A stretch of DNA of 64,000 bases from Candidatus Latescibacterota bacterium (lineage in GTDB: Bacteria > Latescibacterota > UBA2968 > UBA8231), in the NCBI GenBank assembly GCA_965223905.1, contig CBDCXV010000011.1, positions 288,001 through 352,000 of the forward strand. The letters run 5' to 3'. Each line of letters starts with the position of its first letter. Position 1 is the first letter of the stretch. Position numbers and translations under genes: made by a program. The notes under the pieces are model-generated. The model saw only the letters and a list, made by a program, of their open reading frames with translations, was not told the DNA's origin and searched no databases. This document shows, piece after piece, positions 1 to 64,000 of the stretch.

Positions 1-791
1 CGCCATTTTTCCCGACCCGGGCCCAGGCCCGACCTCGGGGCGAGTGTCGCCAAATGCCCGCGTAAAACGTCGATCAGATGGTCCGGATTTTCGAGGACCT
101 GTAACTCACCAGCACTGGCCACCGCTACCGTTCCGCGCTCTTCCGACACCACCACGCAAAGCGCATCACAGCGTTCCGCCAGCCCCCGTGCGGCGGCGTG
201 CCGCGTACCACCCGGTCCCAGGTGGGGATGATCTTCGGAGATCGGGAGAAGAACGGCGAAGCGTCCCAGACGATCTCCCTGGACGAGGACGGCGCCGTCG
301 TGGCCCGGTGACCGGGGATCGAAAATACTCAGGAGGAGTTCTTCGCTGATCGCCGCATCCAGCGCTATTCCACCGAGCAGATGGCGTTCTACCGGCTCCC
401 GGCCCGGAACGACCACCAACGCACCGATTTGCGCGCGCGCAAGGCGTAGCAAGGCGCCAGCCAAGGTGGCAATGCCATCGGTCCGGGTACGCGCCGGACG
501 GCGGCGCAGCCCGAGGACAGCGATCTGCTCGAAGAGACGCCGAAGGTCATCCTGGAATACAACCACCAGCAGGATGACCACCACCGCGAAGAAGCCTTGG
601 AAGAACCACGCGGTCAGCTGCAGTTCCAGCTGAAGTGCCAGGAGGTAGAACACCCCCAGGAAGGCCAGGCCGAGAAGGGCCAGGCTGGCATGTACGCGAC
701 GCGCCCAGGCCATCAGGGCCCAGAGCAGCAGGCTCACCACCCCCACGTCGGCAAGCTCGCCCCACCCTATCTCGAGCAGCGAGCCCAGCAT
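1..791 (-). CDS. Diadenylate cyclase, CdaA/DisA_N family with N-terminal TM helices (runs off the window start)
   Basis: Not in the ORF track; translated by hand from ATG 791: MLGSLLEIGW...VVVFQDDLRRLFEQ...SIFDPRSPGHDGAV...GTRHAAARGLAERCDALCVVVSEERG. Three hydrophobic helices plus HDGA, GTRH and VSEERG motifs. Confidence 0.88.
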   Translation of the reverse strand, partial: MLGSLLEIGWGELADVGVVSLLLWALMAWARRVHASLALLGLAFLGVFYLLALQLELQLTAWFFQGFFAVVVILLVVVFQDDLRRLFEQIAVLGLRRRPARTRTDGIATLAGALLRLARAQIGALVVVPGREPVERHLLGGIALDAAISEELLLSIFDPRSPGHDGAVLVQGDRLGRFAVLLPISEDHPHLGPGGTRHAAARGLAERCDALCVVVSEERGTVAVASAGELQVLENPDHLIDVLRGHLATLAPRSGLGPGREKW

Positions 792-1015
792 GCAGCATCA
801 CTTCCGCGAGAAGGGTCCACGGCCCTCGCGGTGAAGGAGCGAACCAAGGCACCTGAAGAGGTGCCCCATCTTTCGACGGGCGTAGCCATACGCGCCGTAT
901 CGAACGCAACAAGGTTGCTCAGTTGGTGGGATAGAGCAGGGGAGAGATGTACGGAAAGGGCGTCCACGACCTCTCCTAGTCGTGGACGCCCCACTATGGC
1001 AACGGGTCGGAGGGC

Positions 1016-2098
1016 CTACTCAGAGATAATGATCTCCACCCGGCGATTTTGCCGACGCCCCTCCTTGGTGGCATTGCGGGCGACCGGTTCTTTCTCGCCC
1101 TTGGATTCGAGGCTCATGCGTCCGGCGTCGATCCCCTTGGACATCAAGTACTTCTGGACCGACACTGCCCGCCTCATACCCAGCCTGGAGTTGTACCAGA
1201 CGCTGCCCGTGCTGTCCGTGTGGCCGCGCAGCATCACCCCGATCTCAGGTAGCTCCCCCAGATCCATGACAACGTCGTCGAGGATCCCCATGGCTTCGCT
1301 GGAAAGCTTTGCCGAATTCAGGGCGAACAGGACCACTCTTGGAGCCGGCATTTCCATCTCGGGCTCTTCGGCCACCTCTTCCATCGGGGGTTCCGGTTCG
1401 GGGGCCGGTTCCTCGACAGGGGGAGCGACCACAGGTTCAGCCACAGGAGCCACCGGGGCGAGTGGGCGCGGCGGCGGGCCGAAGCTGCCGAGAGTCAGCC
1501 CGACTCTCCCTTGCAGAGAGTCATCGTTGCCCCCGTCCTCGACCGCATTGACCGCGTCGCTGAGGACCATCGCATAGCCGACCGAGACTTCCAGGGCCAG
1601 ATTGTCCGACAATTTGTACTGGATACCGATGCCAAGGGGAATCATTGGAACCCGGTCGATGACGGCGAGTCCCGGGGTGCGCAAAGGGGAAATTCCCCGC
1701 TGCTGATCTTCCTGATCCCAATCGTAGCGCAGGAGGCCGACACCGCCTGAAAAGAACAGATTCCACTGGCTGCTGGTGATGGGGCTGAACAGCAGTCGGC
1801 CACTGACCGTCCCCACATCGGTTCCCGAGTCCACGGCCTGGATGCGCTCGTATCCCCCGTTCAACTCGAACTGCAGTTTGGGGAGAAAACCGCGCCGCAC
1901 ATAGCCAGTCCCCCGAATGCCGATCTCGTCCTCCAACTCGGTGACAGGCAACAGGCCGCCCGCATTGATTCCGATGGAGAGACCAGGGGTCTCACCGGGA
2001 TCGAACTGGGCTGGGGCAGGCGAGGCCAACATCAAACCGCCTGCGATGAGCGCGAGAACCGCGAGTGAGAACTGCTGGAATGAGTGCGTGATTTTCAT
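1016..2098 (-). CDS. OmpA family outer-membrane protein
   Basis: Signal peptide, beta-barrel-like N-domain, Pro/Glu linker, and OmpA_C motifs GHTDSTG, RA..V..YL and RRQNRRVEI. Confidence 0.9.
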   Translation of the reverse strand: MKITHSFQQFSLAVLALIAGGLMLASPAPAQFDPGETPGLSIGINAGGLLPVTELEDEIGIRGTGYVRRGFLPKLQFELNGGYERIQAVDSGTDVGTVSGRLLFSPITSSQWNLFFSGGVGLLRYDWDQEDQQRGISPLRTPGLAVIDRVPMIPLGIGIQYKLSDNLALEVSVGYAMVLSDAVNAVEDGGNDDSLQGRVGLTLGSFGPPPRPLAPVAPVAEPVVAPPVEEPAPEPEPPMEEVAEEPEMEMPAPRVVLFALNSAKLSSEAMGILDDVVMDLGELPEIGVMLRGHTDSTGSVWYNSRLGMRRAVSVQKYLMSKGIDAGRMSLESKGEKEPVARNATKEGRRQNRRVEIIISE

Positions 2099-2124
2099 AT
2101 CTGTTCTCTTTCCGTTCAGTGGAA

Positions 2125-2168
2125 AATGCCTACGCCTTAATTATAATGCCTACGCCTTAATTATAATG
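2125..2168. repeat. 20-bp tandem duplication in the ompA promoter region
   Basis: AATGCCTACGCCTTAATTAT occurs twice, followed by AATG; each unit gives TATAAT on both strands. Confidence 0.9.
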
Positions 2169-2275
2169 GAGATTGATAAAGTTGGCGCAAGAAAATTTCG
2201 CGCTTCGACGCAATGTCCGGGCTTGCAGGCCGCCATCGGCCTCCCATGCGAGCAAATTCCGCCCCTTCGGGCGAC

Positions 2276-4018
2276 CTAAAGATCCAGACTCAGACGTCCG
2301 TAGTAGAACCCCCCATTGGTGCCGAACTGGGTTACCCGCCGGCTGTACACGAAGCCGCGAGAGCCGATGTTGGCCTCTTTTTCGTGCTCGTCCGGGTAGG
2401 TGTTCAACAGGTTGTTGGCTCCCACCGATAGATTGACCCCCCGGGATAACCTCGCAGGCCACGTCCAAATCGATGAGGGTCTTGCCCCCGAAAGTCTCCT
2501 CGTGGTCCTGGTTGGTGGGCTTGTACTCGGCTGAACCGTAGTAAGTGGCCGCGGCCGGGATGCCGACACGTTTCAGGTTGTAGCGCGCTGACAGGTTGAA
2601 CTTGGTCCGCGGCAACGCGTCCTCGAAGCGGTTCCGTTCCTCGCGGTTGAACAGGGTGCCCCTGATGACTTCGCGCTCGGCGCCGTTCGGCGAAAGGAAA
2701 CAGGGCTGGCCACCCCATGGAGGCGTTGTTCGTATTCTCGATATTCCACTGGAAGCTGTTGCCCCCCTGGGCAACGCTGAAATCGACGTCCCAGGCCCCC
2801 TTGGCCCCGCGCACGCCGGCGCTGAAGGAGCGGTCCTGATATCCGGGTTGATCTGGGGAAGGAAGCCGTTGGGGTAGAGTTCGAACACCACCCGTTCCGG
2901 CTGGCTGCCCGGCAGGCGATAGAACCCGGTGGCCTTGCCCCTGCGGTACGACAGTCCTCCAAAGCTGTAGAGCTGGGCTCCTCCGCCCAGGGGATTCACG
3001 GCGTTGTAGAAGGTCGCGCCCACCGTGGCCTTGCTCTGCCCGATCTTCATGTTGAATGCGTCCCGCCGCAGGTCGTTTTCTTGCAGCCACATTGTGTCGG
3101 CGCCCGTGTAGAGACCGCCGCGGGCAGTGCGGCCGCGATCGAAGAACTCTCCGGTCACGTTGATGACGCCCCCGTTCTCAAGTGCAAAACCGTAGTCACG
3201 TCGGTCTTGACCTGGTCGCCGTCCCCTTCTCCAGTAGTTCCCATCAGGCTGTTGAGCTGGAGGCTTTCGGTGTTCTCCTTCAGAACGATATTGATCACCC
3301 CGGCGATGGCGTCCGAGCCGTACTGGGCCGCTGCCCCGTCGCGCAGGATCTCGATGCGCTCGACCGCGGCCTTGGGAATGGCGCTGAGGTCCACCCCGAC
3401 CGTGCTCCGGCCGAAGGTGCCGTTGACGTGCACCAAGGCGCTGGAGTGGCGGCGCTTGCCGTTGACAAGCACCAGCACCTGGTCGGGGCCCAGTCCGCGA
3501 AGGCTGGAAGGGTTGATGTGGTCGGTACCGTCGGAAATGGTCTGGTGGGAGGCGTTGAAGGAAGGGGCCAGCTGGCGCAGTGTCTGGTTGATCTCGGTTT
3601 CGCCGGATTGGCGGATCTCGCTCTCCGAAAGGACATCGACCGGCGCCGGGGTCTCCAGGACAGTTCGCACGGTCCGCGATCCGACCACCACCACTTCGTC
3701 CCCCGTCAAGGTTCGCTCGACCAGCTCGAAATCGACCTCCACCGTGTCTCCGGCGGCAATCTCGACGGCGCGCCGGACGGACTGGTAGCCGATGAAGGTC
3801 ACCTGCAGGGTATGGGCGCCTGGAGACACGCTCAGCCCGAAACTCCCCTCCCCGGTCCGTAACCGTTCCCCTGGCGGTGCCGACGACGTGCAGATTCGCC
3901 CCTGGAAGCGGACTGGCGAATTCGCTGTCGGTGACCTTTCCCCGAATCGTGCCCTGCCGGGCCAGGAGCGGAGAGACCGCCAGGACCGCAGCGCGGTTAG
4001 TTGAAGTGTGGGGCGCAT
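2276..4018 (-). pseudogene. TonB-dependent receptor, fragmented
   Basis: Plug motifs LRGLGPDQVLVLVNGKRRH and ERIEILRDGAAAQYGSDAIAGVINI (3155-3830). Barrel pieces lie in other frames, with the C-terminus GANNLLNTYPD...FGTNGGFYYGRLSLDL (2276-2440). About 1.7 kb in total, too short for an intact receptor. Confidence 0.85.
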
Positions 4019-4256
4019 CGATTGTTTTCCTTCTTTTTCATGGTTCCTTACGCTCTCACGACAGGGATCCCGGGCACGTCAAACTTCCCGAAATGAGGTG
4101 GTTGGATGGTGAGTCCACGATAGCCGGCATCTTAACAATCAAATCTCCAAACCTCAAAATCTAACGAACCTCAAAATCAAATCTCTCCCATTCCGCGATC
4201 CCTGGCCAGTTGCCGGCAGGACCTCTTCTGGTTCCGCTTCTCCTCCACCAGATTCC

Positions 4257-5489
4257 TCACCGGGCGGCGAGGCGCGTCACAAGCGCCCCCAGCCGCTCGA
4301 GCTCGCTTCCGGGCATGTCGGGATCGAACGGCAGGTACACGGCGTCGGCAAGCCGCTCGGCTCCGGGAGCCGGGGAGTCGCCGTCCGACACCACGCTCAA
4401 CCGTTCCGACATGGCATCGAACCCTTGGCTGCGAAGGTGGCTCTTCACCGCTTCCCGGTCGCGGACGAGCACCGGGACCATCCAGTAGGCATGCGTGAGC
4501 GCGTCGCGGGTAGGCAGCTCGACCTCGCGACCAAGGGTCCGGAACAGGGCGCAGCCCGGTTCTACGCGGCGGGTGACCGGGGCTTCCCCCTCCCCCAGCC
4601 TGCGCTCAAGCAGACCGAGAAGTGCGGCACAGGGACGGCGGCGGATGTGGGGCATGAGCGACTCACGAGGAACGTTGCGAGTGACGGCGCGAATCCAGCT
4701 TTCGCGGTCGAAAACCAGAAGGTTGGCCAGAGAGACCAGGGCAGCGAAAATCGACGGCGTGGAAGCCCATTTCAGAACGCCGAAAAGCAGCACACGGCGC
4801 AAGAACTCCCGCGTCGGTTGGACCGGGTCCCGCTCCAGGATAGCTGTCATTTCGGCGCGCAGTTGCGGGTGGCGCACGCGGGCGATCGCCCCGCCGAAGG
4901 CCGTAGCGATCTTCATGGGTCCGAAGGAAAAGAGCGTCAGGTCGGCTTGCTGGTGGCCGGACCAGCCAGGTCCCGCGTACGCCTGGGCACAGTCTTCCAC
5001 GACGGCGACGCCATACCGGCGAGCGACGGCTACCGCCGGCTCCACGTCGAGGCGGGCTCCGAACAGGTGGGCGAGAACGACGGCCCGGGTGCGCGGCCCG
5101 ATAAGCCGTTCGAGCGCGCGCGCGTCCCACGCCGTCGTCAGCGGGTCGATGTCGAGAGGTACCGGCCGCAGACCGTGCTGCCTGGCGATGTGGGGCATGT
5201 CCGGCACGGTCAGGGCACTGAAGATGATCTCGTCTCCAGAGTTCCACCGCTTCGCCCGAAGGAACAGGTCGAACGCCGAGCGCGCCGTCAGGCATGTGAT
5301 GGCGTCGTGGTCCTCGCACCACAGGCTCTCGATCCGTGCTGCGACCCTTTCCCGGGGCTGCGGATACAGGCACGACTTGAGGGCGAAACGCCAGTCGGCC
5401 CAAGTAAAATCGAACCGCTTGCAGGGCCAGATCATGCGCCGCGGTCCAGCCCTCCGGGCTTCCCCGGATTCAGGTAGATTGCCGGTCAT
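4257..5489 (-). CDS. DegT/DnrJ/EryC1/StrS PLP-dependent aminotransferase
   Basis: AVVLAHLFG, VVEDCAQA and FSFGPMK...GG motifs. The start may be 5435. Confidence 0.85.
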   Translation of the reverse strand: MTGNLPESGEARRAGPRRMIWPCKRFDFTWADWRFALKSCLYPQPRERVAARIESLWCEDHDAITCLTARSAFDLFLRAKRWNSGDEIIFSALTVPDMPHIARQHGLRPVPLDIDPLTTAWDARALERLIGPRTRAVVLAHLFGARLDVEPAVAVARRYGVAVVEDCAQAYAGPGWSGHQQADLTLFSFGPMKIATAFGGAIARVRHPQLRAEMTAILERDPVQPTREFLRRVLLFGVLKWASTPSIFAALVSLANLLVFDRESWIRAVTRNVPRESLMPHIRRRPCAALLGLLERRLGEGEAPVTRRVEPGCALFRTLGREVELPTRDALTHAYWMVPVLVRDREAVKSHLRSQGFDAMSERLSVVSDGDSPAPGAERLADAVYLPFDPDMPGSELERLGALVTRLAAR

Positions 5490-5686
5490 GATCGAAAGGG
5501 AAGAAGTGAAGAACCGATCTTCATCCTGACGAAGGCTGGTGCAGTTCCTGCCATTCGTACGAGGCTTATTCCGGTTGAACCTCGTTCAGGTCCCCAGGAA
5601 ACAGAGCAGGTCCCTCAATATTCCTCCTGATTGTCGCCTGTCTGCTTTTCAAATCGACCGTCACACCACGGGAATCAGGGCACCCC

Positions 5687-6954
5687 TGGAGTAACCCCGA
5701 TTTCACGGACAGTTTCCGTTTGGGTTTGCACCCTTTGCCAGGTGATATCTCTCGTAGTTGGCGGGAGCCCGTTGTCCCAGGGCGGAATGCCGCCGATCAA
5801 GGATTGTACCAGGCTTCCAGGTACTCGAAAACCGCCACGCGGGCTTCAGACTGAGTAGCAAAGCTATGACGATTCATCAGCTCCCTCTCCAAAGTGGCGA
5901 AAAAGCTCTCGCACAGGCATTGTGGTAGCAATCACCGACCGATCGACGGTCGCACCCCGGCTTGGCGGCAGCGCATCCCGAAGGCCAAGGCGGTATACTG
6001 ACTGCCGTGATCGGAGTGGTGAATCACCGAGCGCAGACGACGCTGGCCCAATGCCATGTCGAGGGCGTTCAAAACGAGCTGCGTACGCAGATGGCTCGCC
6101 ATGGCCCAGCCCACCACCCGGCGGCTCCAAGTGTCGACCACCACCCTCAGATACAAAAATTCCGACCCCGTGGGGATGTAGGCGATGTCGGCGACCCACA
6201 GCTCATTTGGGCCGAAGGCCGAAAACATCCGCTCGAGGTCGGAAGCTACCCGGCCCTGCAGCTACGGCAGGTCGTGGAGATCTTGCGTCGGCGACCTACG
6301 TCCCGCACCCCGAGTTCACGCATCAATCGGGCCACACGCTTGCGGCCGACGGCTTGTCCCCTCGGCCGGTTCGGCCTGATCCTCGGCGCCCATCTATATG
6401 TTCCTCGGGAGCGTTGGTGGATCTGCTCGACACGCGCCTTGAGCACGGCATCGGCCCGGGCGCGACACGACGGCGGGCGCTGCAACAAGGCGTAGTAGCC
6501 GCTGGAGGAGACCTTCAACGCGCGGCACATCGCCGTCCGGAAAGTGGGCTTGGTGCGATCTCATGAACTCGTAGACGGACCGGAGTTGCGAGTCGGCCTC
6601 GCGAGCGAACCAAGCCGTGGCTTTTGCCAGAATGTCCCGTTCGATACGCAGTTGCTTGTTCTCCCGGCGAAGGCACCGCAGATCCTGCTGCTGCGGGGCT
6701 GGGCCCATCGCGGCGCACCACTTCCTCGCGTTCGGCCTGCATCACCAAGTTGCGGATCGTCTGCCCGGACGGCTCGAATTCCTTGGCCAGCGCCTCCGGG
6801 TTTCGGCTCGTACGAGTTCCACCATCTGTTGCCGGAAATCCGGCGGATACGGGGCATGCGATTTCGGCATGAAGGACATCCTCCTTCTCTTTCCCAAGAA
6901 ATCCTCCTTCTCTTTCCCAAGAAATGAAGTATCCACAAAATCGGGTCAACTCCA
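5687..6954 (-). mobile_element. IS3-family insertion sequence, 1268 bp, transposase decayed
   Basis: Imperfect IRs TGGAGTAACCCCGATTTCACGGACA (5687) and revcomp TGGAGTTGACCCGATTTTGTGGATA (ends 6954), with CCCC on both flanks. orfA MPKSHAPYPPDFRQQMVELV starts at 6870; orfB pieces WVADIAYIPT and HHSDHGSQY lie in several frames. Confidence 0.9.
6878..6923. repeat. 23-bp tandem duplication covering the IS3 orfA ribosome-binding site
   Basis: ATCCTCCTTCTCTTTCCCAAGAA occurs twice; it reads AGGAGG on the minus strand. Confidence 0.9.
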
Positions 6955-7084
6955 CCCCATCCCAAGTCGAGTCGTGCAGTACAGGATCTTGGAACACAAC
7001 CTTGTTGTCAGGCCCGAGAAACGGAAACGTCCTGATCTTAGCCATCCCCTTGATTCGGTGATACCCACCATTCTGTATCCTCAC

Positions 7085-8413
7085 TCACTACTGTCCGGTT
7101 ATAAGTCGAATAAAGTCAACTGGTTACAAAGATGCTCTGATTGGTATTGGGAGTTGATTCTCGTAAGCAATTGTAAAATATCGACTTTCTCGAACAGCGA
7201 AACGGTGAAGAGTTGCAGGATTTCGGCCAGACGGCGGTCGACGTGTAGCTGCTTCTTGACGATGGCCACGAGCACGTACGTGCTGATAGCGATCCAGATC
7301 TGGGTCTTGACCGCGTTCTCGGAGGTGCCGAAGAACCCTTTGATTTGCAGATGGTGTTTGATCCACTTGAAGAACAACTCCACCTGCCAGCGGCATTTGT
7401 ACAACTGCGGGATGGTCAAGGCGGGAAGGACGAAATGATTGGTGAGAAAAACGAACCGCTTCGCCGTCTCGAGGTCGAAGTAGCTGATGCGCGCAGGGCA
7501 TCGGGGTAGTCTTGTGAGGTCCCGGGTCCGTGCAGTACGATGGTCTGGTCGCTGCGCAAGCCGGTGCTTTTGTCGACCGGGCGCGACATACGCCGAGTAT
7601 AATCCAGATTGCGTTTGGCGCGGATGACAAAGAACGCGGCCTGCTGCGTGAAGGTATACAGCCGGGCGAAGTCGATGTACCCGCGGTCCATGATGTAGAA
7701 GGCGCCCGGTTCCAGAATCAATTCGTCGAGCAGGCCGACATCGTGCGTCTTCCCCTCTGTAATGCGAATAAAACAGGGGATATTGCCGCGTAGATCCATC
7801 AACGTGTGAAGCTTGATGGCGGCTTTGCGCTGACGGAATCGGGCCCACGGAAACAGCGAAAGACACCGATCGATGGTGCTGGAATCGAAGACATACGCGG
7901 TCTCTTCGAGTTGTACTCCGAAGTCGTCTTGACTGTATAGCTTGCGGGCGTGGCCAATGAGCACCTGAGCGAAGTCGGCGTAGATGCGCCAGTCCCGGTT
8001 CTCGTTGGCATCGGCCAGGGTGCTCCTGGAAACCGGGTATCGAAGGCCGGCATGATACAGCTTGGGCTGCATCGCGCGTAAACAGGTCTCGATGTCCCGT
8101 AGGCTTTCCCGACCGGTGAGCTGCGCAAAGGCCATGCACAGAAACTGATCGCGACACTTGAAGTGCCGTGTCCTGTAATTGCCATGGTACCGACGTACGC
8201 ATCTGTTGAACTCGTGCCTGGGTAGGAAATCCATGAGCTGTGAGAATACCATTCGTCCCGTAGGCATCGGCCATTCCCTCCCTCGCTAAATGCAGCGCTG
8301 AATGGCCCAAATCTACGATCGATTTCAAATCGACAACGGTCATTTATTCGCACAACTCATTGTAGATGCATTACTTACACGATTTTTAAAAGCGCTCAAC
8401 CGGACAGTAGTGA
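7085..8413 (-). mobile_element. IS4-family insertion sequence (DUF4372 + DDE transposase, one frameshift near 7492)
   Basis: Perfect IRs TCACTACTGTCCGGTT / AACCGGACAGTAGTGA with flanking duplication TCCTCAC. Transposase 8267 to 7099 has FDSSTID, MDRGYID and YKCRWQVELFFKWIK. Confidence 0.93.
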
Positions 8414-8492
8414 TCCTCACCCAAGAATATGAAAGGAGCGGTCGAATCCCTCCTTCAAGGCTGCGCCCCGAATTCAAACACTCCTGGTACGC

Positions 8493-8528
8493 AAAAGACC
8501 CCGAAGGGATCGCCCCTCGGGGTCTTTC
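8493..8528 (-). terminator. Intrinsic terminator after tRNA-Asn
   Basis: Hairpin AAAGACCCCGAAGGG-ATCG-CCCCTCGGGGTCTTT with a T-run on the minus strand. Confidence 0.7.
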
Positions 8529-8556
8529 GATGATTGCCGCCGGAATCGGCGAAAGA

Positions 8557-8632
8557 TGGCTCCGGCGGTAGGATTCGAACCTACGACCAATCGGTTAACA
8601 GCCGACCGCTCTGCCAGCTGAGCTACGCCGGA
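8557..8632 (-). tRNA. tRNA-Asn (GTT)
   Basis: TCCGGCGTAGCTCAGCTGGCAGAGCGGTCGGCTGTTAACCGATTGGTCGTAGGTTCGAATCCTACCGCCGGAGCCA; cloverleaf, GTT anticodon, encoded CCA. Confidence 0.97.
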
Positions 8633-8657
8633 ATTCCTGCTCACGTTTTGACAGTTG

Positions 8658-8686
8658 AACGTAGCCCCCACCAAGGCCACTGTCAA
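8658..8686 (-). promoter_or_regulatory. sigma70-type promoter for tRNA-Asn
   Basis: TTGACA-17 bp-TACGTT on the minus strand. Confidence 0.6.
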
Positions 8687-8712
8687 TTCGGCAGATTACT
8701 ATTCAGTCCCGT

Positions 8713-9564
8713 TCAATCTTCCCCGTAGTACTCCTTCAACACCTCGCTGCGGTTGGGGTGCCGCAGCTTCTGCAGAGCCTTCTCCTTTATCTGGCGAACC
8801 CGCTCCCGCGTGCGCCCGACATGTCTTCCGATCTCTTCCAGGGTCATCGGTTGCTGTCCATCGAGCCCGTAGTACATCCGCAACACGCGCGCCTCCCCAT
8901 CCGTCAGCGTTTCCATGGCGCTACGGATCTCGTCTTTCAACTTCCCTTCCGACAGGACTTCGTCGCAGGCCGGAAGGGTTTCGTCCGGAAGCAGATCACC
9001 CAGACAGCGATCCGCTTCGCCATCATCGCATGGGGTCTCCAGCGACACCGGGCGTTGCGCCATCCGCAGCAGCAGATCCATGCCGTCTGGATTGACATCG
9101 AGCTCCGCGGCGATCTCGTCGCTTTCCGGAGGACGTCCGAGCCGTTGCTCCAGCTTTGTCAGCACTTTGTTGACGCGGGTCAACTCCCCGATCCGGTTCA
9201 GCGGCAGCCGCACGATGCGCGACTGCTCAGCCAGCGCCTGCAGGATCGACTGTCTGATCCACCAGACAGCGTACGAGATGAACTTGAACCCCTTCGAACC
9301 GTCGAAGCGCCTGGCAGCCACCATCAGCCCCAGGTTGCCTTCGTTGATCAGGTCCGAAAGCGGCAATCCGAGATTCTGGTACTGCTTTGCGACACTGACC
9401 ACAAAGCGCAGATTCGCCTGCACCAAAAGGGTGAGCGCTCCTTCGTCTCCCTCTTTTATTCGTTTCGCAATCTCGATTTCGTCCTTCGCCGATAGTCCGA
9501 CCGAGTCCTCGATCTCGTGGAAATACTGATCGACCAATGTGTCGGTCTGTAGCGTGGAATTCAT
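8713..9564 (-). CDS. RNA polymerase sigma-70 factor, RpoD/RpoS type (short form, no region 1.1)
   Basis: ANLRFVVSVAKQY, DLINEGNLGL, FISYAVWWIRQ and TLEEIG...TRERVRQI motifs. Start taken at MNSTLQ. Confidence 0.93.
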   Translation of the reverse strand: MNSTLQTDTLVDQYFHEIEDSVGLSAKDEIEIAKRIKEGDEGALTLLVQANLRFVVSVAKQYQNLGLPLSDLINEGNLGLMVAARRFDGSKGFKFISYAVWWIRQSILQALAEQSRIVRLPLNRIGELTRVNKVLTKLEQRLGRPPESDEIAAELDVNPDGMDLLLRMAQRPVSLETPCDDGEADRCLGDLLPDETLPACDEVLSEGKLKDEIRSAMETLTDGEARVLRMYYGLDGQQPMTLEEIGRHVGRTRERVRQIKEKALQKLRHPNRSEVLKEYYGED

Positions 9565-10428
9565 GGGACACGCCCCTTCTCTCACAAGTGTCGAAATCGC
9601 GCTAAGTTCGCCCTGCCGCCTTGTAGGCAACCGATCGTTTCGTTAGGCGAACTCTCCGCACTTGCACCGCCGCTGCAACCCGGCGGTCGCTGTGCTGTTC
9701 GATCTACTCGAGGGAGGGGATCGAACACAGGGGAACCTGACGGCTGTCTCGCGGACGGTTCGTCAAGCGTGGGGAAAGGCGAAACAACTTCTTCGCGCGG
9801 GGAAGCGCGAAAGGGAGTCGGAACTACAACACCAAGGGGAGTGTTAAAACTACGACAAGGAGTTAAGACCGATCAACCCAAAAAGGCTAATTGCTGTATA
9901 GAGAGAAAAACCGGGGAGCTATTGTCACCATTGCGATGTGGGTTCTGGTCGTCGTCGGGAGATCGCGAGCGCAGAAGCCGTATCGCCAAGGGAGATCGCG
10001 TTGCGCAAGACAAAATTCCGCCAAAATATAGGATAAGCGTCAGATTTTACAACACTTTTTTATCCGGTTTGTTCCCGCCTGTTTCGCCTGCCGGGTCCGT
10101 CACCCGCGGCAGGAACCGCTCCGGCTTCCTGCCTTACCGTTCTGCGGGGGAGTTTCACATGGACCGCATCGAAAAACAAGGGTGTTCTTCCACTGTGAAA
10201 GGATGCCTCCATCAGGGGTCCGGCTAGCCATGTGCGCTGCATTCTCACTCGCAGATCCGGGTGGCGCTGGATGGATTCCCTTCCAGGCAGCCACCGGCAT
10301 TTTACATATTGGAAACGAACTGCCAGCGTGGTCCCGTTCAATCAAATGACTGCTTCGAGTTGTACAGGAAATAGGTCCGCCGGTTCATTCTGTTCGATTG
10401 CAAAAACTCCCACTATATTCTGCTCTCC

Positions 10429-11244
10429 TTGGCGAACGCAGGAAAATCCTTTATCGGAGAAGGCTACTTGAGTAGTGTCGAAGGTTGTCCATTCCGTCTC
10501 GATGGCAAGCGCGCCGTAATTACGGGAGGAGGTCGGGGTATCGGCCGCGCCACGGCGATTGCCCTGGCCCGCTGTGGCGCTGATGTAACCGTGGTCAGCC
10601 GCACACGCGAGCAGCTGGAAGCTACTATATCCGAGGTTCACGAGTTCGGAGGAACTGGGGCCGCTCTCGTCGGCGACATCGGCGATCCGGAAAGTGTCGA
10701 CGCCCTCGTCAGGGAACTAGGCAGGAAAGGTGTGTTACCTGACATTCTGGTGAACAACGCCGGGATCAGCCCTGTCGTCAAACGGACACAGGAAATCGAG
10801 CGCGAAGAGTTTGCGCATGTCCTGGGGATCAACCTGAACGGAACTTTTGATCTGCTGTGCAGGCTTGCCCCGGGGATGCTCGAGCGTGGGAGCGGGTCGA
10901 TCATCAACGTGACGTCGATTGCCTCCGAGCGGGCCCTGCCGTTGCTCGCTGCCTACAACGCCAGCAAGGCTGCGCTCGACGAGCTGACGCGAACGATGGC
11001 GGTCGAGTGGGCGCCTTCGGGAGTGCGCGTCAACTCCGTCGCTCCCGCGTACATCGAAACCGAGATGACGGCCGCTATCCGGGAGCGGGAGAAACTCAAG
11101 CGGGCCATTGTCCGGCGCACCCCGATCGGCCGCCTTGGCAAACCGGAGGAGGTGGCCTGGGCGATTGTATTTCTCGCCTCGGAGGAAGCCAGCTACATCA
11201 CCGGCCACACCTTGTTCGTCGACGGCGGCTGGACCTGCCTTTGA
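10429..11244 (+). CDS. SDR family oxidoreductase (FabG-like)
   Basis: TGGGRGIG, NNAG, YNASK and VDGG motifs. The start may be slightly downstream. Confidence 0.92.
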   Translation: MANAGKSFIGEGYLSSVEGCPFRLDGKRAVITGGGRGIGRATAIALARCGADVTVVSRTREQLEATISEVHEFGGTGAALVGDIGDPESVDALVRELGRKGVLPDILVNNAGISPVVKRTQEIEREEFAHVLGINLNGTFDLLCRLAPGMLERGSGSIINVTSIASERALPLLAAYNASKAALDELTRTMAVEWAPSGVRVNSVAPAYIETEMTAAIREREKLKRAIVRRTPIGRLGKPEEVAWAIVFLASEEASYITGHTLFVDGGWTCL

Positions 11245-11269
11245 CACTCCCCCCGACGAAGGCGACCGG

Positions 11270-12715
11270 CTACTCCTTCGAGTCGGCGATCGCCTGCAAG
11301 GCGAGCTGCTTGCAGCGGTCGATGTCGTAGTCGCGCAGGATCGTGATCTTCTGCGCTTCCAGCGATCCTTCGGCATGGATCGACAGTAGCTCGTTGTAGC
11401 CCCCAAAGTCGGAGGCGGTGAGATCCCGAACGAGGTTGAAAGCCCGCAGGCGGTCCTCTGTCGCTACCCCCCCGGCTCCGCCGAGGAAACGCTCGATGTA
11501 CTCACGGGTATCGGGATTCTCCAGATCCTTCTCTGACGGCCCCGTTACCACCAACCCTCCGGCGATGTCCTGCACCCAGCAGACCGCCTGGTGGTAATTG
11601 CTGGCAAAGTAATACTTGGCAAGGTTGGTCAGGATGATATTCGGCACAGCCAGGCCGTGATCGGTTATTCGGCAATCGAAGGCCGCGGCGCGACCGAGCC
11701 CTCGCACGGTTTCCGTCCAGGCGATCAGCTTCGTCAGCTTATCACGTACGTGGCTGGGTTTTTCGATGCCGTTGTACTCCGCCAGGAGGGCCGAGGCTCC
11801 GATGAACAAGTCGCAAAGGGGTGGCTTGTATGACACCGCGGTGAACCGGTGGAACTCGACGAAAGTGTTGGCCAGGAAACCGGCGGCTTGCCACTCTCCT
11901 TTGAGAAAAACGTTCTCGTTGGGAATGAAGACATCGTCGAAGACGGTCAGGGTGTCGACGAGCCGGTGCCGTGAGCTGACCGGGTGGTGAAATCGGCTCG
12001 GCTCGGGAGAGCCGAACGGACTGGCGATCAGTTTGACCCCCTCGGCGCCCACGGGGACCGCGAAGGCGACGGCGTACTCTGAGTCCCCCTCGCCGATGGC
12101 GCGCGTGGGGATGACGATGAGGAAGTCGACAAAGGGTGAATTGGTGGTGTGGGCCTTGGCTCCGCGTACGACAATGCCGTCGCTGCGCTCTTCGACGATG
12201 TGGACGTAGTAGTCGGGGTGTTCCTGCTGAGAAGGCAACAGGCTGCGGTCGCCCTTGGCATCGGTCTGGGCCACCGCCAGGGCGAGATCCTCGCGTCGGC
12301 ATTTGCGATGAAACGCCGCAACCCGTTCGCCGTAGTTCGTTCCCGCCTTGGAATCGACTACCCTGGAAACGAGATCGAGGGCGAAAAGAGCGTCGGTGCC
12401 GATCTCCTTGATCAGCAGCACCACGCTGCCGCCGAGACGGGTCGAGCGCTCGATCATCTCCCTGCGGTTGAGCAGATCCTCGGTACATGCCGGCTTCTTG
12501 AAATAGCGGCTGCTCAGCTCCCCATCCTCGTCTTCGTACACAAAGAGATCGCGATGGTCGGGATCTTCGGCGAGCCTGTAGTCGAGCGCCACGTGCTCGC
12601 AGCAGATCCCGAGGTCGGGGTGGGTCGTCACGTCATCGACCCGCTCCCCTTTCGAGTAGACCGCTCTCCCGTCCCGAAGGCCGGCCTTGAATTCCTCTTC
12701 CGTGCGCAGTCCCAT
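11270..12715 (-). CDS. 4-hydroxyphenylacetate 3-hydroxylase / 4-hydroxybutyryl-CoA dehydratase family flavoprotein
   Basis: AQTDAKGDRS, GIVVRGAKAHTT and VFDDVFIP motifs. Confidence 0.85.
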   Translation of the reverse strand: MGLRTEEEFKAGLRDGRAVYSKGERVDDVTTHPDLGICCEHVALDYRLAEDPDHRDLFVYEDEDGELSSRYFKKPACTEDLLNRREMIERSTRLGGSVVLLIKEIGTDALFALDLVSRVVDSKAGTNYGERVAAFHRKCRREDLALAVAQTDAKGDRSLLPSQQEHPDYYVHIVEERSDGIVVRGAKAHTTNSPFVDFLIVIPTRAIGEGDSEYAVAFAVPVGAEGVKLIASPFGSPEPSRFHHPVSSRHRLVDTLTVFDDVFIPNENVFLKGEWQAAGFLANTFVEFHRFTAVSYKPPLCDLFIGASALLAEYNGIEKPSHVRDKLTKLIAWTETVRGLGRAAAFDCRITDHGLAVPNIILTNLAKYYFASNYHQAVCWVQDIAGGLVVTGPSEKDLENPDTREYIERFLGGAGGVATEDRLRAFNLVRDLTASDFGGYNELLSIHAEGSLEAQKITILRDYDIDRCKQLALQAIADSKE

Positions 12716-12779
12716 CGCTCAGAAATCCTCCTTACCCGTTTCGCATATCGATTTCCACGATCCTTCGGCTCTTGGTTCA

Positions 12780-15092
12780 TCAGTTTCTCAATGGTTTGCC
12801 GGTCTCGAGCATGTGCCGCATGCGCTCCCTTGTTGCAGGCATGCCGCACAGCTCGAGAAAGGTCTCTCGTTCGAGGTCGAGAAAATCCTGCTCGCTCGCT
12901 CCTGTGGGGGTCAGACCGCGACCGCAGACTACTCTAGCAAGGCGCACACCTACCTTGTAGTCGTGGCTAGTGATTTTTTCCGAATCGCGCTCGGCGGCCA
13001 GGACCTGATGCAGGCGGTCCGCTTCCCGATCTCCTGCGGTTTCGATCGCCTGCCTGACGGGCGGCTGGTACCCGGAGGCAAAATCTGAGCCGAGACGGAG
13101 AGCTTCGCCGACAATTCCGCCGTCGTTCATGCGAACCCTGTCTTCGGCCTGGACGAGCCCCCATTGCCTGCCCTGGTGGGCATTGTCGCTGAAGCGCCCG
13201 GAGGAAATCGTGCGAAAGGCGCGATCGATGGGGCGGCCGGCGCTCCGACGCGCCATTTCCTTGCAGCCGCCGGCGCCCGGGATGAGGCCGACCGAGGTCT
13301 CGACCAGGCCGATGCGCAGCTCCGCCGCGACGACGCGTGCCGAGGCCGAGAGACAGAGCTCGCACCCGCCTCCCAGGGCGAGGCCGCGGGCTGCAGCAAT
13401 CACGGGAAAGGGGGCGAAACGCACCGCCATGCACGCCTTCTGGAAATCCGCTACATAGCGTTCCAGCTCGTCCCACCTGCGGGACTCTGCCAACTCCATG
13501 ATGTAGGAGAGGTCGGCTCCGGCAGAAAAATTGCCGCCGCCCCCGTACAGTACCAGGAAATCCAGCCCCGCCCCTGCAACAGTGCGCTCGACCAGGGTCA
13601 GCGACGGGGGCCCGATCACGTTCAGCTTTCCGGAGAAAACCAGGACACCCGCTCCTCCGAGCCGCACCAGGCGGGCGTTCTCCGCTGCATCTGAAATCTC
13701 TCCGGCTGCAAGCAGATCCGCATCGGTCGGGTCGGCAACCGGCGCCGGGCAATGCCTTTCTTCGGAGAGTGAGTACGCCTGCCTCCCGCTGTCGGTGCTT
13801 GTATAGAACGCCTTGGCAGAAGACCGCGATATCGCCTGCAGCAGCCCGGGTACGGAGCGGCCGCTCTTCCTGAGATGAGCTGCCAGTCTGTCGGTCCCGA
13901 TCAGGTCCGCGACCTCGAACGGCCCGGTCTCCCAGTTGAACCCCCACCTCATGGCGCGATCGATCCAGTCGACGCCTGCGGCCATTTCCGCGCCGTTTTG
14001 CACTGCATAGGAGACGACCTCGGCGAGATGGCCGCGGGCAAATTCCGCCAACTTTCCGCTGCTGTTCATCAACCCCTCGAGGCGGTCTCGTACCCCGCGA
14101 CGGGAGGCGACCTCCGCCAGTTCTCCCCCGGGATCCACCTGCCTTCGCGGCCGGTACTGCATGCTGCCGAGATCGAGGACTTCGATTTGCCCTGCTTCAT
14201 TCCTGCGGTAAAACCCACCCCCGGATTTTTCCCCTAGAAATCCCATAGCGATCATCGAAGTCAGAAATCCGGGTGCCGCGAAGGTTTCCCGCCCGGGGTC
14301 TTCGGGTAGGTTGTCGTAGGCCGTGGCGGCAACGTCCGCGAGCACGTCGAGCCCGATGATATCGCTGAGTCGCAGGGTGGCGCTGCGCGGCCTTCCGATC
14401 AGCATCCCGGTCGCTGTATCGACCTCCTCGGCGACCAGGTCCGACCGCTGCATGCGGTGGAGGGCATCCATGAGCGCGAAGACGCCGACCCGGTTGGCGA
14501 TGAAGTTGGGTGTATCGCGGCACTCGACCACTCCCTTGCCGAGCTCCCGTTCCAGGAAACGCGTCATCCGCCGCAGGACCTCCGTGTCGGTGTCCGCCGC
14601 GGGGACGACTTCGACGAGCTTCATGTAGCGAGGCGGATTGAAGAAGTGCACCCCCATGAACAGGCGCCGGAACTTTTCCGTGCGGCCCGTTGACATCCCG
14701 TTGACCGACAGACCGGAGGTGTTGGTGCTGATACACTGAATCACCGCGGAGCCGGCAACGGCGTCGTCGACGCGGGCGAGCAGCTCCCTCTTGGCGGCCA
14801 GGTCTTCGACAATCGCCTCGACGATCCAGTGAGTGGTACGCAGGGGCTGAAGGTCTTCGAGTGACCGGCAGCGGATGGACCTGGCGATCTCGCTGGAGAA
14901 AAACGCCGGCGGCCTGCTGTTCAGGGCGCTGGCCAACCCCTCCTCGGCCAGACGGGTGGGGTTGCCTTCAACCGGGAGGTCGTAGAGATCGACGCTGAGA
15001 CCTGCGTTGGCGAGAAACGCTGCAATCCGCGATCCCATCACCCCAGACCCAAGAACCGCCACCCTTGCGAACGGCTCGTTTTCCGACGCCAT
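12780..15092 (-). CDS. 3-hydroxyacyl-CoA dehydrogenase/enoyl-CoA hydratase (FadN-like)
   Basis: GSGVMG, NTSGL, HFFNPPRYM, DTPNFIANR, LGGGCE and C-terminal ETGKPLRN. Confidence 0.93.
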   Translation of the reverse strand: MASENEPFARVAVLGSGVMGSRIAAFLANAGLSVDLYDLPVEGNPTRLAEEGLASALNSRPPAFFSSEIARSIRCRSLEDLQPLRTTHWIVEAIVEDLAAKRELLARVDDAVAGSAVIQCISTNTSGLSVNGMSTGRTEKFRRLFMGVHFFNPPRYMKLVEVVPAADTDTEVLRRMTRFLERELGKGVVECRDTPNFIANRVGVFALMDALHRMQRSDLVAEEVDTATGMLIGRPRSATLRLSDIIGLDVLADVAATAYDNLPEDPGRETFAAPGFLTSMIAMGFLGEKSGGGFYRRNEAGQIEVLDLGSMQYRPRRQVDPGGELAEVASRRGVRDRLEGLMNSSGKLAEFARGHLAEVVSYAVQNGAEMAAGVDWIDRAMRWGFNWETGPFEVADLIGTDRLAAHLRKSGRSVPGLLQAISRSSAKAFYTSTDSGRQAYSLSEERHCPAPVADPTDADLLAAGEISDAAENARLVRLGGAGVLVFSGKLNVIGPPSLTLVERTVAGAGLDFLVLYGGGGNFSAGADLSYIMELAESRRWDELERYVADFQKACMAVRFAPFPVIAAARGLALGGGCELCLSASARVVAAELRIGLVETSVGLIPGAGGCKEMARRSAGRPIDRAFRTISSGRFSDNAHQGRQWGLVQAEDRVRMNDGGIVGEALRLGSDFASGYQPPVRQAIETAGDREADRLHQVLAAERDSEKITSHDYKVGVRLARVVCGRGLTPTGASEQDFLDLERETFLELCGMPATRERMRHMLETGKPLRN

Positions 15093-15291
15093 TACCGCCT
15101 CGCCATAAGGTATCAATCTCATGTCAACCCTTTTTGGTCCGAACTCCAGGGAGGGGAACTGTCTCGAATTCAAGAAGACCGGGTCAGGTGCCGGGCCGTA
15201 TTCGACCGCACGCGTTTTCGGGCGGAACGGCGGATTGGCGCCAGAAAAGCCGGTTTGGGGAGCACGAAATCGGGCCCAGCCAACTGGGGAA

Positions 15292-15627
15292 CTACATCCT
15301 CATGGGTAGCCCGGCGGCCTGCAGGTCCCCTCTACCGAGCCGTTTCTGAAACCGCACGCGCACGGTCCAGATCGCCAACGAAGTGACCGCCGCTACGACC
15401 ACCACGAAATACAACCCTTTGCCGACAACCTGGACGAAGGAGCCGGTCGAGACAGTCGTCATCGCAACAACGAGAAGGATGGAGGTCATTATGGTGATGG
15501 TGAGCCATTTGAGCGCCCGTTGGCACATGACGATCAGGGCGGCACACGTCTCGGGATCGACAGCATTCCCTGGCCGTCTCCCCGAGAGAGGCTGAGGTTT
15601 TTCCGCCTTCTTTCTGTTTCTGGCCAT
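15292..15627 (-). CDS. Small hypothetical membrane protein (2 TM)
   Basis: Two hydrophobic segments; starts 17 bp after the dxr stop on the same strand. Confidence 0.6.
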   Translation of the reverse strand: MARNRKKAEKPQPLSGRRPGNAVDPETCAALIVMCQRALKWLTITIMTSILLVVAMTTVSTGSFVQVVGKGLYFVVVVAAVTSLAIWTVRVRFQKRLGRGDLQAAGLPMRM

Positions 15628-15644
15628 GGTTCAGGTGGTTTGCA

Positions 15645-16838
15645 TTATGTCCCGGTGGGAGTGCACTCATCCACGAGTGCGGAAGCGAGCCGTCTAGCTT
15701 CCCCGTCGGCTTCGAGCACGTCGCCGAGCGACACGACAGCCCCCCGCCCCGAACAGCCCACTGCCTGCTCGCAAACTTCGCGGTTGACCTCATATATGTC
15801 GAGAAAACCGATGCGCCCTTCGAGGAAGGCAGCCACGGCGATTTCGTCGGCGGCGTTGAGGGCGGCGGGTGCGCAGCCGCCCGTCCTCCCGGCTTCGCAA
15901 CAGAGCCGCAAACAGGGAAACCCGGTCCAGTCCGGTTCCTCGAAGTGCAAGGCCCCGACGGCGGCCAGGTCGAGGGGCTCGAGGACGGCCGGTTCCCGCG
16001 CCGGATGGGTCAAGGCGTACTGGATCGGCAGCTTCATGTCGGTCCTGCCGAGGTGGGCGAGCCATGACCCATCTGCAAACTCCACCATCGAGTGCACGAC
16101 CGATTCCCTGTGGACGAGGACGTCGATTTGATCGATCTCCACATCGAATAGCCACGAAGCTTCAATCACCTCGAAACCCTTGTTCATCAAAGTGGCCGAA
16201 TCGACGGTGATCTTGCTACCCATCTTCCAGGTGGGATGAGCCAGGGCCTGCTGCGGCGTTACCGACATCATCTGCTCCCGAGTCAGGCCGCGGAAGGGTC
16301 CACCCGATGCCGTCAGTATCACCCGCTTCAGGCTCTCCTTCGGTTCCCCGTGCAGGCACTGCCATATGGCGCTTGGCTCGCTGTCGATGGGGAGGATCTC
16401 TCCTCCGTGTGCCTTGGCCGCATCCAGGATGATCCCTCCGGCCATGACCAGCGGCTCCTTGTTGGCCATGGCCACCTTCTTGCCTGCGCTGACCGAGTCG
16501 AGAGTCGGCAGCAACCCCGCCGCACCCACCAACCCGTTTATGACGACCTCGACCTCGTCGATGGTGGCAATCTCCCTGAGGCCTGGGATCCCGGACAGCA
16601 CCGAGACCTCGGACGGCAGGCTCTCCCGCACCCGGGCTTCGTCCTTGCCGTCGGCGACGCTGACCCAGCGAGGCCGCCAGGCGCGGGCCCGCTCGATGAG
16701 CTTGTCTACCCGGCGCCCGGCACTCAGGGCGACGACGGGAAATCGATCCCGCCCCAGGCTTTCGATGACGTCGAAGGTCGAGTCCCCTATGGATCCTGTG
16801 CATCCGAGGATGGCTACCGCGGTGGAATCCGGGTTCAT
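15645..16838 (-). CDS. dxr: 1-deoxy-D-xylulose-5-phosphate reductoisomerase
   Basis: GCTGSIG, ANKE, LPIDSE, LTASGGPF and HPTWKMGSKITVDSATLMNKGFE. Confidence 0.97.
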   Translation of the reverse strand: MNPDSTAVAILGCTGSIGDSTFDVIESLGRDRFPVVALSAGRRVDKLIERARAWRPRWVSVADGKDEARVRESLPSEVSVLSGIPGLREIATIDEVEVVINGLVGAAGLLPTLDSVSAGKKVAMANKEPLVMAGGIILDAAKAHGGEILPIDSEPSAIWQCLHGEPKESLKRVILTASGGPFRGLTREQMMSVTPQQALAHPTWKMGSKITVDSATLMNKGFEVIEASWLFDVEIDQIDVLVHRESVVHSMVEFADGSWLAHLGRTDMKLPIQYALTHPAREPAVLEPLDLAAVGALHFEEPDWTGFPCLRLCCEAGRTGGCAPAALNAADEIAVAAFLEGRIGFLDIYEVNREVCEQAVGCSGRGAVVSLGDVLEADGEARRLASALVDECTPTGT

Positions 16839-16894
16839 CGTGCGTTGCGGTCGTCCGTGCCGCTCTGGAAAGGACGCTCTCTCTTCCCGGACGC

Positions 16895-18580
16895 TCAGCT
16901 GGGAACGCCGCGCGGCCTTCGCTGCTGGGGGCGACGGTGGTTGCCGTGGCGGTTGTTGTTGCGCTGACCGCTCTTCGGCCGCTGGCGTCCGGTGAAACGA
17001 ACCGATCGGGTCTCTCGGACTACCATCACTTTCACCTCACCCGCGAAGGTAAGCTCGTTCTTGACGCGCTCGGCAATGTCGAAGGCCAGGATTTCCGCAT
17101 CGTCATCGCTTATGCGGTCACCGCGGACCATCACGCGTATCTCACGTCCGGCATTTATGGCATAAACGTCCTTCACCCCGTCGAACGAGTTGGCGATCTC
17201 TTCGAGCTTCATGATGCGGCGGGCATACCCCTCGAGATCTTCACGGCGTCCCCCGGGACGGCTCGACGAAATCGCGTCCGCCGCCTTCACCAGGAAGCAG
17301 ATCGGATTGAGGCGCTCGTGATCCTCGTGATGCTCGGCGATCACTTCCTTGACGACCGGGTGCTCCCCGTACCGTTCCGCCAGCTCCACCCCGAGGTCGA
17401 TGTGAGTGCCCTTCATGTCGTGGCTGACGGTCTTGCCGATGTCGTGCAACAGTCCAGCCCGTCGCGCCAACTTGACATCGACCCCGATGTCGCCTGCCAT
17501 CAGCCCAGCCAGATGCGCCACCTCGAGACAGTGCTGCAGCTGGTTCTGACCGTAGCTGCTGCGGTACTTCAGGCGACCTACCGTACGCGGCACTTCCGGA
17601 TGGTATTCGGCCGCCCCGATCTCTTTCAGCGCGCACTTGCCGGCCTCCACCATTTCCGACTCGAGTTCCTTCCTGGCCGCTTCTACAACTTCATCGATTC
17701 GGTTGGGCGTGAACCCCCCATCCTTTACCAGCCGCTCCATCGAGAGCGCGGCGACCTCCCTCTTGATGGGATCGAAGGAGGAAATCAGGACGGTATCGGG
17801 AGTATCGTCGACCACCACCTTGACACCCGTAGCGTTCTCGAAGGCCCTGACGTTGCGCCCCTCCTTGCCGATGATGCGGCTCTTGAGGCCCTCGTTGGGC
17901 AAGGCAACGGTCGACGTGGAAAAGTGTTCGGCCTCTTCCACTGCGCAACGCTGAATCGCCTGCGCAATGATTTTGCGGGCTTCGCGGTCGGACTCCTCTC
18001 GCGCCTTGGCGCGCTCGGCACGTATCATCGCCGCCGCACTGCCCTTCACTTCAGCGGACAGGTTCTCCAGCAGCTGTTCCTTGGCCTCTTCTGCCGTAAA
18101 GTTGGCGACCATCTCCAGCCGCTGCCGGTACTGATCGCGATTCTGGTTCAGTTCGGCCGCGGCCTCGCTCACCGACTTGTCGCGGGCTGCGACTTTGCGC
18201 TCGTCTACCTTCAAACGCGCCCATTCCTTGCGCAAATCCTCGCGTTTGCTGGTGATTTCGCGATCCTTTGCAGCAACCGCGTTCTCCCGCTTTCCGATTC
18301 CGAGGAGCTGGTTTTCCAGATCCTTTTCCTGCTCCGCCCTGGCCTTGTACCAGTTATCCTTCTCCTCCAGGATACTGATTCTTTGCGACCGCTCTTCCTC
18401 GGCGAGCCGGCGTGCTACGCGTTTCTCGGCTTCTTCCTCCATGCGCGCCTGGCTGCTTTTTTTCAAGAAATGGAAAACCGAAAAACCGATCCCTATTCCC
18501 AACAGCAGGAGACCGGCACAGAAGAGCACCGCAAGCCAGACATCCACACTCGGGATGAAAGACTGCGTCGAATCTACCAT
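16895..18580 (-). CDS. rny: Ribonuclease Y
   Basis: N-terminal TM and coiled coil, KH motif RIIGKEGRN, HD motif LLHDIGK, and AGREIRV. Confidence 0.95.
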   Translation of the reverse strand: MVDSTQSFIPSVDVWLAVLFCAGLLLLGIGIGFSVFHFLKKSSQARMEEEAEKRVARRLAEEERSQRISILEEKDNWYKARAEQEKDLENQLLGIGKRENAVAAKDREITSKREDLRKEWARLKVDERKVAARDKSVSEAAAELNQNRDQYRQRLEMVANFTAEEAKEQLLENLSAEVKGSAAAMIRAERAKAREESDREARKIIAQAIQRCAVEEAEHFSTSTVALPNEGLKSRIIGKEGRNVRAFENATGVKVVVDDTPDTVLISSFDPIKREVAALSMERLVKDGGFTPNRIDEVVEAARKELESEMVEAGKCALKEIGAAEYHPEVPRTVGRLKYRSSYGQNQLQHCLEVAHLAGLMAGDIGVDVKLARRAGLLHDIGKTVSHDMKGTHIDLGVELAERYGEHPVVKEVIAEHHEDHERLNPICFLVKAADAISSSRPGGRREDLEGYARRIMKLEEIANSFDGVKDVYAINAGREIRVMVRGDRISDDDAEILAFDIAERVKNELTFAGEVKVMVVRETRSVRFTGRQRPKSGQRNNNRHGNHRRPQQRRPRGVPS

Positions 18581-18736
18581 GGCTGTTCACCGTTGACATC
18601 CAGTTAGTCGGTTTTGACCTGTATTCATTCAGCCCGGGTTCGCGCTTTTGAAAATGCCGCCGGGTCCTGCTTCGGGTGAACACGGATCCTGCCTTCCCGA
18701 TTTCTTCGGACACCGAACCGAGTTCGTGCGGGGTCT

Positions 18737-20140
18737 TCACTTGCAGATCTCCCGCGCCCTATGCATTGTGCCAGCAATCATCGCCCGGCGCTCTTGGCTT
18801 CTGAGCCAGCGTTCGCCCACATCCTCCGACAGCTCGTGGATGGGATCGAAAAACAGGAACAGTTCGCCGGGGCGAACCTCTGGACTGAGGAATACGGCAA
18901 TCCCGAGTTCTCTGTCGTAAAATTCGTGAGAATGAACGTGACGCTTGCCGCCGCCGCCCATCGTGTCGACGACGAAGTTCGGCATGTGAAACCCTGCTGT
19001 AACGCCGCGAATCTCCTTCTCCAGCCGCTGCGCCGCGGCCAGAGTCGTGCGCAATTCCTCGACTCCTTTCACCATGTCGTGAAGGAACACGTAGTACGGC
19101 TGCACGTTGACGTAACCGAGCCGGAGCACCAGCAGCTTCATGGTATCCGGGTCGTCGTTCACGCCTCGTTGCAGCACCGCCTGATTGCGAACGACGATGC
19201 CCTCTCCGGTCAACCGGTCTAGGGCAGCTTTCGTCAACGCGGTTATCTCGCGAGGGTGATTGAAGTGGGTGTGAAGCGCGACCTGCTTGTGCTCGCGACG
19301 CCCGCGCTCGAACACGCTGCGCAAGGCCGCTACCCAAGGGTCATCCGTCAGCAGCTTCTGTGGCATGACCGCAGGTCCCTTGGTGGCAAAACGCAGTCTG
19401 CGGATGTGATCGATGTCTAGCAACCTGTCGCCGATGAGCTTGAGGTCTTTCGGCTTGAGGTTGTAGGCGTCGCCGCCGCTGATGACGATGTCCTCGAGCT
19501 CCGGGTGGTTGGCGACGTATGAAAAAACATCCTCCCAGCGCTCGGCGTTGACCCCGAAGCGGGCCTTCTCGACTTCTTCGGTGTCGAGCCCCACGGAATA
19601 CGACCGGGTGCAGAACCTGCAGTAGACCGGACAGGTATCGAGCGCCAGGAACAGCCCCCGGTCGCGGTAGCGATGGGTGAGGCCGGAAACCGGCGAGTCT
19701 GCCTGTTCATTCAGGGAATCGAGCCTGAGCTCGGGATGGTCCGGCATTGCACGCGAGGCCAACGGCAGGAATTGCGTGCGCAGCGGATCGTCGTACGGCT
19801 CGCTCCAATCGATGAGGCTGACGATGTAGGGCGAGATGCGCACGCTCATCGTTGCGTTCCGCACCCCTCGCTCCGCGTTTTCGCAGAAATCGTCGGAGAC
19901 CAGGTCCCCAAGAATTCCCCGGAGCTTGCGGACCGAGGTAATCGAGTTGCGACTCTGAAACCGGTGGTCGTTGAACTCCTCGGCGCTCAACCGCGAATAG
20001 GCCGGGATTCGACGCCAGAAATCGTCGTCGCGAAGCTGGCGGTGGTCGTCTGCCAAGTCGGAGCCAAGTGAGGTTAGAACCTCACCGGACGACTTTTTTA
20101 CGGCTGCGGACCACGCCGCGTCCTGGGCAGGCGTAGACAT
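18737..20140 (-). CDS. KamA-family radical SAM (lysine 2,3-aminomutase-like)
   Basis: THRYRDR, CPVYCRFCTR, SGGD, THFNHPRE and GGGGK. Confidence 0.9.
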   Translation of the reverse strand: MSTPAQDAAWSAAVKKSSGEVLTSLGSDLADDHRQLRDDDFWRRIPAYSRLSAEEFNDHRFQSRNSITSVRKLRGILGDLVSDDFCENAERGVRNATMSVRISPYIVSLIDWSEPYDDPLRTQFLPLASRAMPDHPELRLDSLNEQADSPVSGLTHRYRDRGLFLALDTCPVYCRFCTRSYSVGLDTEEVEKARFGVNAERWEDVFSYVANHPELEDIVISGGDAYNLKPKDLKLIGDRLLDIDHIRRLRFATKGPAVMPQKLLTDDPWVAALRSVFERGRREHKQVALHTHFNHPREITALTKAALDRLTGEGIVVRNQAVLQRGVNDDPDTMKLLVLRLGYVNVQPYYVFLHDMVKGVEELRTTLAAAQRLEKEIRGVTAGFHMPNFVVDTMGGGGKRHVHSHEFYDRELGIAVFLSPEVRPGELFLFFDPIHELSEDVGERWLRSQERRAMIAGTMHRAREICK

Positions 20141-20464
20141 TTGATCCGGGGGTACCAGCGCTGCCAGCAGTTTGGATCACTGGCGAACCGCGCCGGGCCC
20201 GGAAGAGAGGGGTTGTAATGCAACTGGCGAACCCTTCGACTGCCATGCAACTTCACATGGCAAAATCGCCCGGTTCGCTAGAGGCCGGGAATTTCGCTGA
20301 CTGTGCCGCTTCTACGGCCGTCAATCCGGCAATCGAAGATCATTTCCGGCTCCTCGGCCGTTGGCCTGGAATCGATGTAGCAGGCTGACCGCGCAGGCGG
20401 CATCGCCAGTCTTGCAGCACGGGGCCGGGCCTCCGAACTACCTGCCTCTCTCCCGCGGCTTCCC

Positions 20465-21073
<609 letters not shown>

Positions 21074-21209
21074 GACTCATCCTTTCGTGAATTTGAACAT
21101 TGGGGTGTGCGCTGCGAAAAATGCGGCACCGAGCAGTCGCTCCTGCCGGCAACGCATTCGAGTCTGAGAAATAAGCATTTCCGGGAACCGAGGCGAGGGA
21201 GTGGTTGCA

Positions 21210-21593
21210 TCAACTCTCCGAGATCCGCCGCTTGGCAAAATCGGCCAAAGCCGCCCGAATGGCGTCCTCGGCGAGAACGGAACAGTGTACTTTCATGGGA
21301 GGAAGCCCACCCAACGCCTCTACCACGTCCTGCTTGCTGATGCGGGAAATCTCTTCGAGGGTGGCGCCGGTGACCATTTCGGTAAGGATCGAACCCGCGG
21401 CAATGGCAGCTGCGCAACCGAAAGTCTTGAACGATGCGCGCTCGGCGCGTCCGTCCGCAATGGACAGATACAAGTGAAGAACGTCCCCGCAGGCTGAATT
21501 TTCAGCTATCCCGACCGCGTCGGCGCTTTCAATGATGCCGGTGTTGCGCGGATTCCGGAAATGATCAAGAACGGTATCACTGTAACCGGCCAC
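21210..21593 (-). CDS. iscU: Fe-S cluster scaffold, IscU/NifU_N family
   Basis: DHFRNPRN, CGD, FKTFGC and KVHCS. Confidence 0.92.
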   Translation of the reverse strand: MAGYSDTVLDHFRNPRNTGIIESADAVGIAENSACGDVLHLYLSIADGRAERASFKTFGCAAAIAAGSILTEMVTGATLEEISRISKQDVVEALGGLPPMKVHCSVLAEDAIRAALADFAKRRISES

Positions 21594-21657
21594 GGGAGAT
21601 ACAACCCTTGTAAGTAGCTGTTAATCAGTAGGTTCCGCTATCTTTGCAAGCGGCGGA

Positions 21658-21686
21658 AATGTACTCGGCTTCCATGCGGATGTCAA
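21658..21686 (-). promoter_or_regulatory. sigma70-type promoter for iscU
   Basis: TTGACA-17 bp-TACATT on the minus strand. Confidence 0.6.
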
Positions 21687-21702
21687 CTGCGGAGGTCGGG
21701 CG

Positions 21703-22020
21703 TCAGGCACTGAGGTCGAGAGTACCTGTCCCTCCTTGGCTGTTCTGCCAGTAGGCGCGCGCATGCTTGACCAGATCCCACATCACCGTTTCGGAAGCAA
21801 CCGCGTCTACCAAGCGGTACATGCTTTCCCTCTTCTCCTCTTCGATCAGACCAAGTCCACCCATCATGGTCAGATGGTGAACGAGTCCTGTCTGCAGCAA
21901 GGTACGATTCATTTCTGCCAAACCTATTGCACTTTCGGCCTCGAACTCCTCCATCAATCCCTCGTAAAGCTGGGCGAGTTCGTTCGACAAGGTGGCCTCG
22001 ATCTCAAAAACCAGATCCAT
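21703..22020 (-). CDS. Hypothetical acidic helical protein (105 aa)
   Basis: MDLVFEIEATLSNELAQ...; protein-like composition, no recognised motif. Confidence 0.65.
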   Translation of the reverse strand: MDLVFEIEATLSNELAQLYEGLMEEFEAESAIGLAEMNRTLLQTGLVHHLTMMGGLGLIEEEKRESMYRLVDAVASETVMWDLVKHARAYWQNSQGGTGTLDLSA

Positions 22021-22190
22021 GGCAAGGGTCCTTTTGGGGATAGGTTCGGGGGATCCTCTGGCGGAAACCGGAACGTGCAAGTGCTTCTGCAAACTCCTGT
22101 TGGGACTCAACCCCTGCTGAAGCTGCGCGGAGGGCCGTCGATGATTGCCGTCGATGATTCATGACTCGGGAAAGGACTGGAGTGGTCCAA

Positions 22191-22343
22191 TCAGGGCTCT
22201 CTCGACAACAGGCGCCAGCCGTAATAAAGAAGGGCCCCTATCAGGGCGATAGAAGCGGCTGCGACCAGGATGTTGAACAACATCTTCAGCGCAAAGAATG
22301 CGCCGATGGCCAGCATCAAGCCTCCCAGAATCTTGACCAACAT
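22191..22343 (-). CDS. 50-aa small membrane protein
   Basis: Read by hand: MLVKILGGLMLAIGAFFALKMLFNILVAAASIALIGALLYYGWRLLSREP, with AGGAGG upstream. Too short to appear in the ORF track. Confidence 0.75.
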   Translation of the reverse strand: MLVKILGGLMLAIGAFFALKMLFNILVAAASIALIGALLYYGWRLLSREP

Positions 22344-22701
22344 CTCCTTTGAAACCTCCTCTTCTCAAGCAAGCCTGTGCCAACCTGACCATCGAAGGGC
22401 TTGCCGTGACAGCGGTGAAAGTCGCTCCAAAACCGAGGTCGGGCAATCGATTCCGGGATACAGTATCCCACTCAGAAAGACAAAAGGCTGACCAATTCCA
22501 GCCGGTCCGGGATACTTCCGGAGGTCCGCAAGAAAGTGAGCCGGAACTCCGTCGTCTTCCCTAATTTAACGGCTTTGTTGCCTTGCGGACGGCCGCCGTG
22601 GGGGAAGCGATGGAAACCGTGGTCGCCTCCCCTGGCAGGGCTGTCCGGGGGTCGTTATCATTGACCCCTCCTGTCTTCCGTCAACGGAAAACTTCTGTAA
22701 A

Positions 22702-24159
22702 ATGTCCACGACCCCGGTCCTTGTCGGTCTTTGCCTCTACCTGCTGTTGATGCTGGCAATCGGCCTGTGGGCCAGCCGGCGGATCGCAGCCTCGGCGGAC
22801 TACATAGTCGCCGGCAAGCGTTTGTCCCTCCTGCTGGCGACCGGAACCCTTGCGGCCACCTGGTTCGGGGGGGGACTCTGCATCGGGGCGGCCAGCGCTG
22901 CCTATTCGGGCGGTTTCCTGGCAGTCATTGCCGATCCCTTCGGCGCGGCGCTGTGCCTTTTTCTTGCCGGCCTCTTCTACGTGCGCCTGCTGCGGCGCAT
23001 GGGCCTGATGACGATCGCTTCCTTTTTCACCAGCCGTTTCGACGGCCGCGCGGGATTGCTGGCGAGCCTGTGCACCATCCCCGCGTACGTCGGCTGGGTC
23101 GCCTCGTTGATGGTGGCCTTCGGCAGGGTGCTGCAGTCCCTGACCGGTATGGATCCCACGACCGGCATCCTGCTGGCCGCGGCGGTGGTGTTGGTCTACA
23201 CCTGGGCCGGGGGAATGTGGGCTGTCACCCTGACCGATTTCGTCCAGCTGACCATCCTGATCGCGGGGATGCTGATCATTACGCCGATGCTGCTGGCGGA
23301 CATGGGCGGCTGGTCCACCATCGCCGCGCGCATCCCCGAAGAGAGGTTCCACCTGTACCCGCGGGATGCCGGTGCTTCCGGCTGGTTCGCCTATGCCCGC
23401 GATTGGCTGGTGATCGGCCTGGGCAACCTCGCCGGGCAGGATCTGGTGCAGCGCTCCCTCTCCAGCCGCGACGAAAAGGTCGCCTGCCGCAGCGCCTACC
23501 TCGCCTGCCTGATCTACGCAACTATCGGACTGTTGCCGGTGCTCCTCGGGATGGCGGGATCGGTCATCCTTCCCGGCCTCGCCGAACCCGACCTCGTGAT
23601 GATGGAGCTCGCTTCCAGGTATCTGCCCACAGCGGCGCTGGTGTTGTTCGCCGGCGCCCTCGTCTCCGCCCTGCTTAGCAGCGCCGACAGCGCCCTGCTC
23701 GCCCCGGCCAGCGTGATCGGCTGGGACGTGGTCCGTTTCTTCAACCCCAACGCGCAGGAGAAGACGTCCCTCCGCATCGCCCGCATTTCGGTCCTGCTGC
23801 TCGGGGTATTCTCCCTGGCACTCGCCCTCCACAAGACCTCGGTCTACGACTTGATGGTCGACTCCTGGTCGGTGCTGCTCGCCACGTTGTTCGTGCCCCT
23901 CACCGGGGGCCTCTGGTGGTCGCGAGCCAACGCCACGGGGGCACTGGCGGCGATCGCTGTCGGCTTGGTCTCCTGGCTGTTGTTCGTCTTCTTGCTGCCG
24001 CAGCTGCCCGGTGACCTGCTCGCCGTGCCTTTCGCCGCCGCTGCGCTCGTTGCCGGCAGCCTTGCCGGTTCGCAGCCTCCACGCCCCCTGACCGACGCCG
24101 AAGGCCGTGTTCTCCCTCCGGGGAACCGACTGGGATTGCCCTTCGGCAATTGGCAATGA
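22702..24159 (+). CDS. Sodium:solute symporter family protein
   Basis: Multi-TM; DYIVAGKRL, YTWAGGMWAVTLTD and ALLSSADS. Confidence 0.93.
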   Translation: MSTTPVLVGLCLYLLLMLAIGLWASRRIAASADYIVAGKRLSLLLATGTLAATWFGGGLCIGAASAAYSGGFLAVIADPFGAALCLFLAGLFYVRLLRRMGLMTIASFFTSRFDGRAGLLASLCTIPAYVGWVASLMVAFGRVLQSLTGMDPTTGILLAAAVVLVYTWAGGMWAVTLTDFVQLTILIAGMLIITPMLLADMGGWSTIAARIPEERFHLYPRDAGASGWFAYARDWLVIGLGNLAGQDLVQRSLSSRDEKVACRSAYLACLIYATIGLLPVLLGMAGSVILPGLAEPDLVMMELASRYLPTAALVLFAGALVSALLSSADSALLAPASVIGWDVVRFFNPNAQEKTSLRIARISVLLLGVFSLALALHKTSVYDLMVDSWSVLLATLFVPLTGGLWWSRANATGALAAIAVGLVSWLLFVFLLPQLPGDLLAVPFAAAALVAGSLAGSQPPRPLTDAEGRVLPPGNRLGLPFGNWQ

Positions 24160-24284
24160 TCCGCGTTTCCCAAAGGCCGGCACGGACCGGTTCTTTTCGG
24201 GAACAAAACCGCTCCGCAAAATTCATAAAGCTGGTCCGTCGCGGAGGCGGACCATAATCCCACAAAGGAGGAATCGCCTGACGC

Positions 24285-25187
24285 ATGTTTGGCAGGACAT
24301 ACCCGACGTTCACTCGCGCTTGGCCGGCGGCTGTCTCCATGGCGGTGGCCCTATTGTCACTTACCCGTTGCGCTCCAGACCCGGAAATCATTTCAGGGGA
24401 CGGTGCAACGATGCTGCTCATCCCGGAAGGGAAATTCACCATGGGTGCGGAAGAGGGGGAGCTCGCGGATTTCGAAATGGGCAGGTACCTCAATTATGAA
24501 GCGGAGCGCCCTTCCCGGCGAGTTTCATTGGCCAGCTTCTACATCGATCGCCACGAGGTGACCAACGCTCGTTACCGCAAGTTTCTCGCCCACGTGAAGG
24601 CGTCCGGCGACGAGGCCTTTCGGCATTCCGAGCAGCCGGATGGATCGGATTACAACCAGGATCTGATGACGGAAGATCTCGCCGGCGACGACCAACCGGC
24701 CGTGTGCGTGTCCTGGTACAACGCTTATGCCTATTGCCAATGGGCAGGCAAACGCCTGCCTACCGAAGCGGAGTGGGAGTACGCTGCCCGGGGGGGAGAT
24801 CCCTACAGGAAGTATCCCTGGGGAGGGGGAGAACCGGACGACGATGGCATCTGGTGGGCGAACTACCTGCCGGCTCGAGGACGCGGCGCCGACGGGTACC
24901 GTCTTTCGGCGCCCGTCGGGTCCTTTCCCGACGGCGTCAGTCCCTTCGGCCTTCTCGACATGGCGGGAAACGTCGAGGAGTGGGTCCAAGACTGGCACGA
25001 CCCCTATTATTTTCGACGCACCAAGGAACACCGGAATCCCACCGGACCCGCAAGGGGGCGCAACAAGGTCATCAAGGGAGGTTCGTACGGAACCGACAAA
25101 TGGCACATCCGCGTCGCCACCCGCCTGTTCGGGAGACCTGCGGACCGCAGCGTGCAGCTTGGATTCCGCTGCGCCAGCGATCTGTAA
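24285..25187 (+). CDS. SUMF1/FGE-sulfatase domain protein
   Basis: FTMG, EVTNARY, RLPTEAEWEYAARG, DMAGNVEEW and GFRCA. Confidence 0.92.
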   Translation: MFGRTYPTFTRAWPAAVSMAVALLSLTRCAPDPEIISGDGATMLLIPEGKFTMGAEEGELADFEMGRYLNYEAERPSRRVSLASFYIDRHEVTNARYRKFLAHVKASGDEAFRHSEQPDGSDYNQDLMTEDLAGDDQPAVCVSWYNAYAYCQWAGKRLPTEAEWEYAARGGDPYRKYPWGGGEPDDDGIWWANYLPARGRGADGYRLSAPVGSFPDGVSPFGLLDMAGNVEEWVQDWHDPYYFRRTKEHRNPTGPARGRNKVIKGGSYGTDKWHIRVATRLFGRPADRSVQLGFRCASDL

Positions 25188-25199
25188 GGCGAGGCTGCA

Positions 25200-25682
25200 G
25201 TGGGTGACGGGAACTTCGAGCCGCACCGTGTAGGGGTCATCGCCGATACCCATGGCTACTTCGATCCCCGGATTCCCAACCTGTTCGCATCGGTCGATCT
25301 GATTCTTCATGCCGGCGACGTCGGCGGGCTGGAGATCCTGCGCAAGCTCGCCGAGATAGCGCCGGTCGTAGCGGTCCGGGGCAACGTCGATCCGGGAACC
25401 GATTGCGGAGATCTCCCCGAAGCCGCCTGGGTCAGCATCGGCAAGCTCGACATCTATATGACCCACATACTCACCCCTCCCAGCGCGGATTCACCCCCGC
25501 CCGTCGAGGCGCGCCTGGTTCTCTTCGGGCACAGTCACAGGCAGCACCTTTCGGAACGCGTCGGGACCTTGTATTTCAACCCCGCGAGCGCCGGCAGGAA
25601 GCGGTTCGCAAATCCTCGCTCGGTCGGCATGCTGGAGCTTGCCGGCGAGGAGGTGACCGCGACCTTCCTGTCTCTGGAATAG
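25200..25682 (+). CDS. YfcE-like metallophosphoesterase
   Basis: ADTHG, HAGD, RGNVD, GHSH and FNPAS. Confidence 0.9.
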   Translation: MGDGNFEPHRVGVIADTHGYFDPRIPNLFASVDLILHAGDVGGLEILRKLAEIAPVVAVRGNVDPGTDCGDLPEAAWVSIGKLDIYMTHILTPPSADSPPPVEARLVLFGHSHRQHLSERVGTLYFNPASAGRKRFANPRSVGMLELAGEEVTATFLSLE

Positions 25683-25809
25683 CCGGTAATTCAGCAGGGC
25701 GGAGAAATGGGTTGACAGCACCCCTTCTGCAGCAATAACTAGTTCCCGCCGGCAACGCCGTCCGGCCAGCGGAACAACAACTGCAACACTAGCGAACGAG
25801 GAAACGACG

Positions 25810-27219
25810 ATGAAAATGCACGTAGGAGGCAGATGGATCGACAAAGCCGAGAAGATCGAAGTCCTGAACCCCTTCGATGGTTCCGTGGTGGACACGGTGC
25901 CGAAGGGAGACGCTGCCGACGTCGACGCGGCGATTACCGCCGCCGCAGAAGGGGCCAGGATCATGGGCGCGATGCCGGCGTACGAGCGGTATCAGATTCT
26001 GCACAAGGCTTCGGAACTGATGACCGAGCGCCTCGAGGATCTGGCGCGCACGATCACCATGGAAGAGGGCAAGGTGATTTCCGAGGGCCGCATGGAAGCG
26101 GCGCGCGCCACCGAGACCATCACCCTGTCGGCTGAAGAGGCGAAGCGCCTTACAGGAGAAGTCCTCCAACTCGACGGTGCCTCGAACGGTGCCGGCAAAT
26201 TCGGGTTTACGATCCGCATTCCGGTCGGTATCGTCGCCGCGGTCACGCCGTTCAACTTCCCCCTCAACCTCGTCTGTCACAAGGTCGGTCCGGCGTTGGC
26301 CGCCGGAAACGCCGTCGTCGTCAAGCCGGCCACCGACACCCCGCTGTCGGCGCTGAAGTTGACGGAAATCCTGCTGGAGGCCGGGGTGCCCAGCGAGGCA
26401 ATTCAGTGTGTGACAGGGTCGGGCGGCGTAATTGGGGACGCGATCTCCCGCGACCCGCGGGTGCGCAAGATTTCGTTCACCGGCAGCCGCGACGTCGGCG
26501 AACACATCTGCCGCCAGGCAGGGATCAAGAAAGTCACCATGGAACTCGGTTCGAACGCGCCTGTTATCGTCATGGACGACGCCGATCTCGACAAGGTCAC
26601 CGACGCCATGGCGATGACCGGTTTCGCCAACGCCGGACAGGTCTGCATCTCGTCTCAGCGCGTTCTCGTCGACGACGGGGTGTACGGCGACGTCATCGAT
26701 TCGCTGAAGCCGAAGGTGGAGGGCCTGCAGACCGGCGACCCGCTGGAGGATTCGATGAAGATGGGGCCGATGATTCGCGAGTCGGATGCCGCCCGCGTCA
26801 ACGAGTGGATCCACGAGGCCGTGGGAGCGGGAGCGACGCTGGTCACCGGGGGTGAGCGGACCGGCACGCTTCACCAGCCGACCATCGTCGCCGACGTGAA
26901 ACCGGAAATGCGCATCTCCAGCGATGAGCTGTTCGGTCCTGCGGTCGCCCTCACCCGGGTCGACGACATCGACAAGGCGATCGCCATGGCCAACGACAGC
27001 AACTACGGCCTCAGCGCCTCGATATTCACCGAGAACGTCAACCGCGCCATGAGGTTTGCGAGGGAAGTGCACTCCGGAAACCTCCACATCAACTTCGGCA
27101 CTGTCTGGCGTGCGGACATGATGCCGTACGGCGGGGTCAAGGACAGCGGCATGGGCAAGGAGGGTCCGAAGTACGCCGTGGAAGAAATGACGGAAACCAA
27201 GATGGTGGTATTCCACTAG
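25810..27219 (+). CDS. Aldehyde dehydrogenase
   Basis: PFNFP, FTGS, MELGSN, GQVCIS, ELFGP and PYGGVKDSG. Confidence 0.96.
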   Translation: MKMHVGGRWIDKAEKIEVLNPFDGSVVDTVPKGDAADVDAAITAAAEGARIMGAMPAYERYQILHKASELMTERLEDLARTITMEEGKVISEGRMEAARATETITLSAEEAKRLTGEVLQLDGASNGAGKFGFTIRIPVGIVAAVTPFNFPLNLVCHKVGPALAAGNAVVVKPATDTPLSALKLTEILLEAGVPSEAIQCVTGSGGVIGDAISRDPRVRKISFTGSRDVGEHICRQAGIKKVTMELGSNAPVIVMDDADLDKVTDAMAMTGFANAGQVCISSQRVLVDDGVYGDVIDSLKPKVEGLQTGDPLEDSMKMGPMIRESDAARVNEWIHEAVGAGATLVTGGERTGTLHQPTIVADVKPEMRISSDELFGPAVALTRVDDIDKAIAMANDSNYGLSASIFTENVNRAMRFAREVHSGNLHINFGTVWRADMMPYGGVKDSGMGKEGPKYAVEEMTETKMVVFH

Positions 27220-27352
27220 CGAAAACGGGCCTGGGGGTGGTGGTTGCGCCGCGAGGCCAGGGGAAGACAGCCCACCCGTAGTGTTCCAGGGCCAGGCTCA
27301 ATGCCTGCAGGCCGGACGCAGATGCTTCGAGCATTCGCGGGGCGGGCGCGGT

Positions 27353-27387
27353 AAGGGGGCTCCTTTTCAGGAGCCCCCTTTTTTTTT
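27353..27387 (+). terminator. Intrinsic terminator after the aldehyde dehydrogenase gene
   Basis: AAGGGGGCTCCT-TTTC-AGGAGCCCCCTT followed by a T-run. Confidence 0.85.
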
Positions 27388-27391
27388 GGAA

Positions 27392-28236
27392 TCAGGCTCC
27401 CGCCCTTCGCAGGAAGGCGGTTCGCAATCGCCTGGCAAGCGGCCTGGGACGGCCGCATCCGATAGTCGCGCCGTCGATCGCGACTACCGGCATCACCTCG
27501 GTTGCGGTGCCGCAGAGGAAAACTTCGTCGGCGTCCAGGTACTCGGCGAGATCGCACGACTCCTCGCGGACCGGTATCTACAGCTCGCCCGCCAATTCGA
27601 GGATGACTTCACGGGTTATCCCTGGAAGGATGTGCGGCCCCTGAGGCGTCGTTTTCAGAAACGCACCGATCACGCAGAACGAACTCGTCGACGCCCCTTC
27701 CGTCACCCTTCCCGCGCCGTCGATCAGCAACACCTCGAAGGCGCCCGCGGCCGCGGCCTCCTGCTTGGCCAGGACGTTGGGCAGCAGGGACACGCTCTTG
27801 ATATCGCACCGTTTCCAGCGCAGATCTTCCAGAGTGATAGTGCGGACGCCGCTTTTCCAGAGGTTGGGGTTAGGCCGCAGGCATTCCTGAAGGTCATGAC
27901 TACAGTTGGGGCGATTCCCGGGGGAAACTCGTGCTTTCGCGGAGCGACTCCCCTGCTGATCTGGATGTAAATCAGGGTCTCTGGGAATCCAGGGCGCTCG
28001 ATCCCCGAGGCAATCGACCTGGCAACCCTTTGCCCGGCGACGTCGTACTCGATTCCCAGCACGTCGAGACTGCTCTGCAGGCGTTCGAGGTGTCGGTCCA
28101 TCTCGAACGCAATTCCGCCGTAGGTCGCCATGACCTCGTACACGGCGTCGGCAAACTGAAAGCCGCGATCTTCGACCGGCACCACGGCCTTCTCGACAGG
28201 AAGAAACGCCCCGTTGACGAAAGCGAGTTCGGGCAC
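27392..28236 (-). pseudogene. Class IV aminotransferase (D-amino-acid transaminase-like), disrupted
   Basis: EDRGFQFADAVYE; frameshift near 27880; DIKSVSLLPN, EGAST and ILPGITR; in-frame TAG at 27578-27580; continues ADEVFLCGT to the stop at 27392. Confidence 0.85.
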
Positions 28237-28264
28237 GGTCGGGGAAGTAAGGGGACTGCTGCTT

Positions 28265-29029
28265 TCAGGAGGGTTGGAGCGCCGTCCAGAGAGCGCGGTA
28301 ATACCGCATCAGGCGCAGGGCGTCCGGGCTCTCGGGAATTTCGGCCAGACAGAACCCCTTGTAGCCCGATTCCGACAGCAGTTCGAACAGCCGTCGCCAG
28401 GGGTAGTCGTTCCAGAGTTCGGTGATGTGGACGAGGCGGATTTCCTCCTGCAGCAGGCCGAAATTCCGGTCGATCGACCCGTCCTCCACGTCCTGGGGGT
28501 TCGAATTCCAGCATACGAACAGATTGTCCGAGCCGGCGTAGTCGAGGATGGCGCGAATGTTCCGGGGCTCGCAGGTGACCGGTCCGTGCACCTCGAGTCT
28601 TATTTCGATGCCGGCGTCGCCGGCGAAACCGGCACATTCCGCGAGGGCCTGGCCGATCTGCTCGAACGTCCGCTCCCGCGGCACGCCTTCCTCGTCGTGA
28701 ACGCGGTTCGGTCTCACCTTGACGCCCGCAGCGCCAAGGTCGGCTGCCAGGCGGACGTACTCCTTGGTGCCCTCGATGTTGCGGCGCACCTCTCCGGGGT
28801 CGACGGCGTCGTACTCGAAGGCGGACCCCAGTCCGGCCAGCTCCACCCCGGAATCCTCGAAACGGGCGCGGACCTCCGCACGCTCCGCAGCCGAAAGCCC
28901 GACCTCGACTCCGTGGGCATGGGTGGTGCGCAGCTCGACCCCCTCGAAGCCGGTCGCCTCGCAGTTGGCGATAATCGTGTCCACGTCCCAGTCCCTGGCC
29001 AGTTTGTAGGTCACGAGACCCAACCGCAT
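28265..29029 (-). CDS. Sugar phosphate isomerase/epimerase (TIM barrel)
   Basis: GFEGVEL, IRLEVHG and VHITE motifs. Confidence 0.85.
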   Translation of the reverse strand: MRLGLVTYKLARDWDVDTIIANCEATGFEGVELRTTHAHGVEVGLSAAERAEVRARFEDSGVELAGLGSAFEYDAVDPGEVRRNIEGTKEYVRLAADLGAAGVKVRPNRVHDEEGVPRERTFEQIGQALAECAGFAGDAGIEIRLEVHGPVTCEPRNIRAILDYAGSDNLFVCWNSNPQDVEDGSIDRNFGLLQEEIRLVHITELWNDYPWRRLFELLSESGYKGFCLAEIPESPDALRLMRYYRALWTALQPS

Positions 29030-29166
29030 TTCACCCTACCTCCATTGAAAAGTCCGTTGCGAAAATCCCCTTCTCTTGCTCCATCCGGGCATCCATGGCC
29101 AGCCAACCGACGTCGAGCGCAGACCGCATGCAACAGCTGTTCTCTGCCCCTGCTCATGAACGGCCC

Positions 29167-29823
29167 TCAGACTATCCGGAGCAACCAGCGAACGGCGTTG
29201 TGCAACAGCAGCTGCACCATCGGGTGCTGCAGGACTTCCAGGGTGTGGCCGTTGGCCAGGTAGGCGACGCGCCCTTTTCCATACTCGTACGCCCAGCCTG
29301 CGGGCGATTCCCTGCCATCTCTCCCGATGCTTTTCAAGAGCAGGTTAACGCGCTCGAAGTCGAACCACAGGAAGTGCTGCTCGTCGATGATCTCGAAATC
29401 CGAGACGCCTGCGGTGATGGGGTGGTCGCGCTGGACGACGCCAACGTCGAACGGCAAAACCGGAGGATGCCCCTGGTAATAGCCGCCCAGGACCCGCCGG
29501 TAGGGCCCGCTCCAGGGATAGGCCCACCCGGAATTGTGAAGGGGCAGGAAGCCGCCGCCCCTTCGCACGAAGGCCGCCACAGCCGCTTCCTGATCGGGCT
29601 GCATCCAGATTTCGTACGGCTCCTCGTACCCGTTGGGCCATTCCATGCCGTCACGGAGAATGGCGAGAAGCCGCTTGCCCTCGAGGTGCTCGTTATCCAG
29701 GCTCTTGAAATCGGTTGTGTACTCGATGTCGAGGCTGGACGACTCGAGGGCAGGTCCGACCCCTGCGAAGGCATCCTCTGCCCTGTGGTATCGATCTCCT
29801 GCCAACAATATCGCGTCTGCCAT
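29167..29823 (-). CDS. ThuA-like domain protein
   Basis: FVRRGGGFLPLH, HPITAG, DEQH and GKGRVAYLANGH. Confidence 0.85.
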   Translation of the reverse strand: MADAILLAGDRYHRAEDAFAGVGPALESSSLDIEYTTDFKSLDNEHLEGKRLLAILRDGMEWPNGYEEPYEIWMQPDQEAAVAAFVRRGGGFLPLHNSGWAYPWSGPYRRVLGGYYQGHPPVLPFDVGVVQRDHPITAGVSDFEIIDEQHFLWFDFERVNLLLKSIGRDGRESPAGWAYEYGKGRVAYLANGHTLEVLQHPMVQLLLHNAVRWLLRIV

Positions 29824-30001
29824 GGTGGTATTGGCCTGCTCCGTCGAAGGATGGATATCTTACGTTATTCGCGCGTCTTTTCAACATGCCCGGCCCCCAG
29901 ACCGGGAACCGATACCGGATTCAGTGCTTAATCCTGAGGCAACCTTGGGACTCATCCACCGATACTTCCTGCCTGTTCTCTCTGATCAAGGGCAATTCCC
30001 C

Positions 30002-30682
30002 GTGCAATGGACAAGGTGTTTAAAACCCGCTGTCGAGATCGGTACCGTAGCTGCATTGGTTTTTTTCGTAGCTCCCTCCTGTAAGCCGTCACTCAGGCAT
30101 GCCGACCTCTCCGGCAAAGACCTTGGACTAACGCATTCACCCGGGGAGCTCAGAGGCCGCGATCTCAGACATGCAGATCTCACCGGAGCCGTTCTCAACC
30201 GATTCGACCTGTCTGGGGCCAATCTGTCACAGGCGTATCTCGAAAGGACCGGATTGAGGGGAGCCAATCTCACGCGATGCCGGCTCCAGGGTGCGGTTCT
30301 CCAGGACGCGGATCTGCGCGAGGCCGTGCTTGTGCGCGCAAACCTGCGGGGAGCGGACCTCTACCTTGCGAGAATGGCCGGTGCCGTGTTGCGCGAGGCC
30401 ACCGTCAGCAACTGCTACCTCAACGGAGCGGATCTGCGGCGGGCTGACCTGTCGTACGCCGACTTGCGCGGGAGCAAACTCTACACCTCCAACCTCGGTG
30501 AGGCCAGGCTGGAGTACTCCCTGCTCTCCGGTACGGATTTCACCGGAGCAATCCTCAACAACACCCGCTTCTACGGGGCGGCGTACGACGCCACCACCAT
30601 ACTGCCCTTCAGCCGCGATGAGGCAAAGGCCCGAGGCATGGTGTACGAAGGAACCGAACGGGGAGGTTTTATCCAGAGGTGA
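30002..30682 (+). CDS. Pentapeptide-repeat protein, possibly a lipoprotein
   Basis: Many A(D/N)LxG units after a hydrophobic VAALVFFVAPSC segment. Start approximate. Confidence 0.85.
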   Translation: MQWTRCLKPAVEIGTVAALVFFVAPSCKPSLRHADLSGKDLGLTHSPGELRGRDLRHADLTGAVLNRFDLSGANLSQAYLERTGLRGANLTRCRLQGAVLQDADLREAVLVRANLRGADLYLARMAGAVLREATVSNCYLNGADLRRADLSYADLRGSKLYTSNLGEARLEYSLLSGTDFTGAILNNTRFYGAAYDATTILPFSRDEAKARGMVYEGTERGGFIQR

Positions 30683-30760
30683 TGATCGGGTGCTGCTCCA
30701 TCCGCATCGCGGGACCGGAGCAAAAGATGGGCGCGGCTCGAAGGGGTGCCCGACAGGACT

Positions 30761-31478
30761 CTATCCAACCAGGACAGCGAGAATCCCCGCGCCGCCGACC
30801 AGTGTCAAGGCGGCCGATCGGTAGGACCGTTCCGAAACGCGCCGCCTCAGGCCCAATCCGGCCAGAAAGCCCGCGGCGATTCCGGGAAAGGAACATGCGC
30901 TCATGGCAATCGCGGCGATTTCCAACAAGCCCCAGGTGCGGAAAAAAAGGGCGATCGAGAAATGCAGGATGAGGAAGTAGCCTATGAGATCCGCTCTCAA
31001 TGCTGCGTGCGGCCATCGCTGCTTGAGCCCCAAAAGCACCACTGGGGGGCCGGTCATTCCGCTGGCACCCCCCATCAAGCCGCTGAGCCCCGCAGATGGG
31101 CAGGGCGTTGCTCCTGAAGGGTTTCCCCGAATGCAGCGCCATCATCCCGGCCCCCGCCAAGGCCACCAGGCCCGTCGCAGTGCGCATCATGCCCGTGTCG
31201 AAGGTCGCTAGAACGTGAACACCCACGGGTACGCCGACCATGGCGCAGGCGTATAGACGCAATACGCGACCCGCGTTGATTGTGCGAAAACAGTTGACAG
31301 CCAGCAGCAAGGACAGTGGCAGCCAGCTGAGGACCACTACCGGCACAGCCTGGGCAGGGGGCAGAATCAGTATGGCTATCGGCGTTGCAATCATCGCAAA
31401 GCCGAACCCCGTCACCGACACGACCAGGGCGGCAAACGCGAAGAGGGAGTTGAGGATAATGGCGGTCGATAAGTCCAT
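30761..31478 (-). pseudogene. TauE/SafE (TSUP) sulfite exporter family, frameshifted near 31090
   Basis: VTGFGFAMIATP in the N-half; GGASGMTGPPVVL in a second frame. Confidence 0.8.
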
Positions 31479-31817
31479 AGGGACTGATGGGGAGTTGCGA
31501 GAGACTGCGCTCCGGCCCTCACTAAGCCGGTTCGCAGGACGTCGGAGTCGGCCTCCGGCCCAGTTGAAGCACGACTCCGGTAATCAGAAGCAAGTGAGAG
31601 ACCACGAGAGGTTTGGAGGCAGCTTTCGCCCAATGTACGCGGCGGGAATCGGGCTACAAACTGCCAGCCGGGTTTCTTTCAACGGCCTGCGTTCCCTATC
31701 CCCCCTCGTGGGGTGAATCGGCAAGCAAACGTCCCTGAATCGAGACGGATTCGGGGCGAGGGCCAGCCACGCGACGGGCTGTTGTTTCCAGCACGCAGGG
31801 CTGAACTTATTCCGCAT

Positions 31818-33580
31818 ATGAATGAGCATACCGAAACAGGCGGCCTTGCCAGGGCACGGGAGATCTCCCACACCCTGTATCCCCACCAGGTAGAAGGCCT
31901 GGCGTTCCTGCTCGGCCGCAGGCGCTCGATACTCGCCGACGACATGGGGCTGGGGAAGACGCGCCAGTCGATTCTCGGGTTGACCGAAGCCACCGACGGA
32001 GGACCGTACCTTATCGTCTGTCCGGCCTCGGTCAAGAGAAACTGGGTACGTGAGATCCTGATGGTTATTCCCGAAGCCGAGACGCATATCGCCGGCCCGG
32101 CTCCGGTACCCGAGCCGGGGTACTGCGGCTGGGTGGTCCTCAACTACGACATCCTTCACCGGCAGATCGACGCACTGCTTGCGCACGACTGGAAAGGGCT
32201 GGTGTTCGACGAAGCTCACTACCTCAAGAACCACCGCTCCATCCGCAGCCGCACGGCGACGCGCCTGATCTCCGAGGCCGCCTGCGACCCGGTCGTTCAC
32301 GCCCTTACCGGAACACCGCTGACCAACAGGCCCCGAGACCTGTTTCCCCTTCTCCAACTGGTCGACCACTCCCTAGGGCGCAGCTTCCTGTCCTTCTCGA
32401 AACGCTACTGCAACGGCCACAGGAATGACTACGGGTACTGGGAATCGTCCGGTGCCAGCAACGTACAGGAATTATCCGTGCAGCTTCACGGTACCATGCT
32501 GCGCCGCACCAAAGCGGAGGTTCTCGACCTTCCTTCCAAGGTGCGGACCTGGATCGACATCGACGTTCCCCAGCGCGCAGTCGACCGCATGAACGAGGCG
32601 GTCGGGCGGTTTCTCGGCCCCGATGCGGAGCGCGACCGGCGAGGCTACAGGATGGGATCGGCATGCTCCAGAGCGCCCGCCGAACCATGGCCGCGGTAAA
32701 GGCGAGGCAGACCCTCGAATTCGCCAGAGGAGCTGTCGAACAGGGTGAGAAGGTCCTTCTGTTCTCCGGGTTCGTGAATCCCATCGAGCGATTCGCCCGC
32801 CACTTCGGAAAGCAGGCCGTGGTAGTTTCGGGGGAGGTGCCGCAGTCCCGACGACAGACCCTCGTTGACCGCTTCCAGGAGGAGGAGGATGTTCGCGTGT
32901 ACGTCGGGCAAATCCACGCAGGGGGCATGGGGGTCAACCTGACTGCGGCCAACCAGGTGATCTTCAACGATCTCGACTGGGTCCCGGCCAATCACTTCCA
33001 GGCCGAAGACCGGGCTCACCGCATCGGACAGACCGGCACCGTCAACGTCACTTACATGATCGCTAGGGGTACGATCGAGGAATTCGTCCGCACGGTCCTG
33101 GAAACCAAGGCACAACTGGTCGACGACGTCGTCGAAGGTCGCTCCCTGGCCCCCGACCTCAACACCGACGTCCTCGCCGAACTCAAGCGAATGCTGAAGG
33201 TCCTTGGGCGGCACATGGAGACAGCCGGGGAGGACCTTTCCGCGGATGATCTGCTTCTTCGCATGCGGGAAGCGAGCGACGCCTATTTCGAGGACCAGGG
33301 TAGCCATTTTAAGCCGGGTCTTCGGGCGGCTCTCACCCCGGTATCGGACCAGGCGGTGCGCGCCCTGGGCAGTGTGCTGACGGGGCCGCGGCGACAGCTG
33401 TTCCGCGCCCGTAGCTCGCGCCAGGCAGGCCGCTTCTACAGGCTCGAAGTCGTCGGTTCTGACATCATCTGTGAGTGCAAGGGGTTTTCCTACCGCGGCG
33501 CCTGCACCCACGTTCGCGAGTTGAAGGCCTGCCTGGTCGCCGGCACGGAGCTGCCGGACGGCTTCGAGAGAAGCGAGTGA
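31818..33580 (+). CDS. SNF2-family helicase with C-terminal SWIM zinc finger (one frameshift near 32655)
   Basis: LADDMGLGKT, DEAH, LTGTP, QAEDRAHRIGQ and CECKGFSYRGACTH. The two ORFs join if one G is added to the GGG at 32654. Confidence 0.88.
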
Positions 33581-33736
33581 AGCGCTCTCCCCGAGGCTTC
33601 CATTAGACCCGGGAATGCGAACCAGGAAAATGCAAGGAGAATGCACGCCAGCGGCGGCCGCGTGCGCACGGCGCCGCACGACCGTTTGCCCCCGGCCAGG
33701 GGGCAACAATATCATGCGCTTCGGGAGACTCGAGAA

Positions 33737-35104
33737 ATGACTCAGAAGCAGATCGACACCGCTTCGGTACGGGAACGCGACCGCGCCCACGTCTGGCATC
33801 CGCTTTTTCAACACAGCCTGCTCGAACACCAGGACCTGATGGTGCTCGACAGGGGAGAAGGCTGCTTCCTCTTCGACAGCGATGGCCGGCGATATCTCGA
33901 CGGTTACTCCGGACTGTGGAACGTCAATGTCGGCTACGGACGCACGGAGATCGCCGCGGCCGTGCACGAGCAGTTGCTGCGGCTTCCCTACTATCCGCAG
34001 TCCCAGATCAACGAGCCCGCGGCGACGCTGGCCGCGCGCCTGGCGGAGATTCTACCCGGCGACTTGCACCATGTGTTCTATTCGAACAGCGGCTCCGAGG
34101 CGAACGAGACCGCCTTCAAGATCGCCCGGCAGTACGGCCGCCAGAAATTCCCGGGACAGAATCGCTACAAGATCATCTCACGATACCAGGGATATCACGG
34201 ATTCACCTTCGGGGCGATGTCGGCGACCGGCCAGACGAGCCGGCGCTCGAAGTTCGAACCCCTGGTGCCCGGATTCCTGCATGTCGATCCCCCTTACTGC
34301 TTCCGCTGTCCCCTGAAGCTGACGTACCCCGGTTGCGGTATTGCATGTGTCGAGGAAGTCGAGGAAGTGATCAAACGTGAGGATCCTGAAACAGTAGCGG
34401 CGGTGGTTGCCGAACCTGTCATAGGAGGGGGTGGGGTGATCGTACCTCCCGACGAGTACCTCCCTCGCCTGCGAGCGATCTGCGACCGCTACGGAGTTTT
34501 GCTGATCCTTGACGAGGTGATCACAGGTTTCGGCCGCACCGGAGCGCTCTTCGCCGCCCAGCATTGGGACGTGGTGCCCGATATTATGACACTCGCCAAG
34601 GGGGTGACGAGCGGCTACCTGCCACTGGCGGCATGCGCCGTGCGTCCCCAAGTCTTCGAGACCTTTATCGGGCAGCCCGAAGAGCGGCGGGAGCTGGCCC
34701 AGGTCTCGACCTACGGAGGCCATCCGGCCTGTTGCGCCGCGGCCTTGGCCAACATCGATATACTGCTGAATGAGCGATTGACCGAGAACGCCGCAACAGT
34801 CGGTTCCTATCTGCTGGAACAGCTCGCTGCGCTGCAATCGCCGGTGCTGGGAGAAGTGCGAGGGAAGGGGTTGATGATGGCACTGGAGCTGACCGAGCCG
34901 GAAGGCATGGAGCTGCTTAACGCCGATGCGACGGCGGCGGTAAAGGGTGCAACACGGGACGCCGGCGTCATCGTCGGGCAGATGAGCCACGTGATCCCGG
35001 CTCCGGAGAGCATCCTCTTCCTGGCGCCCCCCCTGATCCTGACCGAGGCAGAGGCAGATATGATCGTCGAAGCAGTAAAGGCGGGGCTGCACGCAACGGC
35101 GTAG
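33737..35104 (+). CDS. Class III aminotransferase
   Basis: NSGSEANE, YHG, DEVITGFGRTG, AKG and TYGGHP. Confidence 0.95.
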   Translation: MTQKQIDTASVRERDRAHVWHPLFQHSLLEHQDLMVLDRGEGCFLFDSDGRRYLDGYSGLWNVNVGYGRTEIAAAVHEQLLRLPYYPQSQINEPAATLAARLAEILPGDLHHVFYSNSGSEANETAFKIARQYGRQKFPGQNRYKIISRYQGYHGFTFGAMSATGQTSRRSKFEPLVPGFLHVDPPYCFRCPLKLTYPGCGIACVEEVEEVIKREDPETVAAVVAEPVIGGGGVIVPPDEYLPRLRAICDRYGVLLILDEVITGFGRTGALFAAQHWDVVPDIMTLAKGVTSGYLPLAACAVRPQVFETFIGQPEERRELAQVSTYGGHPACCAAALANIDILLNERLTENAATVGSYLLEQLAALQSPVLGEVRGKGLMMALELTEPEGMELLNADATAAVKGATRDAGVIVGQMSHVIPAPESILFLAPPLILTEAEADMIVEAVKAGLHATA

Positions 35105-35117
35105 CACCGCTGCGTTC

Positions 35118-35822
35118 TCAACGCCCTTTGGAGAGATGGTAGACGATCAGGTCGGTCGCCTCTCCGGCGCTCATTCGGCCGGTGTTGATCGTCAAGTGGT
35201 AGAGCAGGAGATCGTCCCAGTCGGCTTCGTGGTGGTTCCTGAGGTACAGCTTGCGCCAACGATCGTGCTGTTCGACCAGCTCCTTCGCCTGATCGAAGCT
35301 GACATTCCGCGACTGCATCAGGCGCTCGCACCGGACCTCGAGCGGGGCGATGATCTTCACGTGCACGGCGTTGTCGCGGCCCGACAGAATCAACTGGCTG
35401 GCGCGGCCGACGATCACGGCCTTGCCCGCTTCGCCGTAGTCCTGAATCAGGGTGGTAATCAGGAGCTGGTAGGTACCGCGATCAAGGTAGGCGGCCTGTT
35501 CGCCTCCCTCCCTCTCGAGAACGTACGGGAATTCGAGCCCGAACTCGGGAAAATAGGCTGCCGACGAAAGGGGGAAACCACCCGGACTCATTTCGGGAAC
35601 TAGCAGTCGCTTCAGGAAATAGCGCACCCTGCCCTCTCCCTTCTCGTCGTACTTTTCCACCTCCTCGACCGAGGTGTCGGTTATGCTGGCAATCTCCTCG
35701 ACGAGCCGGCGATCGACATACTCGTAACCGAGGGCCTTGGCGACGTTCTCGGCGATGCGATCTCCCTCGCTGCCGAGCTGCCGGGAGACGGTGACTACAT
35801 CCAGTTCCACGTCGGATCCCAT
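35118..35822 (-). CDS. Cytidylate kinase-like family protein
   Basis: VTVSRQLGSEG, VIVGRAS and YHLTINT. Confidence 0.85.
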   Translation of the reverse strand: MGSDVELDVVTVSRQLGSEGDRIAENVAKALGYEYVDRRLVEEIASITDTSVEEVEKYDEKGEGRVRYFLKRLLVPEMSPGGFPLSSAAYFPEFGLEFPYVLEREGGEQAAYLDRGTYQLLITTLIQDYGEAGKAVIVGRASQLILSGRDNAVHVKIIAPLEVRCERLMQSRNVSFDQAKELVEQHDRWRKLYLRNHHEADWDDLLLYHLTINTGRMSAGEATDLIVYHLSKGR

Positions 35823-35940
35823 CCTGTTCCGGTCGCTGTCAAACTAACCAATCCCCCTGCCAGTGGCAACAAATCGAAGCGTCCCGAAGCGGTGGGAAAC
35901 AAGCGACGTGGAAAAAATATCGGATAGTGGTTATCTTTAG

Positions 35941-37296
35941 ATGAGTATTGCAGTTACGGCAATTCCAAGGGTGGCATATCCCACCTTTGGAAGCCCCCGG
36001 AAGCCCACGCAATCGACATTGCCCAGAAGCGCCCTCCGCATCCTCGTAGCCGTACAGAACCCCGCAACTGAAGAGGCCCTTGTGCGCCTGGCAGCGACCC
36101 TCGCCTCGCTGCCGGGAGGACAGCTGCATCTGACCCATGTCCTGCAATCGAACGGCACCAGCGAGGCCGAGCGCAACCGGACACTGTCGCGGGCAGCATC
36201 AGTGGCAAGGGAAACGGGGGCAGATGCGGAGCCCCACCTGCTGAAGGGCGAAGACGTCACCGAGGTCATCAGTTCCGCGGCCAGGAGTTGGGAATGCAAC
36301 ATGATGGTCATGGGCTGGTACGGGGATGTGAATCGCGAGGCCGTTCTCTCTTCCGACAACCGGGCCCTGGCAAAATCCGTCGACCTCGACACGCTGATCT
36401 TCAAGGAGAAGAGCTTCCGCCCCGGGCGCAGGATCATCGTTCCGACCGGGGGCGGCAGTCACTCGCTCATGGGGCTGCAGATCGCCGCGGACCTCGCCCA
36501 GGCGTGGGGATCGGAGTTGCGCGTGCTGCGGGTGGCTCGCGACCGTGAATGCCGGCCGCGAGATCCGATTCTGGAGCGCTACTGCAGCCAGGTGTACGCC
36601 GACACCGAGCTGCGGCTGAAGCTGCTCGGAATCGGGGCCGACATCGACGTCGTGCCTTCCGTCGACATAGTGGAACCGATCATCGAACGCACCCGCAAAG
36701 ACGACTTCCTCGTTCTCGGAGCTTCCAACGACTGGCGGCAGGAGGAGTTCCTGGCCGGCTCGATTCCGGATGAGATCGCCTTTGAATCCCCTTGCTCGGT
36801 TCTAATGGTGCGGTCGAGGTCAACCGAAAACAACAGGTTGAGCGGGATCTTTTTCGAAAACACCATCCGCCTGCAGCTGCAAACCCGGGACAAGTGGGAC
36901 GCCATATGCCAGATGGTCGATGTCCTTGTGGAGGAGAGACAGATCCCCGCCTCCCAGCGCGACTACGTCCTCGGCTCGGCGTTGAATCGCGAGCGCAAGA
37001 GCAGCACCGCCATGGGGAGGGAGACCGCGATCCCTCATGCGGCGATCGAGAACCTCCCCAGCATCATCGGCGCCCTCGGAATCTGCCGCGAAGGCGTCGA
37101 CTTCGACGGACCGGACGGCGAACCTGTGCGCTACATCTTTCTTCTCCTCACTCCGAGGCAGAACTACCGCAGCTACATTCCCGTGCTCGCCCAGATCGCC
37201 TCCCTGATGCGTGGAGAGGACACCCGCGCCAAGTTGCTCGACTGCCGCACCCCTGCCGAACTCACCGCCCTCCTGAAGCGCCGGGAGTCGGGCTGA
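35941..37296 (+). CDS. Tandem universal stress protein domains fused to a PTS EIIA domain
   Basis: USP motifs ILVAV, IIVPTGGG and GSIPDEIAFESPCSVLMV; EIIA motif RERKSSTAMG..TAIPHA. Confidence 0.85.
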   Translation: MSIAVTAIPRVAYPTFGSPRKPTQSTLPRSALRILVAVQNPATEEALVRLAATLASLPGGQLHLTHVLQSNGTSEAERNRTLSRAASVARETGADAEPHLLKGEDVTEVISSAARSWECNMMVMGWYGDVNREAVLSSDNRALAKSVDLDTLIFKEKSFRPGRRIIVPTGGGSHSLMGLQIAADLAQAWGSELRVLRVARDRECRPRDPILERYCSQVYADTELRLKLLGIGADIDVVPSVDIVEPIIERTRKDDFLVLGASNDWRQEEFLAGSIPDEIAFESPCSVLMVRSRSTENNRLSGIFFENTIRLQLQTRDKWDAICQMVDVLVEERQIPASQRDYVLGSALNRERKSSTAMGRETAIPHAAIENLPSIIGALGICREGVDFDGPDGEPVRYIFLLLTPRQNYRSYIPVLAQIASLMRGEDTRAKLLDCRTPAELTALLKRRESG

Positions 37297-37383
37297 GAGC
37301 CGCTGGAAAACCCTGTTTCCCCGCCCCTCGGATCCCCTGAAGGGCATTTCCTTCAAGGGGATCCCCCCCCTGCCCTCCATGCG

Positions 37384-38421
37384 TTGAAGAGCCGGCACCC
37401 CAGCTCCTACCCCGCCGCGGCGGCCATCGATCTTGGAACCAATACCATCCTGATGGTTGCGGGCCGGAGGAGGTCGCCACGCCCTGGAGACATCGAGATC
37501 CTCGACGACGCTCACGCCATCGCGCGGCTCGGACAAGGGGTCGATGCAGAGCGGAGAATTCAACCCGAAGCGATCGATCGCGTCTGCGGTTGCCTTCTGC
37601 GCTACCGTGACAGGGCGGCCGGCCTCGGCGCGAGCTTGATACGGGCCTACGGGACCTCGGCGCTGCGCGATGCCTCCAACAAGAGGGAGCTCATCGCCGC
37701 AGTGGTCGAGAGAACCGGGATCGAAATCGTCGAGCTCTCCGGGGAGGAGGAAGCCCGCCTGACCTTCACGGGGGCGGCGTTCGGACTGGGTCTTCCGGAG
37801 CGCTACGGAGTCGTCGATATCGGCGGAGGTTCCACCGAACTAGCGCTCGGCAAGGGTGACGGCACGGTGGAACAATCGATCTCCGTCGATGTGGGCGCTG
37901 TCCGCGTCAGCGAGCGGTTCTTTCCCTCCCTCCCTCCCTCGCCGGGGCAGGTCGGGAAAGCGGCGGCGATGATAGCCAGTGTGATGGCGGGTCTCTTCGA
38001 GGTCCCCTCGGGGATTACGGTTCTCGGGGTGGCCGGAACCGTTACGACACTCGGGGCGCTCGACCGGGAGACCGAACGCTTCGACTCCGCGGAACTCGAC
38101 GGCCATGTCCTCGCCCGCAAACGCGTGGTGGAGCTGAGCGACATGCTTCTCGGGTTGGGCCTCGAAGAAATACAGGCCTTTCCTCAGGTGAGCGACCAGC
38201 GGGCCGACATAATCACCGCGGGCTCGCTCATCCTGCGCCGCTTCCTGGAACAGTTCGACCTGCCCTCGGTCATCGTGTCGACCAAGGGGATTCGCTACGG
38301 ACTGTTGCAGCAGATGCTTGCCGGAGAAAGCAGAGGGCGGAAGTCGCCTCGAGACGTTTCGGGAGGAGGCCGTTCTGACGATCCTCCCGGGTGGGATCAC
38401 CTGGACAGGCTGGGCCGTTGA
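37384..38421 (+). CDS. Ppx/GppA exopolyphosphatase
   Basis: IDLGTN, TSALRDASN, GEEEA, DIGGGSTE and GIRYG. Confidence 0.93.
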   Translation: MKSRHPSSYPAAAAIDLGTNTILMVAGRRRSPRPGDIEILDDAHAIARLGQGVDAERRIQPEAIDRVCGCLLRYRDRAAGLGASLIRAYGTSALRDASNKRELIAAVVERTGIEIVELSGEEEARLTFTGAAFGLGLPERYGVVDIGGGSTELALGKGDGTVEQSISVDVGAVRVSERFFPSLPPSPGQVGKAAAMIASVMAGLFEVPSGITVLGVAGTVTTLGALDRETERFDSAELDGHVLARKRVVELSDMLLGLGLEEIQAFPQVSDQRADIITAGSLILRRFLEQFDLPSVIVSTKGIRYGLLQQMLAGESRGRKSPRDVSGGGRSDDPPGWDHLDRLGR

Positions 38422-39659
38422 TCCATATCCGACATCCCGGGGGGATCAGGGCTTCCCCCCGACTCGGATGCCACGCTGTCCGCTTCTACACCCCACCGGT
38501 ACGGACGGCCCTTCCAGTCGAAGCGGCCAAGCGCCCCGAACAGGCCGATGGCGACGATGTAGAGCGGATGACTCAGGGTCCAGGGCAGAAACTGCCAGTG
38601 GAGATCCCGGCGCTGGAATACCTGCCTGGACCGCGCGAACAGCGCTCCCTCAGCGGCGCTCTTCAAGAGCCAGGCAGCCGCGACGGAGAACCAGCTGACG
38701 GTCCCCCACCAGGCGAGGACGGGTGTCGCCAGGAGCATCGCACTCATGGCAAAGGTGCAGGCCAGGTAGGAAAAGAAGGGCGGGTCGAGCAAGGCTTGGC
38801 AGGAAGCGTTCGAAGCCCAGCGGCAGCGCTTGGCGAGAAGCCCCGACAGGGACGGGGAGGGCGGGTGAACCACGTGCCCGTCGGCATCTCCCGCAAACAG
38901 GATACGCCACCGTCGCGTGCGCCGGATGAGCTGCATCAGGAGGACGTCGTCGCCCGAACCCCGGTGCATGATGCGGCCGTATCCGCCGACCTCATCGTAC
39001 GCCGCCTTGCGAAAGCCGAGACTCTGCCCCGACGCTGCCAGCGCCCGCCCGCGACCGGCGCCGGCCGCGGCCGCGGCCATCAGGTTGAGGTAATCGACCG
39101 CCTCCCAACCTCCCAGAGCTCCCAACCGGCCGGTGTCCCGGCGTATCCCGGAGTAGCCGATGACCATTCCGACAGTGTCGTCGTCGAAGCGGACCGCCAT
39201 GGAAGCCGCCCAAGTGGGAGGCAGGCGGCAGTCGGCGTCGGTGGTCAGGACAACATCCCCTCCCGCCTTCTCGACGCCGAGCGACAGGGCCCTCTTCTTC
39301 GATCCGACCCGCCCCGGAAACCCGGACGTCCCGAGAATGGTCAGGCGAAGGTCGCGACCGCGGGCGAACTCCCTGGCGAGCTTCGCGGTGCGGTCGGTCG
39401 AGCCGTCGTCGACGAGGATCACCTCGTATTTCTCCGATGGCAGGGTCTGACGGTCCAGCCCCCGCAGGCAGGCGACGATGTTGTCCTCCTCGTTGCGGGC
39501 CGCGATCACAATCGAGATTTCCCGCCGGGGGTGGGTGGGCTTTTTCCGGATTCGATTGACATCCTCGCGGGAGGCGAGTCCCTGCCGGAACCAGATGACG
39601 GCGGCGGCGTAGACGGCAGTGAGCCCTGCCAGCGCGACCTCGATGCCAGACGCGTCCAC
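38397..39659 (-). CDS. GT2 glycosyltransferase (membrane)
   Basis: IAARNEE, DDGSTD, TDADC, SGDD and RCRWA. Start approximate. Confidence 0.9.
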   Translation of the reverse strand: MDASGIEVALAGLTAVYAAAVIWFRQGLASREDVNRIRKKPTHPRREISIVIAARNEEDNIVACLRGLDRQTLPSEKYEVILVDDGSTDRTAKLAREFARGRDLRLTILGTSGFPGRVGSKKRALSLGVEKAGGDVVLTTDADCRLPPTWAASMAVRFDDDTVGMVIGYSGIRRDTGRLGALGGWEAVDYLNLMAAAAAGAGRGRALAASGQSLGFRKAAYDEVGGYGRIMHRGSGDDVLLMQLIRRTRRWRILFAGDADGHVVHPPSPSLSGLLAKRCRWASNASCQALLDPPFFSYLACTFAMSAMLLATPVLAWWGTVSWFSVAAAWLLKSAAEGALFARSRQVFQRRDLHWQFLPWTLSHPLYIVAIGLFGALGRFDWKGRPYRWGVEADSVASESGGSPDPPGMSDMDQRPSLSR

Positions 39660-39673
39660 CGCCTGCAGCCGGG

Positions 39674-40747
39674 CTAACCGCGCAGCTCTTTGACGAGCGA
39701 GAACATGCCGCGGTACCCCTCGGAGCAGTTGCGGCACATGTCGACCGACTTGCGATCAGCCAGGATTTTTCGCCGGAAGTCCATGTACGCCCGTCCGCGC
39801 CAGATGCCGCGGAAGTCCTGGCGGGGATCGAAGCTGTCCCCCATGCCGAAGTCTACGTCCTTGTCGAAGCAGCAGGGAGCCACGGCCCCGTTCCAATTCA
39901 CCATAGAGGAATACCACAGCACCTTGCATCCCTTGCTGGGCTGACCTTTGACGAGCAACTCCCCCGAGGGGGAATCCTCATAGCGCCGATAGTCGCCGTC
40001 TTCGGGCAGAAACTCTTCCACTTCGTCCGGAGAGTACACCTGCGCGGTCTTGACGAGGAACTTCTCCGCGCCCAGTTCCCCTGCCAGTCGCTCCGCCTCG
40101 GCGATGTCCCCCTCGTTGTGGCGAAATACGATGAACTGCAGGTTGACGAGGGGGGTTCTGGAGCCGAGCTCCGATTTGGCCTGGGCCAACAGGCGGGCGC
40201 CGCGAATGACGTAGTCGAAACGCCCCCCGACGCGGTAGCGCTCGTACGTCTCCTGGTCGACTCCGTCGAGCGAAACGATGATTTCGTCGAGTCCGGAAGC
40301 GATGATCGCCCGGGCCTGCTCAATGTTGCGTATGTAATGGCCGTTGGTGCTTGTCATCGTCGGGATCCGTCTGTCCCGGGCGTAGCGAACCATGTCGACG
40401 AAACCCTTGTTGATGAACGGCTCCCCCTGGTTCCACAACATCAGAAGGACCAAGTGCTCACCGACCTCGTCGATGAGCCTCTTGAAGTCGTCGAGGTTCA
40501 TGTGGCCGCGGGCCCGTTTCATCTCCCCGTTGCCCGAAGGACACAAAGGGCACTTCAGATTGCAGAAGTTCGTCGGCTCGATCATCATCATGAACGGCCG
40601 GCCCCAGACGATGGGACGACCCGTGGCCGACGAGAGTCCCATCGAGGCGAGCACCTTGCCCGCGTTCCACAGTCGTTTCCAGGTAAAGGCGTACCCGTAG
40701 CGTTCGATGTACCTGGGAATCGCCTTGGGGGACAGCAGAAAGGCCAA
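39674..40747 (-). CDS. Radical SAM/SPASM domain protein
   Basis: CNLKCPLC, GEP, and C-terminal C...PCCFD...CRNC. Start approximate. Confidence 0.9.
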   Translation of the reverse strand: MAFLLSPKAIPRYIERYGYAFTWKRLWNAGKVLASMGLSSATGRPIVWGRPFMMMIEPTNFCNLKCPLCPSGNGEMKRARGHMNLDDFKRLIDEVGEHLVLLMLWNQGEPFINKGFVDMVRYARDRRIPTMTSTNGHYIRNIEQARAIIASGLDEIIVSLDGVDQETYERYRVGGRFDYVIRGARLLAQAKSELGSRTPLVNLQFIVFRHNEGDIAEAERLAGELGAEKFLVKTAQVYSPDEVEEFLPEDGDYRRYEDSPSGELLVKGQPSKGCKVLWYSSMVNWNGAVAPCCFDKDVDFGMGDSFDPRQDFRGIWRGRAYMDFRRKILADRKSVDMCRNCSEGYRGMFSLVKELRG

Positions 40748-40803
40748 TGGAATCTGTTTCCGGTGTCGGTGGTTGGCCGCGCGGGCCGATCGGCAGTGAC
40801 GCC

Positions 40804-41946
40804 CTATGGCGCCGGGAATTCCTCTTCCTCCTCCCCCTCCTCGCGCCAGCGGAACCAGCCCGCGGTGCCGGCGGGCACGAACAGCAGGACGTACGGAATA
40901 TAGAGAAATTCGAGAATCGGCAAAAAAAGGATCAGCCTGCGGTCTTCGGCTGTCGGGGCAAAGCTCCGCAGCAGGAGGAAATCGATCAGCCAGCGACCTC
41001 CCCAGACTGCGGGAAAAGCGGGCGGCACCTTTTCGAACAGGAAGGTCTGAACTACCCCCCACAGCAGGGTCAGGTGAAAGAGGTAGACGGCCGCGCCCAG
41101 CACCTTCGCCGCCCCTCGATAGTGCCCAGCCTTGGAGGCGTGGCGCAGTTTCTGGTGCATGAGCCCCGACCAGGATTCAGGTCCGGGATCACATGAAACC
41201 ACCGCCTCCGGATCGCGGCAGAAAACGAATCGCCAGTCAGTGGCCTCGGCTACCAGCCGGGCAAAGTAGACGTCGTCGCCGGCGACGAGATGGCCGATCG
41301 AAGCGTACCCTCCGACCTCCTCGTACACGCGCCGCCTGTAGGCGAGGTTTCTACCCGTGCAGGAGAGCACGGCCCCCCTCCCGATGCTGCCGGCCGCCAG
41401 GGCGCTGACGGCGAGGTTGTCCAGGGCCAGTACCCGATGCCGCAGCCACCTCGTCCTGCGCGGCCTCGCGCACCCTGCGACCAGCCCGACCCCGTCGGCG
41501 AACATCGAGGCCGTTATGCGCACCCATCCCGGTGACGGCTCGCAGTCCGCGTCGGTGAACAGCAGCAGCTCGCCGGAGCTGGCGGCGATCCCCCGTGCCA
41601 GGGCGCTCTTCTTCGGGCACTCGAACTCCCCATCCCCCTGGCGCAGCGACACCGGCTTGAGAGCGGGCCACTTCCCGGCGATTTCCCGGAGAATTTCCGC
41701 GGTTCGGTCACTGGAGCGGTCGTCGACCACCACGACTTCGAGCCTGCCCGCATAGTCCTGGAGTTGAAGCGACCGCAGGCAGGTGGAGATCGAGGCCTCC
41801 TCGTTGCGCGCCGCGATAATAACGCTGACGTCGGGGGTCGTCCCGGAGGACGCCGGGGGCACTCGCCGGAGCCCCAGCAACAGCCATCCGACGGCAGCGG
41901 CGTACGTGCATCCGAGGAGGATCATCGCCGCCTGAAGCTCAAGCAT
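40804..41946 (-). CDS. GT2 glycosyltransferase (membrane), paralog of 38397-39659
   Basis: IAARNEE, DDRSSD, FTDADC, AGDD and QKLRHASK. Confidence 0.9.
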   Translation of the reverse strand: MLELQAAMILLGCTYAAAVGWLLLGLRRVPPASSGTTPDVSVIIAARNEEASISTCLRSLQLQDYAGRLEVVVVDDRSSDRTAEILREIAGKWPALKPVSLRQGDGEFECPKKSALARGIAASSGELLLFTDADCEPSPGWVRITASMFADGVGLVAGCARPRRTRWLRHRVLALDNLAVSALAAGSIGRGAVLSCTGRNLAYRRRVYEEVGGYASIGHLVAGDDVYFARLVAEATDWRFVFCRDPEAVVSCDPGPESWSGLMHQKLRHASKAGHYRGAAKVLGAAVYLFHLTLLWGVVQTFLFEKVPPAFPAVWGGRWLIDFLLLRSFAPTAEDRRLILFLPILEFLYIPYVLLFVPAGTAGWFRWREEGEEEEEFPAP

Positions 41947-42006
41947 CGATCACGAGGGGGAGGGGGAAGGCGAAAGGGCCTCCAGGGCCTGATCTTGCCC
42001 TGGAGG

Positions 42007-43788
42007 TCAGAAATAACCGTAACGGAGATCGAAGCTGACATGCCGGCTCGAGCCGTCGCCGTAACCCGTGCGGCTCTCCAGGGCGATGTTCGGCCGCCAC
42101 CTGGGAGGCAGGGGGACGTTGGTTCCCCATTCATGGGCGTATCCGACCGCCACCCCGAGGGCGGGGCGCACCCTCCATTCCAGCATCAGCGACAGTTTCG
42201 TCCAGAGGTGGAGGTTTCCAGCGAGGAATTCCTTGGATTCACGGTCGTCCAACGGACGCCAGCCGCGGTGCAGGTCACCGCCGACATTGAGAATGGTACC
42301 GTCGTCCAGAATCTCGTTGCTCCCGTGGCGGGTGCGCGACAGGCTTGCGCCGAGACTCAGATCGCGGCTGAAACGGCGGCTCGCGGTGATCTCCCAGCGG
42401 TCTGAGTTCGGGCCGAGCGAATGTCCGAGCGGGGAATCGAAATGCCGGAAGGTGTTGATCGGGAACTTGTGCGTGTAGATCCAGGGCTCGATCCGCACGT
42501 ACTCGGCGCGCAGATCGGTATCGCGCAAGCCGGCCGGATCGACCCACAACAGGCCCGTCTGCAGCGAGAATTTGTTGGCGAAGTCATCGCTGAAAATGCG
42601 CAGCTTCTTGATGTCGTCGACGACGTAGGCGAGGTAGAACTTCACCCCGTTTCCCGGATGGAGGTCGAAATCGATCCCCATCATCAGGTTGTCCTTGTCA
42701 CCCTGGTAGCTCTGCGCCGCCCAGTAGAACATCACCGGGTTGAGGTAGGTCGGCTGCGGGGGGCGGTCGCCGTACACCAGGACCTCGTGGAATCCGACGT
42801 CGAGCCAGTCGAAAAAGGATGCTTCCACGCGGTGAGCGGCGAGGTACTTGCCGCGCTCCAAGGGACGCCTGACTCCGTTTACGATATACGACGCGGAAGT
42901 ATCGCCGACGCCGGCGCATTGGGGGGAATCCGGCCGGTCGGGACATGGGCGGAGAGCCCCGGCGATGCTCACCAGCTTGAGTATTCCGAACTGCCCGCGC
43001 AGACGGATCAAATCGAATGCAGGAGCGTTGTCGCTCAACCCGAGGTTGTCGCTCGCCGCCGGGCCCCAGCTCGCCTGACCTTTTCCCACCTCGACCGTGA
43101 GATCCCGCAGCGGCGAAAAAAACAGCGCCGCTGTTCCCTCGTGGAAATCCGCTAGATTGCCCTTCAGCTGCGGAACCTCCAGGCGGCGCTCGAAGACGTC
43201 GTCCCTAATCTCGTAGCTGCGGGTCCCCTGCTCGCGCGTCTGCAAAAAGGCGATGCGGAAACCGACGCGTTCCCAGGCTTCACCCCAAAGCACCCCGCCA
43301 AGACGGTTGCGGTACACCCGCTCGCTGTCGGCACGGCCCAACCCGGAAAGGACGTCGATCTGATGTCGCAGCAGGAGATCGGCGAATAGCTCCCCCTGGG
43401 GACCGGCGTAGCGCACCAGTGGTTCGCCGCGGTTCACCCGTGCCGGCGCGCTTGCCCCGGAGCGGTCCGCCGCCTGGCTGCCTGTGGGGGAAGCGGCATC
43501 CTCGAGACCGAACTCCCGGCGCAGCAGGTCGAGCTCTGATTGCTCCACCTCGCTGAGGCGATCGCGGCGCTCCTCGATCCGCCGAAGGGCCGCGGCAATC
43601 TCGGATCGTGTGAACGGCTTGATGCCGTCCCCCAGGCGCACGAGCACCCCTTTCGTCTCACAACGTTCGAGAAAGCGGTAGCTCCAGTGAGCGATCGGAA
43701 CATGGATGGAGCCACCTCCGGCCGCCCCGGAATGAGTGTGCGCCAAAATCGCGACGAGCGCACCTAAACCCAGTCTTGACAGTATCAT
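42007..43788 (-). CDS. Outer-membrane protein, capsule assembly Wzi-like
   Basis: Signal peptide, GLSDNAPAFD, YLAAHR, LGHSLGPNSD and an aromatic C-terminus (YGYF). Confidence 0.7.
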   Translation of the reverse strand: MILSRLGLGALVAILAHTHSGAAGGGSIHVPIAHWSYRFLERCETKGVLVRLGDGIKPFTRSEIAAALRRIEERRDRLSEVEQSELDLLRREFGLEDAASPTGSQAADRSGASAPARVNRGEPLVRYAGPQGELFADLLLRHQIDVLSGLGRADSERVYRNRLGGVLWGEAWERVGFRIAFLQTREQGTRSYEIRDDVFERRLEVPQLKGNLADFHEGTAALFFSPLRDLTVEVGKGQASWGPAASDNLGLSDNAPAFDLIRLRGQFGILKLVSIAGALRPCPDRPDSPQCAGVGDTSASYIVNGVRRPLERGKYLAAHRVEASFFDWLDVGFHEVLVYGDRPPQPTYLNPVMFYWAAQSYQGDKDNLMMGIDFDLHPGNGVKFYLAYVVDDIKKLRIFSDDFANKFSLQTGLLWVDPAGLRDTDLRAEYVRIEPWIYTHKFPINTFRHFDSPLGHSLGPNSDRWEITASRRFSRDLSLGASLSRTRHGSNEILDDGTILNVGGDLHRGWRPLDDRESKEFLAGNLHLWTKLSLMLEWRVRPALGVAVGYAHEWGTNVPLPPRWRPNIALESRTGYGDGSSRHVSFDLRYGYF

Positions 43789-43804
43789 ACGTGCCGGATA
43801 GTTT
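43776..43804 (+). promoter_or_regulatory. sigma70-type promoter for eno
   Basis: TTGACA-17 bp-TAGTTT; overlaps the start of the divergent gene. Confidence 0.55.
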
Positions 43805-43942
43805 GCCCCGCCCGCAAGCGGGAGAGATGTGGTCGAGGGACGGATTCCCCCCCGGGCTGCAACGATTCCCAAAAGTGCTCAGCCAGCCCGAGCGGGGCAA
43901 ACCCCTGAAAAATACCCCAGTGAAGCGATCGGCAGGTGAACC

Positions 43943-45240
<1,298 letters not shown>

Positions 45241-45317
45241 CCCATCCCAACCCACCGGCTCAGACCCCCGCTCATCGACCCGTTTCCCTCGGATACGGGC
45301 GACGGCAATCCATGATG

Positions 45318-46652
45318 CTACCTAAGTTTTTTCTGATTAAGTTTTTCTGATTTGGGTGTTTTCTCGCTGTTCTGCAGCGAGAAATCCTCAACAGTGGTCA
45401 ATGCGATCCGAGGACTGCGGCTAACATCGGGCGCTTCCGCGGAACGCGCCACGGCGATATCTAGCGCCAAGTATCCAGCGAACACTCCCGCCAGCACCCC
45501 GGCCCCGACCCCCCCTTCAAATGCGTTGAACAGCATCAGTGCAGCCAGAAGCGAGAGCTGCTCCGATTCGATGAGGTTTGCCCCAGGATGACGAGAACCG
45601 GTGGACCCCCTTCGCGACAGTAGCTTGACGACCGAGGCCGAGATGAATTTCACGGCTGGACGCAGCAGGACGACCACCGCCAACGTAATGGCGAACGATT
45701 CCCAGTCGATTCCAGCAGCCTGAAGCCGGTTACCGAGAAGCCAACCCAGGGCCAGTGGCAGACCGAAGCGGGCAAGTGGTCGGCTGCGTTCGACGACCCG
45801 GAGGATGTCGAGTCGCCTGAGAGTGCAGTTGATCAACCAGATGCCGGCCAACGCCCCCGTCCAGAGCGGCTGCAGACCAAGGGCCCCCGACATGCCGGCA
45901 CCGACGAAAGCAAAGGTTGCCAGGAGGAAGAAAAGGGGCCCGGCAGGGTGATGTTCGCGCGAGGCAAGATCGCAGAGCAGGCCGATGAACCCGCCTAGTA
46001 CAGATCCCCATAAAATTTTTTCAACCCCCTCTATTGCAATATTTTGAGAGAATCTTGAATAGGGTGAAATCAGCTCGAAGACAGGGGCCGGCACAAGCGT
46101 CGAAGCCACCCCGAGAGAGGCGATGGCTGCCACTGCTGAAAGGGATGGGTGCCGGAATTCCCGGCGATGCGCAGCCCGAAACGAACCGCGGCGTTGCCAG
46201 ATCGAGGATGGACCCGCAATGCATACCGCGGCCAGAACCAGGGCTGCGGCCGGGGTAGCCAAGTTCCCACCGACTCCCGGAACCCTGCTCAGGGTGTACA
46301 GAAAGAGGGGTACCAGTACCAGGGCGATGAGGGATTGATATAGGCCGGGGAGCAAGCCTGAACCCCCTGCAAGGCGAAGGACGCGGAAATCCAGAACACA
46401 ACCGCAGGTAAAGCCGATCCATCCTGCGAAAAAGAGGGAAACCAGGGCCGCGGCATCCCCAAGGCCGGACAGCCATGGCATTCCGCTACAGCCCAAAAGG
46501 AGCCCGACCAGGGCGCATAAATGGCGTTCACAGACAACCGCGGCAATCCCCGGACTGGCGGCCTCCCGCAGCAACGAGTTGCGTACCACATACCCTCCGT
46601 ACGCTGCTACGATGGCGGCGGCGACCAGAAATGCCGGGGCCAGCGAGGACAT
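45318..46652 (-). CDS. Multi-pass membrane protein, possibly cation:proton antiporter-like
   Basis: About 12 hydrophobic segments; abuts the upstream gene. Confidence 0.6.
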   Translation of the reverse strand: MSSLAPAFLVAAAIVAAYGGYVVRNSLLREAASPGIAAVVCERHLCALVGLLLGCSGMPWLSGLGDAAALVSLFFAGWIGFTCGCVLDFRVLRLAGGSGLLPGLYQSLIALVLVPLFLYTLSRVPGVGGNLATPAAALVLAAVCIAGPSSIWQRRGSFRAAHRREFRHPSLSAVAAIASLGVASTLVPAPVFELISPYSRFSQNIAIEGVEKILWGSVLGGFIGLLCDLASREHHPAGPLFFLLATFAFVGAGMSGALGLQPLWTGALAGIWLINCTLRRLDILRVVERSRPLARFGLPLALGWLLGNRLQAAGIDWESFAITLAVVVLLRPAVKFISASVVKLLSRRGSTGSRHPGANLIESEQLSLLAALMLFNAFEGGVGAGVLAGVFAGYLALDIAVARSAEAPDVSRSPRIALTTVEDFSLQNSEKTPKSEKLNQKKLR

Positions 46653-47516
46653 TCAGACCGCCCCATCTATCGGCTGTCCCGTGTCGAGGTCGAGATTGGC
46701 GAGATCGGCAAACCGCCTGGGCAAGGCGTCGGCAAAGTCGCTCAGGGCAGCCCGACCACCCGTCATCATGCGGTGCGTCGCCTCTTCACTCGGCCGTTTC
46801 GGGTTTACGAGGCCTGCCGCATTTTCGAAGAATTCGATCGGCGCCAGGAAGCGGCCCAGTGCCCGGGCGAAAGGAGCTGTAAGGCCCCCTGCAAGTCCTG
46901 CCGCAGGGCTGTGTCCGGCCGGCTTGGCGGACCCCGTCCACTTGAAGATTGCCGGCATTCTTCCGACCCAGCTCGCCAGTGAACGCCATCCGCGACAAAT
47001 GACTACGTCGTCGGCCAATGCGGGAAAATGCTCGCGCGCCGCCTGTGTGAGCTGACACTCTTCTCCCGTCCGCAGCGGCATATCGATCTCTACCGCCCAC
47101 TCCGCAGCGGAGCTTTTTTCCAGGACATGGCAGTCCAACCCCCACTCCAGGCTCTTGTGCCACAGGTCGGACCGCCTACTCAGTGCCCCACTGCCTGCGG
47201 CGGCAAGCGCGACCTCCTCGTTTATCAATGGGTGAATCCGAATGTCGGTGTAAAGGTGGAGGGCCCACCCGGCCGCGAAGGCCTCCTCTGCCGGGGTTCG
47301 CGACAGGAAGAGGAGATGCCTGGCGAAGTCACCGGTGCTCTCGTGGTGAATGCGGTGGGAAAGGCGCCGGGGGCCGCCGGGGAAAAAACCGATATCGGGA
47401 GCTACCGATCCGGCCTGGAATGCGGTCAGAAGCAGGCCGTCTTCCTTCGGGTTTCCTGTCGCCAGCGCGGGGAACGCGCGGCGGGCGAGCCACAGGTGAT
47501 AGACGCTTCCAGCCAA
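46653..47516 (-). CDS. Zinc-dependent phospholipase C family protein
   Basis: N-terminal H, GSVAPD, HH, GWALHLYTD..IHP and H..LE...D. Confidence 0.75.
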   Translation of the reverse strand: MAGSVYHLWLARRAFPALATGNPKEDGLLLTAFQAGSVAPDIGFFPGGPRRLSHRIHHESTGDFARHLLFLSRTPAEEAFAAGWALHLYTDIRIHPLINEEVALAAAGSGALSRRSDLWHKSLEWGLDCHVLEKSSAAEWAVEIDMPLRTGEECQLTQAAREHFPALADDVVICRGWRSLASWVGRMPAIFKWTGSAKPAGHSPAAGLAGGLTAPFARALGRFLAPIEFFENAAGLVNPKRPSEEATHRMMTGGRAALSDFADALPRRFADLANLDLDTGQPIDGAV

Positions 47517-47576
47517 TCGGGCAACCCGATACGAAACGCCGCCGGTGACACCCCGTGGGCCGGCGAGCGGAGGGAG

Positions 47577-48050
47577 TCAGAACGGGAGGTCGTCGGCGGC
47601 GTCGGTTCCACTCCCTTGGGCGAACCCCGAACCGCCGGAGTTCCCACCCCCTATCTCAGGGGGAGGAGCGGGGGGAACCGGCGGCCCCCCGGCGGCACCC
47701 TCAGCTTGCTCCCCACGACCGTCGAGCATCTGCATGTCGTTGACGACGATTTCCGTGGTGTAGCGCTTCTGGCCGTTCTGGTCCTCCCAGGACCGGGTCT
47801 CGATCCTGCCTTCGACATAGACCTTGCTTCCCTTGCGCAGGTACTGTCCTACGATCTCCGCCAGCTTTCTCCAGAAGACCAGGCGATGCCACTCGGTCCT
47901 TTCCTGCCGTTCCCCGTTGCGGTCGGTCCAGGATTCGTTGGTCGCCAGACTGACGTTGGCTACCGGGACGCCGCTCGGCGTGTACTTCACTTCCGGGTCG
48001 GAACCGAGGTTGCCGACCAGGATCGCTTTGTTGACACCCCCTCGGGACAT
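47577..48050 (-). CDS. ssb: Single-stranded DNA-binding protein
   Basis: [27 protein letters not shown] and C-terminal DDLPF. Confidence 0.97.
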
Positions 48051-48361
48051 TGGAAACTCTCCTTTCCTCGCAAACCAACCCGAGTCCGCGAGGGCCGCCA
48101 CATCGCGAGCATGGACCGGTGGAGTTTATGTTCCGAGGTACGTAAACCGGTCGGTGAAACCGGGTCAAGAGATGCGTCCCGCAGTCCCTCAACGGATCTT
48201 CGCGGGCTTTCCCCTTGCCGATTCGTCCCGGCCGCGGCCTTTCACCCAATGCTCCAGTTCCACCTGGTAGGGGCTGATCGCACACCCGAGTGCCTTCGAT
48301 TCTACATAGTCGCACGCCACATCACCTCAGCCCGATCACCCTCAATTAGCGGGAAGCCATC

Positions 48362-49477
48362 ATGAGCACTCCAACCATGTACCATCGCCTGGGACTGCGT
48401 CCCTTCATAAACGCCCGGGGCACCATAACCACCCTGGGCGGCTCGATCATGCCCCCGGAGGTGGTCGGAGCGATGGTCGAGGCTTCTCGGCAGTTCGTAC
48501 ACCTCAACGAGTTGCACGAAAAGGCGGGTGCCCGCATCGCCCGGCTCACCGGAGCGGAAGGGGCATTCATTTCGGCCGGAGCGGCCTCGGGCATGTTCCT
48601 GGCCGGCGCCGCTTGCCTCACCGGCGAGGACCCCGAAGCAGTCAGCCGTCTCCCCGATACCTTGGGACGCGCCAACGAGTTCGTGATCTCCCTTGTTGAC
48701 GGCCACTACTACGTGCACCAGGGGTTCCAGGTGTGCGGAGGCACCCTGGTCAAGGTTGGCACCCCCCAATCCGTACGCGCCCGGGACTATGCCGACGGGA
48801 TCTCCGAGCGCACCGCGGCTTGCGTCTTCTTCCTGGGCAGCCAGTGCCGCGAGCAACTACCCGAGATCATCGAGTTGAGCCATGCCCGCGGAGTGCCCGT
48901 CATCGTCGATGCCGCGGCCCAGCTTCCTCCGCGCGCCAATCTGACCGAGCTGACCGCCATGGGAGCCGATCTGGTGATCTTCAGCGGAGGCAAGGGTCTT
49001 TCCGGGCCGCAGTCCACGGGCCTGATCCTGGGCAGGGCGAACCTGGTGCGTGCCTGCCGTATCAACAGCAATCCCCACTCGGCGGTGGGACGCGGCATGA
49101 AGGTGGGCAAGGAGGAAATATGCGGGCTGTTAAAGGCCGTGGAACTGTTCTTCGAGCAGGATGAGGAGGCTGTTGTTGCCGAGTGGGTGCGCCGCTGCCA
49201 CCTGATCGCCGAAGCCGTGGCCGGTATCCCGGGGGTAGAGCCGGACTACCAGCCACCCTACGCCAACCAGTTTCCTCCCGCCTCCCCCCTGATTCACCTC
49301 GTCTTCGGCCCACACGCACCCATGACCGCGGACCAAATGGCCCGGGAGCTTGAAGCAGGGGAGCCGTCGGTAATGGCCGGGTGCGCCCGGAATGGGGTGA
49401 GTGTGGGGCCACAAACCTTGCAGGATGGGGAAGCTGAGATCATCGCAGCGCGGCTGCGGGCGATTCTGTCCGGGTGA
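48362..49477 (+). CDS. SelA-like PLP-dependent enzyme (DgaE-like)
   Basis: INARGTITTLGGS, VDAAA, FSGGK..GPQ and RGMKVGKEE. Confidence 0.85.
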   Translation: MSTPTMYHRLGLRPFINARGTITTLGGSIMPPEVVGAMVEASRQFVHLNELHEKAGARIARLTGAEGAFISAGAASGMFLAGAACLTGEDPEAVSRLPDTLGRANEFVISLVDGHYYVHQGFQVCGGTLVKVGTPQSVRARDYADGISERTAACVFFLGSQCREQLPEIIELSHARGVPVIVDAAAQLPPRANLTELTAMGADLVIFSGGKGLSGPQSTGLILGRANLVRACRINSNPHSAVGRGMKVGKEEICGLLKAVELFFEQDEEAVVAEWVRRCHLIAEAVAGIPGVEPDYQPPYANQFPPASPLIHLVFGPHAPMTADQMARELEAGEPSVMAGCARNGVSVGPQTLQDGEAEIIAARLRAILSG

Positions 49478-49558
49478 GTTTCCGCCAGAGTGATTTATGA
49501 AGCAGGCGCCGCGAATCGAGGGCGGCACAAGCCATACAGACAACCACAGGAGCCATTC

Positions 49559-50068
49559 ATGCACCTCAAGCATATGCGTCCCAACCAGCTAAGCGACATG
49601 GTCGCCGGGGGGAACCCTCTCCTGGTCCCGGCCGGCTGCATCGAGACCCACGGCCCGCACATGGCGATTGGCCACGACACCCTCATCGTCGAGGAAATCT
49701 GCGACCGCGTCGCCGCGCGCACCCCCTGCGCAATTGCCCCCTCCTTCGACTACGGCCCCACCGGCTACGCTCTTGGCGGCCCCGGGGACGGCACCATCGA
49801 TCCGGACTACGACTCGTTTGGCCGCTATGTCAAGAGCATCCTCCGCAACTTCGTCGAGATGGGCTTTCGCAAGACCTACGTAATCGTCATGCACCAGGGG
49901 ATGGGCGGCCCCCTGGCCCTGTCTTTCAGCAAAGCCTCCGCTCACGCCCCCTGGTACTGCCTTCAGGACGAAGAGAAAAACAGCCGCACGGCCAACGCCC
50001 GACACGGCCGGGAGATGTTGAACGCCGTGGTCCACACCTGGGTCGCCAAAATCGATCGGGAGCGCTGA
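49559..50068 (+). pseudogene. Creatininase family protein, probably internally deleted
   Basis: PAGCIETHGPH..GHD and MHQG are present, the later HA..E motif region is absent, and the product is about 170 aa. Confidence 0.65.
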
Positions 50069-50209
50069 GGACACCCGGGTCGATTTCTGTCTCCTTTTTT
50101 CGCTCACGCGGCCTCACGCGCATCCCGGATCCGTAGGGGACCCTCCGACCGGACCTCCCAACAAGGTCCCGGAGAGTACCCCTGATGGGACCCTTACGAT
50201 GTCTCCTGC

Positions 50210-50238
50210 TTGACATTCCGCGCCTCCATTGCTATCCT
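50210..50238 (+). promoter_or_regulatory. sigma70-type promoter upstream of ftsA
   Basis: TTGACA-17 bp-TATCCT with an extended -10 TG. Confidence 0.65.
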
Positions 50239-50477
50239 GAACGAAGGCGCGACAGATTAAGAAGGCCGCGGAAAGTCTCCCTTTCCCCGGCATTTTTTTA
50301 CCCCTTCTGGCGCGATCTCCTCCCGATTCCCCCGGGGTTCTCCCCCGCCTCAACCAGTCAAGCCGGGCGCGCCACCAAACGCCTTGGCAGAGGTCGGATT
50401 CCGACTTCCCAATCGCGTTCTCAAGGTCGAATCGGACTTTCACTGCCGGTTACTTGGGCCGCGTAGAAACATCGCTC

Positions 50478-51695
50478 ATGGGATCTCCTGTAGTTGTGCT
50501 CGACATCGGCGCCTCAAAGGTCCACTGCTTGGTGGGTGAGGCTGTCGATGAGGTCGGGCTAAAAATAATCGGAATGGGGTTGAGCCCGTGTGAGGGAATC
50601 CGTCGAACCGTCGTCATCGACATGCCGAAAATGGTGGAGGCGATTCGTTCCGCCGTACGCGAGGCGGAGCGCTCCGCCGGCCTAAAGATCGTCGGCGCCT
50701 ACGTCGGCGTGGCCGGCGAGGATATTGAAACACACACAAATCGGGGCGCCGTAGCCATTTCCGGAAGCTCCAACCCCATCGACGAAAACGATGTCCAGAG
50801 AGCCCTTGCGGCCGCGGAAGAAGCCTCCTCTCCTCCCGGAAGCGCGACCGTTCTTCATCGGTTCGTGCAGAACTACACCCTCGACGGCGAACACGTGCAG
50901 AATCCGCTCTGGCTCCACGGCAGCCGCCTCGAGGTGGAAACGCTCAGCGCAACTGCCCCGGCGCACGTATGCACGACGCTGCGGCGCGCCGTTTCCCAGG
51001 CCGGCGTCGACATCGCCGGCTTCATCCTGGAGGCAGTCGCCGTGGGTTCGGCGCTGCTGTCGGTGGACGAAAGGGAAATGGGAGTCGGCATTCTCGACAT
51101 CGGCGCTGGAACTTCAGACCTGTCGATATATCGCGGATCGTTCAGGTATCTCGCCGAGATCCCCTTCGGAGGAGAGGACATCACAAAAGACCTCTCCGTC
51201 GTTCTCAACATGTCGCCGCGAGAGGCCGAGGGATTGAAGCGCGAAGAGGGTTGCGTCCGCTGCCCGGCAGAGTCGGCCGATGAAGCGGTTTCATTCAGTA
51301 CCACAGCAGGACGGCCGCATACCCTGGTCAGACATCAGCTCAGCGCGGTCATCGAAGCGCGCCAGCAGGAGATTCTGGAGTTCGCAGCCAAGGAGATTAA
51401 GCATTCCCAGCAGGGGCATCTCATCTCAGCGGGCATGGTTCTGACAGGAGGCGGTGCACTGCTGGGCAACCTCGACAAGCTGGGGGAAGAGGTTCTGGGA
51501 ATGCCGGTCAGGATCGGTTCACCCCAGGATGTCGTGGCCCTGGAAGCCTCGGACCCCACCTTCTCCACCCCCGTCGGATTACTGCGTTTCGCCACCGAGC
51601 AGCACGATTCACCTGGCAGCATACTGCCCGCCGGTTCTGGCCGCCGCGGCGGATTTTTCGGCCGCCTCACTAGGATTTTCAGCTTCCTTACGTAA
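50478..51695 (+). CDS. ftsA: Cell division protein FtsA
   Basis: LDIGASKV, DIGAGTS, GGEDITKDL, LTGGGA and a C-terminal amphipathic helix FFGRLTRIFSFL. Confidence 0.93.
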   Translation: MGSPVVVLDIGASKVHCLVGEAVDEVGLKIIGMGLSPCEGIRRTVVIDMPKMVEAIRSAVREAERSAGLKIVGAYVGVAGEDIETHTNRGAVAISGSSNPIDENDVQRALAAAEEASSPPGSATVLHRFVQNYTLDGEHVQNPLWLHGSRLEVETLSATAPAHVCTTLRRAVSQAGVDIAGFILEAVAVGSALLSVDEREMGVGILDIGAGTSDLSIYRGSFRYLAEIPFGGEDITKDLSVVLNMSPREAEGLKREEGCVRCPAESADEAVSFSTTAGRPHTLVRHQLSAVIEARQQEILEFAAKEIKHSQQGHLISAGMVLTGGGALLGNLDKLGEEVLGMPVRIGSPQDVVALEASDPTFSTPVGLLRFATEQHDSPGSILPAGSGRRGGFFGRLTRIFSFLT

Positions 51696-51805
51696 GAGTA
51701 CCGAGTTGCTGGATTCGAAGCCTGCTTCTGTCGCTTCGTTGACAGAATCCGCGGTGCCTGCGAATATTGGCTGACGCCGCGAGGTGCGGCGCCAGCCAAT
51801 CGACT

Positions 51806-51881
51806 GCCACCCTAGCTCAGTTGGTAGAGCAACTCACTCGTAATGAGTAGGTCGCCGGTTCGAATCCGGCGGGTGGCTCCA
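51806..51881 (+). tRNA. tRNA-Thr (CGT)
   Basis: GCCACCCTAGCTCAGTTGGTAGAGCAACTCACTCGTAATGAGTAGGTCGCCGGTTCGAATCCGGCGGGTGGCTCCA. Confidence 0.97.
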
Positions 51882-51949
51882 ATAAAAACAACAACTTACG
51901 TACTTTCTTGTCAGACGGCGAGTAAGGCCGTGTCAGTATAATGTCAGTA
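51882..51949 (+). other. Putative att arm after tRNA-Thr (IHF-like site plus direct repeats)
   Basis: AAACAACAACTTA (WATCAR-N4-TTR-like), then TGTCAG(AC/TA) three times at 51910, 51931 and 51942. Confidence 0.55.
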
Positions 51950-51970
51950 GACTGGAGGGAATGACAGGGC

Positions 51971-52549
51971 ATGCGGATAAGGATGGCAGTAGCTCTGATC
52001 CTGGCGCTGCTGGGCTTTGCCGGGCTGGGCTGGGCGGAAACTTGGATGGGGCTTGAGATTGCCCCGGAGGATCGGTGCTCCCCATACGACCGGGACAAAG
52101 ATTACCCTTACTCACAGTCCTTGGAGCCTCAGATCCTGGAGCGAATGGGCGGGGAGATCCGATGCCGATATACCGACCAAGTCTACGACAGCTTGAAAGA
52201 GACTGACATCGAGCACGTGGTCGCAGTTAGCGAAGCCCACGACTCCGGTCTCTGTGCCGCCGACGCGGAGACCAAGAGGACATTCAGCAGCGACCTGGAC
52301 AACCTCACCCTGGCCGATCCGGACGTGAACCGCTACGAGAAGGCCGGCAAGGATGCTGCGGAATGGCTACCGGAGCTCAACCTGCTTTGGTACGTGGAGA
52401 CCATCATCAAGGTGAAGAAGAAGTACAGTCTTACGGTGGACCGGGCAGAAATGGAGGCGCTCAAGGGAGTGCTGGAGGATGTGGAGACGGCCATCCGAGC
52501 ATGTTCCTTTGGGGCCGTGAAGGACGAACACTTGAAGGAAACCCGATGA
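51971..52549 (+). CDS. Secreted DUF1524/HNH-like endonuclease
   Basis: Signal peptide, [20 protein letters not shown]...N..K..D.AEWLP and KKKYSLTVD..E..AL. Confidence 0.8.
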   Translation: MRIRMAVALILALLGFAGLGWAETWMGLEIAPEDRCSPYDRDKDYPYSQSLEPQILERMGGEIRCRYTDQVYDSLKETDIEHVVAVSEAHDSGLCAADAETKRTFSSDLDNLTLADPDVNRYEKAGKDAAEWLPELNLLWYVETIIKVKKKYSLTVDRAEMEALKGVLEDVETAIRACSFGAVKDEHLKETR

Positions 52550-53097
52550 TATACCCCCTCAAGGCACACTCTTTCTACATCCCATAATTTCGTATAACAC
52601 AATAAAGGGACTGCCGCGGGAGCCCTTGGTAGGTCAGGACGTTCTCTTGTCCTCTCGACTCACTCAAGGCCCTGCCACTTCGGGCCTCGTCCAGGTCGAC
52701 TCCGGCCTCCACGAGGGAGCGTAGCGCCTACGCCCTTCCGGTCACGTCCGAACACGGTCAGGCGGGACAGGGTAACCGTTAAGCCCGGCCGGTCCAGCTT
52801 GTAGCGGACCTCTTAGACCATCCCCTCAAGCACGTGCAGCACCACGGTTGCGTATGCGCGTCGGAAATGTTCTCGAGCACCCCCCATCCCCAGAGCTCGA
52901 GAACAGCCCGGGCGGAATGCTGAAGGAAACCAGGACCCGCTGATACGCGGAATCCCACAGCAGCGCGCCGGTTCGGCCGTGAGGTTGCGCGGCTGCCAAT
53001 CGGACGACCCGGTTGCCCCAACACCACCCTGCTGTCGCGGGCGCTTTCCACGACGCCGTGGCCTAAATGTCCCGTGCGCTCTCCGTGGAGGTATCGC

Positions 53098-53179
53098 CCA
53101 CCAGAAAATCAGTCCAACATATTGATTATTCTGCACTTACTAAAATTGTAAAAATGGAGTTATGCCTGGTGTTATCACA
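53098..53179 (+). repeat. att-like composite arm, copy 1
   Basis: CCACCA-N11-CAACATATTGATTATTCTGCACTTAC-N15-GGAGTTAT-N7-GTTATCACA. Confidence 0.7.
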
Positions 53180-53244
53180 TGCCGAATAGCCTGGAAGAGA
53201 TCTGATTCCGTGTCGATGGCCGTGCGCCCCCGAAGACGCCGCCT

Positions 53245-53326
53245 CCACCAAACAACTAAGACAACTTGTTGAATTTAAACAACTTATGCAGGTTGGCAAA
53301 CTGGGGTTATACTTTCTGTTATCACA
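53245..53326 (+). repeat. att-like composite arm, copy 2
   Basis: CCACCA-N11-CAACTTGTTGAATTTAAACAACTTAT-N15-GGGGTTAT-N7-GTTATCACA; preceded by CGCCGCCT, giving a tmRNA-like 3' end. Confidence 0.7.
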
Positions 53327-53499
53327 TTGGATGGAGGAACAGCAAAAGAATACCTTCCGTGGCCTGAAAACCACCCAGAAAGCCGCTTGGCATCTGTACT
53401 TGTCAACGGAGGATTTGGGTGTCAACGACTGCCCATTACGGCGGATTCGGCTACCGATGGCTCTCGATGTCGGTGGGAGTAGCAAGAGAGCGGGCATTA

Positions 53500-54041
53500 C
53501 GGTGCCCTGAGTGGCGAAGATCGGGGCAAGCCGTCGACCTTCTTGTAGGTCCAGGGGGTGATCGGCGGCGCGTGACGGGCCACCATGTCGGCCGACTCCT
53601 CTCCAATCGCGGCTTCCACTGTCCGGACAAGGCATCGAGCCGCTGCCGCAGGATGGCCGCGGACGGCACCGCATCCAGGCCCAGCGCCTGGCAGAAAAAG
53701 GGGTCGGTACGAAATCCTTCCACGGCCTCGAAATCCGGCTTGCCCAGCGCCAGCAAACCGATCATCGACGCCATCACGTCGCCGTGAGAAACCTCGGGCT
53801 GAGGACGCTCCGCCAAGGTGATCTCATCCACCCGCGCGGCTAGGCGCGTGCACCCCATCAAGGCCCCGATCAAGGCCAAAACCCGAATGCGAGGTCAGCG
53901 CTTCTTCGCCCTGCGTAATGTGAAACGAAACCGGTCTCAAGAATTCACCTCCAGGGTGAGTCCAAATCCTCCTCTACTATATACCCTGGATTCCCCTCCG
54001 AAAACAACCGAAAATCTGGCTCTTGACTTCACGGATTCAGG
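53500..54041 (-). mobile_element. IS1380-family transposase 5' fragment
   Basis: LALIGAL...GLLALGKPDFEAV...DPFFCQALGL..VPS...LRQRLD; element end CCTGAATCC at 54041; no partner end found. Confidence 0.75.
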
Positions 54042-54317
54042 ATGAATACGATTTGGATGAGGTCCTTGGGGATGAACTAACAGGATGGATGATGGATATT
54101 TATCCCGGATCCGAGGTTAATCCCCATATACTTCCGGAGCCAGGTACGCAAGAAACGCTATGGAAAAGCCGATGCCCGAGGACAGATTGAAACCGAGTCA
54201 GCATCGACCAGCGCCCGGCCATCGTCGAGTGCGGTTTCGGGTGCTCTCGCCGTGGTCGGCCGGGAAACCGCGATGTCAGCCGGCAAGGTTCCCTAACATG
54301 ACGATGGGGAAAATAAA

Positions 54318-55013
54318 GTGACGCGCGACACTCCGAACCGTGGAGCCGCGGACTGCGGCTTGGTGGCTCGTCTGTCCGAAGACGCGCTCAAGGTGCAACG
54401 CTATTTTCCGACGCTCATTTTTTCTCTGGAAGTTCCGGGCAGCGAGATTCTGAACGCCCACCTGATCGAGGCGATCTACGCCGAACGAGAACGCGACAGA
54501 ACAGGGGTGCGCAAGTCGAACTTCCCGGAGCTGGGGAGTTGGCACAGCCACGTCAAGCTGCACAAGGACGTCACGTTTGCGGGATTGGTTGAATACGTCG
54601 ACGCGGCCTCGGCCATGATGTGCCGTGAGCTCGGATATCACAGGTCCTATCAACTGAGAATCGGCACCATGTGGTCGATCATCAATCCACCGGGTGGCGT
54701 GAACCGGGCTCATATCCATCCCGGCTGCATCTGGAGCGGCGTCTACTACGTCCAGGCACCCAGGAATTCGGGTGGAATCGAGTTCATCGATCCGCGCACC
54801 CAGAACCTGATGAGTCCCGTCGAATACATCCCCGACACCAAGCGCCCACGAATCTGCTGGACGAAGGTCCAATACAAACCCGTGGCCGGAAAAATGCTGG
54901 TCTTCCCGAGTTGGCTGTACCATAGCGTGGGTCCGAATCGATCCAGGGCCAAGGGGAAGGACGCCGATCGGATCATCGTGAGCTTCAACCTGTCTCAGGA
55001 AAGGCGCAGATAG
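54318..55013 (+). CDS. 2OG-Fe(II) oxygenase, TIGR02466 family
   Basis: WSIIN, HIHPG..WSGVYYV, F.DPR, FPSWLYHSV and RIIVSFN. Confidence 0.88.
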   Translation: MTRDTPNRGAADCGLVARLSEDALKVQRYFPTLIFSLEVPGSEILNAHLIEAIYAERERDRTGVRKSNFPELGSWHSHVKLHKDVTFAGLVEYVDAASAMMCRELGYHRSYQLRIGTMWSIINPPGGVNRAHIHPGCIWSGVYYVQAPRNSGGIEFIDPRTQNLMSPVEYIPDTKRPRICWTKVQYKPVAGKMLVFPSWLYHSVGPNRSRAKGKDADRIIVSFNLSQERRR

Positions 55014-55155
55014 TCACGCACGGAAGCTGCGGTAAGGCGCCGGTACGTCGCTGCTATGGGATTTCGTAAACGGCTTCTATTATTGCGGGTTGTAGCACCA
55101 TCATAATCATATATTTTCTCTCGGAGTTGTCCTTCTTCCCCAAGAGGAGCCAGAA

Positions 55156-56376
55156 ATGAGACACCTAAGGCGATTTATTTCCCTCGTGAGCATAATGATC
55201 TTGATGACTTTGGGTCGGCCTTCCTCTCTTTTCGGGCAGAGTGTAAAAGACACGCCGTTGGGTGACCAGATCTCGCCCCTCCTTAGAAGCGAAGCTTCAG
55301 CATCAGTAGCTTCCAGTGACGACGACGACGACGAAGGCGACGAAGGCGACGAGGACGACGAGGACGACGAGGACGATGATGATGATGACGACGAGGACGA
55401 GGACGAGGGCGATGAGGGCGATGAGAACGACGGCGACGAGGGCGATGAGAACGACGAGGGCGATGAGGGCGACGAAAACGACGAGGGCGATGAGGGCGAT
55501 GAGGACGACGGCGACGAGGGCGACGAGAACGACGAGGGCGATGAGGGTGACGAGGACGACGGCGACGAGGGCGATGAGGGCGACGAAAACGACGAGGGCG
55601 ATGAGGGCGATGAGGACGACGGCGACGAGGGCGACGAGGGGGATGAGGGCGACGAGAACGACGAAGGGGATGAGGGCGACGAGGGGGATGAAGGCGACGA
55701 GGACGACGGCGACGAGGGGGATGAGGGCGATGAGGACGACGAGGGGGATGAGGGCGATGAGGACGATGAGGGCGATGAGGACGACGAGAACGACGGCGAC
55801 GAGGGCGACGAGGGCGATGAGGACGACGAGGGCGATGAGGACAACAACGGAAGCGGAGGGTCGTCAGAAGCAACCAGGACATTCGCGCCGCTTAGGGGGG
55901 ATTTCGATGACGATGGAAAAGTCAGTTTTTCCGACTTCTTCCTCCTTGCCGATGCTATGGGCAGCAGCGACCCAACCTTTGATCTCGATGGCAGCGGCCT
56001 AGTTGATTTCTCGGACTTCTTTCTGTTTGCCGACTCTTTCCCACCGTCGGCGCGGGCCAAGTTGCTGGATCTTGCGCGGGATTTGATCGAGCTGCCCGTT
56101 GGCGCCCAGTTGCACCAGAACGCACCCAATCCCTTCAACAGCGAGACGGTTCTTTCCTTCATCCTCCGGGAACCGGGCCCGGCGCGCCTGGAGATCCTCA
56201 CGGTAACCGGGCAACGGGTGAAGGTCTTGAGCCATGGTGATCAGGAGGCGGGTTACCACCGGATCTCCTGGGACGGCTTGGATGACGCAGGCCAACCGTT
56301 GGCAAGCGGCGTCTACCTGTACAGACTGGCGACGACCGAAGGCGTATTGACCCGCAAGCTGGTTCTGCTGCGCTGA
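55156..56376 (+). CDS. Secreted Asp/Glu-rich repeat protein with dockerin-like EF-hand pair and FlgD-Ig-like C-terminal domain
   Basis: GAGGAG RBS, signal peptide, D/E/G/N tract, GDFDDDGKVSFSDFF...DLDGSGLVDFSDFF, and QNAPNPFN...WDG...SGVYLYRL...RKLVLLR. Confidence 0.88.
   Translation: MRHLRRFISLVSIMILMTLGRPSSLFGQSVKDTPLGDQISPLLRSEASASVASSDDDDDEGDEGDEDDEDDEDDDDDDDEDEDEGDEGDENDGDEGDENDEGDEGDENDEGDEGDEDDGDEGDENDEGDEGDEDDGDEGDEGDENDEGDEGDEDDGDEGDEGDEGDENDEGDEGDEGDEGDEDDGDEGDEGDEDDEGDEGDEDDEGDEDDENDGDEGDEGDEDDEGDEDNNGSGGSSEATRTFAPLRGDFDDDGKVSFSDFFLLADAMGSSDPTFDLDGSGLVDFSDFFLFADSFPPSARAKLLDLARDLIELPVGAQLHQNAPNPFNSETVLSFILREPGPARLEILTVTGQRVKVLSHGDQEAGYHRISWDGLDDAGQPLASGVYLYRLATTEGVLTRKLVLLR
55318..55842 (+). 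repeat. Coding low-complexity repeat (GAY GAG GGC-type 9-mers) encoding DEG/DEN/DED/DG units
   Basis: 525 bp, 175 codons encoding only D, E, G and N. Confidence 0.95.
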
Positions 56377-56392
56377 CCGGGCCGATCCCCGA

Positions 56393-57805
56393 ATGGCTTC
56401 GACCCCAAGAAGCCGCACGGAAATCGCCAGGGAGGTATTGACACGACAGGTCGATCCCGCCCCTGTCGTGTTCTTCAGAGTCCTCTTCGGCACGCTCATG
56501 GCCGTGGAGGTCATTCGATACTGGGTCCACGGCCGCATAGCGCGTTACTACATCGAGCCGACGTTCCTCTTTTCTTTCGTGGAATGGATCGAACCCGTCG
56601 GCGCAGGGATGTATCCGGTTTTCCTCCTCATGGGAGCTGCCGCGCTTTTCCTGGCGATAGGATTCCACTACCGGGCGGCGTCGATCCTGTACTTCGTTCT
56701 CTACACCTATGCGTTCCTTCTCGACAAGGCGCAGTACAACAATCACTACTACCTGATCTGTCTGCTGGCCTTTCTTTTCGCGGTGACGAATGCGGACCGG
56801 GGATTTTCAATCGACGCCGTGCGGCGCAGGCTTCCCTCCCAGGTTCCCGCCTGGCAGGTTTACCTGTTTCGCCTGCAAGTCTGCATCGTTTTTTTTCTAT
56901 GCCGGGGTGGCAAAGATCAACTCCGACTGGCTGTCGGGTGAACCGGTCAGAACGTGGCTGGCCGCAAGGTCGGACTATTTCCTGATTGGACCTCTCCTGT
57001 TGAAGGAGTGGTTCGTTTTTTTGTACGCCTACGCCGGGCTGTTGTTCGATCTGGGGATAGGGTTTGCGCTGCTATGGTCCCGGACCCGGGGGGCCGGCTT
57101 CGTGCTGCTCCTCGGGTTCAATGTCCTCAACAAGTGGTTCTACGACATCGGGATCTTCCCGTATCTGGCGATGGCGACGTTCGTCCTCTTCATGGACGGT
57201 ACCAGTATCAGGGGCCTGTTCAGTCGCTGGGTTCGCACGCGAGCCGTTGGCGGTGCTGTGGTGCGCGATCTGCTGGGGGAGCGGGTGGAAACGGGAGCAA
57301 ATCCCCGCAAACCAAAACCCTGGACGGAACTGCTCTCCAGGTTGGGCCCGGTCGGAATCGGAGCCAAGGCGGTTCTGATTTCCGGGTTCGTTTTCGTGCA
57401 GCTCCTTGCCCCGCTTCGCCATTTCGCCATTCCAGGCCATGTGGCCTGGACCGAAGAGGGCCATTTGTTTTCGTGGAGGATGAAGCTGCGGGACAAGCGC
57501 TCAGATGAGATTGTCTTCTATACCAGAGACCCGCAGAGTGGAGGAGTTATCGATTTACCGACGGATAAGCTGACCAAAGGCAGAAAAGAAAGATGTCCAC
57601 GCGGCCCCATATGATTGTTCAATACGCCAGACACCTTTCCGAGGGTCTCGGGAAAAGTGGCTTCGAGAACGCGCCCGTGTACGTCAGAACCTCGGTGTCC
57701 CTGAACAGCCGCGATCCCAAACCGCTGATCGACGAGAGAGCCGACCTTGCAAACGTGCAATTCCGGTCCTTTGTGCATAACGGCTGGATAACCACCCTCG
57801 AATAG
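56393..57805 (+). CDS. HTTM-domain protein, homolog of vitamin-K-dependent gamma-glutamyl carboxylase (two single-base frameshifts)
   Basis: DPAPVVFFRVLFG, LDKAQYNNHYYL, YAGVAKINSDWL, IGIFPY, WTEEGHLFSWRMKL, RPHMIVQYA and VSLNSR..PLID. Frameshifts at the T8 run 56889-56896 and the AAA at about 57576. Confidence 0.88.
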
Positions 57806-57945
57806 TTGCCGCGGCGAGGGGTTCAGTCCGAATCGGATTACCTGTGGGATACTGGACCTGCACGTCGAGGCGCGGCTTGAGGCTTACGGGACACCCCTTG
57901 GAAACCGGCTCCTGCCATCTTTGGTAACGCCCGGCCTTTTCGGTC

Positions 57946-58422
57946 TCAAATCGAAGCCTTCGGGGACACGCGGATGCCGGAGGCCACCATTTCGAATTTT
58001 AGGACCTCCGCAAGCCCGGGCGGCTGCGCGGAGGATTCCGCCTGATAGTGCTCCTCCGCGCCCTGGTCAGCCACCTGCAACAAGCCATGGACAGTGGCCA
58101 AACGCCCGCTGATCTCTTGCGGCACTGTATAGGCGTAACTCCCATCCTCATGGCGCGCTACGTGCACGCGCAATCCCGCTGCGGTATCCAAGGCGCGCAA
58201 CACGAGCCAGCAGCCGGCTTTTTGGCATACCTCATGGACGGTACCCGTAACGGTAACCGGCTGGTCCAGATACCTTTCGGGCTCAGCCAGGACAGCCTCT
58301 ACGGGCAAGGCTTCCTGCGGCATGTCGGCTGCGCCGAAGAGATCATCCTCCGATGTGTCCAGCCGTGCGCAAGCCGCGCAAACCAACAGGAGCACGAGGC
58401 TCGCCCAACGCATGGTTTGCAT
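57946..58422 (-). CDS. DUF4920-like OB-fold lipoprotein
   Basis: Lipobox-like VCAAC and V.G.V.EVCQKAGCW motif. Confidence 0.7.
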   Translation of the reverse strand: MQTMRWASLVLLLVCAACARLDTSEDDLFGAADMPQEALPVEAVLAEPERYLDQPVTVTGTVHEVCQKAGCWLVLRALDTAAGLRVHVARHEDGSYAYTVPQEISGRLATVHGLLQVADQGAEEHYQAESSAQPPGLAEVLKFEMVASGIRVSPKASI

Positions 58423-58545
58423 TGTGGCAGCGTGTTTCATATCAAAGCTGTCAAACATCCAAGGAACAAGTGGCGTCGAATGGCGTCGAAATTTGCGATC
58501 CACTATCTGGTCAAAGCGTACAGGAGATCCAACGCCAAGTTCTCA

Positions 58546-58833
58546 GTGATTCCTATACACCTGCGGAGGTTCGTGATTTCTTGGCATTCTGAAAAGGAAA
58601 ACTTTCCCTCTTGCCCCCTGCCAATCGACGCTCAGACCAATCAGCATCCCAAGCGGTCCCGGGGCCGCCCTGTCGAGTATCCGATGCCCGAGGCCATAGA
58701 CGACACCCCGGAGAACGTCGCCAAGGCCATTATGCGGAAACCGCCGAAGAAGGAATGGCGGTATCTGAAGGAATCAGGGCGCAAGCGGTAGCCCACGGCA
58801 GCCTCGCGGTGGGAAAGTTTGTATATGGTTCCC
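58546..58833 (+). mobile_element. Possible IS1595-derived remnant carrying a small basic ORF end
   Basis: Weak IRs GTGATTCCTATACA / TGTATATGGTTCCC; ORF end RGRPVEYPMPEAIDDTPENVAKAIMRKPPKKEWRYLK; no target duplication seen. Confidence 0.35.
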
Positions 58834-59219
58834 TTCGAAATTCGGCGTCAAATCAGGCGCCCATCGGACCGAGCTGCCTGTCTACATACAGCGGTCTCCA
58901 GCGTCCGACCTCAGCGCCCTCTTTGGACCGGCCCCTCGGGGAATCCCCCTGGGGCCGGTCCCGCACGTGTTGGCGTCGTGCAGGTTGAGCAAGTTCTCGG
59001 CGAGCACCTGTCGCTCGTCCGAGTGCTTGAAGGAGTGGAGCAGGTGGAAAAGGGCTTCCCAGTTCGAACAGAGTAGACAGAACATCGAAATTAGCAAAAC
59101 AGCCCGCACTCCCGCGCTGCCACCTATCCTATGACGAACGGATAAGGGCCCTGAGAGGGGCCCCCCCGCCCCCTTTCGCCCATGCAACCCATCCGGCACG
59201 GCACCTGGTGATTGAGTCA

Positions 59220-59633
59220 TCAGGCACGGTGGCGGTTCTTTTGTCCCCCTTCCCCAGCGGGCCGTCGTTCGTCCTGCCGTTTCCCCCTCTCCCTGGATAG
59301 CCTCCAGCGCGGTATTCCACGCAAAGACGCCATGATCTGCTGCTGCAGACGCTGGTGGTGCGGTTTGCCCACGGCCAGCTCTGCCAGCCTGATCCAGGGA
59401 GCGCGCTCCAGCACGTGGCTTTCGGCCCTCTCCAGATGTGTTCTCACCGCCTCCTCGGTTAAGTCGAGAAAGCGCGCGATCTCCTTGCACGAACTCCCCT
59501 CGATATGGAAGAGCACCAAGATCAGGCGGCTTTGCCGGGGAATCTCGTCCAGGAGTTTCCAGAGTTTCCCCGGAACCTCGACCCATTTCTCGGGATACTG
59601 ATCCTCCGACCTCAGCGCCCTCTTTGATAACAT
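59220..59633 (-). CDS. Sigma-70 region 4 (ECF-type) HTH protein or fragment
   Basis: LDEIPRQSRLILVLFHIEGSSCKEIARFLDLTEEAVRTHLERA; no region 2 present. Confidence 0.6.
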   Translation of the reverse strand: MLSKRALRSEDQYPEKWVEVPGKLWKLLDEIPRQSRLILVLFHIEGSSCKEIARFLDLTEEAVRTHLERAESHVLERAPWIRLAELAVGKPHHQRLQQQIMASLRGIPRWRLSRERGKRQDERRPAGEGGQKNRHRA

Positions 59634-59721
59634 TGGCTCGTCCCTTGCAAGGCTGTTCTTTTTTCGGTTTCACCTTTCTGACGGAAATGGAAAGCGAAGT
59701 ACTAGGTGATTGTGGAGAACG

Positions 59722-60052
59722 ATGAAAACCTCCCTGTCGGCATTATGGGTTTCCAACGTGGCCCTGATCTTTTGGGTTCTCGCCTCTCCGCTGTTCTCCG
59801 AGATCTGGATGGGCCTGGAAGTCGAGCCCGAAAACCGGTGTTCCCCCTACAACCGTGATCGGGACTACCGTTATTCTCAATCTCTGGAGCCGGCCATAGC
59901 CGCCCGAATGGGAGGCATCCGATGCCGGTACACCGGCAAGACCTACCGAAGCCTCCGGCAGACCGACATCGAGCACGTGGTCGCTGTGAGCGAGGCGCAT
60001 GACTCCGGTCTGTGCGCAGCGGATGCGGCCACCAAACGCAGATTCGCCAGCC
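59722..60052 (+). pseudogene. Truncated paralog of the DUF1524 nuclease at 51971
   Basis: [15 protein letters not shown]...[29 protein letters not shown], after which similarity stops. Confidence 0.85.
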
Positions 60053-60172
60053 GTCGAGCTCAGCCCGCTGAATCTTGTCGGTTCCCCAATCGGTCCAGTA
60101 GATCTTGCCGCCCGCGACATCGATGGCCAGGCCGTAGGGCTCGTTGAGCCCGGAAGTGACCAGGTCTTCCAC
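60050..60172 (-). pseudogene. Single LDL-receptor YWTD repeat fragment
   Basis: [41 protein letters not shown]. Confidence 0.8.
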
Positions 60173-60250
60173 AAAAGTATATACGTAACATGTTGTTAAT
60201 TAGTCATCTATGAAAATAAATAAGGAGGGATTATTTCTGCCGTTATCACA
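60169..60250 (+). repeat. att-like composite arm, copy 3
   Basis: CCACAA-N11-TAACATGTTGTTAATTAGTCATCTAT-N15-GGGATTAT-N7-GTTATCACA. Confidence 0.65.
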
Positions 60251-60889
60251 CGGGAGTTTTTCTTCTGTGCGACCCAGATGCGGGGATTTTACTGTTGAAT
60301 TGCGCTACGGCTCGTGCGGTTTTTGAGGGTTTCACCGCCTCCCAGTATGCAGATTACCAATCCTGCTGACCGACGGACTCCGGATTCACGAACAGTTTGA
60401 CGAGACTAAGGTTCTACGTCTTGGTCGGCCCTTACTTCTGGCTTCAACGGACCTGCGCCTACTGGATACTGGATGGCGGTCGATGAAGACGACGGCCTTT
60501 GTGGCAACTTCCCGCTATTGGATGTCGGCGCCACCTGGGGCACGGGCATCCGGGTCAAGATTCCCCGAGGCATAGCCTGACTGCATGGGGGCTGTTCATA
60601 CAACCACGCCAACGTGGTCATTGCGGACGTAAATCGTCCTCCAGGGGAAGTCCGTCGACCCGACGAGGACGGCATTTATCCGCTGAATGACCGCCGGATT
60701 TTCCTGGGTTGGGGCCTCCCTGACAGTCAAGCGATTCCGGCCCTCCGCCGGAATGTGGCCCCGTTCTGGTTTCACACCATCGGAGGCGACTGCGGTTATT
60801 TGAAGAAATTGGGCACTGCCTTCAGGCGGTTCAGTATGTGATTAAATACCGATCAAATCCCCGCCCGAGCAGCACATCGTTGATTGGTG

Positions 60890-61651
60890 TCAGGCCGTAG
60901 CAGCCCTATTGAGACCGACCAGAACTTCCTGATCGAGCCCGTGGCGGGTTATCTCAAGAGCCTTGCAGCCTTCCAGCTCCCTCACTGGAGGTGGTGCAAT
61001 CTCGAACGGGAAGAGATGAGGGCCTCGCAGCGCGCCAGACGGTGAGAGGGGTTTTTCGCCCTTGGCAGCGAGAACGGCCTTTACGGCCCAGATGATGAGG
61101 GGCATGTCATTGATAACCCGTTTGGAAGGTCCGCGATAAATCCCTTTGTCGACGGTCTCGACGAGTACTTCCCAGTCAACTAACGCCCGTACGATGCGCC
61201 TTGCAGCTCTCGATACGGTTTCGCGTTCACCCAGCTGTTCACGGACCCTGCGCTGCACTTGAGCCGCCGCAGCCGTCCCCTGCAAGTGAAGAAGTCGCCC
61301 GGTTGCTTCCGCAACGGTGCCGAAGAACGGGTAGACCGCCATGCACATACACCAATGCACTAACATTCGGTCACCCGCGGGTGGGCGTTGAAGGAGTTCG
61401 AGTCCTTCATCCCGGAGCCCTTGAAATTCGCTTGGAACCGTCACCCAAACCTTCGTCAGAATCGTGATGGCCTTTTCGCGGTTCCCTCGTTCCGAGTCGC
61501 TCCCCACCGACAGTCGGTCCCGCAGCCGTTCCCTCAGAGCAGCAACGATGTCGTCTCTCGAATTTCCAGCCAATGCGAGGTTCCCGGTGTACTCCAACCA
61601 ATCCAGTCGGATGCGCTGGCTGAAACCGATCATCTGTTCCTTGCGTTTCAT
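60890..61651 (-). CDS. BREX type 3 BrxA-like protein
   Basis: IGFSQRIRLDWLE...REKAITIL.KVW...YPFF...GERETVSRAARR; ATGA overlap with the pglZ end. Confidence 0.7.
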   Translation of the reverse strand: MKRKEQMIGFSQRIRLDWLEYTGNLALAGNSRDDIVAALRERLRDRLSVGSDSERGNREKAITILTKVWVTVPSEFQGLRDEGLELLQRPPAGDRMLVHWCMCMAVYPFFGTVAEATGRLLHLQGTAAAAQVQRRVREQLGERETVSRAARRIVRALVDWEVLVETVDKGIYRGPSKRVINDMPLIIWAVKAVLAAKGEKPLSPSGALRGPHLFPFEIAPPPVRELEGCKALEITRHGLDQEVLVGLNRAATA

Positions 61652-62920
61652 TTGGCCAGCCGTTCGATCTGAACCATTGGGACGACGACTTCCTCGATGG
61701 AAATGCCGCCATGCCCTACTGTGCGTTCGCCTTCGCGAACGAAAGCTGATCGACCCGGTGCCAGCAGTGCCCAATAGTCCTCAGGAAGCCCAAGCGCAGG
61801 CCACTCGAGCGCGTGTGAGAATCGTTCCTTTACGCGAGATCGCAAGAGCTGGTCCGGGTAGACCCGTGCGCGTTTTCCTTGAAGATCGGCGACCGCACCC
61901 TCCGATGGCCGACCACGGCCTTCCGCCTCGATGTTTCCGTGGTCTGAGGTAAGGGCCACATCGAAGCCGTGATCAAATAGAACATCGAATAAACCTGCCA
62001 TGAATTGTTGATTCGCCCATTGATTAACTTGGTTGTGCATTCCCGCTGTGCCGAGCTCCCCCTCGGCGTCAATTGCCCGGCGCTTCTCGTTCCGGATGAC
62101 AAAGGGCTGGACCCGCTCGCGGGTGACAGACCCGACATCGGGAAAGGCGTCTTCGTCAAGGAAAGAAACCAGCCTGTGAAAGGCTTCGGTCTTGCCTTGG
62201 TGCGGCGTTGCCGAAAGCAGCAGCAGGTATGGCGCCGCCCCGGCGAGACCCTTGCCCAACTTGTACCTGGCGACCTGATCCGTACTGCCGGCGAGGCGGT
62301 GCGCCTCATCCACGATCACCAAGTCCCAGCCGGCGGCGATCAGGTCCTCGAACCGTTCCCGATTGTATTCGTCCAACCTCTGCCGTGACCAACCGCGACG
62401 GCCTTCCAAGGGCTTCACAGAGTCAAGCGGCGTCACTACTTGATCATAGACGCGCCAGATGTTGTCTTCCCTGGCGATCCGGCGATAGGCGGAAAAATCG
62501 CTCGGGACGAGCAGCCGAAACTCCTCGCCGAAGTGGGTCTGCATCTCTGCCACCCACTGCGTCACAAGTCCTTTCGGCGCGATTACCAGGGTGCGCCGCA
62601 CGAGACCGCGGAGCTTCAGCTCGCGCATGACGAGGCCCGCTTCGATGGTCTTGCCGAGCCCCACCTCGTCGGCCAACAGGTAGCGGACGCGGTCGTGCTC
62701 GATCGCATGACCGAGCGCCCTGATCTGATGGGGTAACGGGATGACGGATGCCTCGATCGGCGCCAGAAGCATGTCTTGGGACAAAGCGTCCGCCACCCTG
62801 CCCGCGGCAGCCACGTAGGAAACGGCCTCAGGCCCTTGGACGAGGGATTCGTCGGGCCGCTTCAGTTGCTCAGCGCGGACCCGGACGACGGCATCCTGGG
62901 CGGGAAGCCATACGCGACAC
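61648..62920 (-). pseudogene. In-frame chimera of a BrxHII-like SNF2 helicase N-half and a PglZ C-terminus
   Basis: PLPHQ, LLADEVGLGKTIEAG, DEAH and LSATPHQG; after about 62058, ELGTAGMHNQV, LTSDHGN and HGGISIEEVVVP. Confidence 0.8.
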
Positions 62921-63200
62921 GATGATCGGCTGGCCCCGGAACAGAAATACGAGTTCGACCTGCGGGATACATCGTCCTGAAGGGCCACTACGACGAGGAG
63001 GCAGTGGCGGAGTTCCACGCCGGCATGGGCGTGAGCTTCAGGCGATCCCCATAGACTACGCGACCTACACCCGGCTCGGGGTCGCCACTATTTCCTGGCT
63101 CCGCCGATGTCCGACCCCTGAGCACCCGTTCTGGAAGGGGGAGCATCGGCCCGACCAGAGCCCCAACCCGGAGACCGGCGGCATCGGTCGGGTCGACCCC
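62921..63200 (+). pseudogene. N-terminal fragment of a phytanoyl-CoA dioxygenase-like gene
   Basis: Read across frameshifts: WPPEQKYEFDLR(G)YIVLKGHYDEEAVAEFHAG... Confidence 0.4.
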
Positions 63201-63288
63201 GCCCTGTGCGGAACCGCCCGGTTCGACCTAAAATGGAAACTTGATTCTCTCGTAAAAACCCTACGTCGCTCAGAATGCCCGGTTTGTC

Positions 63289-63336
63289 ATACAACATATA
63301 GTGCATGCGTTGTCTTCGTTGGCCAATATATAGTGG
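63289..63336. promoter_or_regulatory. Tandem NrdR-box-like operators
   Basis: ATACAACATATAGTGC and GGCCAATATATAGTGG, 32 bp apart, matching acaCwAtATaTwGtgt. Confidence 0.55.
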
Positions 63337-63590
63337 CGCTCTAATGTGCTGAATCGCTGAACATCCTCAAAATGGGGTTTATACGAAGGAGTCAAACTTG
63401 ATGAAGCGGAAAAAACGGGGCCCGGCTCGGAAATCTTCCTGAAATCAATGGGCGCTCCGAAGAACTGACGCGGTCCCTGTTGCCCGGGCGGAGGCCCCGT
63501 ACCTCCTTCGCCGGATACACAACCAACCCAACCCGAGGGAAGGGAACAGAATTGCTTCACCACCTCATGGCAAGCCCGGAATTACCGGAA

Positions 63591-64000
63591 CGGAACGTGT
63601 CATGGGAATGAGACACTTCGCGAAAAAGTTTACTGTCCTATTCGTGCGCATTCGATGGTGGTCGGAGGTGGGTTGATCCACACTTCGGCCGGTATTTTCG
63701 GCGCCTTAGGAGGACCCTTTACAAAGCGCTCGGGATGTCGTGTGTAGGCATCCTCGAGGATGCGTTGCCGCGCTGACTGGAGCTCCTCGGCGCGCCCCTG
63801 ATGTACTGCCTCCGGGGTCAGCAGGCCCAGTCCACTATGACGATGCTGGGTGTTGTACCACAGAAAGAACGAACGCAAATAGGTCCGCGCCTGCTCCGGG
63901 TCGGCAAAGCGGCCCGGGTACGTCGGTGCGTATTTCACCGTCTTGAACTGGCTTTCCGAATAGGGGTTGTCGTCGGCGGTTCGCGGGCGGCTGTAGCTGG
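63591..64000 (-). mobile_element. IS3-family element, 3' part (runs off the window end)
   Basis: SRPRTADDNPYSESQFKTVKY...WYNTQHRHSGLGLLTP...VWINPP, stop at 63630; terminal-like GTGTCTCATTCCCATGACACGTTCCG. Confidence 0.88.

Follow-up and report, generated by a model that had tools for sequence, protein, structure and literature searches.

Genes and features of the locus

We analysed a window of 64,000 nt from the genome of a Candidatus Latescibacterota bacterium. Three genes lie one behind the other on its forward strand. They encode a 2OG-Fe(II) oxygenase, an exported acidic protein and a membrane protein of the HTTM family that resembles the vitamin-K-dependent gamma-glutamyl carboxylase (VKGC; GGCX in vertebrates). 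The HTTM gene is split into three pieces. The features are:

54318..55013, +, TIGR02466-family 2OG-Fe(II) oxygenase, 231 aa (TIGR02466, PF13759, model, conserved linkage)
55156..55236, +, signal peptide, aa 1-27 of the acidic protein (basic/hydrophobic N-terminus, cleavage site by eye; kept in 15 aligned orthologs)
55237..55317, +, conserved mature N-terminal leader, aa 28-54 (ortholog alignment; single-copy in the genome)
55318..55842, +, polyacidic tract, aa 55-229, 175 aa, mostly (G-D-E)n (composition, repeats)
55897..56040, +, two DxDxDG-type loops, dockerin/EF-hand-like by eye (sequence)
56125..56364, +, T9SS type A C-terminal sorting domain / FlgD_ig (TIGR04183 at aa 324-403, PF13860 at aa 343-394)
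56393..56893, +, HTTM gene piece A, frame 2, aa 1-167 of about 470, with the N-N-H motif (human N158-N159-H160)
56889..56896, +, frameshift 1, a T8 run with one extra T relative to intact orthologs, just 5' of the codon of the K218-equivalent Lys
56895..~57590, +, HTTM gene piece B, frame 0, carrying the counterparts of K218, D263 and N290, the linker that binds Glu, and the first part of the lumenal domain
57576..57578, +, frameshift 2, an A3 run with one A missing relative to intact orthologs
57593..57805, +, HTTM gene piece C, frame 2, end of the VKGC lumenal domain (corresponding to human PBD-1)
57946..58503, -, convergent DUF4920 gene (PF16267, 5.8e-09; an 88% identical copy is in L195)

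The ORF 55156-56376 (+) encodes an acidic protein of 406 aa. It had been described as a signal-peptide protein whose 175-residue acidic tract contains about 50 Glu, mostly at every third position, and this description is accurate: the tract consists of 79 D, 52 E, 37 G and 7 N, and successive Glu are spaced by 3 in 42 of the 51 intervals. On the DNA level, Tandem Repeats Finder reports a 9-nt period from 55320 to 55840 with 59.9 copies and 74% matches. In the acidic-protein alignment, the first 100 aa share 64-78% identity with 13 orthologs, and the window copy lacks 7 consensus residues. The length of the tract ranges from 88 to 389 aa across complete orthologous genes, with the frame kept every time.

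A Pfam scan of this protein (E <= 0.01) gave FlgD_ig (PF13860, E 1.5e-11) at the C-terminus as the sole match, so that neither a Gla domain nor a GGCX propeptide was found, and the pair of DxDxDG loops matched no Pfam family at that threshold. The C-terminus also scores 32.5 bits with TIGR04183, the T9SS type A sorting domain (cut-off 23). Together with the signal peptide seen by eye and, as machinery, a SprA_N match (1.1e-27) in another open frame of the genome (2069 aa), this marks the protein as T9SS type A cargo. The C-terminal module (aa 230-406) is generic, with 135 tblastn hits in the genome, which has one copy each of the leader, the 2OG gene and the HTTM ortholog. The acidic protein is most likely a secreted or surface-displayed polymer that would bind cations.

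The upstream oxygenase scores 194.5 bits with TIGR02466 (cut-off 62.5) and matches PF13759 with an E-value of 1.9e-22; its AlphaFold2 model (pLDDT 78.9) has the predicted double-stranded beta-helix fold expected of this family. Among solved structures its best matches are 3bvc and 2rg4, both uncharacterised; PolD, prolyl-4-hydroxylases and other 2OG dioxygenases come next, with a TM of about 0.5. Many of the nearest characterised folds are protein prolyl hydroxylases, alongside small-molecule 2OG dioxygenases. H132, H134, H202 and R218 are the same in all 26 aligned homologs; by the general 2OG-oxygenase pattern they would be the metal triad and the 2OG-binding Arg. The protein has no recognisable signal peptide.

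The HTTM gene begins with an ATG at 56393, 16 nt behind the stop codon of the acidic ORF (ending at 56376), which agrees with the distance given originally. PF05090 matches pieces A (E 1.2e-44) and B (2.4e-27), which jointly cover profile positions 2-256 of 259, while VKGC_lumenal (PF22777) matches pieces B (1.5e-15) and C (6.5e-16) at profile positions 6-74 and 81-149 of 152. With phmmer (E 2.5e-45) the protein aligns to residues 51-504 of human GGCX, that is, to the HTTM core, the Glu-binding linker and PBD-1, and the three GGCX-like motifs of the original prediction indeed fall on human N158-N159-H160, K218 and 393-404. K218, D263 and N290 align to the invariant K174, D219 and N246 of P0001. 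Across 18 aligned homologs the equivalents of these residues and of N159, H160 and M401 do not vary; the 393-404 linker is kept, and the orthologs share an invariant basic segment, W-R-M-K-L-R-D-K. The roles of the GGCX residues in vitamin K deprotonation and in the Glu pocket are taken from two preprints (bioRxiv 10.1101/2025.02.09.637231, 10.64898/2026.03.26.714578). Judged by their sequence, intact HTTM orthologs retain the residues with which human GGCX deprotonates vitamin K, along with part of its Glu pocket.

On the other hand, the bacterial protein differs from vertebrate GGCX in several respects. In the Glu pocket, N159 and H160 are invariant, whereas L394-Y395 is replaced by G-H (the His being invariant), R436 is Lys or Arg in close orthologs, and W157 has become Y. 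The intact orthologs (470 aa, 86-89% identical to the window gene) end where the alignment ends, at human residue 504, which bears out the remark that an enzyme of about 470 aa lacks the long animal C-terminal region. PBD-2 (508-604), one jaw of the propeptide clamp, and the C-terminal arch are both absent, and the clamp is therefore missing.

Frameshifts in the HTTM gene

The two frameshifts noted earlier are real features of the assembled sequence: relative to intact orthologs there is an extra T at 56889-56896 and a missing A at 57576-57578, so that two 1-nt homopolymer indels interrupt the reading frame in the window. The A-G-V-A-K motif is still encoded directly 3' of frameshift 1, but as this frameshift lies just before the codon of the catalytic Lys, the window copy would give no product with an active site. 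Against the same-genus genome G104 the HTTM gene has a dN/dS of 0.23 at a dS of 0.32, indicating purifying selection (the misaligned DUF4920 gene was left out of the dN/dS table). From these values we conclude that, on sequence grounds, the breaks are recent.

Potentially, both frameshifts could be sequencing or assembly errors at homopolymers, the gene being intact in the organism. Each lesion alters a single base in an A/T run, the assembly consists of few contigs (11), and the remainder of the gene is under purifying selection. Furthermore, site 1 is intact in relatives from two other studies, and site 2 in one of these: there is one T fewer in the contigs of X6 (at 56889) and X3 (at 56891), an extra A follows 57575 in the contig of run X6, and one such contig, about 92% identical, has the frame-restoring state at both sites. 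However, both indels are reproduced in independently built contigs of runs X1 and X2 from one sample, without a mismatch or gap over 55609-57900 (2.3 kb), although the assembly may itself have been made from these reads. Among relatives the HTTM gene has also decayed often and in differing ways (G117 has an internal deletion, G049, G054 and G046 have lost large parts of it), and nearby genes look truncated too. We consider sequencing error an improbable explanation.

We also considered phase variation, with the T run at frameshift 1 acting as a conserved switch. This idea was dropped, since G104, G118 and G143 encode the same residues with no long T run and the lesion in G117 is a different deletion.

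Conservation of the three genes

Next, we asked which of the neighbours are kept together in other genomes. In 168 genomes of the phylum, all 14 full-length orthologs of the oxygenase are adjacent to an acidic gene, and these define the 14 pairs counted below. In 401 Acidobacteriota genomes there are two orthologs (74-75% identity), and both are adjacent to a gene with a (D/E/G)n tract; here the two genes stand in the opposite order, and the partner, a lipoprotein, has only the tract in common. No ortholog was found among 401 Myxococcota genomes. A protein search gave about 100 close orthologs of the oxygenase at 73-94% identity, some of them named from Gemmatimonadota, Proteobacteria, Acidobacteriota and other MAGs. 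The related genomes are not independent of each other, and the support across phyla consists of the two Acidobacteriota genomes.

The HTTM gene is a less constant companion. Beside the 14 pairs it is intact in two genomes (G104, G118), broken or a remnant in six (this genome, G000, and G117, G049, G054, G046, G125) and was not found in the fetched flanks of the remaining six. For five genomes that carry the pair (G139, G144, G057, G378, G468) a search with PF05090 gave no match, while the control genomes matched. Seen from the HTTM gene, an acidic gene adjoins every close ortholog found in the phylum (at least 61% identity), at a distance of 18-22 nt in G104, G118, G123 and G143. Since highly acidic frames are rare (only two stop-to-stop frames of at least 100 aa in the 7.9-Mb genome reach 36 D/E within 60 aa) and the gene pair recurs in related genomes, this adjacency goes beyond chance. 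The acidic partner need not contain Glu: the intact ortholog of G143 lies beside a (DDDDDG)n tract of 157 aa with 131 D, 25 G, 1 N and 0 E, and the HTTM homolog of G010 (44% identity) likewise has a (DDDDDG)n neighbour whose tract is free of Glu.

At larger evolutionary distances no such link stands out. The original prediction had named in advance a lack of enrichment of acidic secreted neighbours among HTTM homologs as evidence against it, and no enrichment was seen: at a fixed threshold, acidic neighbours were adjacent in 2 of 158 distant loci and non-adjacent in 3. The cases L015, L118, L055 and G010 raised the possibility that HTTM genes are more broadly associated with Asp-rich neighbours, which was rejected on the same counts. 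The pairing is conserved only among close orthologs within the phylum.

This raises the question whether the HTTM protein has anything to do with the acidic protein. It might be a menaquinol oxygenase or epoxidase for another envelope process, its position here being an inherited and eroding gene order. For example, distant homologs have 84 upstream neighbours that are co-oriented and at least 140 aa long; 22 of these are imelysin (PF09375), and such loci often continue with an ORF of about 825 aa. The G143 HTTM gene abuts a cluster of di-haem oxidoreductase, imelysin and porin. HTTM identity to relatives (83/71/72%) tracks that of enolase (88/70/69%), whereas identity of the 2OG gene (90/93%) does not, and dS is 0.095 for the 2OG gene against 0.32 for HTTM; the two ends of the cassette therefore differ in history. 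What speaks against an unrelated HTTM protein is the gap of 16-22 nt, which is kept across genera and two families, the remnants found at the same position in G049, G054, G046 and G125, and the fact that every close ortholog found has an acidic gene with it. We regard this explanation as rather unlikely.

The DUF4920 gene also lies downstream of the cassette in G104. In a promoter and terminator scan of 53800-58700, sites were no more numerous than in shuffled sequence.

Candidate modifying partners of the acidic protein

The original prediction saw the acidic and HTTM genes as an enzyme-substrate operon. Part of this stands: the pair is tight and co-oriented, it is kept in all close orthologs found in the phylum, and the catalytic residues are conserved. 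Other findings do not support it: the HTTM gene is broken here and intact beside only two of 14 pairs, five pair-carrying genomes have no PF05090 match, an intact ortholog faces a tract with no Glu, and the upstream oxygenase, absent from that prediction, tracks the tract far better.

In its strict form, the HTTM protein would be a menaquinol-dependent gamma-glutamyl carboxylase acting on the tract Glu at entry into the periplasm, either recently dead in this genome or served by a paralog. Besides the short gap, the invariant residues with the 393-404 linker and the basic segment, it can be said in favour of a carboxylase that its lumenal domain would face the periplasm (by homology to the GGCX topology), that the genome contains futalosine-pathway genes for menaquinone (MqnA/MqnD families), and that it encodes an intact full-length paralog with PF05090 and PF22777 (G000:C11:1721783-1723282). 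On the other hand, there are pair-carrying genomes with no HTTM-domain match at all, the gene has decayed repeatedly, the tracts beside the G143 and G010 genes are free of Glu, and acidic neighbours are not enriched in the distant loci. In addition, L394-Y395 and PBD-2 are not conserved, the genome has no match to VKOR, and the acidic protein has no Gla-domain match. We find this reading doubtful, and gamma-carboxylation, which might occur in the relatives with an intact HTTM gene, is unlikely to be the core function. A complex prediction with the HTTM alignment and aa 28-100 of the acidic protein (score 0.01, mark 0.32) gave no answer and bears on neither side.

Our best explanation, to which we would give about an even chance, is that the locus is a module of a 2OG oxygenase and a polyanionic protein, with an accessory carboxylase-like gene that is inactivated here. 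As the HTTM gene is broken in this genome and often lost in relatives, while the oxygenase is always present, the oxygenase is the likelier modifying partner of the acidic protein. The cassette would thus comprise a cytoplasmic TIGR02466-type oxygenase, an exported polyanionic protein (signal peptide, conserved leader, a (G-D-E)n tract that appears prone to slippage, and a generic T9SS sorting module) and a VKGC-like HTTM protein in the membrane. Going by the linkage, the oxygenase most likely hydroxylates the tract before Sec export. The HTTM protein would be the accessory third member; in relatives it seems to have the full catalytic set for menaquinol oxygenation and could add another modification to the exported chain from the periplasm, and in this genome the two homopolymer indels would have inactivated it.

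Some observations sit uneasily with this oxygenase-centred explanation. The oxygenase lacks a signal peptide while its proposed substrate is exported, and the matches to prolyl-hydroxylase folds are weak (TM about 0.5), with no Pro in the tract. G143 pairs an acidic gene with an intact HTTM gene, and no 2OG ortholog was found there within 5.7 kb upstream. Furthermore, all close HTTM orthologs or remnants found adjoin either an acidic gene or a 2OG-acidic pair. Such a placement is the pattern of a dedicated tailoring enzyme, and the HTTM protein may therefore matter more than the word "accessory" suggests.

Asp/Asn beta-hydroxylase is a 2OG-Fe(II) oxygenase that modifies acidic residues in EGF domains of secreted, calcium-binding, Gla-bearing vitamin-K-dependent proteins. 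With GGCX it forms the same pair of enzyme classes as might be combined in the cassette, although the oxygenase here belongs to another subfamily (TIGR02466/PF13759) and is apparently cytoplasmic; the resemblance is one of analogy rather than established homology. Relatives with all three genes intact, such as G104, might decorate a polyanionic surface protein twice, by hydroxylation through the oxygenase and by menaquinol-driven carboxylation of Glu, or possibly Asp, through the VKGC-like enzyme. Asp comes into question because of the Glu-free (DDDDDG)n neighbours of two HTTM genes. We see this as a long shot; if true, it would be a prokaryotic counterpart of the Gla and beta-hydroxy-Asp maturation of vertebrate vitamin-K-dependent proteins and would provide the first protein substrate of a bacterial VKGC homologue.

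The link between TIGR02466 and (G-D-E)n tracts across phyla offers a testable function for this oxygenase family, whose mentions in the literature searched are limited to studies of virus genomes and a survey of plant 2OGDs. The linkage also hints at a new class of modified polyanionic secreted proteins, with calcium, other metals or mineral as possible ligands. VKGC homologues are common in bacteria (901 proteins at E <= 0.001 in one length-limited search); in the literature searched, no protein substrate is reported for them, and nothing relevant was found on a bacterial Gla substrate or on HTTM function. In our survey, the acidic protein of this lineage is the only candidate substrate found physically linked to such a homologue, and the relatives with an intact HTTM gene are the place to test it.

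Finally, we compared the locus with other systems. As in vertebrates, the equivalents of K218, D263, N290, N159 and H160 are kept and the candidate substrate is exported and Glu-rich; unlike vertebrate Gla substrates, it has no Gla domain or known propeptide, its neighbouring HTTM gene is broken, and the genome has no VKOR match. The Leptospira VKGC orthologue, which reportedly epoxidises vitamin K with no carboxylation, is likewise a short homologue with a catalytic Lys and no known protein substrate; here, on the other hand, one lineage has a gene for a candidate substrate physically linked to it. According to a preprint, gamma-carboxylase-like epoxidase modules of giant viruses keep K218, and a vitamin K oxygenation with a non-Gla purpose is proposed for them; they lack human residues 374-418, a segment kept in the HTTM protein, and are linked to VKOR or a desaturase and not to a secreted acidic protein (bioRxiv 10.64898/2026.03.26.714578). 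The HTTM-imelysin clusters of Bacteroidota/Balneolales share the HTTM and VKGC_lumenal family at 34-40% identity, but in place of acidic-tract proteins their neighbours are imelysin lipoproteins and large proteins of the outer-membrane type.

The acidic gene and the broken HTTM gene

The three genes of the cassette were read as follows.

54318-55013: 2OG-Fe(II) oxygenase ORF (TIGR02466 / PF13759)
55156-56376, plus strand: acidic ORF, 406 aa
56393-56893: VKGC/GGCX-like HTTM gene, piece 1 (PF05090)
56895-~57590: HTTM gene, piece 2 (PF05090 and PF22777)
57593-57805: HTTM gene, piece 3 (PF22777)

The acidic protein has a basic/hydrophobic N-terminus (by eye, typical of a signal peptide), a mature leader of 27 aa and a tract of 175 aa (aa 55-229; 79 D, 52 E, 37 G, 7 N), in which 42 of the 51 successive Glu intervals are three residues long. 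The tract DNA has a period of 9 nt (59.9 copies, 74% matches). A pair of DxDxDG-type loops is without a Pfam match and resembles dockerin/EF-hand loops by eye; the C-terminus matches FlgD_ig (PF13860, 1.5e-11) and the T9SS type A sorting domain (TIGR04183, 32.5 bits, cut-off 23). The HTTM gene starts sixteen nt past the acidic-gene stop codon. Since the ORF, tract, spacing and three-piece reading were all found in this form, the original prediction had described the acidic ORF and the frameshifted HTTM gene accurately.

The C-terminal module is generic in this genome (135 tblastn hits). About 17 copies of the 158-aa module (DxDxDG pair, linker, T9SS sorting domain) occur at 57-69% identity, partly clustered (e.g. 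C11:2092197-2106799 and C11:1321142-1362313), and apparently it serves this organism as a standard export/anchoring cassette; there is also a SprA_N match within a 2069-aa frame. The sole other strongly acidic locus of the genome, C10:424598-426503, holds two adjacent lipoprotein-like ORFs on the minus strand (443 and 139 aa) with G-M-D-D-G-E-E-D-type repeats or a D/G-rich tail, and ORF lists and searches of its flanks showed neither an HTTM nor a TIGR02466 gene. Several distinct contigs from X3 and X6, sequencing runs of two other studies, match the signal peptide/leader region (55152-55293), differing by 1 to 10 letters within 48-124 nt, and word depth in X3 is very high across the tract; these samples therefore hold many related leader/tract genes.

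Intact HTTM orthologs of 470 aa are 86-89% identical to the window copy. Compared with them, the latter carries a surplus T in the T8 run at 56889-56896, immediately ahead of the A-G-V-A-K codons, and lacks one A at 57576-57578. Contigs from X1 and X2, two runs of one sample, agree with the window throughout 55609-57900 (0 differences, 0 gaps); both indels are thus present in those reads, although this sample may be the one from which the genome was assembled. A 4068-nt X6 contig, in which the acidic gene also lies upstream, differs at 168 letters across 55759-57817, with 22 gaps; with one T fewer at 56889 and an extra A behind 57575, the HTTM frame of that relative is open. An X3 contig has one T fewer at 56891. 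In a comparison with G104, a genome of the same genus, the three pieces gave a dN/dS of 0.23 (dS 0.32); purifying selection thus acted on the gene up to the recent past. We consider it very probable that the window HTTM gene is a real, recent pseudogene; that the frameshifts are errors, as the open frame of the relative might suggest, is quite improbable given the identical contigs of X1 and X2. A designed switch at the T run was rejected, since G104, G118 and G143 do not share the long run and the lesion in G117 is a different deletion. Judging from these comparisons, we read the frameshifts as ordinary decay.

The HTTM protein and its gene neighbourhoods

The intact 470-aa ortholog P0001 aligns with human GGCX residues 51-504 (E 2.5e-45). 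Following the residue roles given in two preprints (bioRxiv 10.1101/2025.02.09.637231 and 10.64898/2026.03.26.714578), all 18 aligned homologs keep the equivalents of K218, D263, N290, N159, H160 and M401 unchanged, and the 393-404 linker and PBD-1 are kept. Tyr stands in place of W157 and Gly-His in place of L394-Y395. By the domain limits given there, PBD-2 (508-604) and all beyond are missing, which makes a propeptide clamp of the human form impossible. Two MqnA/MqnD-family genes are present in the genome; searches of it for MenA (TIGR00751) and VKOR gave no match. An intact full-length paralog (PF05090 and PF22777, about 30% identical; C11:1721783-1723282) has no acidic neighbour at its locus.

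Two scans for distant HTTM homologs yielded 80 genome and 78 metagenome loci, with identity above 46% in only one (L007, a Candidatus Latescibacterota MAG, 71%). Counting ORFs with at least 22 D/E within 40 aa, an acidic tract adjoins the HTTM gene in 2 of the other 157 loci (L015, L118) and lies elsewhere in 3 (L111, L157, L164); the expected enrichment of acidic neighbours among homologs was not borne out. Within the phylum, 26 of 168 genomes match P0001, and every match of at least 61% identity (eight genomes besides the window) adjoins an acidic-tract gene. HTTM is intact in G104, G118, G123 and G143, with the acidic gene 18-22 nt upstream; G049, G046 and G054 have only fragments downstream of the acidic gene, in G117 a truncated HTTM gene lies directly upstream of the 2OG-acidic pair, and G125 keeps a 28-aa remnant. 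That acidic protein and HTTM have no functional link at all would suit the distant loci and not these close ones, and we think it unlikely.

Among the conserved upstream neighbours of the distant homologs, imelysin is the most frequent, accounting for 22 of 84 co-oriented ORFs with a length of 140 aa or more. This lipoprotein precedes the VKGC-like gene in Bacteroidota and Balneolales-type genomes (L056, L060, L062, L065, L068-L070, L074, L077, L079, L081, L082, L084, L146, L150, L154-L156, L159-L162), mostly with an ORF of about 825 aa downstream, by its N-terminus a putative TonB-dependent receptor; the three form a conserved gene set. In G143, a cluster of PF06537 di-haem oxidoreductase, PF09375 imelysin and porin-like genes (L197:8623-12441) is convergent to the intact HTTM gene, which links the Latescibacterota gene to the same context.

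The 2OG oxygenase and the acidic tract

The oxygenase occurs in 15 of the 168 phylum genomes (14 full-length copies, one fragment). All 14 full-length genes are followed, about 30-145 nt downstream, by an acidic gene with the same signal peptide and leader. Beside these pairs, HTTM is intact in two (G104, and G118, where it is split over two contig ends), broken or reduced to a remnant in six (the window genome, G117, G049, G054, G046, G125) and absent from the fetched flanks in six (G122, G128, G139, G144, G050, G057); in the whole of G139, G144 and G057, which are 93-98% complete, PF05090 has no match. Oxygenase homologs at 73-85% identity bear the source names of Gemmatimonadota, Deltaproteobacteria, Acidobacteriota, Gammaproteobacteria and Rhodospirillaceae MAGs. 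A search of 401 Myxococcota genomes gave no oxygenase ortholog; 2 of 401 sampled Acidobacteriota genomes have one (74-75%), adjoining a lipoprotein-type ORF with a terminal (D/E/G) tract of 114 or 120 aa, with reversed gene order, an unrelated leader and no HTTM-domain match in either genome. Together with the pairings in the phylum, this means that the tract, and not the leader, sorting domain or HTTM gene, travels with the oxygenase. By gene neighbourhood, the oxygenase is the better candidate partner of the acidic protein than HTTM.

Glu is present in the oxygenase-linked tracts (14 to 114 E in complete genes). The only intact HTTM ortholog that lacks an oxygenase nearby, that of G143, adjoins a tract of 157 aa with 131 D, 25 G, 1 N and 0 E, and a (DDDDDG)n ORF lies about 390 nt downstream of the G010 homolog (44% identity). 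Glu therefore follows the oxygenase and not the carboxylase homolog, as far as such single cases go.

H132, H134, H202 and R218 of the oxygenase are invariant in 26 homologs. Its AlphaFold2 model (pLDDT 78.9) is closest to 3bvc and 2rg4, two uncharacterised structural-genomics proteins, followed at TM ~0.5 by PolD, by bacterial, viral, algal and HIF prolyl-4-hydroxylases and by other 2OG dioxygenases; the predicted fold would weakly fit a protein hydroxylase. The tract has no Pro.

The proposed Gla operon, with the acidic protein as substrate of a menaquinol-driven carboxylase, finds partial support, in that one lineage has a conserved operon-like link to a putatively catalytically complete VKGC homolog. 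In the window, however, this HTTM gene is dead; most relatives can dispense with it, and the tract also persists where there is no HTTM gene at all. For relatives whose gene is intact, true gamma-carboxylation is unlikely; a model centred on the oxygenase has, on these sequences, an about even chance. These two readings, the missing functional link and the frameshift errors are not all mutually exclusive.

Gene histories and local context

Identity to the window genes
Enolase (44047-45240): G104 88%, G118 70%, G143 69%, G049/G054 68%/68%
HTTM: G104 83%, G118 71%, G143 72%, G049 62%, G054 69% (short fragment)
2OG oxygenase: G104 90%, G118 93%, G143 none found, G049/G054 83%/86%

The HTTM identities parallel those of enolase and the oxygenase identities do not; dS against G104 is 0.095 for the oxygenase and 0.32 for HTTM. 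Lineages seem to have exchanged the 5' module (oxygenase and leader), perhaps via recombination in the repeat. The stretch that holds the cassette is lower in G+C (0.52-0.63 per 500 nt vs 0.64 genome-wide), and gene fragments surround the cassette.

Two copies of a secreted GmrSD_C/DUF1524-like gene (51971-52549 and 59710-60147, the second truncated) bracket the region, and two more copies are on contig C9; the two units of a direct repeat (135 nt, 74% identity) are 7760 nt apart. Several neighbouring ORFs look truncated: a creatininase at 49490-50068 that covers only positions 2-127 of the 238 in its profile, a sigma-70 ORF at 59220-59633 that has region 4 alone, a SNF2 fragment of 456 aa at 61648-63018 and the tail of an rve_3 integrase at 63630-63938. 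Such truncations suggest local gene decay or a mobile-element scar. Farther away (38397-41946, minus strand), two family-2 glycosyltransferases enclose a radical SAM/SPASM enzyme, with a Wzi-like capsule assembly gene beside them; this may be a cluster for the modification of peptides or sugars.
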